A DNA stretch of 59,308 bases, filler included, from Sphacelaria rigidula (lineage: Eukaryota), in the NCBI GenBank assembly GCA_964200075.2. It is 9 parts of 9 records of this genome, joined end to end, with 100 filler letters (N's around TTAATTAATTAA, not from the genome) between each part and the next. Parts side by side here need not be neighbours in the genome. Positions count along the whole stretch, not along the records: positions 26,407 to 32,907 come from CAXNAA020019708.1; positions 33,008 to 39,508 come from CAXNAA020019709.1; 7 more parts are not named here. One strand, given 5' to 3'. The position numbers and the translations under genes are program-made. Shown one piece after another: positions 1 to 59,308 of the stretch; positions within the stretch are counted from its first letter, which is position 1, and each line of letters begins with the position of its first letter. Below the pieces are notes generated by a model, which was not told the origin of the DNA, made no database searches, and saw only the letters and a program-made list of their open reading frames with translations.

Positions 1-472
1 CGTTTGACCATTGACCACGCATCCATTTCGAGGCAGAGCACCGTTTCTACTGGAGAGAAATGGGTTGATCCGCTGAGACCAAGGACTCGTTCCGAGGAAT
101 AGGGGGGGTTTAGAGTGTGATGAAAAAAATACCGCACAGGTATTTGACGGATTTTGTCCAGGGTAGAGTTGGACAATCGGTACGTCTGCCGTACCGGGCG
201 GGGCCTGGACCGTAAACACACCGGAAATCTAGGTTACCATAGGATATGAGACCGTTACAAAACCCTGATCACATTTGCAGTGGTGTCATGTCACAAAATT
301 CCGGTAGTTTTTTTTGCTTCGTCGTCTCCGGTGCTTGGCACGCCGACGTCTCTTGTTTTTTTTGTCATGTTTTATTTTTTATTTTTTCTTGTCATCATTG
401 TTCTTGTGGTTATTATTATCGCTACTGATGTTCTCCTTCTCCTTCTCCTTCTTCTCATCGTTATTATTATTA

Positions 473-725
473 GAGTGATGCTACGATAGGGTTGCACTAT
501 TTGAGCGAAAATGTTTCTCGGGGTGTTGTACGGATCATTTTGAAGATTGGCACCATTTTCACTTGAAAAATACTGGAAATGATGCCGATTCACGAAAAGG
601 CACCTGTGTGCATCTCCATGTCCTGTCCCCGGAGATCTGGGTTGCACAGTAAGCCCCATATATTTGGGCTCCTACAAAAACGAGACCTAGAAACAAAAAG
701 CGCAACCCCTATCGTAGCATCGCTC
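473..725. mobile_element. ~253-bp MITE, GAG-TIR family subfamily A
   Basis: TIRs GAGTGATGCTACGATAGGGTTGC ... GCAACCCCTATCGTAGCATCGCTC. A second copy in opposite orientation lies at 4602-4856. Confidence 0.8.
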
Positions 726-962
726 ATTTCTCTATGACTACTACTGTCGTGCATCAGTCCGACCTCAGACCCGTGGCCACAGACGTCGGCTCGCCTTTCA
801 GTCCCTTCACTACTACTTCTATTCCTCGCATCACGTACGCTGGCTAGATTCTACAGGAATCCAATCGTCACCCCGGTCTTACTATAATCCAAAAATGTAT
901 TCCGTTCATATGTTTTTTGTTCGCTCGCTTCCCTTGGTAATTAAATTTAATGTGAATAGCAG

Positions 963-1075
963 AGGGAAGGCGGGTGCCGTGACAACAATTGCGCAAGCGA
1001 GTGTCGTCGGGATTTCCGGTGCTACACCGACCAGTGCGGAGGGAAATGCGTGTATCCAGAGACTTGCAGCAGCCG
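963..1075 (+). CDS. Isolated Cys-rich exon candidate of a host gene
   Basis: CAG acceptor at 960-962 and GTGAGT donor at 1076. The frame reads REGGCRDNNCASECRRDFRCYTDQCGGKCVYPETCSS (7 Cys) between T-rich intron-like flanks. Partner exons not found. Confidence 0.45.
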
Positions 1076-1519
1076 GTGAGTGGGGAAAACGTGGTCGTTT
1101 CTTCTTGTTTTTGTTTTTTTTCAATTTATTTCTCTGCTTCCTGTTTCTCATGTGCGGCTCGTGCGTGTCTTGTTTTTCATCATTCTGTTTCTCATTGTTT
1201 TCATCCTTCTACCTCATTTTCTCTCTTTGCTCTCCTTTTCTTTTTTTCAATTTTTTGGGGTTTGGGGCGGGTAGGGGGGTGGGGTGAGAAAGGAATCGCG
1301 TGGCGGCGACGAGTTTTCAACCAGTTCCAAAGCCGTTCAGCCCTATGCATCTTCTCGCCTTGGCTGTTGTTCCGCAACGGGAGCTGCTCTACTTCTTCCC
1401 ATTTTTTTTTTATGTTTTTGCTAAGCAAAATCGAGCGACGCGCTGAGCACACGTTCAAAATGCGCACCATTCCTTTGAAGTCGGTCGTTGTTTTTCACTT
1501 ATTCGGGGGGGTTTTGCGT

Positions 1520-3790
1520 TCAGTTGTACCGCGTGCAGCTTGTAGGGTGAAGCAATCAAGTAAGAAGCTCAAAGAGATGATCCACCCTGCCGTGGACGTG
1601 TACTTGGATATGAATGCTAGATAATTGGAGGAGTACATTGCATTAGAATTGGGGATATGAGAGGGTGGTACGGACACCTGAGTGCTGGTGAGGTGAAAAG
1701 TAGAGTGTGAGCAGCAGTATATCGGAGACGAGGACAGGAACATTCCGCGAGACGGGGGCCCAATCTTTGGGAGATGGGAACGGTGCTTCTCCACCGTGCA
1801 TAGTGCCATATCGGTAACTATGACATCCTGGACAACATGTGAACAATTGCAACATAAAAATTGTACTCGCAATAGTACGGGCCTGTTGCAACTAGTGTCG
1901 GACTGGCAACAGTTGCAATAGCCCTATACTTTACACAGTACATTTTTTCTCTTTCAACGTTTCAGCACATCATGCCCAGGGTGTGGTAACTATCGACCGG
2001 GCCGTCATGAAAGGGTACTGCGTAACGACCCATGGTGCTGTCAATTGGGGACCCGCCACGCCCAAGCGAAACTGATCCGCTCGGAGAGCCATGGGGAAAG
2101 GCAAAGCGACGAGTCCGGATGGGTGTACCTGCTGAACTCCTGAAGCTTCCAGTGATCGGGGAGCCTTCCGAATTTCTGAAAAACTCTACAGCATCACTGC
2201 TGCGGTGTGGACACTTGCCGAGAAGGATGGAACCGAGTTTGGTGACTACAGGGGCGTCTCTCTCTCGTGGCACATGCTGGTGAAGTTCTCCTCAAAATCA
2301 TGGTCAAGAGGCTCGGAAACGTCGACGACGAGGTCGGAATCTTCCCGGAAGAACAGTGCACGTTCCAGCACCAGCGATCGACCGCCGACGCCTCGTTCGT
2401 AGTACGCCGACTGCAGGAGATGGGGACCGGTGAGCAATGTCCCACTAAACGTGTGCTTCAGAGACTTGCAAAAGGCCCACGACTCCGTAGACTGCACGCT
2501 CCCGTGTGAAGTGCTTGCCCGATTCGGAGTCCCGCCGCGGATGATCGAGGTTTTCCATATGTTTCACGATAACATGGGTGCTCGAGTACAGCTGGATGAT
2601 CACGAAGTATCACCATAGTTCCACGTCTACCAGGGACGTGGGCGAGGGTGCGTTTCGCCCCTGCTATTCTTCAACATCTTCGGGGTAGCCTTGGTCGACG
2701 TGATTGGGACAGCGGTTCGCGGCAGACTCAATCGTCGTCTCAGACTTGGTGTGTTGAGATGACGCGCAAAAAGGTGACGATGACGAACCCATTCTAGAGA
2801 CGCCGCTGGGGAAGGTGCGGCGCGCGTTGTGAGGAATCTCTACTATATGCGGATGACGCGATTACAATCTCGAGCCCCACGGACGGGCTTGCTAGAACGA
2901 TGGCCAAGGTAGTGGTGACCTATCAGGAGTTCGGATTGACTAAATCGGAGAACAAGGCAGAGTCCATGGGCCTGTTGTATGTACCCAGCTCCGCCGAGAC
3001 TGCATTGCACATCAAGACGGCAGGCGAACGGTATATGCAAGCGGCTAAGTTTGTCTTCCGTGGTGCTGTCAGCACGGATGCGAACAGCTCTATCGAAATC
3101 AATCGCCGCATCAGTGCTGCCGCCCGCCTTCGAGACCTCCGAAAGTATAGTTCCCAAGTCCACGATCGGCCCGACGGCCAGCTACCTCTAGAAATTCGGC
3201 TACTTGAAACAGAGGTGGTGGAAGCTATGTCGTACAGATGTTCTACATGGACGCTGCGTCTCGAGGACTTCGAGAGTGCGCTGTCCGTCACCAGCCTTTT
3301 GCTGCGAGTGGCTGGGTTCCGCAGGAAGGAACGAACTGCCCATGTGACTCGTCCTTACAGACATGTGCCGGAGATGACCAACTGCGAACGCATCGAGATG
3401 ATCATCCGCAAGCGTCAGCACTGGTTCGCGGGCGCCACGTTTTCCAAAGCGCATCATGTTCGTACGGTTAGCCACACAAGGGCGCAAGTAGGCTGATCGG
3501 CCCCCCAAACACTGGGGAGATCGCCTACATGAGAAGCTAGGTGCACTAGGGGCTCTTCCATGCTAAGGAGTACGACGGAAATGGCCCGTATACGGAGTGG
3601 AGGTCAAAGACGCACACGATTGGGTCGCTGCAGCGATGAACATGGGCGAATGGCATCTTGAAGTCGAGAAAGGAGCGGGAGAGTTGGAGCTGGTGTAGCG
3701 ACGCGAAGAAAACTCCAACTGGACCTCCGTCACAGGCGAGAGGCTGCTGCATCGAGAGCAGCGAAGCGAAGAGCCGCCACTGCTGACCCA
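1520..3790 (+). mobile_element. Decayed non-LTR retrotransposon (RTE-like LINE) reverse transcriptase ORF
   Basis: Motifs spread across frameshifts: QYIGDEDR..RWERCFS (~1720-1800), GDYRGVSL..HAGEVLLKI, PEEQCTF..QRSTAD..FVVRRLQE, DLQKAHDSVD..LARFGVP, QG..GCVSPLLFFNIF, LYADDA (~2842-2860), EINRRI, CSTWTLR. Many stops and frameshifts; apparent ~150-bp interruption near 1800-1950. Confidence 0.9.
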
Positions 3791-4601
3791 GAAACAGCAA
3801 CAATTTGCGAGGAATCCCGGATGGAAATGATTGAGAGAGTGTCCTGTTTTGTCAACGGCTAGGGATGAGAGGGGGAAGCTGGGTTAGCGTGGCAACAGAT
3901 CCACCGTCGTCTTCTGTCGTCGGTCGTTAACCTGTTCTTTGGCCTGTGGTCTTGCGATCTTCCGTATTTGGGCTTTGTACATGCTGTACTGTGTCCTTGC
4001 GTTCCATCGCTTCCGTATACCCCTCCTTCTCAGCTCTCTTCTTCTCCCCAATTCTCTCTCGTTGATTCGTTCCTCCCAGTGTTACACAGTAGCAGCTTAA
4101 TTAATTAATGCCTTGCTTCTGTAGGGCTCATGTGTGAGAGCTCATGCCCAAATACTTTGGTCGCAAACAGGTGAGCTTCATTACATGCTTCCAAGGCCTT
4201 CTTGCTTTGTTTTGTGTATGGGTGTATGCGCCCCTCTTCATCTCGTTTCGCGCACGGCCTTTTCCCCTTGAAGCCATGATGCAGGGGCCGGACATTTTTA
4301 GTTCTTGCCGTTATCGTATTTGTTTTAATTCGCTTTTTTTTTTTTGCTAGTTCTCCGTTCCTTTCCTTTCCTCTCCTTCCTTCTACTTGTGTGTATTTCT
4401 GTTTTTTGTTTCTTAGGTTTCCCTCCGTTTGTTTGTTCCATTATTTTGTTTTGTTTTTCGCATTTTTCCATTTACTCGAGCAAGCATTCCATGTCCTCGT
4501 CTGCCTTACGTACGTCCATCTTGCGACCGCGGTTAGGTCCCTCGGGGATACCTTCATGTGCGACAACACATCAATGTTCCTTCCTATGATACCTCACTCG
4601 A

Positions 4602-4856
4602 GAGCAATGCTACGACAGGGGTTGCACTTTTCGTTTCTGGATCTCTTTTTTGTGACAGCCCAAATATATGGGGCTTACCGTGCAACCCAAATCTCCGGGG
4701 TCCGGACATGGAGATGCACGCAGGGGTCTTTTTCGTCAATCGGCATCACTTTTAGTTTTCTTCGAGTAGAAATGATGCCGATTCTCGAAATGACCCGTCC
4801 AACACCCCGAGAAGCAATTTCGCTAATAAAGTACAACCCCTGCCGTAGCATCACTC
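4602..4856. mobile_element. ~255-bp MITE, GAG-TIR family subfamily A (inverted relative to 473-725)
   Basis: TIRs GAGCAATGCTACGACAGGGGTTGCAC ... GTACAACCCCTGCCGTAGCATCACTC. Interior matches the reverse complement of 473-725 (e.g. CCCAAATATATGGGGCTTAC, GGACATGGAGATGCAC). Confidence 0.82.
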
Positions 4857-5280
4857 TCGACTTTATCATGTTCCATACCACCTTCCTACTACCTCACTCC
4901 CTTTACTCACCATGTTAAGAGAGCATTTTCTCCCTGTAGTGGAACATAGATTCTTGTTCTTCGGAGTACTCCGAAGCGAGTCTCCTTCATTCCCCTATCT
5001 CCAGGTTGAGGGGCCCTGGGGCGTCCGCCATTGCTATGAGTATAATGTATGTCTCCCCGTGACGCCCTCGTATTTGTATTGGATTGTTCCGTGATGCGTT
5101 TGATTCCAGGCGGGGCTTGGTGAGCTGCAAATGTAAGGAGGAACTAGGCGAAGTGGGTAATGGAAAAATCTGTCCAGGGCTAACTCCGACGCTCTACGCG
5201 GTACGTACAATATGACGTTGTTGTTACTGTGGTTGTTGCTGGCGATGCCGGTATTGGTATGAAGTGCTGTTGGCAGAATT

Positions 5281-5308
5281 AGTAGTAGTAGTAGTAGTAG
5301 TAGTAGTA
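5281..5308. repeat. (AGT)n microsatellite
   Basis: About nine perfect AGT units. Confidence 0.95.
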
Positions 5309-5661
5309 CAAAAGTAACGCTAGGAGCAGCAGCCGTGCATGATATCATCTCATGTTGATATTCATAAGTACAGCAACTGCTACTTTACTGCTAGTGGTAC
5401 TGATTTTTCTGCGGTGCTGACTCTTTTGCTGCTTTACCGCTTGTTGTCGAATCTCGTCATCGTCGCTGCCAGGATGCCGAGGGCAAAATCATTTCAACGG
5501 ACGTGGATCCGTCTAGCGTTTGCGGGTGCCAAGTACCCACCCGGGATCCTTGCTACGGCGTCACCTGTGGACAGCATTCTTTTTGCAAGTGAGGAAGCTT
5601 TACCACACGGGAGCACGCAAAGGACAACCATTTCGCTTGCTTTGATTGCTTGATTGATTAA

Positions 5662-6124
5662 TAGGAGTGCTGGGTAGTGGTGCACTTGGCCAGTGTACTG
5701 GATCCTGCCAGTACCATGGTCCGCGAAGCCTGGCCGGAGGCACATTTTTGCGTGAATTGTCTTCACTTTTATTCTTTTGTCGCACTTTGAACCCCTTCCC
5801 TTCCTCGGGGCGGGTCCGTGGTCTCAAGGGATCATCCCATCTCTCCCCCGGTATTCATTACAACAACAAGGATTAGATTCTGCTTCACTTGCCGCGAAAT
5901 CCGATGGATTTCCGTTGAAAAATGAGGCGTTATTCATTGATTGATTGCTTGTCGCACTTTCACTGACTCCCCAGAGATCCAGCCAGATAGACGTACCCGA
6001 GACAAACGTCATATGTGCGTGGTTAGGAAGGTACTGGCAGTAGTGGCTCCTCTTTGTCCAGTACTACGACACTACCAGTCCACGTAGTGTACTGCCAGTG
6101 TGCACTGGTCCAGTACTCAGCCCT
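5662..6124. mobile_element. Degenerate MITE-like element with inverted ends rich in CAGTAC/GTACTG
   Basis: Left end AGGAGTGCTGGGTAGTGGTGCACTTGGCCAGTGTACTGG is loosely complementary to right end CCAGTGTGCACTGGTCCAGTACTCAGCCCT. Confidence 0.4.
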
Positions 6125-6270
6125 ATCGATTGATTGGTCGTCCCACTCCGACTGATCCGCAATGGATCTAGCTGTGGTCATTGGATAGAATGTAGACGTA
6201 CGTGCCCGATATAAATAAGATGGGAAGGCTCGCTGAAGGAAATTTCAGGAGAGAGAAGGAGGGGGAGGAG

Positions 6271-6375
6271 TAGGGGGGGAGGGGGGGGCATACTCATTTG
6301 TAGCTTGCCTTAGTCGTTTGACCCTTGACTACGCAGGCCCTTCGAGACGGAACGCGGTTCCTACTCCTATTAGAG
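6271..6375 (-). repeat. High-copy short dispersed repeat ending in poly(C) (poly-G on this strand); other copies at 1-45, 6470-6502, 6780-6880, 13070-13104, 14975-15055, 16553-16640, 25975-26109, 33010-33110, 39615-39725
   Basis: Shared core GCTCCGTC..G....AGGGATGCG(T/A)GGTCAATGGTC....GACTA.GGC..GCA...ATGAGTAC(G)CCCCCC, in two subfamilies and both orientations. Confidence 0.8.
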
Positions 6376-6502
6376 ACACGTCCAATATTCCGGTGCTCAT
6401 CGCGTTCCTTCCACACGTTACAAACCTTCCACGTGTCTCATTCCCTTCCTGTTACGCCGTCTGTGCTTGAAGGGGGTGGGGAGTGGGGGGGGGCGTACTC
6501 AT

Positions 6503-6602
6503 NNNNNNNNNNNNNNNNNNNNNNNNNNNNNNNNNNNNNNNNNNNNTTAATTAATTAANNNNNNNNNNNNNNNNNNNNNNNNNNNNNNNNNNNNNNNNNN
6601 NN
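6503..6602. other. Artificial contig linker (N-run + TTAATTAATTAA + N-run); identical linkers at 13105-13204, 19706-19805, 26307-26406, 32908-33007, 39509-39608, 46109-46208, 52709-52808
   Basis: Eight identical 100-bp spacers carrying a six-frame stop linker. The intervening pieces fall monotonically from 6502 to 6500 bp, i.e. size-sorted contigs. Confidence 0.97.
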
Positions 6603-7667
6603 CTACTAGACTACTGACCAGTCAGCGCTGACTGGTCAGTGGTCCAGTTGGTTGTCTCTTAAACCGCCACAGAGCACTGTTTTCAACTGCCTCGGGCGAC
6701 GTCTCTCGAAGTCAGAAGGGGCTATTTCCGGGCGATGAAAGGTTTGTCGAACCCAAGGCTGGTCCGGCGAACATCGGCGTGCTCCGTCCCGACTTTGTAG
6801 GGATAGTGTCAATGGTATCATTATGACCACGGCATGCAAGATCACGAGTACCCCTCCTCCCCCCGCCCGCCCCCCATGATCCCCTTGCAATGGAACCGCT
6901 TTACATACTCACAGGACACCCATACCGGCCATAAACTGTGGCAGCCATGGTCGCCCACGAGGTCCTCGTGTCGCCGTGAAAAACTTTATCGAGATAATCC
7001 CTTCAGTCGCCAGGGGTGAATGAGGGTCTGTGCTTCTCCGCAGAATTGAAAACGGGACTTTCATCGAATCGAAGGGTGCCTTGGGTCCTGCAGTTACTCT
7101 GACGTACGCCATCTGTTGTAGGTGAAGGTCAGGGTAAAGGAGTCCCCCCCCCCCTTCCCCCCGACCCTTCCCCGCCCCCCCGGCGGAAAAAACGCCCTTC
7201 GAGAATTAGTATCGGGAAGCCCAAGCACCGGAGAGAGATGAGCGGATTTTCTGTCTTCTAAGGGTCGGACAAATCAGAGTTCATACGAGTACGAGTTAAC
7301 TCCTCACGAATGGCGAGTGCACATGTGATTCATGTAATCAATGTAATGTGTTGATTGAAGAGTATACTAGCAATGAATCATGATAAAATTGTACGTTCGA
7401 GAGGTTTTGTAGTATCGCACGAATTACGAACTGGATTATGTACGCTCCACAAAGTGTCACAAACGAACGAATGGAAAGTACAATATACAATATGAATCAG
7501 GAATCACTGTTCGCGGGAAATGTCGATTTGATCCATCGCGAGTGAAAAACATGTAACAGGTGGCAGATTTTTTCATCCCGTACGAATAGCAGGTGGGAAA
7601 GATGTACGCATCATAACAATTATTCGCATGAATGAATGGTGGGACACATGTACCGGCGATTCAGGAC

Positions 7668-8037
7668 GTGTGTGTATGTTGTCATCCCATCCGTTATGGA
7701 CGCCGGTCTACACCTTTCGGTATATGTAGGCGCACCAGCCGGGGTCACACAGGAGGGAGGTCGTCGACACAGGAGTTTTTTCTTCCTTGTTTCCTTTTCG
7801 TACTCCACCTTCCTTTTGCGGTGCTTGCCTTCATTTTCTATCGCCGAGAGGGGTTCAGCAGTTCCTTTCTCTTATCGACCCTTACGTCGAATTTTGTGTA
7901 CCCCCGACATGGTCGCTCTCCACTATACTGTTGGGCATTGTGTGAGACAAAAATCCCAGATCGCTGCGAGATTTGAACCCACGACCCAACCGTCGGAAGG
8001 ATTCGAGGTTACCAATTGAACCACCGGGGCGATCGGC
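7668..8037 (-). mobile_element. tRNA-derived SINE (~370 bp)
   Basis: Minus-strand head GCCGATCGCCCCGGTGGTTCAATTGG (A box) ... GGGTTCAAATCTC (B box); CATACACACAC tail. Full second copy at 35455-35819, partial copy at 21551-21770. Confidence 0.85.
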
Positions 8038-11000
8038 TTGACGTGTATGAAGCACAGATGGGAGAAGAACGTACCTTCGACGGTGTACCGCATGAACGAC
8101 ACGCGGGAGCATTCACGTCTCTAATGTAGTGCCGCACGAATCGTATGATTACATTACATTCGTCCAAAAGTCGAATACATTCGACGTATATATAGAAAGG
8201 ATGAATCACCACTTTATTCGTCCAACCCTTACTTCCCTCCAAACGACAAACAGCGCCTTCTTTGTCCCCAGTACATCAAAAAGAGGTATTATCGTAGGCG
8301 AAACACGTGCTAAAAAGCGTTGTTGTGAGAAGTACACAGAACGATCTTGCAAGTTTGCTACTGTGCTTTCTATTCAAAATGTTTTCGGGCATCACCATCG
8401 TGACCCGCGCAGAGTGTCTCTTTTCTTCACCGCACTCAAATAAACCAAAAACCATCATATACTCCAAGTCAAGAGCTCAACTATTATGAAAACTCAACTC
8501 CGCAGTCGCCCCCTCGGATGAAAGCAGCAACAACAAACAAGCCCTCCATACACGAACACCAACAAGCCTTCCGTTCCATGACCTATACATTTACATATAT
8601 TTTCAGAAGCTGGTACATGTAGGACCTCGGGGGCGAAAAAAACACAAGCACACACACGCACACAATCCTGACCTGAACGTGAAATTCCGTGCACAATGCC
8701 CCATGTAGGGGGTGGACTTCCGCGCACGCACCAATAATGGTCGCAGGAAACACTTTCTTTGGTAATTTTCATCTCAGCACCCATAAGAAAAACGTTCTTG
8801 CCGAGAAGCGATATCTTGGCTTATCGAGCTGCCACGGGCAAGAGGTACACGAGCACAACAGTGACAAAAATTTCGGGCAGTTGGAACACGACCCTTCACA
8901 CACCGCTCCTCTGTTCGCTCGAATCCGGGAACATGCCCCCCCTCCCCGAGAAACCAAATCAATACCATTATTTCCGCATATTAGCCCCGTATATCGAACC
9001 CCTGGTCACAAGACGAGAAACGATATGCACCGTATTTTCCGCCCAATTAACAGCGAATCGCCCCGTACCATACCTTCACCGTACCATGGCTGTTACCGTA
9101 CCAGCACACAAAAAATATATATTAAGCCAACATAATAAATATTGTTTAATCCACGCGAACGGGGGAGACCTCCATCAGCGTTCGAACCCCAACTACGCTC
9201 ATTCTGTGGAAGAAATGATGGAAACAGGCGCTCCCTCAGGCAAAATCCGGTAGGATAGTATGGTTTGCGCGGAATCCCGACTCGACCTCGAATCCTGGAA
9301 AACACGAATGTCCGTTGCAGAGCTTTTGTACACGCCGCTTTTGCCTGGATGAATTTCGCCACACAGTCAATCTTGAAAGGCATAAGGCAACAGCAATAAC
9401 TCGCGATGCAAGGCGTGGAGTGGAGGCACACTACTAGTTGGAAGGGGAAAAAAACACCGACCGCGTGCCATCGCTCTCTTTTTAAACACCAGCAACAGAA
9501 GAACATACCCCAACCGGTGTGCAAGTCGGCAGCAGCAGCAGCAGCAGCAAAAAAACAACTCGCTGCTCGAGCCACATGATACCCAACACACACGCACGCA
9601 ACGCCTGTGTTCAAGCACAACTTGTGCGACACAACACAAACCACGTCTTTCCCAACCCACAGCAGGAAGGGAGTGTCAAACTGCACAAGAGTAAGAGCAA
9701 TCAAGGCGGCATAATCACCGCGACCGCGGGGCAAAAAAGATGAGAAGGGGGGGGAGGAAGAAAAAAAAGCCACTGTCTTCATGCAGGTCTTTTTGTGTCA
9801 CTACTACCCGTACAAGCACACTTCCAAGCACCCCCCAGGAGGAACGCCCTTTTTTTTTCAGCACGCAGCACACCCATCAATACACGAAACTCTTGGTACG
9901 GTACAGTACACACGAGCGAACGAATCGTCAAGTGGAAAGAGAAATGTATCCCTTTTGGTGACATCAATTTTTTGGAGGGGGGAAATGGAGAACATCTATC
10001 TTCCGTTGGCTACCACACAGCACAACAGAAACAAAATACAGTACAGTAACAACAATGAGCAGCAGCAACAGCAAGGGACAGAGACATAGAGACAGACGGC
10101 TACGGCTACGACCCCGCCCCCTGCACGTGCAGGTGTATATACATGTACATGTGCACCAGAACCACATGTGCACGACAACAATCGAGGCGCCGCCGGATTG
10201 ATGCATCGTTGCAGGTACAACGGTCGTCACACATACTTCTGGGCTTTACATGTGTATTAATTAATAATAAGCAGAAAGAAGAAAAGAAAAAATGGCGGCC
10301 CGGTCCGACCCCCATTTCAGGGATACAATAAAGTTCAGCTCAAAAGTATATCAACAGCATATGGGTCGAATCTACTGTACAAGCTGACGTACAAACAATT
10401 CTCTTCCCTCCGGCAACCCCATTACCTTGGTAAAACGTTGCAAACCCTGGATAATGGCAAAAATGTATTACACGGCCAAAAAGTGTATGACATACAGGAT
10501 CGACTGTTGCGTCTATTGCGATAGACAATGGATTCCATACTGGACTCGGTACACTTTTCGACAATGTAATATATTGTCATCATCCATCCAGGGTGTGAAA
10601 CGTTTAAAAAGTCTCTGCTCCAGAATGCCGTAGATCACGTCAGACACTTCAGCCAAGGAACATTGGCCAATCAAGGTACCAGCAAATTCCTTCTCATCAG
10701 CCAGTCAGAAAATTGCGCGCGGCTCTCATTTCTCTGTCTTGCTATTAGATACTCTCATCAAATACAAAAATCAACACAAGCGCACGTCCTACATGCGAAA
10801 ATACAAACAAAACAAAACAAAACAGAAATATAAACGGCAAGCAGCGGTGTGTACATGTACACACAAAACCAACCGATCCCCAGAGGAGAAAAAACAAAAA
10901 AAAAGGAGAAAAATGACGCCGACCGTAGAAAAGTACAGAGGATATGGAGGAGTAATGTTGCGAGGACAGATGGGTAGGGCAGGGTATACTCGATTTTGTT

Positions 11001-11483
11001 TGATTTTTGTTTGTATGTTTGAAAGAGGATATCCGATCCATACCCGCAGCGGCAGGCAGTCCAGTGCTGTTGTTTCCCTCTCTCAAGCCCACATGAGTCA
11101 TTGTGACTGACTTACGCGAATCATGTGCGAATTTTCAATATACCACAATATCGGGTATACCCTATACCCGACCTACCCTTGAAGCGTCAAATACAAAAAA
11201 CCGCCAAGACCCAACGTAACGGACCAACAAAGCGCGCACGAGAGACTATACCACCGTGAACCCACACGGACAACTCGCGTTCCTGCCAAATCAGTTGCCG
11301 TGTCGCGATTTATTGTCGGGCGACACTAGAGTTACCACAAAACACCAAGTGACCGGCCACTTCGCACGCCCGTATGCACAAACGCCACGGCGAAAACAGA
11401 AAAGAACGAATCGGCAGCCCGGAAAATAAAAAACTGGGGGAATGGGTGGTAAATATAGTGATCAGAAGGGACCAACAGAGTTC

Positions 11484-11550
<67 letters not shown>

Positions 11551-11565
11551 GACAACAACAACGAC
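11484..11565. repeat. (AAC)n microsatellite with GAC interruptions
   Basis: Long AAC run, directly visible. Confidence 0.95.
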
Positions 11566-12468
11566 AGCGGGGATTGAGCAAAATACATTATGAACATCAT
11601 CCTGAAAAAACACCCAGCTGCGCATTTGTCATTGTAGGCAGCAAATCATAGATTCATAACACCCGTATTTCCGCAGTATATGTGCATCCCTCACCCCCTC
11701 CGTCCCCGCTACCGCACCAAGTAAGGTCTAGAAACATTTAGACCGAAAGGCGCACATCGCTTCTTGGGGGGGGAGGGGGGGGGAGGGGAACAAACAAAAA
11801 AGTATTGAAAAAAAAAACATCCAGGCACTGTGAAGAAAAAAAAATGCTGCGCTCATTTTTACTACTATTAATACCACCACAGTTAGGTGTGTGGCAGAGT
11901 GGGTGTAACCGTTCGAGAGTCCACGAGTGGAAAAGTCATTCTCCGAGTGAACATGTACATGGTGCCGGTTCAATAGAAAGATTTACACACACACACACAC
12001 ACAAACACACCTGGACGGTAAAAAGGGTCAACCTTCTGACTGCGAGGTGGTCATTTTCCGAAAACACGCACACAAAGAGCTTAGGTCGCTTGTAGTTCGA
12101 CGATACCGACGCCGTCTCGCACTCGCTACACCCCCCTAATCATTCATCTAAGGGGAGGAACAGCAAGTACGTGACCGAAAGTATCCGGTGACAGTTCAAC
12201 AAGGGCGCTCCGGGTGACGGTGCTGCTCTACCCCAAACCCTTTCAAACAGGAGGCGACTAGTGAACCTAACCAGACTTCATCCTCACCGTCTAGCCACGT
12301 AGCGCAGTGGGTGCTCCGACAAAAAAAAGTCTCAGGGGCATCACCTTGTGCGATGATAGATGGGTGGAGCCCATCGTTCATACGGACGATTTTCAGCACC
12401 GTTCAACTTTTTCTTGAACGGGAGTAAAACTGCCCCTCCCTTCCTTCCCTCGTCTCCCCCACCCTCAC

Positions 12469-12909
12469 TCAACATCCAATGTCGCGAGGATATCCTCGTC
12501 CGCCACGAGCAAGGCCGTAACATTAAGGCTCCTCTCCTCCATCAAGTCCGCGATCAATTCCTTCTGGGGAACCTGGTCCACCTCGAGCACCCCATCTTCA
12601 TTTTCCAGCTCCTCCTCTACCCCGTCTACCCCTGGTCTTTCGCCCTGCCCCCTCGCAAATTCGCTTGCTTTGGCGGCTCCCGAGCCCCCTGCTGATTCGC
12701 CGACGACGCGAGCTAGTTTCGGGGGACTGTCCGCACCTACCGCGGCCGCCGCCGCCACCGACGCGTGCGCTTCCGTCTGGTGCGGATGCCGGCGTTGCTG
12801 CTGCTGCTCCTTCCGCCGCATCGCGAGGTTCTTCCTGTGCCATTGGCACAGCCGCTCTACCAGGTCCCCGCGCGCTGCATTGGTCGTGCAGGACAGCCAT
12901 AGATAGCCC
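12469..12909 (-). CDS. Internal exon of a host gene of unknown function
   Basis: CAG acceptor (12912-12910), GTGAGG donor (12468). GC-rich open frame GYLWLSCTTNAARGDLVERLCQWHRK...QKELIADLMEERSLNVTALLVADEDILATLDV. DLVERL weakly recalls the end of a SAP motif. Confidence 0.65.
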
Positions 12910-13759
12910 CTGTATGTTTGCCCGTTCATTTTGTTAAGCATGTTTGTTTGTTGGGGGCGGGGATTGATTGCTGTCACACCAATAATCCGAACAACGTTGG
13001 TTGTACATCAGGCCCACAGATATGCATCCCCCCCCTCCCCGCGCGCGCGCCAGAATGTTGGAGGTGTCTCTATTAGGAGTAGGAACGGTGCTCCGTCTCG
13101 AAAGNNNNNNNNNNNNNNNNNNNNNNNNNNNNNNNNNNNNNNNNNNNNTTAATTAATTAANNNNNNNNNNNNNNNNNNNNNNNNNNNNNNNNNNNNNNNN
13201 NNNNAGGCAAAAAACGAGAAGGTATACCTTTTCTAGGCCATTGCCCTTATTTTTTTGTTTCCGTAAAAAGAACACACACCCATTCATCAGGATCTACTAT
13301 ATCAATGCCGCACCCCAACTCTCTCATGTCGCTGAGACTGTGCTACATGACAACCAAAAGCCGTTGTTTTCTAGGTAACGACGCACGCACGCATAAACAA
13401 TAAAAAAACGGGCCAGACACGGATGTTAGGAAACTCCGACACCCGGCACACAAGATTCAAGATGTTGTTCGTCGAACAACGAAACAAAAGACAACTTCAA
13501 GCAGCACCCCATGATAAAGTATAGACATGACAAAGGCTCGCAGTACGAGGGCCCGAGGTGCGTAGTTCCGTACATTTCCCCTTCCCCCACAACGAAAAGT
13601 CTTCGGCTACGCTACAAAATCCTGCAGTCCATATGCAACCTCCAGTGTTGACGGATATTGTACTTACTGTACAGAGCATAGGAACATCATCGGTGCTTAC
13701 TCGTAGTTGTGCCATGCACTATCGTGGTGGCGACAGCTGGCTAGGCTACACTAATTACT

Positions 13760-14795
13760 CAAACTCACGCTCGACATGATGCGGCATTTCGGCATTCAAA
13801 GCATTGCCTCTGGTGAACCCGAAACAACTTCCGGCAATGACAACCCATGCGATTGGGACGAACAAAGGACTGGACGGATTGCGTGTCTCGGGCCAACAAG
13901 AAGGCGCGTAATCAATGTACTGTATGATCTTCGCTACGCCTAGTCATGGTGATATACGTGTTTGTCAGGAGAACAACAGCTTTAAAGGGAAAAGACCTTC
14001 TTCTTGTCGCCTCTAGGACCCCAAACGGGACTCAAAATGACCGATACGTCCACGTCCTGCTTTCTTATCCCTCGACCAAATACATCAAACAATCACCCAC
14101 CGAAGCAATAACTGACCTTCCGGGAAAATGTATTGCCAGCCTCAGTCACCGGCACAACATCGATTTTCAAAACTGACGATGAAGGGCAAATATGGGACAT
14201 GAAAAACAAACAGAGCCTCATCCAAGCTTCACCACCAGTCTACCTGCCCAACAGCCTCCTATTGTACACAACGTGGGACTTTGTGACGCAAGTCATCAAG
14301 CCTCCTATCCCCTACGAGAAATTCAGGACCCAAACAAAGGAGTACGCACCCCGTACACTACCATAGGGGACAGAGTGTACCATCCACCCGCCTACCCACC
14401 CACCCACGCGCCGTGAGTTTAAGATAATTTGTTCTCTAGCGAAGTAAGAGGCTCAATTTTCCTGACAGGTCCTGTTCTTCGCGAGATCCCATCATCCGTT
14501 CCGTTATGTAAAATTATCGACGATACATATTTCTGTGGTGCCGCCCCGAATCTGTCATAGACACCGGCGTGTCAAAAACTCAACCCCAGAGGGAGTGATA
14601 TACCCAGTGATCGACAGCAGCTATCTCAAGAGACAGCTTACAACACCTGGCAGCTGCTATCCTTACGAGAACAGGCCACATCCTACACATATTACGGCGA
14701 TCCTGTACATAGCCCACCCCCGCCCGTACCCCCCCCCAAACACAGCCCTGGCCAGTGGTGAAATGACATAAGGAAAGCACCAAATGGATATACCT
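13760..14795 (+). mobile_element. Probable 3' fragment of a decayed retroelement (ORF end plus 3' UTR)
   Basis: Frameshifted coding-like stretch ending ...FKTDDEGQIWDMKNKQSLIQASPPVYLP...PIPYEKFRTQTKEYAPRTLP* (14366), then a non-coding tail. No diagnostic catalytic motif in the window. Confidence 0.35.
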
Positions 14796-14802
14796 TCCCG
14801 CC

Positions 14803-14897
14803 CCCATGAGGCACTGTATGAGCCGTGGCTGTTTGTGGAAGTGGCATTACCAGAACATAAAACAACTCATTCGAGGCTGTCACCCAAATGCAGGATG
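14803..14897 (+). repeat. ~95-bp dispersed repeat (second copy 19608-19705)
   Basis: CCCATG(A/T)GGCA(C/G)TGTAT(G/A)AGCCGTGGCTGT..TGGAAGTGGC...CAACTCATT..AGGCTGTCA.CCAAATGCA is shared by both copies. Confidence 0.8.
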
Positions 14898-15559
14898 CAC
14901 AGCTCACACCTCATGAGACTCGCTGAACGTCACGGCGCTTTGCGCTTGGTGATTTGAGAGCGAGTTTGGTCCGGAGAAAACCCGGGCGCTACGTCCCGGC
15001 TTCGTAGGGATGCGAGATCAATGGTCTTATGACTACGGCATCCCCCCCCACCCATACACATAGCTTATGCCGAATGCGTGGAGCACTTCCGCACTCTAGC
15101 GAACTCATCGAAAGGAAGCACACGGATCAAGCACGAACTCCAAGACGAGACGATGGTATGGCCGCCCATCAGCAGTCACGCTCCCAAGCCCCACGGGCTA
15201 CACTTTGTCCGTATCCAGCCTTCCCGTTGTCTTTCGGGGGTATATTCTTGCCCCATGCGTTGACGGGTTGAGGGGCTGGTTCGCCGCCATCTTTTCCTCG
15301 CAACGCCTGTGACACGCAGCAACGGGGGTAGGGTTCAGCGCTTCGTGGACAAGTCAGACGAGACCTTGAGCTGTGTTCGGATTTCACATCGACAACCGCC
15401 GCACCCCGGTGGTCTGAAAAAACAAATGGTACATTTGCACCGAGTGATGGCGGAAGATTAAGGGTTCGGATCCCGGCGGACGCATTTGGTTTCTAGAGTA
15501 CTTGATTTTCCCTCGGAAACGTGAGTGCGTGTGGCCAACTCTAATGGGAGACGTTCAAA

Positions 15560-16345
15560 ATCCCCGTTGAGAACTGCCTTTTGGGCCCTTCTCCGTCGAT
15601 TTACGCCCGGAAAGAGGGATAGGTGAATGTTGACGCCTTGGAATGACTTGCTATACTCGTTGAGACCAGGGGCAACTTTGCATTCCCCGCTGGCCGCACT
15701 TTTGTTATTGGCCAAACCAGACCAAACACGGATTTTCAGTAAAAAACGGTCAGGTGATTGAACTTCGCCCCTGTTCCTTCATCTCTTCACCGTTCTCCAT
15801 TGAAAATACCACAGGCGCCGTAGGTAAGGTACCGTACTGAGCGTACCCCCGGTATTTTCCGGGGTATCCCATACCGTGGTATGCGTAGGTATCGTAGGTA
15901 TCACATATCAAAATACCGGATTGGGCCGGTACGGTAGGTATTGAAATCTCGAGATACCCTGGTATCGTAGGTATCGTAGGAATGAGTTTTGAAAATACCG
16001 GATTGGGCGGGTACGATAGGTATGACATTTGAAAATACCGGATTGGGCCGGTACGGTAGGTATTGAAATCTCGAAATACCCTGTTATCATAGATATCGTA
16101 GATATGACGTTTGAAAATACCGGATTGGGCGGGTACGGTAGGTATTGAAATCTCGAAATACCCTGGTATCGTAGGTATCGTAGGTATGAGTTTTGAAAAT
16201 ACCGGATTGGACCGGTATCGGTAGGGTATGACACGTCCCAAAAACCGGTACGGGGTACCTACCTTACCTACGGTGCCTGTGGAAAATACGTGTCTGGCCG
16301 AAACTGAAAGTGCAGACAAGGGGAAATGCAAAGTTGACGCGTTCC
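15560..16345. mobile_element. Degraded copy of the Harbinger-like foldback MITE, split by the 15810-16281 insertion
   Basis: 15567-15750 matches the left arm of 33711-34180 (CCTTCTCCGTCG..CGCCCG.AAAGAGGG.TAGG..ATGTTGAC.CCTTGGAATGACTTGCT). Right-arm-like sequence resumes after 16289. Confidence 0.7.
15810..16281. mobile_element. Non-autonomous DNA transposon with 8-bp TSD (P-element- or hAT-like) and internal tandem repeats
   Basis: TIR CACAGGCGCCGTAGGTAAGGTA ... TACCTTACCTACGGTGCCTGTG. Perfect flanking GAAAATAC at 15802-15809 and 16282-16289. Five internal AAAATACCGGATTGG-led repeats. Confidence 0.85.
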
Positions 16346-19300
16346 GAGGAAAGGGGGGGTTTTAAGTGAGTCAAAACGAGAACGAAAAAAACTGTACCAA
16401 GGGAGGGAGAGATGGGGTGACTCCTCCACACAACGGACTCGTCCCGAAAGTAAGGAGGGGTTGAATATGTGACGGGCAAAAAAAAAACGACTGCATAGAA
16501 GATGCGTACATTTGGCAAAAGAATTGGAATTCTTATCGGAAAAAGGAAGGACACACTCATGATCATGCATGCGGTAGCCATAAGACCATTGCCCTCGTAT
16601 CCCTACAAAGCCGGGGCGGAGCACGTCGGGTTTTCGTGGGGCCAGGCTCGTAGTCACCAAGCACAAAGCACCCTGATTTGTGCGGCGAGCTGCATGAAGG
16701 ATGAGCTACATTGTAGCACGATTGTTCGGGAAGATTGCAGTAGGGTGCACCTGAATCGGGCAAGTTCTGGCTGGAAGCATTTCAGTTAGGTTTTTCGATC
16801 ACCATCATTCGCCACGGTGACTATTTAATTTCTGATTTCGGGGATCGAGATATATATATATGAACGTGTACGCAACAAATCTCGAGAGGGAAATCATTTC
16901 TACGATCAATATTGAACAACTGAGGGGCTGACCGGTCATCCGGGGTCCTCCTACGAGTGTACAGCAGCAGATTTTCGCTCCTTGATATTCCCGCTCAACC
17001 GAGCCGATCTCAGTTGTTACAGTCAACACTTTTAGGGTCCAGTTTTTCGATTTCACCACCTCTTGATTGCGCTACGGCCAAGAAACCGTGTTTTTCGAGC
17101 AAGTGCGGTCAACACTCTCTCGACGAACGAGGTTATTGTCCGTATCATTCCGACAACACAAACTTGCTGTTGTGTCCTGAACACGACCTGCTTCTTTCAC
17201 CAGTATCCACCGACTCGAGGACTGTCGAGCGGTGATGAATACTAGTCTGCGGGGGAAAAAAAAAGGATGGAACGTCTTCCTAACTCAGCTGAACGCTACT
17301 GTACGCCGGCCAAGCTGCAATTTTGACAACATTATCAACAGTAGTACCCAGTGGTGGAGCCGAGTCTCATCATTCACCAGAGTAATCAAACCGCCGCGCT
17401 TTGGAGGATGTTCTGTGGTAATAGTACAACCCGCGGTTCGCAACATCTTTGTCCCAAGCCTACTACACCACCATCTCCTGCTAGTGTCTCACGCCAACGA
17501 GAACCACATCAAGAGCAGACATGCCTCACAACCTAGCATCAGGTGATCATTTCCTTGTGGACGATAACAAAAAAGTACGACAGTAAAAAATGCACCAATT
17601 CCTTGGCCTTAGTCCGGCTTGTACTTTTTGGCCATGCCCCCACCTGCAACCCTTCAACAAACCAACAACATGCCGACAGGGAACGGCAGTGGCGACAGCG
17701 AGCACGCAACGAATGAGAGGCACGGCAACAACAAAATCCATCACTGCAGCGTACCCCCTACAGCCACAGCAGGCAGCAGCATGGTCGTCGCACAAGATAG
17801 CAGTAGCTACCGTGCACAGAAAAGCTGGAGTTTGCAGCAGTTGTCCGCATTTCATACGTTCAGCGCATGGATTCGACTGTCACATGATTCTGCGGATGGA
17901 CGCACCTGTCGTTGCCCCGTGTTTTCTTCCAACTCAATATCCTCTCCCCAAGACACGTCGCAATTACTCCAGGAACGTGCTGGGAGTCACGTATACCAGT
18001 GACACCTCTGCACGAAGATGGACATAGACAAGTCTGTGCTGTGCGATGCTGCGCTGTGCCGCATTGTACTGCTGTACTGTGAATGATGTATGTGGGATAC
18101 GAGCTGCAACTGGCTGCACACCATCTTTGCGTAAGCGATTGATCCCGACGATGTGCGTCGTCCTCCCCACAAAACGATCGGCCATGAAAAAGTGCGCTTT
18201 TGATTGTTTGGTACCGTATGATGTACTACAACTACCAGGCATAAAAATCATCTGATCCGCTTCTGGTCGTTTCATAGCGGCTAAGGTAGTGTGCGACCAT
18301 CAACTAACCAACCAAACAGAGTGAAAATCACAGAGGTCATTATCGTGGGTAGTGCTCGCAAATAGAGAGGAGCTCGTCAGCCATGGTAAATGGGTTGGCT
18401 AAAAACGTTAATAGACCAGTCTGCGATATTGTTCCATAATGAGGTCTGATGCTCAAGGGGTCGCCATCCCTCTTCTCTGGGACGAGATTGTAGTGTAAAC
18501 CCTGTGACCACCACGAAGGGGGATAATCTGCTGGACCCGCACCATGTCACTTTCAAAATGAGTGCGAGGCCCATGACACCCCAACCTGACGGTCAAGGAG
18601 CTAGTAGACCAAGCACCCGCACATATCTCGTCCGGTGCTTGCCTTGCACTTTGTGACGGAGACTTGGATCACCAGTCCCGCGATCCCGTGGTCGACTCCA
18701 GTACACTGTACCCGCTTCTGAGCCTCATATCTATGGTCAGAGCATGGTTGATGTCGTGGAGCCTCATATCCATCTTCAGAGCATGGTTGATGTTAATGAC
18801 GTTGAACACAATATTCGGATGTTTAGTGGGGTTGACAGTCCCGAGTGCTCCGAGAGTCCACACACGCGTTCTTGTCCAAATAGCCGCCACAGGTGCCTAT
18901 TTCAGGCCTGACAACGAACACTTTTCCTAGGGCACCCTTTGAACCTCCCCAGCCCAAGAGTTTTCGATGTGCCTTGGTTGGGGTTATGATTAGAGTGAAT
19001 AACAGCGTTTTTCCAAAAAAATGGAAACTATGGACTTGGGGGGTTGCGAACTGGGCAAAACCCACCTCGTCGGCCCTATGCTTATTTTGGCCCTCGCTCT
19101 TGACCCCTTCCACTTTTCATGTAATTTGGACGACGGACCCGGATACCATAAACACACCCCTCACGGTCTGGGATAGAACCACCAAGCTATAGCCCGAGGA
19201 AAAACTTCTCGGTAACCAGTTTCACCACGGGGGGGGCGGTGGGAACGACGACGCGACTATTTCAACGAGGCAAAAGCCAACAGCGTCGATACAATGTCTG

Positions 19301-19819
19301 AATAAAATCAGACAAGATAACTAGTTCACCCTACACATGTTTTCTGACGCATCATGTACACGGTCTCAGCAACCATCTCTCGGTGCCTGCCTTTCGTTGA
19401 ACCCTTTCGAGGACACAGGCCGAACCACTTTTGGTCACTCGAAGCTGAGAGCTACTTCAGGCATTCAGTCGCCCAGCATAACGCAGTATTAACCGAACCA
19501 CGCCATTCGATACTCCCCTCTATTGATATATACTTGTTGTCAGTTGTTTTACTGCCTCTCCCCCCCCCCCCCTCCCCTCCCCCCCTTTCGGCGTTCCTGG
19601 TTATACACCCATGTGGCAGTGTATAAGCCGTGGCTGTCTCTGGAAGTGGCGATACCAAATAATAAAGCAACTCATTGTAGGCTGTCATCCAAATGCAAGA
19701 TTTTCNNNNNNNNNNNNNNNNNNNNNNNNNNNNNNNNNNNNNNNNNNNNTTAATTAATTAANNNNNNNNNNNNNNNNNNNNNNNNNNNNNNNNNNNNNNN
19801 NNNNNATCACGAGTCAACT

Positions 19820-19948
19820 TAGTATACTAAAACCAAGTAATTTCCAGACGAATCATTATTTGTCCTAACCGTGGAAGATTTGCGCATTTGTGCGAGGATG
19901 TGAGCTTGAAACGTGCAAACTCGTGACTACTTGGTTTTAGTACGATAT
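19820..19948. mobile_element. Small MITE-like inverted repeat
   Basis: TACTAAAACCAAGTA ... TACTTGGTTTTAGTA, a perfect 15-bp inverted pair ~105 bp apart. Confidence 0.5.
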
Positions 19949-20289
19949 CGTCTTTTTTGGGTGAATTTGACGTCAAGGCGAGAAAAACGGTATGAGATTT
20001 GCGAGTTTCTCCACCAAACTTTGTACATGTGTTCCTTGGACTATCCCGGGACGCATCGTGTTATTTCTTCTTCTTTTGAGTCATTCTGTACCGGCTTCCG
20101 GGGGTCTTCGTCCTGGAACCGCCGGAAGCCGGTAGAGACGGGGAAACTTTGAAATATTGCCAATAATACAATTTTTCTACATGGAGCATCAATACCTACG
20201 GGACTGCCAAGTTTGAGGATGATCTGAGCTTTTCCACAAGGGAAACCGTCACGAGGCTCCCTGGTCTTTCGTACGTATCATGAGGGGAA

Positions 20290-20670
20290 ATCAGACGACG
20301 CCAAAACTCCATATCACCGAGACATTACGGTTTCGGGGGTTGGAACCATTTTCAAATTTGTTCCTGCCATTAGATTCCTGAGGTGATGGCGGTCACTACG
20401 ATTTGAAGCATGTGGAGATTCGATAGAAATTGGGCTTAGAATTCGTGTTTTCAATTTCAGAACAATTTGAAAGGCGCTGATTGGTCGAGACACATTTTAA
20501 TCCATAGTGCCACCGCTATAGCCTTGAAAAAATTTCCGGCTATGTCACCCTCTTCGTCCGTCCGTTTATTGTGGTCAGGATGATACTATGTATGCGATTA
20601 TTGGGTGCGTATTGCCGAAGGCATTTGCTGATGACAGAATTCTGGGTCTTTATCGTGAACCAGCCTGTAG
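20290..20670 (+). repeat. Dispersed repeat family (diverged copy at ~50870-51248)
   Basis: Collinear matches including ACGGTTTCGGG, CGATTTG.AG.ATGTGGAGAT, GGCGC.GATTGGTCGA, AGGCATTTGCTGATGACA and CGTGAACCAGCCT.TAG. Confidence 0.75.
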
Positions 20671-21142
20671 CAAATAAAAATACACAATATTAATCAACAA
20701 TAAGGCTCAAAACGAAAGTTGCAACGAAATAAAACTAGATATAGATACATGTACATATGGAAATATTGTTTTCGCCGTACTTTTGACTCCTCTCCTTCCT
20801 TGTGACAAGTCCAATTTCTCGAAGGATCAGTCACTGTCTCTCCCTCAACACACCTCTTCACACCTCTACACACCTTTTTACACCGTGAACTTCAGGTATC
20901 ATGGATTGAATCATGACTATCAGCACTCTCGCACCGCCTCGCCTCCCCTCAAATAGTTACTATTTCTTCTTTGCTTCTCGTGTCTTCGCGTTTCCATTCA
21001 ACGACGGAAATCAGGTTATGCTCGCCACAACAACAAACACTCGAATCTTCGGGGCTCCGAACCACCAATCTTGCGCCCGAACTGATTTCATTTGTGCCAT
21101 TCTTGTGTCATGATTCAGACCACCGGGGCGCCGCGGCTGTGA

Positions 21143-21182
21143 TGTGACGTGTGACGTGTGACGTGTGACGTGTGACGTGTGA
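21143..21182. repeat. (GTGTGAC)n 7-bp tandem repeat
   Basis: About five tandem units. Confidence 0.9.
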
Positions 21183-21550
21183 TTTCCTGGTAGGGGCCAC
21201 AGTGACAGGCCAAATATCACACGGTTTCGCGCTCTTTGAAGCTCGACTTAGTATTGCAGATGACGTTGCGACACGCCAGAAACACTCAAGCCCATTTTTA
21301 CTGACCCTGCGTCATGATAAGGGACCGTCTTGTATCGAGCCCGCTCCGAGAACATATGATTCCTTTGTATGTTCCATTATGCAACCGGAACGACAGTGGT
21401 ATGGCGTTTATGTCGGATGTCAAGTGCCAACGCGGTGTTTTTAGGTGTTGCAGGAGATACGAAGAGCTAGAACAAGAAGTCATGGTTCTGGTCCTCTGAT
21501 ATGTTTCATGTCTTGGTTGACTGGAATTGCCGTTCGTTTCTCTAGATGCA

Positions 21551-21770
21551 GGTGTGTGTTGTCATCCCATATATTTTAGACGCCAGTCTAGACCATCCAG
21601 TACATGTGGGTGCATCAGCCGGGGTCACATACGAGGGAGGTCAACACAGGAGCGTTGCATGTTGTAAATTGTTCAAGTACTCCACCTTTCTTTTGGCGTG
21701 CTTGCCTTACTTTTTATCGCGAGAAAAGGCAAGCGGTCCGCTTCCCTCGTCGACCGTGAAGTCGACCTCA
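21551..21770 (-). mobile_element. 5'-truncated copy of the tRNA-derived SINE
   Basis: Matches 7670-7880 (GTTGTCATCCCAT..GACGCC.GTCTA..CAGCCGGGGTCACA..GGAGGTC..CACAGGAG..TACTCCACCTT..GTGCTTGCCTT). The tRNA-like head is missing. Confidence 0.75.
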
Positions 21771-22018
21771 GACAGGGGGAGCGATTTTCTGGTGAATCAA
21801 TGGTTCCGTTGTACATACATATATGCGCACACACATCGTTTTCCCCGTGGTGTGTCTCAACACAGCTGAAACAAGAAATACTGAGCTCGCCAGGAGCAGA
21901 TCATCAAGCCCCCGAGTCGGACCTACTCAAACCTGTGGAGCAACTGATCGTCGACGCTCAGGTAAAAATCGGAAAAATCGGTAAATAGTAGTGTTTTATC
22001 TGCTTGGAGCATTATCTC

Positions 22019-22274
22019 GAGGGATGCTGCAGTAGGGGTGCGCAAATATTTTCTGAGGTTGGAATTTTTTGAAGCCCTTCATCTCATGCCAAACACAACT
22101 TATGAAATATGTGGGAGTACGGCAGGATAACTAGTCGAATGTGGTAGGGATGTCCCGAATAAATTTGCAAAAGGGGGTGCCCTGACCCATATTCTTGTGC
22201 ATCTAGAATCGTCAGGATCCCCTGAGACAGACAAGATTTCGCGCAAAAAGTGCACCCCTACCGTAGCATTGCTC
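22019..22274. mobile_element. ~255-bp MITE, GAG-TIR family subfamily B (second copy 43887-44141)
   Basis: TIR GAG.GATGCT.C.GTAGGGGTGC ... GTGCACCCCTACCGTAGCATTGCTC. Interior collinear with 43887-44141 (CCCATATTCTTGTGC.TCTAGAATC, CCCCTGA). Confidence 0.8.
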
Positions 22275-23198
22275 TCTTGTCCGTTGTTTGGTCGCATTTC
22301 ATGTTGTCCATGGTTGGTAATCACTGTCCGTGTGTAGATCAACATCCGAGTGTACGTCGTGTAGGATTGCTAGGTATTATTGTGGGGTTTGAGGGTGGAG
22401 GTTGTTCGCGTTCTTTCCGGGAAGATTGAGCATATAATGGTACATGCTGTGGACGGTGGGTGCATGGTGCGTTATCCGATAGATATAGTTTGACAAGGCT
22501 TGTTCTTTGTTCATTTTGGAAAACTCAACCCGGCATGCATACAGCTGTTTTGTCAAGTTTTGATGCACTACTACACGCTGACCAAAGTCGAGGTTGAACC
22601 TTGATACTCTCTGGAAACTGAAGCCTCATTCCGTGTCAGACCATAGTGTGGAAGTCGTGAGACTCCCGGTGACGGTAGAAACCGTCGAAGGTGGCCGATG
22701 ATTTCCCTCGGGTTATGCAGTCAAGGATTGACATTAAGTCGTGGGGTTGAGGCAAAGTGGATCACTCGGGAAAGCTCGACGAGCGCGAGCGAGTCAGCCC
22801 GATGACGAAGTATAAAAGTCCAAGTCAAGAGTGATCCCCAGGGATAGCCAGCAGTTCGCTGGAAAGATCCCTGTTACCTTAGGGTCCCAGATCTGGCTGT
22901 ACAGATATGGGAGTTTCGGGGCTCTCGCGAACTTGCCCCTGTAACAGCCGTTCAATAGGTTCCACGTCATAAAAAGAAACCTCTCCGCACATGCCCAAAT
23001 GGCGATCTCCACAATACCGTCCATGCTGATTGTGAGTGATCTCGAAGTAATGGTGACTGATGTGCCCGTCACACGGCGTGGTGATTGGAGCTGCTGACTG
23101 CTGATTGGCCACTTCTGTCGCTGCACCGCTCCACACTCGGTGCATAGCTGTTCAGAAAGCGCGAGGAAGATCCTGTGCATGAAATAAAAACTAAACCT

Positions 23199-23430
23199 TT
23201 GAAGGTGGCCAGAGTGGGGTACGTACTCTCCGGGACCCGGGATTTATCAGGCCATTTGGAGTAAATAAACGTTCGGGCTACGCAGGGTGTCCACTGCCGA
23301 AAACCGTCAGTGGTCCAGCGTACGCAGGGGTCTACTGCCGGCAATACCCGGTATTCGTCCAGAGTAGCCAGAATAGCAACTGAAAATCGGGGGTACCCGG
23401 CGGTGTACCCTTTTCTGACCAATTTCGAAA
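23199..23430. mobile_element. Degenerate MITE-like element
   Basis: TTGAAGGTGGCCAGAGTGGGGTAC is loosely inverted with GTACCCTTTTCTGACCAATTTCGAA. Confidence 0.4.
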
Positions 23431-24599
23431 TCTTTGAATTCATAGCAGCGCACCCTTCATCATCCCTTGAGGGAACCGATTGTCCAAAATACCCGCACAG
23501 TCTGTCGGGAGCTCTGTATCGCTGATGCGCGTTTGCGTGGCTTGCCGATTATTTGAGGAGCAAACAAGTGGTGGGTCGCTCAACCTCCATGGAGCGAAAA
23601 AGCAATGCACGGGCTTTACAGTTGTAGTGCCTGAATCATGCTCACAAGTACCAGTTACTGAGGGTTGACGGATATGGTGGGGTTCAATTGCTACTGGTTC
23701 CAAAGAGCACTGGATCAGCATTTTTGCACCCTGTCAGCTCGTTAATTCTTTTGGGACTGACCCCTCACCGACACGGGGTTGACCATGTGTTGGTGAAATA
23801 TTAAAAAATAAGTCAGGGAGCGACCTTCCCAATCACGGCAAGGCGAAAGTTATCGACCAGACCCGAACGACCAGTGCCGGGACTGTTACCTAGTGTGATG
23901 CCACTGCAAAGATCGTGTGGGGGCCCTATCCCTGGCCCAGATAAGCCTTCCCAGGTATGCGAATCCCGGATGCTCGAAGCATGGCTTTTCGTGTCACTTG
24001 CATTCAGTGTAGCGTTCCCAGGATTTCCCGGAAGTTTTTTTGGGTCGCCAACCTATACTAAAACTTAGTAATTACACTAACACAGGGTGGAGGGGGACAA
24101 CTGGGTAGGAGTGTACATGCCGCAATGTGATCATTTTCACGAGGCACTAAACCCAGGTGGGCGGTGGAAAGACAAAAATAGCTATCGTCGTGAATTTTGC
24201 CTGTCCCTCTGCCGATGCATTTCAGTGTGCAGTAAACACGTATGTAGGGGGCGTGCACGAACAAGCCATGTATAGGCAGCTGATCTCTGTAGCTGAGAAC
24301 TGCGCAGAACGTGCAAGGGAGTATGCAGCGGCAGCTGCTGCTTCAGTCGGAGAGGCATACTGCACTGTACTGTACTGTATGTATGTGCGCCGCAACGCTC
24401 ATACCCTTCGAAGAGAATTTGCCGCATGCAACAAGGAGGGAAATCGCAGCCCACCCCGACCGCAAAGGGCTGTGTGGCGAGGTGATGGGGACAAAAATGT
24501 CACCCGAAGCTACAAGTTGCGGGCGGCCTGCCGGTCGCCGCATCCTGTTGAAAGCTCTCTACGGCGACCCATACTGCTTGCTACATCAGATGTACATTA

Positions 24600-24775
24600 C
24601 CTAATGCGCACCCTGCACCTGAAAATGGATTGGATGAAACTTTCGGTCTTCCTGATGACCCTGCGGTTACATACGCGGATTTTCAGCGACATGAAGCCAC
24701 TGTTTCGTGCAGACGCCAGACATGTCATTCCCAACCATCCTCATTGGTCGTTCTGGAGGCCTGGTCCCAAAGGGG
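24600..24775. mobile_element. piggyBac-like transposon end
   Basis: Ends ...GTCCCAAAGGGG|TTAA (TTAA 24776-24779). About 170 bp is the reverse complement of 26110-26275. Confidence 0.7.
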
Positions 24776-26109
24776 TTAATCTTACCGTACGAGTATTCTC
24801 GAGCGATTAACCCATCTCTCCGACCATGCTCCTCATTACGGAGAATCGATTGAACTGGCACCCCTGCAGCCCGTCAAGCTTCATCAGAATATATTTCTAA
24901 CTTCCATTGGCTTTTGGTCGATGAGAACCAGGAAGAAGCTGCTGAATGTGTGCGTCGTTTCAGAATATTGTTCAAACTGGACCGTTTGACGTGACACGGG
25001 GCGAAACACGTGGTAACAAGGGAAAGCTAGCTAGCTATTATAGCTTCCTTCGCCAACAGTCAACAGTCAGGCAGCAAGCATAGGTGGTTGTGCATTGCGT
25101 CACGTACTGTCTCTGAACGGCAGTCACTGCCAAGGCGATTTCTCTTCCATGCAGCCATGCAGCACCGACAACCAAAAACAACAAACAACACATGCAACAC
25201 AATGATCAAAACTCCAAACAATCAACAAAATGAAAAATAAGCTTATCGAAGGGCTTTCATCGTTTTCGTGTTTTCTCAGGGCTGTGAGTTGTCGGCTCTG
25301 GTCAGTTGCGTTTGAACTGGCTGCGCCAGCGACCAGTCGAAATCGATGTTCTCCCAGTCAATCAGTAATCGCCGATTAATTGGAAATAATCGACGTCGAG
25401 CGGCGAATCCGCGAGCCCCAATCCCCCCCCCCCTCCCTCCCCACCCGGGTGGTGGGTATTTATTAATGACCTGATGGTGGCAGTGAAAGCAGCAAAGCAA
25501 GGACTTAGGTGGCGGAAAAGATGGTATTACCGGTCATGTGTTCAGATTCATTGTTGTCCGACCGCAAATGGCTCAAACGTCGGATAACACCCCCCCCCGT
25601 TTCCGCTTAGAATGTTCAACCATGGGATGCATTGGTTTCATCCTCGGGAAAGGCGATGGGGGCAGAAGAGGGTCATATGGGAATAACATGTGGTGAATAC
25701 GTTCTGACGATGCCCCCCGCGCGTTCGGGACCATCGCTATGGTGTGTAAATTCCTGTTTAACTGGCTAGCACGGTAGATATCACCCCCATTGTGTCTAGA
25801 GAGGGGATAGAGAGACTTCATACTCCCCGGGTGGGAAGATATCGGGGGGCGGGGATAAAAGCTGTATTGTGTGCACGTTTTGTTAATGTATTCGTGTGTT
25901 GAGATGCGTCGCCATTCTTGTCAAGCCAAAAACGAATATGCCACCCAGGTTACGATTGATTTTGTTTTTTTTGAGGGGGGGGGGGGCGTACTCATTTGTT
26001 GCTTGCCTTAGTCGTTTGACCATTGACCACGCATCCCTTCCGAGACGGAGCATTTGTTCTGGGGAGGGGCGTACTCATTTGTTGCTCACCTTGTTCGTTT
26101 GACCATTAA

Positions 26110-26306
26110 CCCTTTTGGGACTGGGCCTCCAGAACGACCAACGAGGCTGGTTAGGAATGACGTGTCCTGCATATGCATGAAACAGTGGCTTCATGTTGCT
26201 GAAAATCAACGAATGTATGTAACCGCAGGCTTAGATGAAGACCGAAAGTTTCATCCAACGTATTTTCAGGTACAAACTGTCTGTGCTATAATTCGGGTGT
26301 TGTGCG
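26110..26306. mobile_element. piggyBac-like transposon end, nested in a poly(C)-family repeat and running into the contig end
   Basis: TTAA|CCCTTTTGGGAC (TTAA 26106-26109). It interrupts the poly(C)-family repeat where the consensus reads GACCATTGACC. Confidence 0.7.
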
Positions 26307-26406
26307 NNNNNNNNNNNNNNNNNNNNNNNNNNNNNNNNNNNNNNNNNNNNTTAATTAATTAANNNNNNNNNNNNNNNNNNNNNNNNNNNNNNNNNNNNNN
26401 NNNNNN

Positions 26407-27100
26407 GGCAGCTTGTGGTGCAAACCTACCAACTCGCCCACAAATCGATCATCGGCAAAAAACATCAGCTTGTGAGGCCAAGCTGCCAAATCGCCCACAA
26501 ATCGATCATCGGCACAAAAAGGCAGCTTGTGGTGCAAACCTACCAACTCGCCCACGAATCGATCATCGGCGAAAAATGGCAGCTCGTGGTGTAAACCTGC
26601 CAAATCGCCCACATATCGATCATCGGCAAAAAACATCAGCTTGTGGTGTAAACCTGCCAAATCGCCCACATATCGATCATCGGCACAAGACGTCAGCTTG
26701 TGGTGCACAGCTGCCATATTTTGCCCACATATCGATCATCGGCAAAAAATGTCAGCTCGTGGGGCAAACTGCCAAATCGCCCACAAATCGATCATCGGCG
26801 AAAAATGGCAGCTCGTGCTGCAAACCTACCAAATCGCCCACGTATCGATCATCGGCGAAAAATGGCAGCTCGTGGGGTAAACCTACCAACTCGCCCACAA
26901 ATCGATCATCGGCAAAAAATGCCAGCTCGTGGTGCAAACTGCCAAATCGCCCACAAATCGACCATCGGCAAAAAAAGGCAGCTTGTGGTGCAAACTGCCA
27001 ACTCGCCCACACATCGATCATCGGCAAAAAATGTCAACTCGTGGTGCAAACTGCCAAATCGCCCACATATCGATCATCGGCAAAAAACATCAGCTTGTGG
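26407..27100. repeat. Tandem array of ~57-bp units (at least 12 copies, truncated by contig start)
   Basis: Unit starts at 26407, 26464, 26521, 26578, 26635, 26692, 26751, 26807, 26864, 26921, 26977, 27033, 27089. Consensus GGCAGCT(T/C)GTGGTG(C/T)AAA(C)CT(A/G)CCAA(A/C)TCGCCCACA(A/T)ATCGATCATCGGCAAAAAAN. Confidence 0.97.
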
Positions 27101-27164
27101 ACGCCCACGGCAGCCACCTGTCATCAATACAGGCAGTCAACAACTCAATAAATGTTTTATGTAG

Positions 27165-27195
27165 GAACCAATCAATCGATCGTTAACCAATCGCG
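27165..27195 (+). promoter_or_regulatory. Paired CCAAT boxes upstream of the 27294 ORF
   Basis: AACCAATCAATCGATCGTTAACCAATCG, followed by a C-rich leader ~100 bp before the ATG. Confidence 0.3.
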
Positions 27196-27293
27196 CAACA
27201 GCCCTCCCCGTGCTCACGCTTCCCCCACCACACCCACTCCGCCCACCCTTTCCCACTCTGATCACTCCCCACTCCGCACACTCCGCACCAACA

Positions 27294-27704
27294 ATGAGCT
27301 CCAACGATGACTACACGACGCCAACAAAAACGAGGAAGCCATCTCCCCCGGCTGCTCCCGCCAGGAAGAGGCTGAAGAAGACGTTGGCACCAACTGAAGA
27401 TGCTCTACTTCTGGTTTACATCAACGACGATGGACAGTTGGTCAACTATTCAAGCAACCACACCGTGTTGTCCGGGATTAAGGGACACCACGATAATATA
27501 GAGTTTTTGTCGGATGAGCTTTTCGAGGGCGTGCTCGGCGTCGTTGGTGGCAACGGATATTCTTCTGTCAGCCGCGACATGTATTTCGAAGACGAGATCG
27601 AGGAGCTTAAGAAAAAGGCTTTGATCAAGCTGTTTGGGCAAGAGGTTCACGGCGGCGGGGAGGCGCAGGCCGGCGAAGTGTTCCGGGGAACGATGGTGAT
27701 CTAG
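27294..27704 (+). CDS. Intronless hypothetical protein (136 aa), putative viral; basic NLS-like N-terminus
   Basis: ACAATG start, uninterrupted ORF MSSNDDYTTPTKTRKPSPPAAPARKRLKK...GEVFRGTMVI*. Natural amino-acid composition; converges on the next gene 73 bp away. Confidence 0.7.
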   Translation: MSSNDDYTTPTKTRKPSPPAAPARKRLKKTLAPTEDALLLVYINDDGQLVNYSSNHTVLSGIKGHHDNIEFLSDELFEGVLGVVGGNGYSSVSRDMYFEDEIEELKKKALIKLFGQEVHGGGEAQAGEVFRGTMVI

Positions 27705-27777
27705 GCGTTTTTTAAAAACGCACCCCGGGGTTTTGTAGAGATATGCATTTTTTTGGCGACATGATGGCTCTTAATCA

Positions 27778-28362
27778 TTATAATCCGTCCCAGCAACCAC
27801 ATGCACGCAGCGGCACGCAACAGACACACAACATTCCGATGGCAACGGCCAACATGTACCCGAATGTGGCAAGCGCTCGTGCATCTGCGTGAAGCCTCAC
27901 ACAAGATGCTAAATAATCCTCGTGTAGAACAATCATCGACGCACAGTCGCTATACCCGCTACTATCCATCACGTAACGCATCTCCCAACCGAGCGACGGC
28001 GAGTTCCTCGGATGAGAATCACAGACGGAGTCTGTTTCATAAAAGTCCGTGCTTTCGATGATAGCAATTGCGACGTTCTCCGGCACGTAGTCCCAACACT
28101 TTTTTCCTATCGGATACCGAACGGCCAAAGTGACACCTAGTGTAAAAATCTGAGACATGTACGACACAGTCCTCAGATCTGTGTCGATGTGCACTTGGCA
28201 CTCGCCCGAAGTCGTGTTCCAAATCTGAGCGCTGTCTCTTGAAGAACAAACCGCCAGGTCATCCCATTCGTGGGCGAAGTCCGTGCAGATTGTTCCACAT
28301 GGAGTCCCGGAGGCGGAAGCCACGCAGAAGAGAAGAACTGTGCCGAAGAAAAACGATTTCAT
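27778..28362 (-). CDS. Intronless Cys-rich type I membrane (glyco)protein, 194 aa, putative viral
   Basis: Signal peptide MKSFFFGTVLLFCVASASG; Cys-rich ectodomain with an NTT sequon; C-terminal hydrophobic segment ALATFGYMLAVAIGMLCVCCV; ends TAA TGA. Confidence 0.75.
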   Translation of the reverse strand: MKSFFFGTVLLFCVASASGTPCGTICTDFAHEWDDLAVCSSRDSAQIWNTTSGECQVHIDTDLRTVSYMSQIFTLGVTLAVRYPIGKKCWDYVPENVAIAIIESTDFYETDSVCDSHPRNSPSLGWEMRYVMDSSGYSDCASMIVLHEDYLASCVRLHADARALATFGYMLAVAIGMLCVCCVPLRACGCWDGL

Positions 28363-28451
28363 GGTTGAAGCAATGTTTGATGCTCTGTTGTACCAAAGCT
28401 TGTGTCAACGTTTCCATGTAATTTCTGACATTTTCAGCGTTTATTTTGTAG

Positions 28452-31400
28452 ATGTTTATGTACATGATGCATTCAAAGGTTGTTCTTGTTGTCGCCTTAG
28501 TCGTCGTGGGGGCGATCCTTTTCGCAACTACCAGAAAAGGTGACGCCACGAACGAGGCCCCCCAGAAAACATGGGTAAGTCGAGACGAGATAGCTCTGAC
28601 AGCAAATGCCATCATCGGCGAGTTGGACGAGGAGGCCATGGAGGCCCTGCCGTCAGATCTGAAGCCCAACACCGACGTCCTCTCTCTTACGGATGCGGAG
28701 AAGACATAACTTTTCGCCATCCTCAACAGCGTGAACGACAGCGGCGTCTTGGGCGCATTGGGTTCAGCCAGCCCCCTTGGTTCATCGGCGATGACGGAGC
28801 TCGTGAAAACCAAAAGTCACATCACGGACAAGATTCGTCGATACGAAGCTCGCATGACATCCCTGAAAAAGCAAATCAACGAGACGAAAGATTTCAAAAG
28901 GAAAGTACAGCTCGCCGCCGAAGTTAAAAAAACAGAGGGCGTTATCAGCCGCAACAAGGCCGCCCTGCAAAGTACCAACAAAAAAATTGAACCACTGAAA
29001 GCGAGTCAGAAAAAAACACAGAAGACTGCTCCTACGAAAGCTCTTGTGCAAGTCGTTATGGCTGGAGGATCTGACGCGAAAGTCAAGTCCCTGATGGATC
29101 AGGCGAAAGAACTGGAAGCCAAGTATGACTCCTTGCTTACGAAACGTGCAACCCTGCACAAACAAGCTGACGACTTGGAGAAAAAAGCCATGACGGAGCT
29201 CGTGAAAACAAGGAATCATATCACAGACAAGATTCGTCGATACGAAAATCACATGAAAAAAGCAAGGTCTGTCGCGGAAATAAAAAAAGCAGCGGGCGTT
29301 GTTAGCCGCAACAAAGCTGCTCTTAAGATTACCATAAAAAGATTGACGAAGTGGAAGCGGAAAAGATGAGTTCTGAAAAAACATTTCAGACTACGAAAAG
29401 ACTGATCGATAGCGTTGTCAAGTCGAGCAAAATGATTCAGGGCAAGATTGAAGCTGAAAAGAGGAGGATTGCTGATGAAAAAAAGCAAGCTTCGGCAAAG
29501 GCGCGAAAGGCGGAGCAGGCTAAACAAAAGGAGGTGGTCGCCAAAAAGCTATTGAAAATGAGCGAAGTAATAGCTGCTGCGAAAAAAGCTGAAGCAAGAA
29601 AAGCAAAATTGGTACTCGAACGACAAGCCCCGGAGGCAAAGCGGCGCGCCAAGAAGGCACAAGAGCTGGCACTCGCGCAAAAAGCACACAACGAAAAGGT
29701 GGCCGAAGCCGACCGTGCTCGCAGGCAATTTGAGGAAGCTCGGGCAAAAAAGGAGGCCGATGCGCTCGCGAAGAGAAATGCCGAACTTCGACGTAGGAAA
29801 GATCAGCTCAATCATGAGGCTGCGCTTGCTAAAGCGGCGATCGACGCCAAGCGCAACGAGGAAAAAAGACGCGCGGAAGCTGCAAAGGCTAGGATGAAAG
29901 CGAAAGAGGCAAAGCTAAAAGAAAAGGCGGCACAGGCGTTAGAGAAGGCAGAGAAAATCAAGTCTGAAGGGCTGCGCAAAAGAGTGCAGGATGCTATCCG
30001 GAAAAAAGCTGCTGATCAACAAAAGTAACGACAGGAGGCTGCCAAGAAGATGGCAGACATCGCTCTGCAGATGCAGAAAAGTCTCCATGAAAGGAGCGAA
30101 GGCTGATGGAGAAACAGCAGAAAGATGCCGCCGATTTTCGTCGCAAGCAGCAGGAGATGGCGAGGCTCGAGGAGATGGCGAAGGCGAGAGCCAAAGACCA
30201 AGCCGCAAAAGCTGCACAAGCGGCCGCTGATCAGAAGCAACGCGAGCTTGACCAGAAGAAGCATGACCAGCAAGCCCGTGCCTTGAGACAGAAACAGTTG
30301 GATCTGGAGAGGGAGAAAGAGGCGAAAAGGGTCAAGGCGACCGCCGCCCTTGATAAAGCGAAGAGAGACGCGGTTGCTAAGAAGGCCGACGCGGAAAAGA
30401 AGCGTCGCGAGCATATGGAAGCCCGAGCTCGCTTGCTCAGGCACAAGACCGAAGAAGCTGAGAAGGCGAAGAAAAAGCAAGTCTCCGAACTGGAAAAGGG
30501 TATCGAGAAAATTGCTGGAATGAGCACTGATTCTGTCGACCTTTCCGGTCTGGATAGGGCCGTTCTTTTGGAGCTGGAGGTTTTCATCAAAGCTTCCGGC
30601 GGACATCGTATTCTACCAGCCATTGTCAAGATGATCGAACTCAAGTCCAAGAAAGAAGAGGAAAAAGAGGCGCAGAACGTCGACGCCGCCGCCGACGACG
30701 AAGAGAAGCCGATGACGGACGAGAAAATCCACGATGACTTTTTGAACAACGTCAGGAGGATCACGGGGATTGAAAAATATGGCCTTGGGAGCATGATTGC
30801 ACTGGACATGGATGTGTTGGAAGAATTGTTGGCATACACCAAAACCCTGACGACCGGGCGGTTGGCTGGATTTGCTCAAGATGTGAAAGGATTTATTTTC
30901 TGGAAGAAATTAATCACCGTCGGCAAACAATGCGGTGTCATGATCATTCCCGGTTTCAAGCCGGAAAGAGTGGACTGGTCTGGCGTGGACGTCATGGGTA
31001 TGGACAAGATTATCGAGTTCTTGAAATCTGAACCACGCTTCGGCGAACGTTGGCTCAACGTAATCCAGGTAGTCCGCCAGAGCAAGGTGGTGGAGCTTGC
31101 CGCACAAAGGGAAGCGGCCGAGGAAGCACTTGCCACAAAGCAGGCGGCGGAGTAGGAAGCAATCGAGAAAGCTCGCGTTGCCCAGGCGGAGAAGGACCTC
31201 GAGGAGGCTGCCGTGAAACTTGAGCAGGATGGCAAAAAGCTGGACACCGAGATAGCCAAGGTGGACCAGGCCGTCTCCGCCGATAAAGAACGCGTGGTTA
31301 CCGAGCATCAGAAAGATGTGAAAACCATCGAGCGCGAGCACGAGAAAGAGAAACAAGTTATGATCGAAGAAATGAGGAAGGGACTGAAGGAGGTTGTGGA

Positions 31401-32304
31401 AGAGGTCGCCGTTGAGTCCCGTGAACGAATCGAAGAGGCCGATGCTGCGCGTGAGAGCAAGCTCGTGGAAATGAAACAGGAACAGGCCGAGGTGGAAAAT
31501 GAGTAGAGTGCCGAAGCGATCGAAGCCGCTGTCGTCATTCAAGTCGAGATGTCGACCACTCAAGACCAGGCCGTTGCCGAAGCACTTCGGCAAAAGCTTC
31601 GCGAAGATCAAGAGGATCGAGCCAGGGCTCTGGAGGATACGAGAAATGCCCATGTTCTTGAACAAGAGGCCGTGGTCGAAGAGACCAGAGTCCTTTAAGA
31701 AGAGATTGAGAAAAGCATCGCGTCTAAGATCAAGGAAGAGAGTACGGTTGCCCAAGAAAAGTTGGAGTCTGTCGTTGAAACCATAGAAGAAGAAAAGCAA
31801 GACTTGATTGAAAAGAAAGAAAAGGTTCAGGAGATCGAGTTGGAGAAGGTAGACCTCGAGGGTAATATCCAGACCGACCTTCTGGAACAAGATAAACGCA
31901 ATGTCGAAGAGGAGAAGAAAATCGTCGAAGAAACTACCGCCGACGATGTAGTGGACGAGGCCGTTCATCCTCGCTCGTCCAAGGAAGATGGAGTCACGGT
32001 GTCGAGGAAATAGAACCCGAATGGGTCAGTCTTCATTAAAATAAGTGTACCTAGTGATATGTCTCCCGGTGAATCCGATACTGTTTCTGTTTTCTTGTCG
32101 AAGGAGGCGGGAGTACTGTTGGAACAGTACCACCAGATTTACAAGAATATTGGGGGAGACGGTTCCCTTGAGGCCGTGTCCGCCGACGAAAAGAAAGTGT
32201 TGGCTTCGGCGGGCGCCGAGTTTGAAAGGATTAGGGAGCAGTACGTTCAGCAGAGAAAGCAGAAGGTGTTGGAACGTCGCGAACAGTTGGTGGCTCGATT
32301 TTAA
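28452..32304 (+). pseudogene. Disrupted ~1,280-codon intronless gene: N-terminal membrane anchor plus long K/E/A-rich coiled coil, putative viral
   Basis: Seven track ORFs join into one reading path. In-frame stops: TAA 28707, TAA 30026, TAG 31153, TAG 31504, TAA 31696, TAG 32011. One-base deletions in A-runs near 29336 and 30090. N-terminus SKVVLVVALVVVGAILFATTRK; final TAA 32302-32304. Confidence 0.85.
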
Positions 32305-32340
32305 GACAAAATATAATGTTGATGTAATACGAGACGAATT

Positions 32341-32865
32341 ATGCCTACTCCATGTGCTGCACCAACGTGCCACCGGACTCGACCAAGACAAAGGCCCGGA
32401 CGGAGGACCCTACCAGGAAAATGCGTAAGACCGAACCCCTGGAATGCCTTCCGGACGCGCGTCAGCGGTCAGGGACGTTCGAAGGACGAAATGTCGCTCA
32501 TGTACAACACGTGGAAGCAAGACTGGTTGATCGCACACCCCGGTTTGAGTCGCTCTGACGCGAGGGCCGCAATGAATGCAACATTGTGCGAACAAATCGA
32601 CGAAGCCAATCGTCGTATGGCAGAGCCGCGAAGGCGCGCACCTCTTTTGACCGCAAGTAGAGACGATCGACGCAGGCGAGCCCGCGAAAGGGCCCGCGGG
32701 AACAGGCCGGGAAGGTTTTTTGCTAAAAAAGACATTCCTGACGGCTGGTCGCTGAATGCTCACGTGTCAGCAATGAGTTTCCCGTTCATGTTTGAGCATC
32801 GACCTAGGTCGGGAGGCCTGTTGTCAAACACGAGCAAACAGCAAATTGTGAGGATTGAGGTTTAA
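32341..32865 (+). CDS. Intronless Arg-rich protein with HMG-box-like helix motif, putative viral DNA-binding protein (3' end possibly disrupted)
   Basis: Starts 36 bp after the previous gene. Contains RPNPWNAFRTRVSGQGRSKDEMSLMYNTWKQDW and an Arg-rich tract; coding-like codons continue past TAA to the contig end. Confidence 0.6.
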   Translation: MPTPCAAPTCHRTRPRQRPGRRTLPGKCVRPNPWNAFRTRVSGQGRSKDEMSLMYNTWKQDWLIAHPGLSRSDARAAMNATLCEQIDEANRRMAEPRRRAPLLTASRDDRRRRARERARGNRPGRFFAKKDIPDGWSLNAHVSAMSFPFMFEHRPRSGGLLSNTSKQQIVRIEV

Positions 32866-33710
32866 CTCTGAATTGAGGCTCAAGTGGGCAACCCAACTTG
32901 CGAACTGNNNNNNNNNNNNNNNNNNNNNNNNNNNNNNNNNNNNNNNNNNNNTTAATTAATTAANNNNNNNNNNNNNNNNNNNNNNNNNNNNNNNNNNNNN
33001 NNNNNNNAACCCGGCGGGGTCCGTCTCACCCTTGTAGGGATGGGAGGTCAATGGGCTTACGACTATGGCAAGCATGATCATGAGTACCCCCCCCCCCCCC
33101 CCCTCCCCTCCTTCCTGCAGAAACATAGAGCAAAGCGAGACGTGCAGCAATTGACAACGATTACACCCTATAAGAGGGTGGTTTCAGCTTCAGTGTACCC
33201 TCTCCCCCCCATTGGGAGTCAGCGATAGAGCGAGACACTCGTGGCTACTCTCAATGTAGCACCCCCTTGCTCGTGACGTAGGTCGGATCAGCAGACGGTC
33301 TTGGCGTCGCCACGCCTTCTCGACTCCTCCGTCCCCTCCTCCGCTCTCATGTTCCATCTGCCTACATTCAGTGGTCGTGACGCAAGATTCGGAATATTTG
33401 ACCTCAACACCGTACAATACACCCACTCACCACTCTGTTCGTTCTTCCTCGAGTAATATACCCCCTAGGGCCCGAATATTCTTCTGGAGGCGACCCTCTC
33501 AGTATCTAGAGGATCGGACACGTTTCCTTAGCCTCGTGTGAAGAAAACCGCCGCAACATGGTGCGCTTGGGGCCACGCGTTTCGTACTGGCGGAGGAAGA
33601 CCCCCGCGAAGCAGAATTGGCGCCGGCGGAGGATCGTCTCGATACGTTCGCATCTGACAGCTGCGTCACTTCAACAACTGTACTGTGCTGTGTTGGAGCT
33701 GAGAGGCTTA

Positions 33711-34180
33711 GGACACTTCTTATGTATCAGAATATAAACGGTTGAAGAGTGCAGTTTCGGCCCTTCTCCGTCGAGTTTCGCCCGAAAAGAGGGCTAGGCG
33801 GATGTTGACACCTTGGAATGACTTGCTCCACACGCTGAGACCGTTCCAGAGCACCTTTGCGTTTTCCGTAGGTCACAGTTTCGTCTTTGGCCAAACTTGC
33901 ATTTTCAATGACAAACGGTCAAAAGTTATCGAAAAACAGGGGGGAAACTGACATTTTTTTTTATTACTTGACCGTTTGTTATTGAAAGTGCAAGTTTGGC
34001 CAAAAACGAAACTGAACTGCGGGAAACGCAAAGGTGCTCTGATACCGTCTCAGCGAGTAGAGCAACTTATTCCAAGGTGTCAACATCCACCTAGCCCTCT
34101 TTTCGGGGGGAAACCGACGGAGGAGGGTCAAAAATGAACTTTTCAACAAGTTTCATTTTTTTTATACATAAGAAGTAGCC
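33711..34180. mobile_element. Harbinger/PIF-like foldback MITE (470 bp, ~220-bp inverted arms)
   Basis: TTA|GGACACTTCTTATGTAT ... ATACATAAGAAGTAGCC|TTA. The arms are complementary over nearly the whole length. Confidence 0.88.
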
Positions 34181-34183
34181 TTA

Positions 34184-34654
34184 GGCCACTTCTTATGTAT
34201 GCGAAATAAATCTGGTTGAAAAGTGCAGTTTCGACCCTTCTCCGTTGATTTTCGCCCGAAAAGAGGGCTGGGCGGATGTTGACACCTTGGAATGACTTGC
34301 TCTACTCGCCGAGACCGTTCCAGAGCACCTTTGCATCTTCCGCAGGCCACAGTTTCGTTTTTGGCCAAACTTGCATTTTCAATAAAAAAACGGTCAAGTT
34401 ATAAAAAAAGTGGGTGTTCTCCCCCCATTTTTTTAATAGCTTGACCGTTTGTTATTGAAAATGCAAGTTTGGCCAAAAACGAAACTGTGACCTGCGGAAA
34501 ACGTAGAGGTGCTCTGGAACGGTCTCAACGAGTAGAGCAAGTCATTCCTAGGTGTCAACTTCCGCCTAGCCCCCTCTTCGGGCGAAAACCGATGGAGAAG
34601 GGTAAAAATTGCACTTCTCAACAAGATGTTTTCCCTTGTACATGAGGAGTGGCC
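34184..34654. mobile_element. Second Harbinger/PIF-like foldback MITE, directly abutting the first
   Basis: TTA|GGCCACTTCTTATGTA ... TACATGAGGAGTGGCC|TTA. It shares the TTA at 34181-34183 with the previous copy. Confidence 0.88.
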
Positions 34655-35454
34655 TTAGATGACATTTGAATATCATTCAAAGCGGTGAGCGACTTCAAAA
34701 CCATTCACCTGTAGCATGCAGTATAGAAGAGACTCTCCGTGAGCAGCAGAGAATGGGAACAAGGAAGCCAAGGCTGGCAGTACATGGGGATAAGAGCGCA
34801 AAACTACTCGCGTCCGGGCCGACAAACACGCATGCAGTCAAACAGCAAGCCAGGGTGTATTCCGTATTTTGCGGCCGCGGTTCACCGTTCGATATTTTTG
34901 TTTTCGCATGTGCGATGAAACGACAAAGCTTGGCATGTGTCCACTTCGTCACTTCGAGGTGTGGTGAACATGTGCTGCATCATGTTCAAGACGCTTTTCA
35001 CCATACAGTTGGCAATTGGCAACTGGGATTTGGCGTTCGGCAGTTCCGCATCAAGCGTCCCGCCGTACACGTTTGTCACAACTCTTTCTTTTTTTTCTTT
35101 CCATTTTCCTCATTGGACGGACCAGCCGTCGATCTACACGCTACGGTCGATTAAAACGGTAAACTGCAGAACCAAGATGTACAAACGAAGCAGACGGAGA
35201 AAAAAAAAAGAAAACAACTGAAGTAGTCAGCTAGTGACTGGACCAAGACAAAAACCAGTTCTTCATGTGCTATGGTACGACCACAGAACACCAGTCCTAT
35301 GCTGTGCAAGTCGACCGAAACACGGAAGACGAAGGATGAAGCTATGCACCGCTGGGTCACCCGTCATTTGTTTTACGCAAAAACAATTTCCGTCGACGCC
35401 TTCGAAGCACCCTCCGTCTCAAGTGATACCCCATTCTCCTCTGTAACTACTGTA

Positions 35455-35819
35455 GTGTGTATGTTATCATCCCCTTTATTCTAGACGCCGGTCTAAACCT
35501 TTCGGTATTTGTGGGCGCACCAACCGGGGTCACACACGAGGAAGATCAACGTCGGGTTTTTTTCTTTTCTGTTTGTTTTGGTTCTCCACCCTTCCTCTGC
35601 GGTGCTTGCCTTTATTTCTTTATGGTGAGAGGGGTTCCGCGGTCCCTTTCCCTCGTCGACCATAGAGTCGAATTTTGTGTACGCACGATATTACAGTATC
35701 GCTCTCCACTGTTGGGCACTGTGTGAAAAAAAATCTCAGATCGCTCCGAGATTTGAACCCATAGCCCAACCGTGAGAAGGTGTTTCGAGGTTCCGAACTT
35801 AGCCACCGGGGCGACCGGC
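35455..35819 (-). mobile_element. tRNA-derived SINE, full-length copy
   Basis: Head GCCGGTCGCCCCGGTGGCTAAGTTCGG ... GGGTTCAAATCTC; collinear with 7668-8037. Confidence 0.85.
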
Positions 35820-36059
35820 GTCGTAGAGAGCAGGCCTCAATCAGATAATCAAACTGTACGTATATAATGGTGTAATAATCTTTGTTGTAAAGTCACTATA
35901 CTAAAATTGGTTTACAAATAGCCGGTAACGGCAAAGCTCAATCAAAGTGCATAAACTGGCGCCCTCGTCGCCAGTTCCTGTTTAACCCGAGTTCGAGTTT
36001 AATCGGCAGTATAGGGTGACCCAGTTCACAGCCCTACCCCTGCTGCGTCGGCCGAAGAG

Positions 36060-37870
36060 CATTTTTCTCGTTTCTTGATATTACACCTCCTCCGAGACAC
36101 ATGCTTCTCGAGCTGGAGACGCGTAAAATGATGTTCTGCCCGGCGAATATTCATCTCCCGTTTTGAAATCAAGACACCTCAATCGAGGAACGTGCTCCTA
36201 GAGCTAGCTTCAGTCGGCTGATATGAGAGATTCCGGCCATCCACGTTTTCGTCGGCGGACATTTTTGTCTTCTTTGCACTCGAAACGCCTCTCTGGCGAG
36301 AAGCGTGCTCCCGCAGCTTAGAGCAGCTACGGTGGGGGATTCCGGCCACGGAAAGCACACATTTTGTTGACCAGCGACTAGTTCTACCTTTCTATCGAAG
36401 TCGAGGGATCTACGTCGAGACACGTGCTCTCAAATATCTAGGCGGCTACAATGAAAGACCCTAGCCAGTGAATATTTATTCGGCCATCGACTATTATTTT
36501 GTTGCTTCTCTAATAGATGGAGATGCCTACATAACGCGTGGCCCCTGGGCTGTAGGCGGCTGAGGTTCAGGAGTTCCGGCCGGCGAACGCTTTTTTGACC
36601 AACGAATATATTTTCGGCGAGCGAGCACTCTATCTTGTCCTCAATCCAAGACACATACTAGTTGGAGACACGTGTTCGTAGAGCTCGAGGCGGCTAGAAT
36701 GACGGATTCGGGAGAGCGAATATTTCTTTGGCTAGCGGATGCTTTTTGCTCTCTCGAGTTCAATACACCAACACGTGCTTCCAGAGCTCCAGGTGGCTCA
36801 AGTTCACACGGGTTTCTGACCAGCGAATACTCTTTTGGCCAGCGAATACTTTTGTCTCATCTTGAAGTCAAGACATGTACGATCTCCGGGAGCTTTAGGC
36901 CGCGCAAGTTCACGGATGATTTCGACCAGCGAGTTTTCTTCGATGAGGGAGTATTTTTATCTCACCTTAGAGGCAAGAGGTGTGCTTTGAGACGCGAGCT
37001 CCTACAGTCTCAGGCAACCGAAATAACAACTTTCGATCAAGGAAAATTTCTTTGACCAGCGGATATGTTTGTCTTATCTTGGAGCCAAGACACCTACTGC
37101 ACAACACCTACGTACTGCTGAAGCCGAAGTGACGGAGTTCGTCGGAAACTATGTCTTTGGTCGGCAAACATTTCCGTCGTTTCTTCCAAACGAAGAAACC
37201 TCGTACAAGACACAAGTGGTGCTAGGGCTCTAGAGCTCTAGGCGACTGAAGATGAGGGATTCTGGCGAGCGTATCTTGGAGTCAAGACACATCCACTTCG
37301 AAACAACGTGTTTCCAGGAGTACAGACCCGCGATAGTTGACGGATATTGGTCGGCCGACGTGTTTTCGAACAGAAACTACTTCTGTTTTCTCTTGAGATC
37401 AAGACACCCACCTTCAGGGCCTGTCTTGGCACATTAGTTTCCGATCGAAATTGTGCGGTGGAAAGCAAAAATCTCGATCTGACAGGTCATGATTTCAACC
37501 ATCTTCAAAATTAACGATGATGGTTGAAATTACGACCTATCAGATCGGGATTTTTACTTTCCACCGCACAATTTCGATCGAAAACTAGTGTGCTAGGACA
37601 CGCCCGAAGACGTGCTGCGAGAGCTCTACGCGGTCGGACATGAGACGGGTTTCGGCAAGCGAATAATTCTTCGGCCAGCAAGCATTTCTGCTTCTTCAAG
37701 AAATCAACACTCCTAGTTCGGGGCACGTGCTCTCAAAGATCTAGGCGGCGACAGTGAGGTATTTAGGTCAGCGAATATCTCGACGGCCAGCGAATACTTT
37801 TCGCCCTTTTTTGTCTAATATCAAGACTCCTACTTCAAGACACGCGTGCTCCAAGAGCTCAAGACGGCGC
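36060..37870 (+). repeat. Old, highly diverged tandem array (~100-130-bp period)
   Basis: Recurring block TCAAGACAC..GAGACACGTGCTC..GAGCTC.AGGCGGC..GACCAGCGAATA..TT.GGCCAGCGAATA. CACGTG-like anchors near 36190, 36421, 36669, 36772, 37306, 37724, 37841. Confidence 0.65.
37412..37608. repeat. ~197-bp imperfect palindrome within the diverged array
   Basis: GGCACATTAGTTTCCGATCGAAATTGTGCGGTGGAAAG...TTTCAACCATC pairs with GATGGTTGAAAT...CTTTCCACCGCACAATTTCGATCGAAAACTAGTGTGC around a loop of about 10 nt. Confidence 0.85.
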
Positions 37871-38412
37871 GTGCGGGTGCGGCTGGGTGGCCTTTCGCTT
37901 GTTTGACTCAGGTTTGTGGAACATGTCCTCCCACCCCTCGCAGCCAACCAAGCGGAACGAGCGCAAGTTCCAAGAAGCACGAGCAACACGAACGGCACGA
38001 AACCGCAGCGATGAGCTCGTCCTCATCACGAGTTCTCCGTGCCCGAGCGGCGACTAGTGGCGTTGAGAGCTAGAGGTAGGAAGGCGACCTTGGACTGCTG
38101 CCGAGATAGCCCCCCCCCCCCGAACCGGCCAAAAACGTGCACGGAGGCAATGATCATGAATGCCACCAGAGCTGGTTTCGTGCTGCACGACGAGACTCAT
38201 TTGGGCGTCATATAGCTGATTTCGAACTGCTACACGCCTCTCATGTGGGCAAAATTGCTGCAAACGAGCCCCAATGGTGGGATCGAAGCCGGTATGTCGG
38301 ACGGTCTCCGGTGCGCTTTTTGTGGTGGGGGGGCTATCTCGGCATCAGTCCTTGGTCACTTTTTCGTGTGGAACATGTAGGCAAGAAAATAGCGCACAGT
38401 CCCGCTCGCCAA

Positions 38413-38694
38413 GGCCCATTATTATCGACACTGTTGTTTTTGCCGGAGATCTCAGAAAGTTTCAGAGCTTCCGGACTGTGCGTTCAGACTTTTCCGAGAA
38501 TGAAGCGGAGTGATTTTTTCTCCGAAGCTTCTGTTTCGGAGAAGTCCGAAAAATTCGGACTGCAAGGCCGCACTTTGGAGAGCTGCTCTGCGAGCACGTC
38601 GTGGCGGTCGCAAGCAGTCGAGAATGATCAGGTACCTTGCCGGTTCGGACAGTTTCGGAGATCTCCGAAAAAAAGGTGTCGATAATAATGGTCC
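38413..38694. mobile_element. MITE with GGCCC-type TIRs (Harbinger-like)
   Basis: GGCCCATTATTATCGACAC..CGGAGATCTC ... GGAGATCTCCG..GTGTCGATAATAATGGTCC|TTA. Confidence 0.7.
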
Positions 38695-40001
38695 TTAACC
38701 ATATGTTATGTTGCTGCAGTCCTTTTGATTGGTTGGCTGTTTTTTGCGCATTAACCAATCCGCTACGATTTCGGCCGTCGTCACAAGACAGGTGTTCCGA
38801 GGGTAAGTAAACGGTACACACGCGCGCGCTGAGGGATTCTCGATGAAGGGAGGACACGAAAAATTAAAAAAATTAAAGAGAGATGTAACAGAATAGAGGA
38901 AACTGTGCAAACAGATGCAAATAAAAGAGGAGAAAGGCGAAGAGAAAAGAGGAAAGTGAGGCAAGAAATACCACGCCGACATCTCCGGTGCCGCTCCCGA
39001 AAAATAACAGAGACGGCAGGCTCCCGCCACATTGGCTCCGGTGAGGAGGCCGCACGAGAACAAAACACGAAACGAAGTGAAATAATTCCTCTTTTCCCCA
39101 CTTCCATGTGAACTCTGCCGGGTTCTTCTTATCTGCATTACAAACGAGTACCGCACAGTTGTTAACGTTCGCTCCTAGTGTATTTTAGCGCCTTGTCTAT
39201 CTGTTTCTTTAATCCTTCTGCTGCTCCTGAAATCCCCACAACATCGTCCGCGAACACCAATCAACCCTGATACCAGATCTTTACCCACCTTGACTCTTTG
39301 CTTCGCTGCTTCTATTTCTATTATCAGGTCACCAGTAAACACCTTGAACAGAGTGGGATAACGTACATCCTTGTGCAACTCCTTGTAAAATATAAAAATA
39401 TTTCGATATTTCCCCGTCCAGCATCATGGCAATTTTGGCACGTTCTGTCATGTCTTCGCCATTCTCCACATCTTTCCTCTGATTCCAGCTTCCCACAACT
39501 TCTTCCACNNNNNNNNNNNNNNNNNNNNNNNNNNNNNNNNNNNNNNNNNNNNTTAATTAATTAANNNNNNNNNNNNNNNNNNNNNNNNNNNNNNNNNNNN
39601 NNNNNNNNCCCGATCCGGGGAAAATCCGGCGTGCCCCCTTCCGGCTTTGTAGGGATGCGAGGTCAATGGTCTTATGACTATAGCCCGCATGATCATGAGG
39701 GCCCCCCCCCCCCCCCCCCCCCTTCCGTCATCTTCTCATGGAAAGTGCATTTGTCGCCCATGATGTTTCTCTATAAATCGACGGTAAACCAATGCTTCAT
39801 CCATACAGTATACCTACACCACATCTCCTTCATCGCGAAACCCGTGTCTTGGTTATGAGAGAACGCGGAAATGTACAGTGTCTCACAGTATAAAGCTCGA
39901 GACGATGGCAACGAAAAGACTCATGCCGAGTGCCTCAGGGTTGATGCGAGGGGGCACGGACATGGCCACCCGATAAAGCGGAAAAAATCTGTGCTACAAA
40001 C

Positions 40002-43000
40002 CTCCTGGAAACCGGTGTAAGATAGAGGTCTGACCCTTCCCACGCCAGGCCGCGCTGGCTCCGTCCTCCACACGCTCTGCTTTTGAGCCGCACTGTCGAC
40101 ATCGGCAGCGCAACGGCGTCCGCCGGACAAATCACCATCACCGTAATAGTCTGTCGTTACTCGGGACAGTAAAAGTGTAGGACTGTGAATGATGACCAGT
40201 AGTACGGCGGCATCGGGCCGGAATACCTACTCAACCGAAGGAAATGTGAGAGTGCTTCCTCCCGATAGAGCTTGAGGAGATGATGCGGTCAGTATCGTTC
40301 ATACGGCGACATGGTTTGATATCGACTCATTTTCTCGACGAACATCATCGGCATACTCTGGTTCTCGCTGTTTTTCCTTTGCCGAAGGCTGACGTCGCCC
40401 TCGATATCGGTGGAAACCATGAAAATCCCACCGGTTCACTCTGCCCCCGACTACTCTATGCGTACACGTCGACGAAGCGATGAGAATCGCATATGATCTG
40501 GAAGCTCCCCCTCCCCTACTGACCTTCATCGTCACAGGAAAGGAAAATGTCGCCGATCTCAAGGGTCGAAATCAGTGCCCCTGCAAGCCCGAAGTCAGCC
40601 GCAAAACCCAGCAAGGAACAATAAGACATCGCGTCCGCCATGGAATTCATCCTCCTTTGCTTCTCGCGGGCATGGGGTACTTCTTCCTTTCTGCCAGCTG
40701 AGCCATTCACTGTGGAACATCTCCGTCGCCTCTCGGGTGCGTTGACCTCCGACCCCGAGGAAGGAACGTGCTTGTCCGCACCTTCCGCGTTCTCTGCCCT
40801 ATGCCCGCCGTCACCTTTGCCGACAAATGCCTCTGCCGTGATCGATTCTCTGGGGGTATTGGGTGTTCGGCTATCGCCGGTTTGACCACGTCGACTGCAA
40901 GAACACACAGCCTCAGCACCGACTCCAACATCAGCACCACTAGGGCATACGCTTCCGCCGGGACAACATGGAGACGCCGCGGACGACGGGGCTGCACAGG
41001 GCGAGGTCGCGGGAGAGACGACAAAGCCATCCACCCCGGAGGCAAGGACATCCACTGGATGCGTGTTTTGGGGGTTGGTGGTAGATTCGGGAGCAACAGG
41101 TGGCGGCGGCGCCGTCACTGCGGCTGCTGCTGACGCGACCATAGAAAGGGCGGTAGAGTCCACGGAGGCGCGGGCTGTGCCACTTTCGGGCAGCGCAGGT
41201 GAAGCTAGAACGGTGTTGACTGCACTACAAGTAGAGGGAATTGGGGTAGTGACCTCAGAGTCACCCCGAATTGGAGGCTGCGGTGTCGTGGGAGCAGAAG
41301 GGAGGGTGTCACTTGTCGTCACGTCCCTAGGAGTGTCGTCTATCTCCTGCGGCTCCATCGCCGTTGGCGGTAACGGTTGATCCGCATCGCAGTGCTCTGG
41401 CGTGGAAGTCTCTACAATAATGTGATCGACGTTTGCTTTAGTCACAAGGCTGCTATTGCTGGAGCTATGGCCAGGTTTAAAATTGACGGTAGCGATACTA
41501 TGGGGTTTCGCGCCTCCCTTGTCCGTCATGGCGTGGGGCTTGCCTTTAGACGACGAAGACACCGCGTAGAACCTGCCCGGGAGTGTGCGGGTAGAAGACT
41601 GAGGAAGGAAAGCTGAGGGCGTCGGTAGACATGTCTGCCCAAACGTGTGAAGAACCTCGAAGCATTCAATTATCGTGGAGAAGAATTCCATAGTCAGTCA
41701 TACGAGTACCAAATTGAGGGGAAGTGTCCTTATGACCGTGTAAATATTCAATTCATATTTATTCATCGCCCGTCTCTCCCATCGCCACTGAGCGGAGGAT
41801 GGTTGGCACTTACACCGGGAACGATGTGCCAAGGTATGGCGGAAACACATGAGAGGATACCCACGGTATCATTCGGGAGAATTCAAGCGGCTGCCGAAGT
41901 GTACGGTCCCACCTGAACATTTCTCGCAAGCCAGATCCGAACAGCCTGAGCAGGTGAATTACCAGGGCGTCGGTCATGGCGTCAGCAGCAGAAGCTGGCC
42001 TTCGACGAGAAGCCAACGGCAGAACGTTTTCCATTAGAAGCTGCGCATCACCACAAAGATCATCAGCGAGGTTTGACTACAGTGCACCTGAACCGCGGCT
42101 TGTAAGAAAACCAACCGTACCGGAGAAGGGCCACACACTATTGCACTGACATTATGATACGCGTGGAGTTTCCACACCTCGCACCGATGGGTATTCCATC
42201 TTCAAGTAGCAACGGCGCCCGACGTGGACAGGAGTTTGTTGGCATTGCTTTTGTTTGATGTAGGTGTATTGACTGAGCACAGCATATTTATTCATTTGTC
42301 AAGGAAATTACGCAGACGAAAGGAGGGTATGTACCTTCTCCAACGAAATCTCGGCGTCGTGTAAACGGTCTACACCGCCCACTGGCTGCGCTTTCGTCTC
42401 TGTACCGCCAGGTATTTGACGCCCCTCCACCCCGCTCCAGGTTGTGCTCATTGTGGCAACGTTAATCAAATCTCTCCGACCGTATAGACGAACCCCTAAC
42501 ACAACGAGGGCCTCGAGGAATTCCGGGTATGTTAGTTTGCTCTTGGGCATTGCCGCTGCGTTGTTTTTCCTTTCCATGATGTGATCGAGAGGTGCTGACT
42601 TCCGGAGATGTCGACCAATCGGTCCTGTCCCTTCGCGCAAATCGTGCCAAGAAGAGCTCGCGGACTGCCAAAGAGGTGTTTGGGGGGCGCAGGTGCAGAC
42701 GGATGATTGTGAATAGATATTGACTTGTGGTCGGCGTGATAAAATACTGGACAAGTGGATCAAAAATACGTTGTCGGATAATGACCAAGGATGGAGCCCT
42801 GTAGGGACCCGAGGGGCGGGGGAAAGGGGAAGCCAGGTTGATTACGCCACCGAAGAAGTGAGAATGCAAAACAGGTCAAACATCGTGAGCTTGACAAAAG
42901 AGTTCAGCAATATACACGAAAACTAGACTTGGTTCGTACGGTTCGGTCATTGCCACGCTCCACCACCTGCTGTATGAAATTTACCACGCCGAGACGCGTG

Positions 43001-43368
43001 AAAGCCGCTCCTTACCACCATGATACTCTTGTCGCGAAACCGTTCATTGAACAAACAACAACCGCCCGAAACCAAGCAACCGGTATCAAATTTTATGACT
43101 CGAGTCACAGCCCGCAAAAGATCCTAATGAGCAGCTTTCGTGAATCCAATGCTCGCACCGGTCGCCGCTGAATGACCGACGCGAAAGCAAGATTCACGAA
43201 CGCCTGTCCCAGCCCTCGCTCTCGGCGACACCTGGACGATGGGCTACGCGCTTGCTTTGATTGACACATTGCGGAAGTCGCTTCCTTTTTCTTCGACCCG
43301 ATTCGACCGGAAGACGCCTTAGCGCCGACAATCTGACAATCCTTGGCGAGTCGCAAAAAGTCCGTCGC
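40002..43368 (-). CDS. Partial spliced host gene with p25-alpha/EF-hand-like helical repeats; exons 43368-43159, 42664-42335, 42040-41913, 41572-40524, 40150-40002
   Basis: All five exons have CAG/GT boundaries with matching phases (0,0,2,1). The joined protein contains DFLRLAKDCQIV..QAFVNLAFASV..SKLTYPEFLEALVVLG, LREMFRFYA, MSYCSLLGFAADFGL..STLEIGDIFLS and RPLSYTGFQE, separated by low-complexity inserts. Confidence 0.8.
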
Positions 43369-43886
43369 CTGCAAGTGTGACAAAATTGGATGTAGATATA
43401 ACGTGGCTGGCACATGTTATGCCATTCTCTTCTGGCATATCTTTTACCCCTTTCCCCCCTCTCGATAAGTCCGTCGTCTCAAGCTATTATCAATACATCT
43501 TTCCTTGGCACCTACATGACATTTTGTTATCTAGGATTGATTGGATCGGTACTCCCGCGTTCCATCGACTTTTTTCCATTTTTTTTATTGCTCATGTCCT
43601 CATGCTTTAAACGACGAATGCAGATTCGGCGCACAAAGACCATGTATGTCGGGTTCGAACCGGCAACCTTTCGCCCTAACTGGCCACCTATGGGGTGCGG
43701 CGGCCATGAAAAAGAATATTCAACGTTTGTCGTTACAGCTTAGTGGAGTCTCATAGTTGCGACCCTAAATTTCTCTGTAGTTACCGCGTATAAATTTTCT
43801 GTTTGAAATTCCACCTGAGGTGGCTTTGCTACGTAGCGAACGTGTTGTCGAATCACACAGCCCCTCAAGGGCAGGAGGCACATGAC

Positions 43887-44141
43887 GAGTGGTGCTACGG
43901 TAGGGGTACACATTTTTTTTCTATGGTTGGAATTGTCAGGAGCCCTTTATCTCGTCCAAAACACGACTTATGAAGATATGCGAGAGTAAGCCAGAATTAC
44001 TATTCAATGTGCTGGGGATATCCAAAATAATCTGCAAACGAGGATGCCCTGGCCCATATTCTTGTGCGTCTAGAATCCTTAGGAGCCCCTGAACCAGAAT
44101 TTTTTTCGCGAAAAAAGTGCACCCCAACCGTAGCATTGCTC
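43887..44141. mobile_element. ~255-bp MITE, GAG-TIR family subfamily B
   Basis: GAGTGGTGCTACGGTAGGGGTACAC ... GTGCACCCCAACCGTAGCATTGCTC; collinear with 22019-22274. Confidence 0.8.
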
Positions 44142-44274
44142 CTACATTTTGTGATAACCCATCACACGGAAACAAGATGCTCGAATTAACGAGCTCAGAG
44201 CGTTAGTGTACTAAAACAATCAAAGCCATGTGAATAACTCGCGAAGGATGGGCTGCATAATACAACTGTTGTAA

Positions 44275-44724
44275 GGCAACTTCCTATGTTGTATCAAAAA
44301 TTAAAACTTGTCGAAAAGTGCATTTTTATCCCTTCTCCGTCGTTTCTCCCCCGAAAAGAGGGCTAAGCGGCTGTTGACACCTTGGGGATGACTTGCTCTA
44401 CTCGCCGAGACGGTTCCAGAGCACACATGCGTTTCCCGTAGGTCACGGTTTCGTTTTTGGCCAAACTTGCATTTTCAATAACAAACGGTCCTTTTACCGA
44501 AAAAATATCAGTTTTCCCCCTGTTTTTAGATAACTTGACCGTTTGTTATTGAAAATCCAAGTTCGGCCAAACGCATGTGTGCTCTGGAACCGTCTCGGCG
44601 AGTAGAGCGAGTCATTCCAAGGTGCCAATAGCCGCCTAGCCCTCTTTTCGAGGAAAAAACGACGGAGAAGGGTCAAGAATGCACTTTTCAACACCTTTTA
44701 TTTCTTCATACATAAGAAGTAGCC
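44275..44724. mobile_element. Harbinger/PIF-like foldback MITE (same family as 33711-34654)
   Basis: TAA|GGCAACTTCCTATGT ... ACATAAGAAGTAGCC|TAA; same arm sequence; TAA target duplication. Confidence 0.88.
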
Positions 44725-46374
44725 TAACGGGGTGACAAATAGTCAAAGTCGGTGTAAAACCGGTTAGTATGCAGGTATGCAGTATTTGCAGGATACCCGA
44801 CGACTTTGTTACTACAACAGTACTACAGTTACTGTTTCAGACGGTGCAGCATCCGACTTGTATTTAGTTCATGTTTTTCAGGTAGACACAAGAGGCATCA
44901 CTGGCACACACGTATGCAACCCTTCAAAATGACAGGGAGTGCAGTCTCGTGCTCCCATGATCACATGAGAATCATTGCCGCGGCATCTCGGTACACCCTT
45001 TAATACTATATGCCGTGCTGTACTGTATATACACGATAGATAGCCATCTCACGGACAAACTGGTGGGGTTGAGAGGGTTTCCGTGCAGCGCGTAGAAGGA
45101 GAATATGTTCCAAAGTTCATCTTCTACATCCGTCATGGCCAAATGCGATCGAAAGATAGGGCGCAGGCACCACCCGTTGGCTGCGACGCAGCTATCATCA
45201 AGCGGAGGTTTGCTAGTGCTGACGGCTCTTATTCCGCCGCACAGTGCGGTGTAACTTTATTTTTCGCGGCGGAATTCCGCCCACGAGCTTACTTCGTCCT
45301 GCCGAGGGACGCACAGATGGCTCGCCAGGAATCTACCTGCTTTGACCTATCTTATGTATGCGATAAAGCTCATGTACTAGCACATATATCCGGGTCGAAA
45401 GAATCGCGAACCGTATTTATCAACGGGGGAAAGTTGAGGTCCTCATGTCCAGACGGCGGCAAGTGTTGCCCTTCGTTCCAAACTGCCCTCATCACACGTC
45501 TCCCGTGGGGGCCGATACAGCTGTCACTCCGCGCGGTCGATTTCCGTGTTCCAGGACATGCGCTACTTACAGTACATGTAGAAGTCGAAAGAGCACTAAC
45601 AGCGGCGGCGTTAAGGTTGCAACGGCTTGTGCACGCCCCCAACATGTGTCCTTGTGCGAGAGTCTGCAGGCAACGGAAGCAGTAGGGGATCGAGGCAGGG
45701 CTCCCGTGATGTCAGGTGGGGTTGGCCAAATAGTACGGTAAAACCGGGAGCCTTTGGCAGTCAAAAATGACCACCAACTTGCAAGGTCCACGTGTTGGTA
45801 TGACTTTGATGTTGATCATGTGGTAATTTGGCTCATGGGGAACAGTGTGAGGTGCAAGAGCGTAAGATCCAGGATACTGTTCTGAGATCGTTGGTAGAGA
45901 AGGCGGCAGGTTAGCTGATGCGAAACGTTACTCTTCAGATTGATCCTCAGAACATTCTCCCTCGTGTTTTCTCATTTTCGTTCCTGAATCGACTACGTGG
46001 GCCAGCCTGAAAACGGATTTAAGCTCTCAAGGCAATCGAAATGGGAAAAACCGAGCACAACGAGAAGCTGAGAATTCCCACGCTTGGGTTCGTTCTAGCC
46101 AATGTCGTNNNNNNNNNNNNNNNNNNNNNNNNNNNNNNNNNNNNNNNNNNNNTTAATTAATTAANNNNNNNNNNNNNNNNNNNNNNNNNNNNNNNNNNNN
46201 NNNNNNNNTTTTCGGTATTTTTGGTGGACCGACTCGATCCGGATTATATAAGTGAAGACTTCAAAATGATTTTTTTTTAAATTCCACCTAGTCCCTGGGC
46301 TCAAGCAGGAAAACTATGTTTCTTGGACCATTTACGGTCAACACCACCCTCGTGATATTCGGGGTCTTTACCCG

Positions 46375-46780
46375 GTATCGCCCCACAACACCAACTTGGG
46401 CGATTGTGATCTGAGCACGGTTTGCTTATTTTGCCAAACCTATCGCGCTAGCACTTTCGGGTGCTCATGGGATATGTCATGCGAAAAAAAACGAAAATAG
46501 GCCATCCGCAGAAAATGCTGACTGCTGTGCAGTATGGGAGGGAAACACGATCTCGATGGCTATTGTGAAGAAATTTTACACGTATTAATTCATCTGAATA
46601 TTTTCCGTTTCCTTGCTCAAGAGCGGGAAAAGTGCTTATATTTAACAAAATACGGGCTATAACACCCTCCTGATGAACGGGCTATCAAGTTCGTATCGCC
46701 CCAAAACCACCAACGTGAGCACTGTAGTTTGAGCGCGGCCTACGCTTTCTCCCTGAATATACCGGTGCTGGCACTTTCAA
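46375..46780 (+). repeat. Diverged direct repeat pair (~85 bp, ~320 bp apart)
   Basis: GTATCGCCCCA.AAC.CCAAC.TG.GC..TGT..TGAGC.CGG...GCT.GCACTTTC at ~46375 and ~46693. Confidence 0.55.
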
Positions 46781-47997
46781 GTAATGGTGAAGAACGGTAC
46801 TCACGAAAAACTAAGAAGAAAGGACAAGTACGAATTCTGAAAACTTCCGATGCTGACTACTATAGTTCTGGATACTTGCATGACTGACAGCAGCAAATCT
46901 ATGCCTTCAAGGATAGGGGGAGAAGGGGAGTAGGAGGGTCGGGCAGGGGGTTGGGGGCGGGGGGAGGGGTGGTATCTATTGTAGTCCACGGTAATCTATC
47001 TAGGTCTGAGGCGTATGTCTTCGGCTCCACTTTCTTCTCGAAACAGTCGACTGCACCAGCTCGCTTCGCCAAACATACAATGAGTGCCGCGCGCCAACTG
47101 TAGTTTACTGTCTGTACGGAGAGTGCATATGTTAGCAAACTAGTTTTGGCGAAGTGGCCGCAACGGACGTACATCACTCTTTTATAAATAACCGTGTTTG
47201 TCCTCTTTCCCCCCCAGCCCCCTCTTCTTTTCATCAATTCTATCTTCGCCTGCGGTCGGTTTGCGTCCAAGCTTCCTACATGATCTAGTCAAAATATGTC
47301 GAGAGGACCAACGTTTTCTCGTACCGGGGGGCACATACTTCTTCATGTGATTCCGTACCTTCGGCGGTTGTCCGACCGCGAGCAGAAACAGCGATCGTGC
47401 ATGGAGCACACGAGCTGCAGACAGAGCAACACGCGCACACGTCATACCGAAAGGAAAAACAAAACAACGCACCCGGAAACGGCAGGAAAGAAAAAAAACA
47501 GTTATTTAAACAGAGAGAAGATGAAAGGATGAGGAAATACTCGGGAGGGGCAAAGCATAGCATACAGGGAAGCAAAGAAGCACCACCGAGACCACTGTCG
47601 AATGCATCGAACGATTCATGCTGCCTTCGTTCACGTCCCGCATTCACCCCTCTAGCACGTCCCGTTCCTCCTTGCATGGTTCACATTTTGCCACTATATG
47701 AGTTTTACTCTCTACTCCTTCGCCACAGGGGCAACTCTGTGCATCCACTTCCTCCTTCTCTCGACCACTGGGTGCACATTTCATTCACATGTATCGTTAT
47801 ATGATCGAGGCGTCAAACATCATCTCACATATCTGGATGAGGACTTACAACAACGTACACTTTTCCTCAAGGAAGGGGGGAGAGGGAGGGGGAAGGGGGG
47901 GGTGGAGTATGACAATATGCATGTGTATTTATGATATGACCTCCTCCAAATTCACCCTTCCCCTCTCGCGAACTCTTCTATTATATGCATCTCTCAC

Positions 47998-49460
47998 CTT
48001 GCACATAACCCGAGGCCCACCAATCAGAAACAGTACCACGATGACCATCGCCACAAGCGTAAGCACCGTAAAAACTATGAGGAACAGCAAGTCCGTGCTG
48101 AGTCCCAGCGTCTCATTGCATTTGCTGCACTCGTCCGACGACAACTTTCTGTAGCCGTCGATGCACACAGAGCAGTACACGCCCATGTAGCCTTCGCTGC
48201 AGTACCTCGAGCCCACCGTCTGGGTTATATCCGAGTCACCGGTGATACCATCTGCCAAGGATCGACTATGAGTGGCTCGTGATCCAGGCTTGACCTTCGC
48301 GAACCGCTTCTGGATCCGGAGAGACCGCTTCCGCGTTTGGGTGGATTCCGCCGTCGTCACTGCCGCCGCGGTGGACATATCCGCGTCAGACAGGTTACCG
48401 TCGGTGTAGTAGTCGGGGATGAGATCTTCGCCGGTGCCGCCGGCGCAAGCGTTTTCGTTAAGACATGCGCGTATGTACGTTCGATGGACGTCTCCTCGCC
48501 AGTACCCTTGTGGTTGTGTTGTGTTGGGGGGGGTTGTGAATGCGACGGTGGGGACGGAGGGAAGGAGACCGAGGGGTGGTGGTAAGACTGTTGCAACAGG
48601 AGACTGGAGAGTTTTTCGACACGGTTCAATATTGGTAACAGAGGGCTGGATGTGTGTTTTGTGCTTCGCATTCACACTCACTCACGCTCAACCCCTCCCC
48701 AAGAAAAGAGTCAAGGGGTTTCCGCGTGTAAACTCATCGGACAGCAGCGCTACAAAACGATGAGGGTTGATGTTCGCGAGCTGGTTCAGCGTATGTTGCC
48801 CCGAACACAATTGATTCATGTAGAGAGTTCAGGTACCGAGCTACAAGAAGCGCAGTTGTGTGTTGAGCCGGCTTGAAGTCTGTCGTCCAGAAGCGCTCTC
48901 CTTCCTTGTGCCAACAGAGTCGAACGGGTCGTGTGTGCTACCCTAACGCGTGTCCGCGACCGTCCCCCTCCGTACGGGAATTCAAACGCTGGAGGAAAGC
49001 AACCCGCGACTTGGCGCTCGAAATTCTCCAAAATTAAACGGGAACCACACTCGTCTAAGCAACAGTAGCAGTGGTTGCAGCAGTGACAAAATGTGCCCTA
49101 ATTATGCAAACCGAACGAGCTGTTTCCTGCGGTGACCAGGAGGGTCCGTGATTCATGTGGCGAAAGCCGCGCCTGTGGTCTCCAAGTCGCGGCATGGAGT
49201 GCTGATCGTGAGGTCGACTGTTCATGACGGTGAAAAACAGTACGTATACTGGGTACCGCCCGTCAACGGTCCTCACGGACACAGGCACCGTGAAAGCACC
49301 GCTCTCCCTCTCCCCGTGTCGACTGACCTGGCTTGAGGGGTAGAGTCTCGGTGGTATACCCAGGTGCCGAGCAATCCAAGACATCCGTCCCGTCGGCCAA
49401 GCTGTCCATTTCCCCCGCACAGGATGTACATTCCTCTGCCTCGATGTCCCAAAAGAATTC
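47998..49460 (-). CDS. Partial spliced host gene: Cys-rich extracellular region followed by a transmembrane helix; exons 49460-49328 and 48506-47998
   Basis: A phase-1 splice joins EFFWDIEAEECTSCAGEM..DCSAPGYTTETLPLKP-G-YWRG..IRACLNENACAGG..YCSEGYMGVYCSVCIDGY..CSKC to LLFLIVFTVLTLVAMVIVVLFLIGG. Donors GTCAGT and GTGAGA. The Cys pattern is typical of large multi-pass protist membrane proteins. Confidence 0.8.
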
Positions 49461-52400
49461 CTGCTCGCATATATACGTTAACAGGAAAATCCGTACAACA
49501 AAAAGCAGAAAGTCTATTTCTCAGCTGATGGTACATTTGCTGTCACCGCGCCTCGGCCGTCAGAGTAGCACGCTCCGTCTTCTAGTTCGGAATATCTTGT
49601 GGGATCGGCAGTATTGTCGTGTTCACCATCTCGGGGGTCACTTTCGTACCGCGGCGCGCGGCAACGCCTTTTTCTGGAGACACCGATTGAGAAAAATGAC
49701 GCACAATCTGTTCAACGGGCTGTGGCAGATCCATCCTTGCCCAAGGCTTCACACCCCCCACATAACTACAACAGATCACTATTACAATTGCGTGCGAAGA
49801 ATTCCTCGTTCGGAAACTTGTGCAGCTAGGTGCGTGTAAAGAAAAAGTCGATCGGAAACCTGTGTAATAACGAAGTTGTCCGCAAAAGAACTATGCGGTA
49901 AGAAGCCTGTGCAACCAGAAGTTGCGTGTAAAGGGACGCTCGGACGAGAAACGTATGCTAAATATCGAAAAAGACCACCATCTTGAATAACTAGTTGCTT
50001 CCAACAACTAATTTATTATCGTGTTATACTGGGCGTGACATGCCGTAGCTGCTCGTGATATACCGTAGCTGCGGGGATGAATGGTTGTGGGGGTGGTTGT
50101 GTTAATTCAGCAGCCAGTGCACAACATCGTGCTACCCGGCCGCTGCTGCTGTATATGGGGTACACTGCTGTCGCACTGCTCACCGGTACGGTGCAGTTCA
50201 AGTACAACACACGACAGAAAGAAAATGATACGTGTCTCGGGTATACCCTTGTAACAAAGTGATACATATCGGGTATTTAGCCCTTGTACAGTCAACTGCT
50301 CGGCTCGAAACCTGCGCGACTAGTCGCGTGCCAACGACTACTCGGTCTTATAACCTGTGCAACTGGTTGTCGAGCAAGCATCTACCTCGAATGACCACCA
50401 GTAGCTGCAATTGACAACCTAATTGGTGAACAGTTGTCCTGGGTGTGCAAGGTTCAAAGTTTTACGGTCTACTTTCGCTGGGGCTAGGGTTGGCAGTGTT
50501 AGGGATAGACTTTGGCACAAACTATCCAGGCAACGCTCAGTACACAGCGCAGGTAGCATGTGTCGTTTGGTGTTGATGCGGAGCAACCGCTGTCGGTTGA
50601 AACGTCGAATACAGGAATTTTTTAGAGTACCAGTCGTACATCTAAAACAAGTACACTGTAGATCGATCTGAGTAACGGTCCAGTGCGATCGAGAATCTTT
50701 GAAAGGATTAAGATATGAACTCTTGAGATGAAGAGCTCAAGAGAACTCAAGAGCACATCGCACGCCCTACTTACTCTTTCACTCTTCACTTCTCCAACTT
50801 CTCAACTGGACTTCGATATTCCATTGTACTCTACAAATCTGTGTGGGTATTTCGTGCGTATTATTAGTGGAAATTAGACGACGAGAACACCCGACATCAC
50901 CGAAACATCACGGTTTCGGGTATGATTCAACCCCCGTAGTATGTTTTTTTAGATTGCCGAGCCGATGACGGTTACTGCGATTTGCAGTATGTGGAGATCG
51001 AGTGAAAGTTGGGTTTGGAATTCGTAATTTTGATCTCGAAACAGTTTGACGGGCGCCGATTGGTCGATATATATATTCGTCGTTATTAACGCTGCCACTA
51101 TGACCTTACACGCATACCCGGCTGTGCCATGCTCTTCAGCTATCCATGGCCGTCAGTATGATAACATGTATTCGACTATTGGGTAGGTATTGCGAAAGGC
51201 ATTTGCTGATGACACAATGTTGGGTGATGAGCGTGAACCAGCCTTTAGTGTGTCTCCGCGTACCTCATCGCAGTGGTAGAACGCTCCCTTGAGGTGGACC
51301 GTTTCCGAGATAGACTGGTGGTCCTCCGTTTTGGACAAGACGAAAAAAGTGGCCTGGAAGTCCCCGTTGAAGGTGATGGAAGTTCCCGTGTACTCCCCTA
51401 CCGATGATGACGATGATGGACTTCGATCTTCAGCGTATAGTCCCGTCACCTCTATCGTCATCTGTTATATTCAGCAATTTTTGAGTTTACAAACGATGAG
51501 AAGCATTTGGGGTATGCCAGGCAGGTGCAGACACCAGCAGCAGGGGAACGATGCGTTGACTGCTCGAGATTATGAATTCGTTGTAAGGCACTGAAGGTGA
51601 AATTGCTGATCTAACTCTCGACGATCAAAAGTCAGGCAGGCGCCGTACCGAAGTGGGGGTGGGTTGATTGATCCCTTTGCTGTGAAATTAAGGACTCGTT
51701 CCAAGGAGAAAGGGGATAGGTTCAAGTATAACGGGAATAAACCATGTTGAAATAAAATAACTCATTGAAATGATACATGAGAATGAAAACGTTTGACGAA
51801 ACATTGATGCTATTCCACTATCTCTTTTGAATAATCCTGTCTTGATGGTTATTTCGTTACATTTTTTAATAAATTCGTCGAGTGACTCTGACACCCGCCC
51901 GAGAAATACAACGATACGAAGCACCTAAATCCAACCCTTTTCCCTCTCAAACCTGCATTATTTTCATTTGAAACAACAGAGTAAGACCCAGATAATCCGC
52001 CCTAGACGGGGCAGGTGGGGGAAGGATGAAGGGAAACGTGTCTCCGTATGGGAACCCCAGCCAAAACACATCGACCTGCACACGAACGGCAACCTCAAAC
52101 ATCGCATGCATTACGAAAAAGAATGCAGGCGCATGATACATGTACATTGTAGCATAAGGTAACACGGTAGAACGGCAAACAGCGAGGCTAGCAAGAGTAC
52201 AGACTGGTCTCACTATAACAATGTTTTCGTGAGATTAAGAGCGCTGATTGAGAGTGGGTTTCATCATTCGCTTTATGTTGCCCAGTTCTTCATCCCGTAT
52301 ATGCTTTTCTTTGCCTGTATCACTGGCGTGTGCTTACAGCTGCACGTCAATATCCCACTCAGGGATATCAAGGGCTTCAGTGGAAAGCTACTACGGGAAG

Positions 52401-52989
52401 CATATTGGGCCTCGTGAGGGGCATTTGGTAACTGAAACAATTAATTCAGTGATTGACCGCTTCTCACTCTCAATCTCAAGAAACCAGTTTGTCCTGTGTC
52501 TTCGGAGCAAGTAGCCGGAGTAGCAGCAAACGTGGCACAGAAAATAGGATCCCTGCTGGCGAACAACCGCTCCAGAGTGCGCCCCGTTGTGCGACCCATC
52601 ATTTGAGGCACTTTTCATCATTTTTTCGCAATACTGTATAACAAACAATTGTGCGAATTGAGGTTCAACTCCGAGATGAGGTTCAAGCCTAAAACAGTGC
52701 TTTCCCCANNNNNNNNNNNNNNNNNNNNNNNNNNNNNNNNNNNNNNNNNNNNTTAATTAATTAANNNNNNNNNNNNNNNNNNNNNNNNNNNNNNNNNNNN
52801 NNNNNNNNGTCGTTGACTGTACGTTATGAAGTATAAACACCACCTGAGCTGTTACATCTTGAAGTTCAAGTTATGTCCTTGCTAAAACAATCTAGCACAG
52901 TGATGAAAGCTAGATTGCACTGTGTTTTTATTATTTCACATGAAGGATCGAATCTCTCAGCCGCTGTTACGAACATCGTTTTGCATCGT

Positions 52990-54300
52990 GGTACCGACCC
53001 GAAGGTGTGACTAGCGCAGATGATATGATACGACACAATAGTCCCGGTTGTAGAAGCGCCATAATACAAACAGAATAATAGTGTTGGCCACAGTGGTCGT
53101 CCACATGCATGTCTCTACTGTACAAGTCGAGTATTAGAGCGAACAACAATAGCATTTCGGTCATGCAAGTTACGATGTCTCGCTAGCTCAGGCATGATAT
53201 GACCTACTTTTACTATAGGGTTATACATTTCACCATTCCATTTGTGCACGAAGTTCGTTTTACTATCATGACGATCTTCTTGCATCTGCTCGTTGCCTGA
53301 ATCAACCTCGTTACAGTCTCACCGTTATGTCTGAAACAAAAGTAAGCTCACAGCACGTGGGAAAGTCCAATGCAGAACGATACACGACGAACGTCACGAT
53401 ATCTTGATCACCGCTTCAGGTCGATTCGATTTCTTTTTTCACTTGATGGGATTACCTCAGGACTCAAAAGAGAGTGAATCCCAGGGTGCCGGCTGGATCG
53501 ATTCTTGTAAAGAACCGGATCCAACCAGATGTAAAGAGGCATGTTTATGGATGCCGTCTTTTGACGGATTACACCGCCTTCACCCCTGATCACGTGTTAC
53601 GGATCGCGGCGTGATGCGGTGGAAGGGGGACAGTACAATGATGGGCCGTTGATTCGGAACGAAGATACGCGCCCGGAGGGCTGATCGCGGGAACTGGCTA
53701 GTACCTGCGGTCAGGGGTGAGGATGTTAAGTAATCCGTCAAGATACGGAGTACATAAACATGCCTCTTACATCTGGTTGAATTCGATTCTTTCTAAGAAT
53801 CGGTGCAACACTAGGATGCCCTGGTGTTCAGAACTTCTCGAGAAGACTCTGGCTATCAACACCACCAAGGAACAAAAGAAATCGAATCACCTGAAGCTGT
53901 GAACAAGGATATCCTGACGATCGACGTGTACTGTACTGCGTTGGACTGTCTCCCCACGCGCTGTGAACTTACGATTGTTACAAGATTGACGGTGAGACGG
54001 TTTGGAGCTTGAGTACTTTTTGAACAGATGTGAAATGATCGGCCTGTAGTAAATGAATATGAACGAACTCGTGCACAAATGAATGGCAGTCAAATATTAA
54101 GTCGAATATAAGGTCCCACACGAAACAGTGAAATTTCGTAATCGTTGACCGAAGTTTTGTTGTTTGCCTAGTTCAGTGATCAACCTGCACTGTAGAGTTA
54201 AGCAAATGCTGATAACAACTGGAGACTGCCGTTTACTCGTATCATGGTGCTTCCAACCGGGACTATTGTGTTCGATCATATCATCTGCGGTGCTGCTCAA
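52990..54300. repeat. Diverged long inverted duplication (arms ~52990-53588 and 53712-54300, 123-bp spacer)
   Basis: Both arms start CAGGGGTG at the spacer and share GTAATCCGTCAA, CATAAACATGCCTCTT, AAAGAAATCGAATC, CGTGCACAAATG and AACCGGGACTATTGTGT in inverted order. Confidence 0.8.
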
Positions 54301-55246
54301 GCCAGGAGAGGTAAAATGTTTAGGAAGATGTTCACTGAGATATTCATTTTTATTATTAATGAAGAGAACAAAACGAACGATCTGCCATCATGATGCGCGC
54401 TGGGTGATGCGCGCTGGGAGCGACGCGCTCGTGCTCACGCTTACGACGGCACAAAGGCAATCAAGCGACGGAGACCGCTATAGTGGTTCCCACCGCGCTT
54501 GGGGTAAAGTGAAGAAACGCAATCAGTCGAATAAAAAATAATCAATGTACTCTTGACCATGACAGGTACCCCGCAAAAATAACTTCAAGATAAGACAGCT
54601 GCTCAGGCGGGAATGTACGTTTGTCGTGCGTACTGCTGTAATAAGTGGAGCTGGTAAATACGCCGCCCATGACGCGAGTCAGTGGGCACATACCCACATA
54701 AATAACAGTATGGTTTCGGGATATTGTATGTCTACTGCGACTCAACCGAAGGAAGAAAACATGAAGTGATATGTAAGCTGAGGCTACGAGATGAACCTCA
54801 AGACTGAGGCCCATTCGGGTGTGCTCGCGCCGCTTGAAGATACGTGTCCACAACGTTAGCGTAGCGATATTGCTCACAGCGTGACTGGGAAGGTGGAGGT
54901 GCAGTTATTACCGCCATGCTTTACGCACGTATCTTGAAGCAGATGAAACGGATGCACGCAAAAATCAACGATACGGCAGCAAGGAAGACGGTACAAAAAT
55001 AATATTTTGTCAAGAAGAGTTGATATCAGCGCCGAACCCGCTCCAGGCTTACTGCACAACCTGCGCGTAGGTGGCTATGAGCGAGTCCTGTGCGCGATGC
55101 ATTTAGGTAAAGTAAAACGTCGTACCACCCACGCAGTTCGATTCGATGATCTTACATTTCAGAGTCAGAATCTTCAGCTATTCTTGATTGAGCAGGAAGC
55201 GCGGAGTTGATGTCGGAAGGCATGAGTCTCTACACGTTGTATCCGT

Positions 55247-55675
55247 TACATGCAACAGCTGCACGCACGATTTTTGACGCGTGATATAGCTGGCAGGAGC
55301 AATGTAGCGCTGTATGCACCCATTATGTTGCACACTATATTGTCACATGTGAAGCCGCCCCGGTTAAATGCACTATGCCCCACATGATTACCTTCTGCTA
55401 ATGCGCGATACTGGCACATTGGGTCGGTGTTACATCAAATGTTGCCAGAGATTATTGGCACCGCCCGTTGTCTCCCTTAAATGCAACACAGCCGCGCGCA
55501 CTATTTTTGAAGCGTGATACAGGTGGCAGGAACAACGTGGCGCTGGCTACACCCATTGGCAAAAACTGTATTGTGATACGTGAACGCCGCACCGGTTAAA
55601 TGAACTATGCATCACCGAATTGCTGTCCGCTAATGCACGACACTGGCCCAAGCGGGTCGGTGTTACCTCGAACGT
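55247..55675 (+). repeat. Diverged tandem duplication (~230-bp period), with a further partial copy near 56025-56105
   Basis: TTTTTGA.GCGTGATA.AG.TGGCAGGA.CAA.GT.GCGCTG..CCGGTTAAATG.ACTATGC..GCTAATGC.CGA.ACTGGC..GGGTCGGTGTTAC occurs twice. Confidence 0.75.
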
Positions 55676-58003
55676 CATCAGATTTTAGTGGCAGCGATGG
55701 GGCGGAAAACGGAAACAATCGGGGGGGTATTCACAGCAAGCAACTGCTGATGTGAGCTGTTGATTGGGAGTAATGAACGCCGGTTTGTGCGTTACACACC
55801 AAGCCGATGCTGCTGTTACATCCTCCCGTTTGTTTTTAGCGGAAAAACCGAGATGCCGCACCTCGCTTCATGCTTTGAGTGACACGAGTGCTACTTCGAG
55901 CAAGAGCCGGATCCAGTGGTTTGGATTGTTTAGACAGGTACCCCATGAGGGTGCTTGGATCTTATGCCGCTGCACCGGTTGTCAAATCCACCCCACCCAA
56001 CAGCTGCGGCGCGCTGGGTGATAGCCGCGCGATGTAGCTTCTAGGAGCAACGTTGTGCTTACTTTAGCCATCATGTTACGGTTATGGTGAGATACCTGTG
56101 AATCTGCGATAGCGCTCGAACGAAACAGGGATCACGGGAAACAATGAAACAAAATGAGGGTATCTTCACCGGTACGATTAAATTCTTTCGAAATGAGGGG
56201 TGGTGATGTCAAATTAATCCTTTCTGCAGACTGCACTGACTGCCGCAACTACAGTACAGTACAGGTGCCCAACGCACGGCACTAGAACGTTGTTCGTCTC
56301 ACCGAATATGAAAGAGTCCACATACCCACGAAGTTTTCAACAGAAGTGCACACAGGACTGCGTGCGACTAAGATTGGTCGATAGGGACGAACACGAAGAC
56401 AGTATCGCTGCTCATGCAATCCAAAACATTGTTCGCGATTCGTGAACGCAACGCAACAGAACGGACAGAAAAAGCTTCGATACCTGAGAGAGCTTGAAGG
56501 CTTTTGCTGAGATAGTAGGGAAACAAGATATGTTCCATGGGTTAGTCCTCAGGCTGATTGTGGAGGGGTCTTCAAATCGAAGCCAACGCCAAGTGAACAC
56601 TCCACTATAGCCGTGCTTCTTTACATTCACTTGGGCAGGAAGGTTGACATGAGAGGCGAGCTTCACACGCTAATTAATTATGCAGATTCGGGCCCGGTAC
56701 ATCCTCAGTATGCCGAATTGTGTACACCAAACGGTCAGATCTCTGCCAATTTCCCCTACACTTGCATCTGGGCAAACTGATTATGTACGCAGGACCATAC
56801 CCATGTTATCACCTGGTATTTGAGTGACTGAGCTGTATTGAAACGCACTAAAATTCAATACCGCTGCTTCTGTATAGCTTTACAACAAATACCGTAGCGC
56901 ACCCAGACGGGCAGTCAGGTTTTGGTGACGCTACATCAGCCGTTCACCAACGCCAGCCATGCTTGAAGGGCCGTACTTCAAAACTGGTACAAATGATGTA
57001 GATAAGATGGCGGTTAAAACTAACGATGCGCGGAAGGTCGAAACGTTCCGTCTATCAAACCCTAAATCTATCACGACCTACCTTAGCGAGTCTCTATCAA
57101 ATTATGAATTGCGCCTGCTAACAGGCTGAGCAGACAATTGTCATTAACAGGAAGTTGCGAAGTTTGAATGGACGAAACACGGCACCCCCCGGTCGCAGGT
57201 CATTGATCCGGGAGGTTCACTGTTATGAAAAACGGATGTAAACCCCTCGCAGTTCTCCCTGCTGGACAGTTCGGGAGCTGAGGGGGATCTTCTCCAATAC
57301 TAAATAAAAATCAGACCCAACCGTGTAGTTTAGGTATGTTCACAACTTTTGGAAAAAGAAACCCAGCAAACAATCATCGGTTATGGTCTGCTATATACAT
57401 AAGGGTTGAGAGGTGAACGTTTCCGTTCTAGAACGGTTGACAGTCGAACGTGAAGCTGGTCGACAGTCGAACGTGAAGCTCCTGCCGCGCGACCAGTGGG
57501 TAGTGCAACTAGCCCTGTTGGCGCACGTCGTACTAGAGAGTAGCGATTAGGACAGTATCTACTAGAATGTGCACACCTTTTCGAGTACCCGCTCCATATT
57601 ATCGAAAGGAAATAACACGGTGGATCAAGAATGATCCACCACCAGTCATCAATAATTCAAGGAACGGGATCATTTACCCATGTTCACCCTGGCTGGGGTG
57701 AACAACTCAATACTGTCACGATTAGGCAGCTACGGAGAGTGCTGCGAGACAAGATACCTGCGCGAGGCCACCAGACGGACACTACACCATCTCCCGTTGT
57801 CTATCTACTCTGCGCCTATCGACAATCCAATTCCAACGCGGTTTGTCTGTCCGTTCATGCTATGACTACCATCAGACAAGGCTGCATTCGTCTGGGCAGG
57901 GCTTCTGGTCTTGAGGGTCTACGGGTTCCACACATTTTGCCGAAATATATCGAACAGAAACCGACCAAGCGGTTGGCTGGAATTGAGCAACGTAAGTAAT
58001 ATT

Positions 58004-59260
58004 TGTGGACATTATTCACTATGCTAGCATGGAGGCCCGACAACGTGCGAATAAATTGGGGAATGCGCGTGAGTCCGGAGTAAATGTGCGTTATACAATA
58101 GGCTCACCCACGAGCAGGCAGGAAATCGCTACACACAGGGAGATGAAGGAGAACGAAGACCCAAGATAACAAGACCGTGTTTAGCCGAACAGGTTATAGG
58201 AGCCATATTTTCCCCCGCGTGCCCTTGCAGGTTAACAGGAGGCCGGAAATTGGAGGATTATCCCGGATTATTCCCCATGAAAGGGAAATCTGAGCCGAAT
58301 ACTCACACGAACCTGTCATGTGATCAAATTTACTGCCATGTTCTCCTGTTTCCCTGTTCCACCCCTGTTCGTCTGATGATGTCCACGCTCATATCACGAG
58401 GAAAAATTGATGCTGCCACTTTACCCCATCGTGTCTTCTCACCGTTGATGAGTTGAGATCGTTCCCAACCCTATTTTGCCAGGAACATTTAAGCAGGAAT
58501 AAGGCACTGCGGTAATAATATGAAGTACGCTTAACCGGTGTTATGATACCCATGGCATATACGTGCAGGTTATCGTTCCGAGTACCGCATAGCCAACGCG
58601 AAAACCCGGCGAAATAATGAGTGGAAATCCTCTAAACCCGCAAGCTCAACCGTTCTACCCAGCTGGATCAACTCAACAGTTTCAACAGCCTCCAGTGCAA
58701 GCCGCACCGCAGCAGCAACCTGTCGTCCCTGTTCAACAACAACAGGACGCACCCTTCCACGCGGCAGAAGGTTGCTGCACCTCCTGAGCAGCATCAATCT
58801 TTTGTGCGTCCACCACTGCAGCAGTTTTTCTGCACCACGACGATAACAGCAGTATTTTTGCGCCTTTGCAAGAAAATGCCGCTGAAGCGCCGCAAATGAA
58901 TTTGTTTAGTGCTCCTGACCAACGGTTTGCACGACCAATGTTTCCTCCATTTTTCTTCAGCAGATACTTCCAGTAACTGGGTCTCCGTTGACATTGTTCA
59001 CCCCAAGCCAGGCGCGACCAGCAGTGTACATATTCCATGCTCAGATGCTGCCGCCACTGCCGCCGCCTCTGTAACATCGATCTAGGGACTAGGTTCCACC
59101 TAACCCGATGGGTACGCATACAAATATTTCACCCGTCCGGGGCTACCCTTCCTTCGAACGCCATTTTAGCCGAAGCGAGTAGGAACGATGCACAGCAGCT
59201 GTGGGTACAAGCTGAAGTTGGCTCCACAGCAAAAGTAGCCACCGCTCACCAGTAACGGTG
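58004..59260 (+). mobile_element. Possible decayed 5' end of a Copia-like LTR retrotransposon (LTR, PBS, Q/P-rich gag start)
   Basis: TG...AACA (58004-58191) is followed by GGTTATAGGAGCC, resembling the GGTTATGGGCCC internal tRNA-Met PBS. A frameshifted ORF starts at 58617: MSGNPLNPQAQPFYPAGSTQQFQQPPVQ. No second LTR or pol in the window. Confidence 0.4.
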
Positions 59261-59308
59261 TTACTGGGCACCGGGGCGGGGGGGGGGGGGCGCTATGCCG
59301 GGAACCGG

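Follow-up and report, generated by a model that had tools for sequence, protein, structure and literature searches.

What a compact run of intronless genes is doing in the assembly of Sphacelaria rigidula (GCA_964200075.2), and whether it belongs to a virus or to the alga, is the question raised by contig CAXNAA020019708.1. This contig occupies positions 26,407 to 32,907 of the window, the 59,308-nucleotide stretch analyzed here, composed of nine pieces ordered by descending length (6502 to 6500 bases) and spaced by N's. The arrangement makes it plausible that the sequence is a whole contig, as an earlier note held, and a protein database entry for the window's own protein places it on a 6501-base contig. 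The same note had read it as a fragment of a large DNA virus, either endogenous or co-sequenced, and had taken phaeoviruses as the model. Homology and gene order to EsV-1 support that view, and we conclude that the 6.5 kb contig very probably stems from an EsV-1-like Phaeovirus (Nucleocytoviricota), part of whose genome was integrated into the nuclear genome of an alga and is now decaying. Its features are listed in Table 1.

Table 1. Features of the contig, with positions counted along the window.
Feature	Position	Strand	Remarks
57-bp tandem array	26409..27100	.	TRF, 12.2 copies, 85% matches
g1, open 136-aa ORF with basic KRLKK motif	27294..27704	+	EsV-1 homologue, BLASTP
Conserved intergenic block between convergent g1 and g2	27706..27744	.	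Two palindromes, one A/T and one CCCCGGGG
g2, open 194-aa ORF	27778..28362	-	EsV-1 homologue, BLASTP; convergent with g1
g3, pseudogene (on sequence grounds) of an EsV-1-171 homologue	28452..32304	+	Three frame segments; terminal stop at 32302
g4, 5' fragment of about 160 codons	32341..32835	+	Relatives carry a Ulp1/Peptidase_C48 domain; ORF 32341-32865
Start of very high-copy dispersed repeat, where the assembly breaks	32837..32907	.	Depth; many different loose ends before 32836-32838

Three of the genes have significant Phaeovirus homology. By BLASTP, g1 matched the EsV-1 ORF at positions 8600–9163 of the EsV-1 locus (L001) with 62% amino acid identity (E 1e-57), g2 matched the ORF at 9303–9881 on the minus strand with 65% identity (E 5e-96), and g3 matched EsV-1-171 (E 8e-72 over the globular region). 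In the EsV-1 genome, the ORFs matched by g1 and g2 lie immediately upstream of EsV-1-171, and the repeat block, both ORFs, and the 171 gene follow in the same order and orientation as on the contig. Three collinear blastn blocks (27286–27744, 27866–28917, and 29405–32289 against L001 8742–9215, 9382–10457, and 10787–13681) shared 69, 72, and 76% identity. Identity to EsV-1 thus spans 69–76% at the DNA level and 62–68% at the protein level (50–68% for the g3 segments). The lineage, which the earlier note thought might be undescribed, is an EsV-1-like Phaeovirus relative. Downstream of the 171 gene the two differ, with EsV-1-172 in EsV-1 and a Ulp1-family fragment here. Single-protein scans of IMG/VR with g1–g4 returned nothing even though EsV-1 is in that collection, which reflects a limit of the method rather than absence.

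Domain searches agreed with the earlier note, which had recognized no hallmark gene. Pfam gave no significant family on any ORF of the contig (ten ORF pieces, with g1 and g2 among those lacking one), and the Nucleocytoviricota core genes (MCP, PolB, A32, D5, VLTF3, and integrase) were absent from these ORFs, 6.5 kb being too short to expect one. On 73 ORFs of the other contigs, Pfam yielded two families, both under cut-offs and on one ORF, and Rfam and tRNA scans of the whole window gave 0 hits.

The four genes are spaced as the earlier note described, with gaps of 73, 89, and 36 bp, although the third is not open. The g2 product is hydrophobic at its N-terminus and in a C-terminal segment, and Cys-rich in between; the NLS, signal peptide, and TM segments assigned on the contig are readings of the sequence by eye only. 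The 57-bp array at the contig start was recovered by TRF, with a read depth of 41–166 compared with 27–39 in the unique part. Local rises in depth hint at further copies. Genes of EsV-1 form dense islands with repeat blocks between them. Its arrays (65 bp x22.8 and 122 bp x15.1, L001 5249–8542) hold the same relative place upstream of the g1 homologue as the array here; the unit sequences are unrelated and gave no blastn match. The array at the front of the contig and the dense arrangement of intronless genes on both strands would be viral inheritance.

Decay is most visible in g3. The earlier note described a membrane-anchored coiled coil of ~1,280 aa, but the gene is not open. The sequence runs through three frame segments (28452–29339, 29336–30094, and 30091–32304), changes frame near 29330–29339 and 30091–30104, and contains six internal TAA or TAG stops (28707, 30026, 31153, 31504, 31696, and 32011). 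Its segments align with residues 1–276, 238–492, and 492–1230 of EsV-1-171 at 50, 55, and 68% identity, spanning residues 1–1230 of 1233 and thereby the N-terminal hydrophobic anchor, the coiled coils, the helical globular domain, and the conserved C-terminus. The gene is intact in EsV-1, intact relatives of 1209–1254 aa are known, and a metagenome contig (L002) encodes an intact 1232-aa homologue without a relative of g1, g2, or g4; in g3, by contrast, six stops and two frame changes interrupt the reading frame. The gene also differs from EsV-1-171 in an internal duplication of 70 nt (D17), both copies of which match one EsV-1 stretch (L001 10333–10399). The breaks were identical, with no differing letters, in three independently assembled runs (X1, X2, and X4; three samples, two studies, depth 15–39). 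Eight disruptions, six of them nonsense changes and two of them frame changes, would have inactivated the EsV-1-171 homologue, a large membrane-anchored coiled-coil gene, presumably after insertion into the host.

The family itself is tiny, comprising 7 of 1.84 billion representatives at E<=0.001, one of which is the window's own ORF. All matches with a source name came from EsV-1 or an Ectocarpus assembly. When confined to proteins of similar length, a word-based search recovered nothing beyond the window's own ORF, whereas a search allowing longer proteins found the family. The predicted fold of the globular domain (pLDDT 81) had no structural neighbour besides itself, so the model suggested no function, and a literature search found no publication naming EsV-1-171 or EsV-1 ORF 171.

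The two genes upstream raise a different possibility. Neither g1 nor g2 is broken, nor is g4; at the break rate of g3, this would occur with P about 0.15 for g1 and g2 and 0.06 when g4 is included, a weak hint of uneven decay. Between the convergent pair, 37 of the 39 bases of the intergenic block are identical to EsV-1 (L001 9177–9215), compared with 69–76% identity in the surrounding coding DNA. An 18-nt core of this block also occurs in two other IMG/VR contigs with unrelated flanks, probably by chance. Dispersed fragments have reportedly been proposed by Delaroque and Boland to recombine with incoming phaeoviruses. We give a small chance to the reading that the open pair and its near-unchanged palindromic block are kept in the host, either as a domesticated virus-derived module or as a reservoir available for recombination with incoming phaeoviruses. 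On the preferred reading of a decaying insertion, the openness of g1 and g2 lies within chance.

A slighter chance remains that the fragment comes from a virus that was free or episomal rather than integrated, or from virus-infected cells, and was sequenced along with the alga. The homology is entirely to a virus, the contig was present both in organism-labelled runs and in one labelled 'algae metagenome', and its link to host DNA consists of about 70 nt of repeat, with no unique host flank seen on the contig. The right-hand end nevertheless speaks against this reading. At 32837, contigs assembled from three runs leave the unique sequence and extend 30–45 nt into the repeat, and the summed word depth in the last bin reaches about 1.5e5 (X1), 2.0e5 (X2), and 9.4e4 (X4), compared with 27, 39, and 15 in the unique part. 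Contig 8, a host-type contig, ends in the same repeat family (window 52647–52708; 41 nt, 83% identity, E 4.5e-5) and has another repeat (D16) in common with contig 4. The earlier note had found none of the other contigs' repeats here; this holds for the interior, which has no repeat in common with the other eight contigs, but not for the last ~70 nt (32837–32907). By an indirect comparison, other repeat-carrying contigs have depths of 17–52 in X1 and X2, similar to the 27 and 39 of this contig. A non-integrated virus also accords poorly with eight disruptions in a gene that relatives keep intact. Two features, the passage into a high-copy repeat of host type and the broken g3, lead us to favour an endogenous over a co-sequenced origin: a piece of phaeovirus genome would have been inserted in the nuclear genome of an alga and then have decayed, with g4 cut off at the start of the host dispersed repeat.

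It is more improbable still that the host has retained g1 and g2, perhaps with pieces of g3, as genes of viral derivation and puts them to use. The open pair beside a broken g3 and the conserved intergenic block would fit such use, as would the three differences in a further run (X5), two of which are synonymous third-position changes and one Ile to Val. All three, however, fall within broken g3, the openness of the pair is within chance, and the genes have no introns, no paralogue, and no host-type feature. On the preferred reading, the decaying piece most likely has no function today and would be silent.

That g3 is a working gene, with in-frame TAA and TAG as sense codons of a variant nuclear or viral code or with programmed frame changes, is barely credible. 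In its favour, the internal stops are all TAA or TAG and never TGA, and an ATGA or TGATG stop-start overlap is present at each of the two frame changes. Against it, the residues opposite the six stops in six intact relatives are of at least five kinds (two positions being invariant in 6/6), so that no single meaning fits, g1, g2, and g4 terminate in TAG or TAA, the terminal TAA of g3 falls where the relatives P0003 and P0005 end, and relatives read both frame-change points in one frame. Judged from these alignments, g3 is a pseudogene and not the product of a variant code. Separate small ORFs coupled by the stop-start overlaps were considered and rejected on the end-to-end alignment to intact relatives.

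The origin of g4 is less clear-cut. The earlier note called its product Arg-rich and HMG-like; Pfam gave 0 families at E<=1, and the relatives found belong to an Ulp1-type family (67% identity to P0007, which lies on a 13 kb contig, and 63% to P0008). Homology ends near 32817, and the ORF continues into the repeat to a stop at 32863–32865. P0008 matches PF02902 (Peptidase_C48) at E 1.1e-24 (residues 115–289); g4 aligns with its N-terminal, non-catalytic part and ends ahead of the PF02902 region, and so is without the catalytic His-Asp-Cys domain. Its nearest Atlas clusters come from eukaryotes, most often Oomycota, which serves as a lead only. Among gene labels of brown-alga viral elements, a figure legend includes 'Ulp1 protease' (PMC11890097). 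A viral source for g4 is putative. No relative of it turned up in the 23.7 kb EsV-1 locus, the IMG/VR collection, or JGI metagenomes, so the right-hand limit of the viral element may be 32304 or 32835.

Elements of this kind are familiar from brown algae. One survey reports viral regions in 67/69 brown algal genomes and counts 792 regions in 72 genomes, mostly 2–50 kb, monoexonic, and silent (bioRxiv 10.1101/2024.02.19.579948), and EsV-1-like fragments have been described amid repeats and pseudogenes (PMC2373305). As described in these sources and PMC11890097, brown-algal endogenous viral elements are short (2–50 kb class), monoexonic, accompanied by pseudogenes, and adjacent to repeats, as here; unlike them, this contig has no core marker gene. 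According to its stated selection, the survey took only contigs over 10 kb (bioRxiv 10.1101/2024.02.19.579948), so a 6.5 kb contig would escape it because those of 10 kb or less were not kept.

With this contig the known Phaeovirus relics grow by one; its lineage shares only 59–68% protein identity with EsV-1 and with each of the other close relatives identified. Brown algae commonly harbour relics of this kind, as was already known, and this one is biologically expected. Its practical value lies in annotation, where the ORFs are best marked as relics of a virus, one of them a pseudogene, rather than as genes of the host. EsV-1-171 and the two ORFs upstream of it are conserved as a block in distinct phaeoviruses, and if g1 and g2 were maintained in the host, the 39-nt block would be an undescribed Phaeovirus transcript-end or regulatory signal.

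The contig at 26407–32907 (contig 5) is supported as a decayed relic of an EsV-1-like Phaeovirus. Pfam gave nothing significant for any of its ORF pieces, and a length-restricted word search with one piece returned the window's own ORF as sole match. In a search of longer proteins, the globular part of the third gene (g3) matched EsV-1-171 (1233 aa; E 8e-72, 62% identity) of EsV-1, the Ectocarpus siliculosus virus 1, and three more proteins of 869–1254 aa. When 1.84 billion representatives were searched exhaustively with HMMER, only seven proteins reached E ≤ 0.001, the window's own ORF among them, and all g3 matches with a named source came from EsV-1 or an Ectocarpus assembly. A 23.7-kb EsV-1 locus is fully collinear with contig 5, running from tandem arrays through homologues of the first two genes (g1, g2) to EsV-1-171. 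The earlier note's 57-bp array, ORF coordinates, and gaps of 73, 89, and 36 bp were reproduced, and its large-DNA-virus fragment is supported and sharpened; homology and gene order with EsV-1 overturn its suggestion that the lineage may be undescribed.

Features of contig 5, the EsV-1 locus, and repeats of other contigs
Feature	Sequence	Position	Detail
57-bp tandem array	contig 5	26409–27100	12.2 copies, 85% matches
g1	contig 5	27294–27704 (+)	
g2	contig 5	27778–28362 (-)	
g3	contig 5	28452–32304 (+)	three frames
g3 internal stops	contig 5	28707, 30026, 31153, 31504, 31696, 32011	all TAA or TAG
g3 frame changes	contig 5	near 29330–29339; 30091–30104	first in A-run
g3 duplication	contig 5	28788–28857; 29187–29256	70 nt, 86% identity
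g4	contig 5	32341–32835 (+)	
EsV-1 tandem arrays	EsV-1 locus	5249–8542, upstream of g1 homologue	65 bp ×22.8; 122 bp ×15.1
g1 homologue	EsV-1 locus	8600–9163	62% identity
g2 homologue	EsV-1 locus	9303–9881	convergent, 65% identity
DNA-level block	contig 5	27286–27744	69% to EsV-1
DNA-level block	contig 5	27866–28917	72% to EsV-1
DNA-level block	contig 5	29405–32289	76% to EsV-1
g1–g2 intergenic block	contig 5; EsV-1 locus	27706–27744; 9177–9215	37/39 identical
Terminal repeat	contig 5; contig 8	32837–32907; 52647–52708	dispersed, summed depth at least 1e5
Repeats	other contigs	7672–7762; 21552–21642; 35457–35547	
Repeats	other contigs	33731–34636; 44301–44706	

The 57-bp unit has no DNA-level match within the EsV-1 locus. 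Both EsV-1 homologues of g1 and g2 are intact ORFs in the viral DNA; one is absent from the protein collection and the other filed only under an Ectocarpus assembly, so the virus record may lack an annotation for them. EsV-1-170 is called transposase-like in a passage of PMC11890097. A metagenome contig of 16105 bases carries an intact 1232-aa EsV-1-171 homologue with ORFs of 645 aa upstream and 398 aa downstream, as well as a tandem array of 236-bp units; these neighbours differ from those in EsV-1, so the g1–g2–171 block is not universal among relatives. The block between convergent g1 and g2 (an A/T-rich palindrome, then CCCCGGGG) is far closer to EsV-1 than the coding DNA (69–76%) and might serve phaeoviruses as a transcript-end or regulatory signal. 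The 18-nt core of this block also turns up in two other IMG/VR contigs, there with unrelated flanks. EsV-1-171 itself begins with a hydrophobic N-terminal anchor, has long coiled coils and a globular domain modelled as all-helical (pLDDT 81), and is completed by ~100 conserved C-terminal residues. A structure search with the predicted globular domain found no neighbour except itself, and a literature search found no publication naming the protein.

The third gene, described earlier as coding for ~1280 aa, is not open but a pseudogene. Its three frame segments align to EsV-1-171 residues 1–276, 238–492, and 492–1230 at 50%, 55%, and 68% identity, interrupted by six internal stops. The breaks are not assembly errors, because three sequencing runs (X1, X2, X4) from three samples and two studies agree, covering them at depths of 27, 39, and 15 with zero differing letters. 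Coupled small ORFs, suggested by ATGA/TGATG overlaps at both frame changes, and a variant code, suggested by the TAA/TAG-only stops, both fail: the stop sites correspond to at least five kinds of residue in six intact relatives, two of the six positions are invariant in all six, and relatives read through both frame-change points. With the breaks real and both alternative readings rejected, g3 is a pseudogene, and intact relatives are present in other assemblies. A fourth, thinly covered run (X5) showed three single-base differences, all inside g3, two keeping the residue and one changing Ile to Val. The second copy of the g3 duplication matches EsV-1 locus 10333–10399, the stretch aligned with the first copy's region; as both copies correspond to one EsV-1 stretch, the duplication seems peculiar to the g3 of contig 5. 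One X4 contig (depth 15) joins 28517 to 30942, omitting 2424 bases within g3 that other X4 contigs cover at depth 14–20; the join reflects either a variant of the relic with a deletion or an artefact of assembly. Local depth bumps in several runs (27492–27708, 30530–30746, 31615–31831) and X5 loose ends at 27523, 30677, 32011, and 32044 hint that the samples hold additional, diverged copies of these viral genes.

Pfam found no HMG box in the fourth gene (g4), contrary to the earlier description. Its relatives are two proteins of 67% and 63% identity, the latter bearing a Ulp1/Peptidase_C48 domain (E 1.1e-24), and the alignment is confined to the part preceding that domain. Homology is lost near 32817, ~20 nt ahead of the terminal repeat. 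Searches of the EsV-1 locus, the metagenome contig, IMG/VR, and JGI metagenomes gave no g4 relative, and the nearest Atlas clusters, a lead only, are eukaryotic Ulp1 families. A figure legend of PMC11890097 uses 'Ulp1 protease' as one of its labels for genes in brown-alga viral elements. The 36-bp spacing to g3 favours g4 being part of the viral piece rather than of host or transposon origin.

The window's pieces measure 6502, 6502, 6501, 6501, 6501, 6501, 6500, 6500, and 6500 bases, separated by N44-TTAATTAATTAA-N44; this descending order fits whole contigs of a fragmented, size-listed assembly. The window's own ORF is recorded in the protein database on a contig of 6501 bases, and contig 5 is plausibly a whole contig, as previously assumed. 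The genome around contig 5 is rich in repeats and poor in genes. Contigs 1–4 and 6–9 share several dispersed and inverted repeat families among themselves (examples in the table), and only one of their 73 ORFs had Pfam matches (47932–48681; JAMP and DUF7630, both below their own cut-offs). GC content (51.1% vs 48.5–51.5%) and CpG ratio (1.11 vs 0.92–1.06) do not clearly separate contig 5 from the others.

Contigs of X1, X2, and X4 pass from unique sequence 30–45 nt into the terminal repeat, and the last bin there has a summed word depth of ~1.5e5, 2.0e5, and 9.4e4, respectively. In every run, many different sequences precede this repeat from 32837 on. The same family ends contig 8 (83% over 41 nt, at equal distance from the contig end), which shares another repeat with contig 4, itself sharing repeats with contigs 1 and 2. 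In the runs, the main loose end behind 32884 matches the continuation of contig 8 exactly. Repeat copies split after 32884 into contig 5-type and contig 8-type forms; the repeat comprises two similar ~18-nt half-units and has no Rfam match. Other repeat-carrying contigs have depths of 17–52 in X1 and X2, like contig 5. Together, the repeat junction, depths, and GC/CpG values favour an inserted copy over free virus, short of proof because contig 5 carries no unique host flank.

The compactness, lack of introns, genes on two strands, and leading tandem array are explained by a Phaeovirus-derived fragment of known kind. As described in PMC2373305, EsV-1 genes form dense islands between repeat blocks, and Ectocarpus carries EsV-1-like fragments with pseudogenes and repeats. 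At the break rate of g3, g1 and g2 would both remain open with P 0.15 (0.06 with g4), so their openness is within chance. The viral piece is most likely inert. A survey reports 792 viral regions, mostly 2–50 kb, in 72 genomes, and of 69 genomes from brown algae 67 had such regions (bioRxiv 10.1101/2024.02.19.579948); the relic on contig 5 is one more case of this well-known kind.

What the first reader, a model, noticed from the sequence alone, without database searches (positions are those of the whole stretch)
28452..32304. Giant ORF interrupted only by TAA/TAG codons: C->T decay or TAR=Gln recoding
Seen: all six premature stops on the repaired reading path are TAA or TAG (28707, 30026, 31153, 31504, 31696, 32011) and none is TGA. 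Gln fits each context (AEKT*LFAIL, DQQK*RQEAA, QAAE*EAIEK, ENE*SAEA, TRVL*EEIEK, SRK*NPNG), and several CGA and TGG codons remain intact. Both frameshifts are repaired by adding one A to an A-run, so they could be homopolymer errors. In-frame TGA follows closely after three of the four terminal stops (TAA TGA; TAA CTC TGA; TAA + 5 codons + TGA). Inference A (preferred, because most Gln codons are still CAA/CAG): CpA->TpA decay of a silenced viral insert, RIP- or methylation-like, which would be notable if the host is a brown alga with little canonical 5mC. Inference B: an intact gene using the TAR=Gln code known from ciliates and some ulvophytes. Six events are too few to prove a bias.
Basis: partly seen in the sequence, partly recalled or inferred. 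Interest (0 to 1): 0.75.

Follow-up and report, generated by a model that had tools for sequence, protein, structure and literature searches.

The report
Dead copy of a brown-alga virus gene
This is a broken, non-functional copy of a large gene from a brown-alga giant virus, and its stops are all TAA or TAG simply because the protein is rich in lysine and glutamate, not because of an unusual genetic code or a special mutation process.

Summary
The sequence facts hold. On the + strand path 28452-32304 there are six in-frame stops, all TAA or TAG, and two -1 frame changes at short A runs.

The gene is a full-length homolog of EsV-1-171 of Ectocarpus siliculosus virus 1 (63% identity). It lies next to intact homologs of EsV-1-169 and -170 in the same order.

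- **TAR = Gln is refuted.** Homologs carry E, K/R/N, L, Q/L, K and R/S/N/T at the six sites, so Gln appears at one site only. TAA and TAG also end all three genes where the homologs end.
- **A C->T / CpA->TpA process is not supported.** C>T+G>A counts 9 against 10 for the reverse, there are 0 CpA>TpA changes, and composition matches the intact EsV-1 gene.
- **TAR-only is expected by chance.** Of all one-step nonsense paths in this Lys/Glu/Gln-rich ORF, 86-91% give TAA or TAG, so P(6 of 6) is 0.41-0.56.
- **The lesions are not sequencing errors.** Contigs from three runs of two studies carry every one of them.

Verdict: an ordinary, recently inactivated viral pseudogene. The window is nine unrelated ~6.5-kb contigs joined by spacers, so a host context is not shown.

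The parts
26409..27100 (.). 57-base tandem repeat, 12.2 copies, at the 5' end of the 6501-base piece that holds the finding. It is context only. The Logan contigs of X1 and X2 end inside it.
27294..27704 (+). Intact homolog of EsV-1-169 (136 aa from the first ATG). It ends in TAG, one codon past the end of the EsV-1-169 match, and EsV-1-169 also ends in TAG.
   Evidence: 62.6% identity over 139 aa; omega 0.14
27778..28362 (-). Intact homolog of EsV-1-170 (194 aa). By eye it has a hydrophobic N-terminus, many Cys and a hydrophobic C-terminus. It ends in TAA, followed directly by TGA.
   Evidence: 65.1% identity over 192 aa; omega 0.24
28452..32304 (+). Pseudogene: a full-length but broken homolog of EsV-1-171. 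The likely homologous start is near 28464, where the tblastn match begins.
28707..28709 (+). In-frame TAA. Homologs have E in 5 of 6; the distant P0014 has M. The EsV-1 codon is GAA.
28788..28995 (+). First copy of an internal duplication within the coding path.
29187..29345 (+). Second copy of the duplication (121 of 159 aligned bases identical, with a 42-base gap). It is absent from all 7 homologs. Both copies match the one EsV-1 segment L001 10333-10399.
29336..29340 (+). First frame change (frame 0 to 2, a shift of -1), at a run of 5 A at the end of the second duplicate copy. The old frame runs into TGA at 29367.
30026..30028 (+). In-frame TAA. Homologs have K, R, N, K, R, K. The EsV-1 codon is AAG.
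30090..30092 (+). Second frame change (frame 2 to 1, a shift of -1), at a run of 3 A. The old frame runs into TGA at 30104.
30493..31131 (+). Stop-free stretch encoding the non-coiled middle domain of the family (213 aa). It was used as the search query.
31153..31155 (+). In-frame TAG. Homologs have L in 6 of 6. The EsV-1 codon is TTG.
31504..31506 (+). In-frame TAG. Homologs have Q, Q, L, Q, L. The EsV-1 codon is CAG. This is the only site where Gln occurs.
31696..31698 (+). In-frame TAA. Homologs have K in 5 of 5. The EsV-1 codon is AAG.
32011..32013 (+). In-frame TAG. Homologs have R, S, N, T, T, and the metagenome locus L002 adds N. The EsV-1 codon is CGG.
32302..32304 (+). Terminal TAA. 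It lies in the same alignment column as the C-termini of P0003, P0005 and P0006. EsV-1 runs 2 residues longer and P0013 runs 1 longer.
32341..32800 (+). N-terminal part of a protein whose longer relative P0011 carries a Ulp1-type Peptidase_C48 domain. The similarity fades about 100 bases before the piece ends at 32907. No catalytic part was found anywhere in the window.

Best explanation
Window 28452-32304 is a dead copy of the phaeovirus gene EsV-1-171. The parent gene encodes a ~1,230-residue protein of unknown function. It has an N-terminal membrane anchor, a long basic helical stretch, a small non-coiled middle domain, a long acidic helical stretch and a conserved C-terminal region.

The copy was under purifying selection for most of its divergence from EsV-1. 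It then lost constraint recently, at roughly 3.5% neutral divergence by inference. Since then it has collected ordinary, unbiased point mutations (six nonsense codons) and two one-base length changes at short A runs.

The stops are all TAA or TAG because AAA, AAG, GAA, GAG, CAA and CAG dominate the codon content, and each is one step from TAA or TAG. Codons one step from TGA are rare. The standard genetic code applies.

The copy most likely sits in an inherited, decaying viral insert of a brown alga. The 6.5-kb contig shows no host junction, so that last step is inferred.
For: **Identity of the gene**
- One search finds 5 homologs, the best being EsV-1-171.
- One search gives 765 of 1220 identical residues over the full length.
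- Searches show the same gene order as EsV-1 (169, 170, 171), with 69-76% DNA identity over 27286-32289.

**Chance expectation**
- P(TAR) is 0.86-0.91 and P(6 of 6) is 0.41-0.56. The share of TAR paths coming from CAR is 0.15-0.41, against 1 of 6 observed.

**Standard code**
- Gln occurs at 1 of 6 stop sites. E, L and K are unanimous or nearly so at three sites.
- in 109 columns where homologs are unanimous E, K or L, the window has Gln 0 times and a stop 3 times.
- TAG or TAA stands at the homologous C-termini of all three genes, and the two neighbours have no in-frame TAR.

**Lesions are real**
- X1 and X2 each cover 28300-32450 in one contig with 0 other letters and 0 gaps. The X4 pieces cover all 8 lesions with 0 and 0. 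X1 may be the source; X2 and X4 belong to another study.

**Recent loss of constraint**
- omega is 0.32 against EsV-1. Six nonsense hits on 517 paths give about 0.035 per site.
- window-private against EsV-1-private replacements are 132/134, 156/126, 82/81 and 30/31.
- P(no nonsense codon in 169+170) = 0.21, so the intact neighbours are not surprising.

**Literature**
- Passages read in PMC11890097 and PMC2373305 describe frameshifts, partial genes and pseudogenes as usual in brown-algal phaeovirus inserts.
Against: - No host-virus junction is on the 6501-base piece, so integration is not shown. The holding runs are labelled only 'algae metagenome' and a coded organism.
- Two neighbouring genes are intact. 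This would also fit a replicating virus that tolerates loss of this gene.
- Only EsV-1 DNA was available at the stop sites. Two of them (AAG against TAA) need two steps from the EsV-1 codon, and sites 30026 and 32011 are variable among homologs, so their ancestral codons are not known.
- The 3.5% figure rests on six events. My own Poisson reckoning, not from a call, puts it at roughly 1.3-7.6%.
- The internal duplication is about 24% diverged. It is therefore older than the inactivation and may have been part of a working gene. I did not test this.
Confidence: 0.88

Rival explanations
1. The gene is intact and read with TAA and TAG as Gln (NCBI table 6 type code), with TGA as the only stop.
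For: All six internal stops are TAR. TGA follows soon after two of the terminal TAR codons. Under table 6 the last 743 codons form one frame.
Against: - Homologs have Gln at 1 of 6 sites, and E, L and K are conserved at three.
- The window never uses a normal Gln codon at 109 columns where homologs are unanimous E, K or L.
- Two frame changes remain under any code and are present in three runs.
- TAA and TAG stand exactly where homologs of 169, 170 and 171 end.
- Five relatives (1229-1254 aa) were called as full-length proteins, and the EsV-1 gene itself reads through under the standard code to a TGA stop.
Confidence: 0.01
2. The stops are products of a directed C->T process (CpA->TpA, RIP-like or methylation-driven deamination) acting on a silenced insert.
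For: One stop (31504, TAG) aligns with CAG/Gln in EsV-1 and in two other homologs. Two of the three low-depth variants in run X5 are C>T.
Against: - Five of six stop sites do not align with Gln. The EsV-1 codons are GAA, AAG, TTG, AAG and CGG.
- Of 44 window-private single-base replacements, C>T+G>A is 9 against 10 for the reverse. None is of CpA>TpA type and 25 are transversions.
- Over 980 differences from EsV-1, the C/G-to-T/A class is smaller than its reverse, 252 against 301. CA or TG to TA is 26 against 29.
- GC is 0.507 against 0.498, CpG o/e 1.13 against 1.18 and TpA/ApT 0.48 against 0.45. RIP cut-offs as I recall them, from no call, are above about 0.89 for TpA/ApT.
Confidence: 0.03
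3. The stops and frame changes are assembly or sequencing errors in an intact gene.
For: Both frame changes lie at A runs.
Against: - Independent per-run contigs of X2 and X4, from a different study than the possible source X1, carry the identical sequence with no indels at depths of 65 and 10-25.
- X4's loose ends start or end with GATC. I read this as a Hi-C short-read library, which is an inference.
- The runs of A are only 5 and 3 bases long.
- Six nonsense substitutions are not a homopolymer error type.
Confidence: 0.02
4. The contig comes from a virus genome that can still replicate or be reactivated, in which gene 171 is dispensable and is being lost, rather than from a dead insert.
For: - Neighbours 169 and 170 are intact with low omega.
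- No host junction is seen.
- There is no excess of amino-acid replacements in the window lineage.
- A Nature Microbiology paper reports in its abstract that Ectocarpus viral elements can reactivate (PMC13236599, abstract in the listings).
Against: - Intact neighbours are expected by chance under neutral decay (P = 0.21).
- The family is kept at full length in five relatives.
- Synteny with EsV-1 ends right after 171, at a partial Ulp1-like gene.
Confidence: 0.1

Closest known systems
EsV-1-171 of Ectocarpus siliculosus virus 1 (P0002, 1233 aa; named by its sources)
   Same: Full-length colinear similarity (63% identity). The neighbours 169 and 170 are the same and in the same orientation. It shares the N-terminal hydrophobic anchor and the conserved C-terminal region.
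   Different: The window copy has six nonsense codons, two frame changes and an extra internal duplicate of about 160 bases. The EsV-1 gene is open and ends in TGA.
Decayed phaeovirus inserts of brown algae (Ectocarpus viral DNA pieces, PMC2373305; Porterinema fluviatile EVEs, PMC11890097; passages read)
   Same: Viral genes kept in local order but diverged, with pseudogenes, frameshifts and partial genes.
   Different: No host flank is available here, and only three to four genes are visible on a 6.5-kb contig.
TAA/TAG = Gln nuclear codes (NCBI table 6; taxa as named in the tool text)
   Same: Only the superficial pattern of in-frame TAA and TAG without TGA.
   Different: The stop sites are not Gln positions, TAR terminates the genes, and frame changes are present.
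Repeat-induced point mutation of fungi (recalled; no call)
   Same: It would create TAA and TAG from CAA and CAG.
   Different: There is no C>T excess, no CpA>TpA changes and no AT enrichment.

Membership tests
EsV-1-171 protein family (phaeovirus-restricted) | Significant sequence similarity along the whole length | tested here: met
   E = 6e-75 for the middle domain; 765 of 1220 residues identical; three tblastn segments cover EsV-1 residues 1-1233.
EsV-1-171 protein family (phaeovirus-restricted) | Genomic neighbourhood as in EsV-1 (169 on +, 170 on -, 171 on +) | tested here: met
EsV-1-171 protein family (phaeovirus-restricted) | One open reading frame of about 1,230 codons | tested here: not met
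   Six stops and two frame changes. It is a pseudogene of the family, not a working member.
TAA/TAG = Gln genetic code | In-frame TAR at positions where homologs have Gln | tested here: not met
   1 of 6 sites. 0 Gln and 3 stops at 109 columns unanimous for E, K or L.
TAA/TAG = Gln genetic code | TGA as the only terminator | tested here: not met
   TAG ends the 169 homolog. TAA ends the 170 and 171 homologs where their homologs end.
TAA/TAG = Gln genetic code | In-frame TAR spread over many genes of the organism | tested here: inconclusive
   The two linked genes have none. No genome is held, and the other pieces of the window are unlinked contigs.
RIP-like / deamination hypermutation | Excess of C>T and G>A over the reverse changes | tested here: not met
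   9 against 10. 252 against 301.
RIP-like / deamination hypermutation | Dinucleotide preference (CpA>TpA) and a shifted composition | tested here: not met
   0 of 44. 26 against 29. GC, CpG and TpA/ApT equal the intact EsV-1 gene.
RIP-like / deamination hypermutation | Cytosine methylation of the locus | not testable with these tools
   No bisulfite or long-read signal data were available.
Endogenous viral element | Virus-derived genes with disabling mutations | tested here: met
Endogenous viral element | Junction with host chromosomal DNA | not testable with these tools
   The piece is 6501 bases. It ends in a tandem repeat on one side and near 32907 on the other. The Logan contigs stop at about the same places.
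Endogenous viral element | Presence in DNA of several samples of the organism | tested here: met
   Runs X2-X5 carry one coded organism label, with three samples from one study. X2-X4 hold 0.97-1.00 of the sampled words and X5 holds 0.52. X1 comes from another study. The sequence is identical in X1, X2 and X4. The samples may be one strain.

The most novel reading that the evidence does not exclude
The broken 171 copy, with its intact neighbours, belongs to a phaeovirus genome that is still latent or able to replicate. In that case this conserved, phaeovirus-only gene is dispensable and was caught in the act of being lost. The gene encodes a 1,230-residue protein with a membrane anchor followed by basic and then acidic helical stretches. 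That would give a first functional handle on a family with no annotation: only 6 clusters among 1.84 billion representatives and no Pfam family.
Probability: 0.08. Interest if true: 0.35.

Novelty: new member of a known kind. Interest (0 to 1): 0.12.

Why it matters
- **A caution for sequence-only scans.** In any Lys/Glu/Gln-rich (coiled-coil type) ORF, random nonsense mutations are about 90% TAA or TAG. A 'TAR-only' pattern there is not evidence for codon reassignment or for C->T hypermutation.
- **One more documented decaying phaeovirus gene.** Its time since inactivation is short relative to its divergence from EsV-1.
- **A poorly known family.** EsV-1-171 is a very small, virus-restricted family of unknown function.
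- **No bearing on DNA methylation.** Nothing here informs that question for brown algae.

Tried and rejected
- **Whole-genome context.** No genome is held for the window. The EsV-1 record behind L001 is not held for search.
- **Expression.** No RNA holder was listed for the stretch, so expression was not tested.
- **Earlier scan notes.** Nothing was found by place, sequence or words.
- **Pfam.**
  - None of the 8 fragments of the gene reaches a family cut-off, and 169 and 170 have none.
  - 0 of 112 ORFs of at least 100 aa elsewhere in the window match at E <= 1e-4. I gave 112 of the 133 listed and left out the 21 in 27165-32025. Those ORFs lie on unlinked contigs, so the result says nothing about this locus.
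  - P0002, P0013 and P0014 have no Pfam family.
- **PDB by sequence.** The best E is 0.27, so nothing usable.
- **ESM Atlas.** No usable hit for the 393-aa ORF of another piece or for EsV-1-171 residues 600-850.
- **Structure prediction of the middle domain.** No fold is available.
- **Viral-contig scans with two window ORFs.** No relatives were found.
- **Metagenome scan.**
  - Repeated with P0006 alone, it gave one 1006-base locus, L002.
- **Closer relatives to polarise the mutations.** None was found. The 90% clusters of P0012, P0009, P0002, P0003, P0005 and P0006 are singletons, and P0013's has 2 members.
- **Literature.**
  - 'EsV-1-171' returned 0 papers.
  - ORF171 variants gave 47 papers, and none of the 15 listed concerns phaeoviruses.
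  - PMC13236599 holds no passage on pseudogenes, frameshifts or coiled coils. Its supplements, and those of PMC11890097, were not opened and might list the 171 orthogroup.
- **Rfam and tRNA scans of the window.** Both returned 0.
- **Programmed frameshifting or slippage.** I rejected it by eye. The A runs are 5 and 3 bases, there is no X XXY YYZ heptamer in frame, and six nonsense codons would remain.
- **The joint 28517>30942 in X4.** I rejected it as a deletion variant. Both ends lie at GATC sites, and X4's other loose ends carry GATC, which I read as Hi-C ligation.
Full report
**What is in the sequence**

- Frame 0 runs from 28452. The frame moves to frame 2 at the A run 29336-29340 and to frame 1 at the A run 30090-30092.
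- In-frame stops are TAA 28707, TAA 30026, TAG 31153, TAG 31504, TAA 31696 and TAG 32011. The final TAA is at 32302.
- The path has 1281 codons and no in-frame TGA. After each frame change the abandoned frame soon meets a TGA, at 29367 and 30104.
- The ORF is rich in Ala (13.6%), Lys (13.4%) and Glu (12.8%). Gln makes up 5.6%.

**What the window is**

The 59,308 bases are not one molecule.
- Pairs of 44-N runs occur every ~6,601 bases. Between each pair lies TTAATTAATTAA, a spacer that stops all six frames.
- The nine pieces measure 6502, 6502, 6501, 6501, 6501, 6501, 6500, 6500 and 6500 bases. They look like length-sorted separate contigs.
- The finding lies in piece 26407-32907 (6501 bases). 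The database entry for its 349-aa fragment also gives a longest contig of 6501.
- Only that piece is physical context. My Pfam blank on 112 ORFs elsewhere concerns unlinked contigs. No genome is held.

**What the gene is**

- A word-index search with the stop-free middle part found five relatives. The best is EsV-1-171 of Ectocarpus siliculosus virus 1 (1233 aa, E = 6e-75). The others measure 1254, 869 (partial), 1234 and 529 aa.
- An exhaustive phmmer of 1.84 billion representatives found only six clusters. These are the window's own fragment, three of the above, a 1229-aa protein at 39% identity and an 809-aa protein at 30%.
- None of these proteins has a Pfam family.
- A MAFFT alignment of the path to five relatives gives 765/1220 identical residues to EsV-1-171. 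Each stop and each frame change was written as X. Identity to the other four is 54-63%.
- I fetched the EsV-1 locus as L001. Its ORFs for 169, 170 and 171 match window 27288-27698 (+), 28362-27790 (-) and 28464-32307 (+), in the same order and orientation.
- At DNA level, similarity of 69-76% runs from 27286 to 32289 and nowhere else in the window.
- The 169 and 170 homologs are open.
- Downstream, 32341 to about 32800 encodes the N-terminal part of a protein whose longer relative carries a Ulp1-type Peptidase_C48 domain. The similarity fades about 100 bases before the piece ends.
- Upstream lies a 57-base tandem repeat of 12 copies.

**Are the lesions real?**

- Five public runs hold half or more of the stretch's sampled words. 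X1 is labelled an algae metagenome and may be the source. X2-X5 share one coded organism and belong to another study.
- I laid the contigs of four of the five holders, X1, X2, X4 and X5, on 28300-32450. X1 and X2 each cover the whole stretch in one contig with 0 other letters and 0 gaps.
- X4's pieces cover all six stops and both frame changes with 0 and 0.
- X5, at depth 2-5, shows three single-base differences (29617 C>T, 29872 C>T, 31807 A>G), none at a lesion. It leaves some parts uncovered, including 31153.
- No insertion or deletion was listed in any run. The frame changes are therefore in the DNA and are not homopolymer errors.
- X4's loose ends begin or end with GATC, and its one joint (28517>30942) lies at GATC sites. 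I read this as Hi-C ligation, not a variant; that is an inference.

**Is 'TAR only' more than chance?**

No.
- From the ORF's own sense codons I counted every single-base change that creates a stop. AAA, GAG, AAG and GAA give 88, 84, 83 and 79 paths to TAA or TAG. CAG and CAA give 43 and 29, and TTG gives 25. The TGA precursors AGA, CGA and GGA give 13, 12 and 10.
- TAA plus TAG take 0.907 of all paths at a transition/transversion weight of 1, and 0.862 at a weight of 8. All six being TAR therefore has probability 0.41-0.56.
- Only 0.15-0.41 of TAR-creating paths start from a Gln codon. About one to two Gln-derived stops are expected among six.

**Test of TAR = Gln**

With seven relatives aligned, the residues at the six stop sites are:

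| Stop site | Homolog residues |
|---|---|
| 28707 | E, E, E, E, E, M |
| 30026 | K, R, N, K, R, K |
| 31153 | L, L, L, L, L, L |
| 31504 | Q, Q, L, Q, L |
| 31696 | K, K, K, K, K |
| 32011 | R, S, N, T, T |

- A metagenome locus adds N at the last site.
- The EsV-1 codons at these sites are GAA, AAG, TTG, CAG, AAG and CGG.
- Gln therefore occurs at one site only.
- As a baseline, there are 109 columns where at least four of six relatives are unanimous for E, K or L. There the window has an ordinary Gln codon 0 times, yet three of the stops fall in such columns.
- The terminal TAA of the window copy lies in the same column as the C-termini of three relatives, and within two residues of the other two.
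- The 169 homolog ends in TAG one codon past the end of its match to EsV-1-169, which also ends in TAG. The 170 homolog ends in TAA within about one residue of the EsV-1-170 end.

**Test of a C->T / CpA->TpA process**

- At 447 columns where at least four of five relatives agree, the window differs from the EsV-1 codon by a single base 44 times.
  - The counts are A>G 9, G>A 6, G>T 5, A>C 5, C>G 4, C>T 3, G>C 3, T>A 3, A>T 2, C>A 2, T>C 1 and T>G 1.
  - That makes 19 transitions and 25 transversions.
  - C>T+G>A is 9 against T>C+A>G 10.
  - None is of CpA>TpA type and two are of CpG type.
- Across all 980 aligned differences from EsV-1:
  - Sites with C/G in EsV-1 and T/A in the window number 252, against 301 for the reverse.
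  - At third positions the counts are 134 against 147.
  - CA or TG against TA is 26, and the reverse is 29.
- Composition equals that of the intact EsV-1 gene. GC is 0.507 against 0.498, CpG o/e 1.13 against 1.18, TpA/ApT 0.48 against 0.45 and (CpA+TpG)/(ApC+GpT) 1.30 against 1.24.
- No hypermutation signature is present. The divergence from EsV-1 is large (dS 0.76), so a weak recent bias could hide. A closer relative would be needed to see it, and none was found.

**When did it die?**

- Nei-Gojobori omega against EsV-1 is 0.32 for 171, 0.14 for 169 and 0.24 for 170. Most of the divergence therefore happened under selection.
- Relative-rate counts of private amino-acid replacements, window against EsV-1, are 132/134, 156/126 and 82/81 with three different outgroups. 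They are 30/31 where three outgroups agree. The window lineage shows no excess.
- Six nonsense hits on 517 paths imply about 0.035 neutral changes per site since constraint was lost.
- At that level 1.57 nonsense codons are expected in 169+170 together. Finding none has P = 0.21. The intact neighbours need no special explanation.

**An extra feature**

- The window copy holds an internal duplicate: 29187-29345 repeats 28788-28995, with 121 of 159 aligned bases identical and a 42-base gap.
- All seven relatives lack it. Both copies match the single EsV-1 segment L001 10333-10399.
- The first frame change lies at its 3' end.
- Its divergence is far above 3.5%. The duplication therefore probably predates inactivation; this is an inference.

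**What the parent protein looks like**

This comes from the alignment and simple composition.
- One strong hydrophobic segment at residues 9-27 (mean Kyte-Doolittle 2.52).
- A basic stretch from about residue 110 to 620 (27% K+R, almost no Pro or Gly).
- A middle domain from about 620 to 850 with Gly and Pro.
- An acidic stretch from about 850 to 1190 (27% E+D).
- A conserved C-terminal region.

I infer a membrane-anchored, largely helical structural protein, possibly of the virion or its assembly site. This was not tested. PDB sequence search, Pfam and the Atlas gave nothing, and structure prediction could not be run.

**Comparison with the literature**

- Passages read in PMC2373305 describe EsV-1-like pieces in Ectocarpus DNA with pseudogenes kept in EsV-1 order.
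- Passages read in PMC11890097 describe frameshifts, partial proteins and fragmentation of phaeovirus inserts. They also note that most brown algae lack DNMT1.
- The present locus is another case of that known kind.
- Searches for 'EsV-1-171' and ORF171 variants found no paper on this gene.

**Verdict**

The recoding idea is refuted, the C->T idea is unsupported, and the error idea is refuted. What remains is an ordinary, recently inactivated copy of a phaeovirus gene. That it is integrated in a host chromosome is likely but is not shown on this contig.

Noticed in passing
window 6503-6602, 13105-13204, 19706-19805, 26307-26406, 32908-33007, 39509-39608, 46109-46208, 52709-52808: The window is nine separate pieces of 6500-6502 bases, joined by N44-TTAATTAATTAA-N44 spacers. 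The pieces are length-sorted contigs, not one locus. Any reading that uses context across these spacers is unsound.
   Followed up: yes
window 26409-27100: A 57-base tandem repeat of 12.2 copies (85% matches) lies at the start of the piece, just upstream of the EsV-1-169 homolog. The per-run contigs of X1 and X2 break inside it.
   Followed up: partly
window 32341-32800: An ORF homologous to the N-terminal part of proteins P0010 and P0011. P0011 carries a Ulp1-type Peptidase_C48 domain. The catalytic part is not in the window, and EsV-1 has no such gene at this position in the 23.7 kb fetched.
   Followed up: partly
window 28517 and 30942 (run X4): One X4 contig joins these two places, skipping 2424 bases. 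Both ends are at GATC sites, and most X4 loose ends carry GATC. This looks like Hi-C ligation rather than a deletion allele.
   Followed up: partly
window 29617, 29872, 31807 (run X5): Three single-base differences (C>T, C>T, A>G) appear in low-depth contigs of one sample. They may be polymorphism or error, and none touches a stop or frame change.
   Followed up: no
window 27778-28362 (-): The EsV-1-170 homolog looks like a small Cys-rich membrane glycoprotein, with a hydrophobic N-terminus and C-terminus. It is fully intact beside the broken gene and has no Pfam family.
   Followed up: partly
window 33707-34658 and 15871-16233 (other pieces): Other unlinked contigs hold long tandem repeats: a 474-base unit in 2 copies, units of 40, 82 and 122 bases, and an (AAC)27 run at 11485-11566. 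Their origin was not examined.
   Followed up: no
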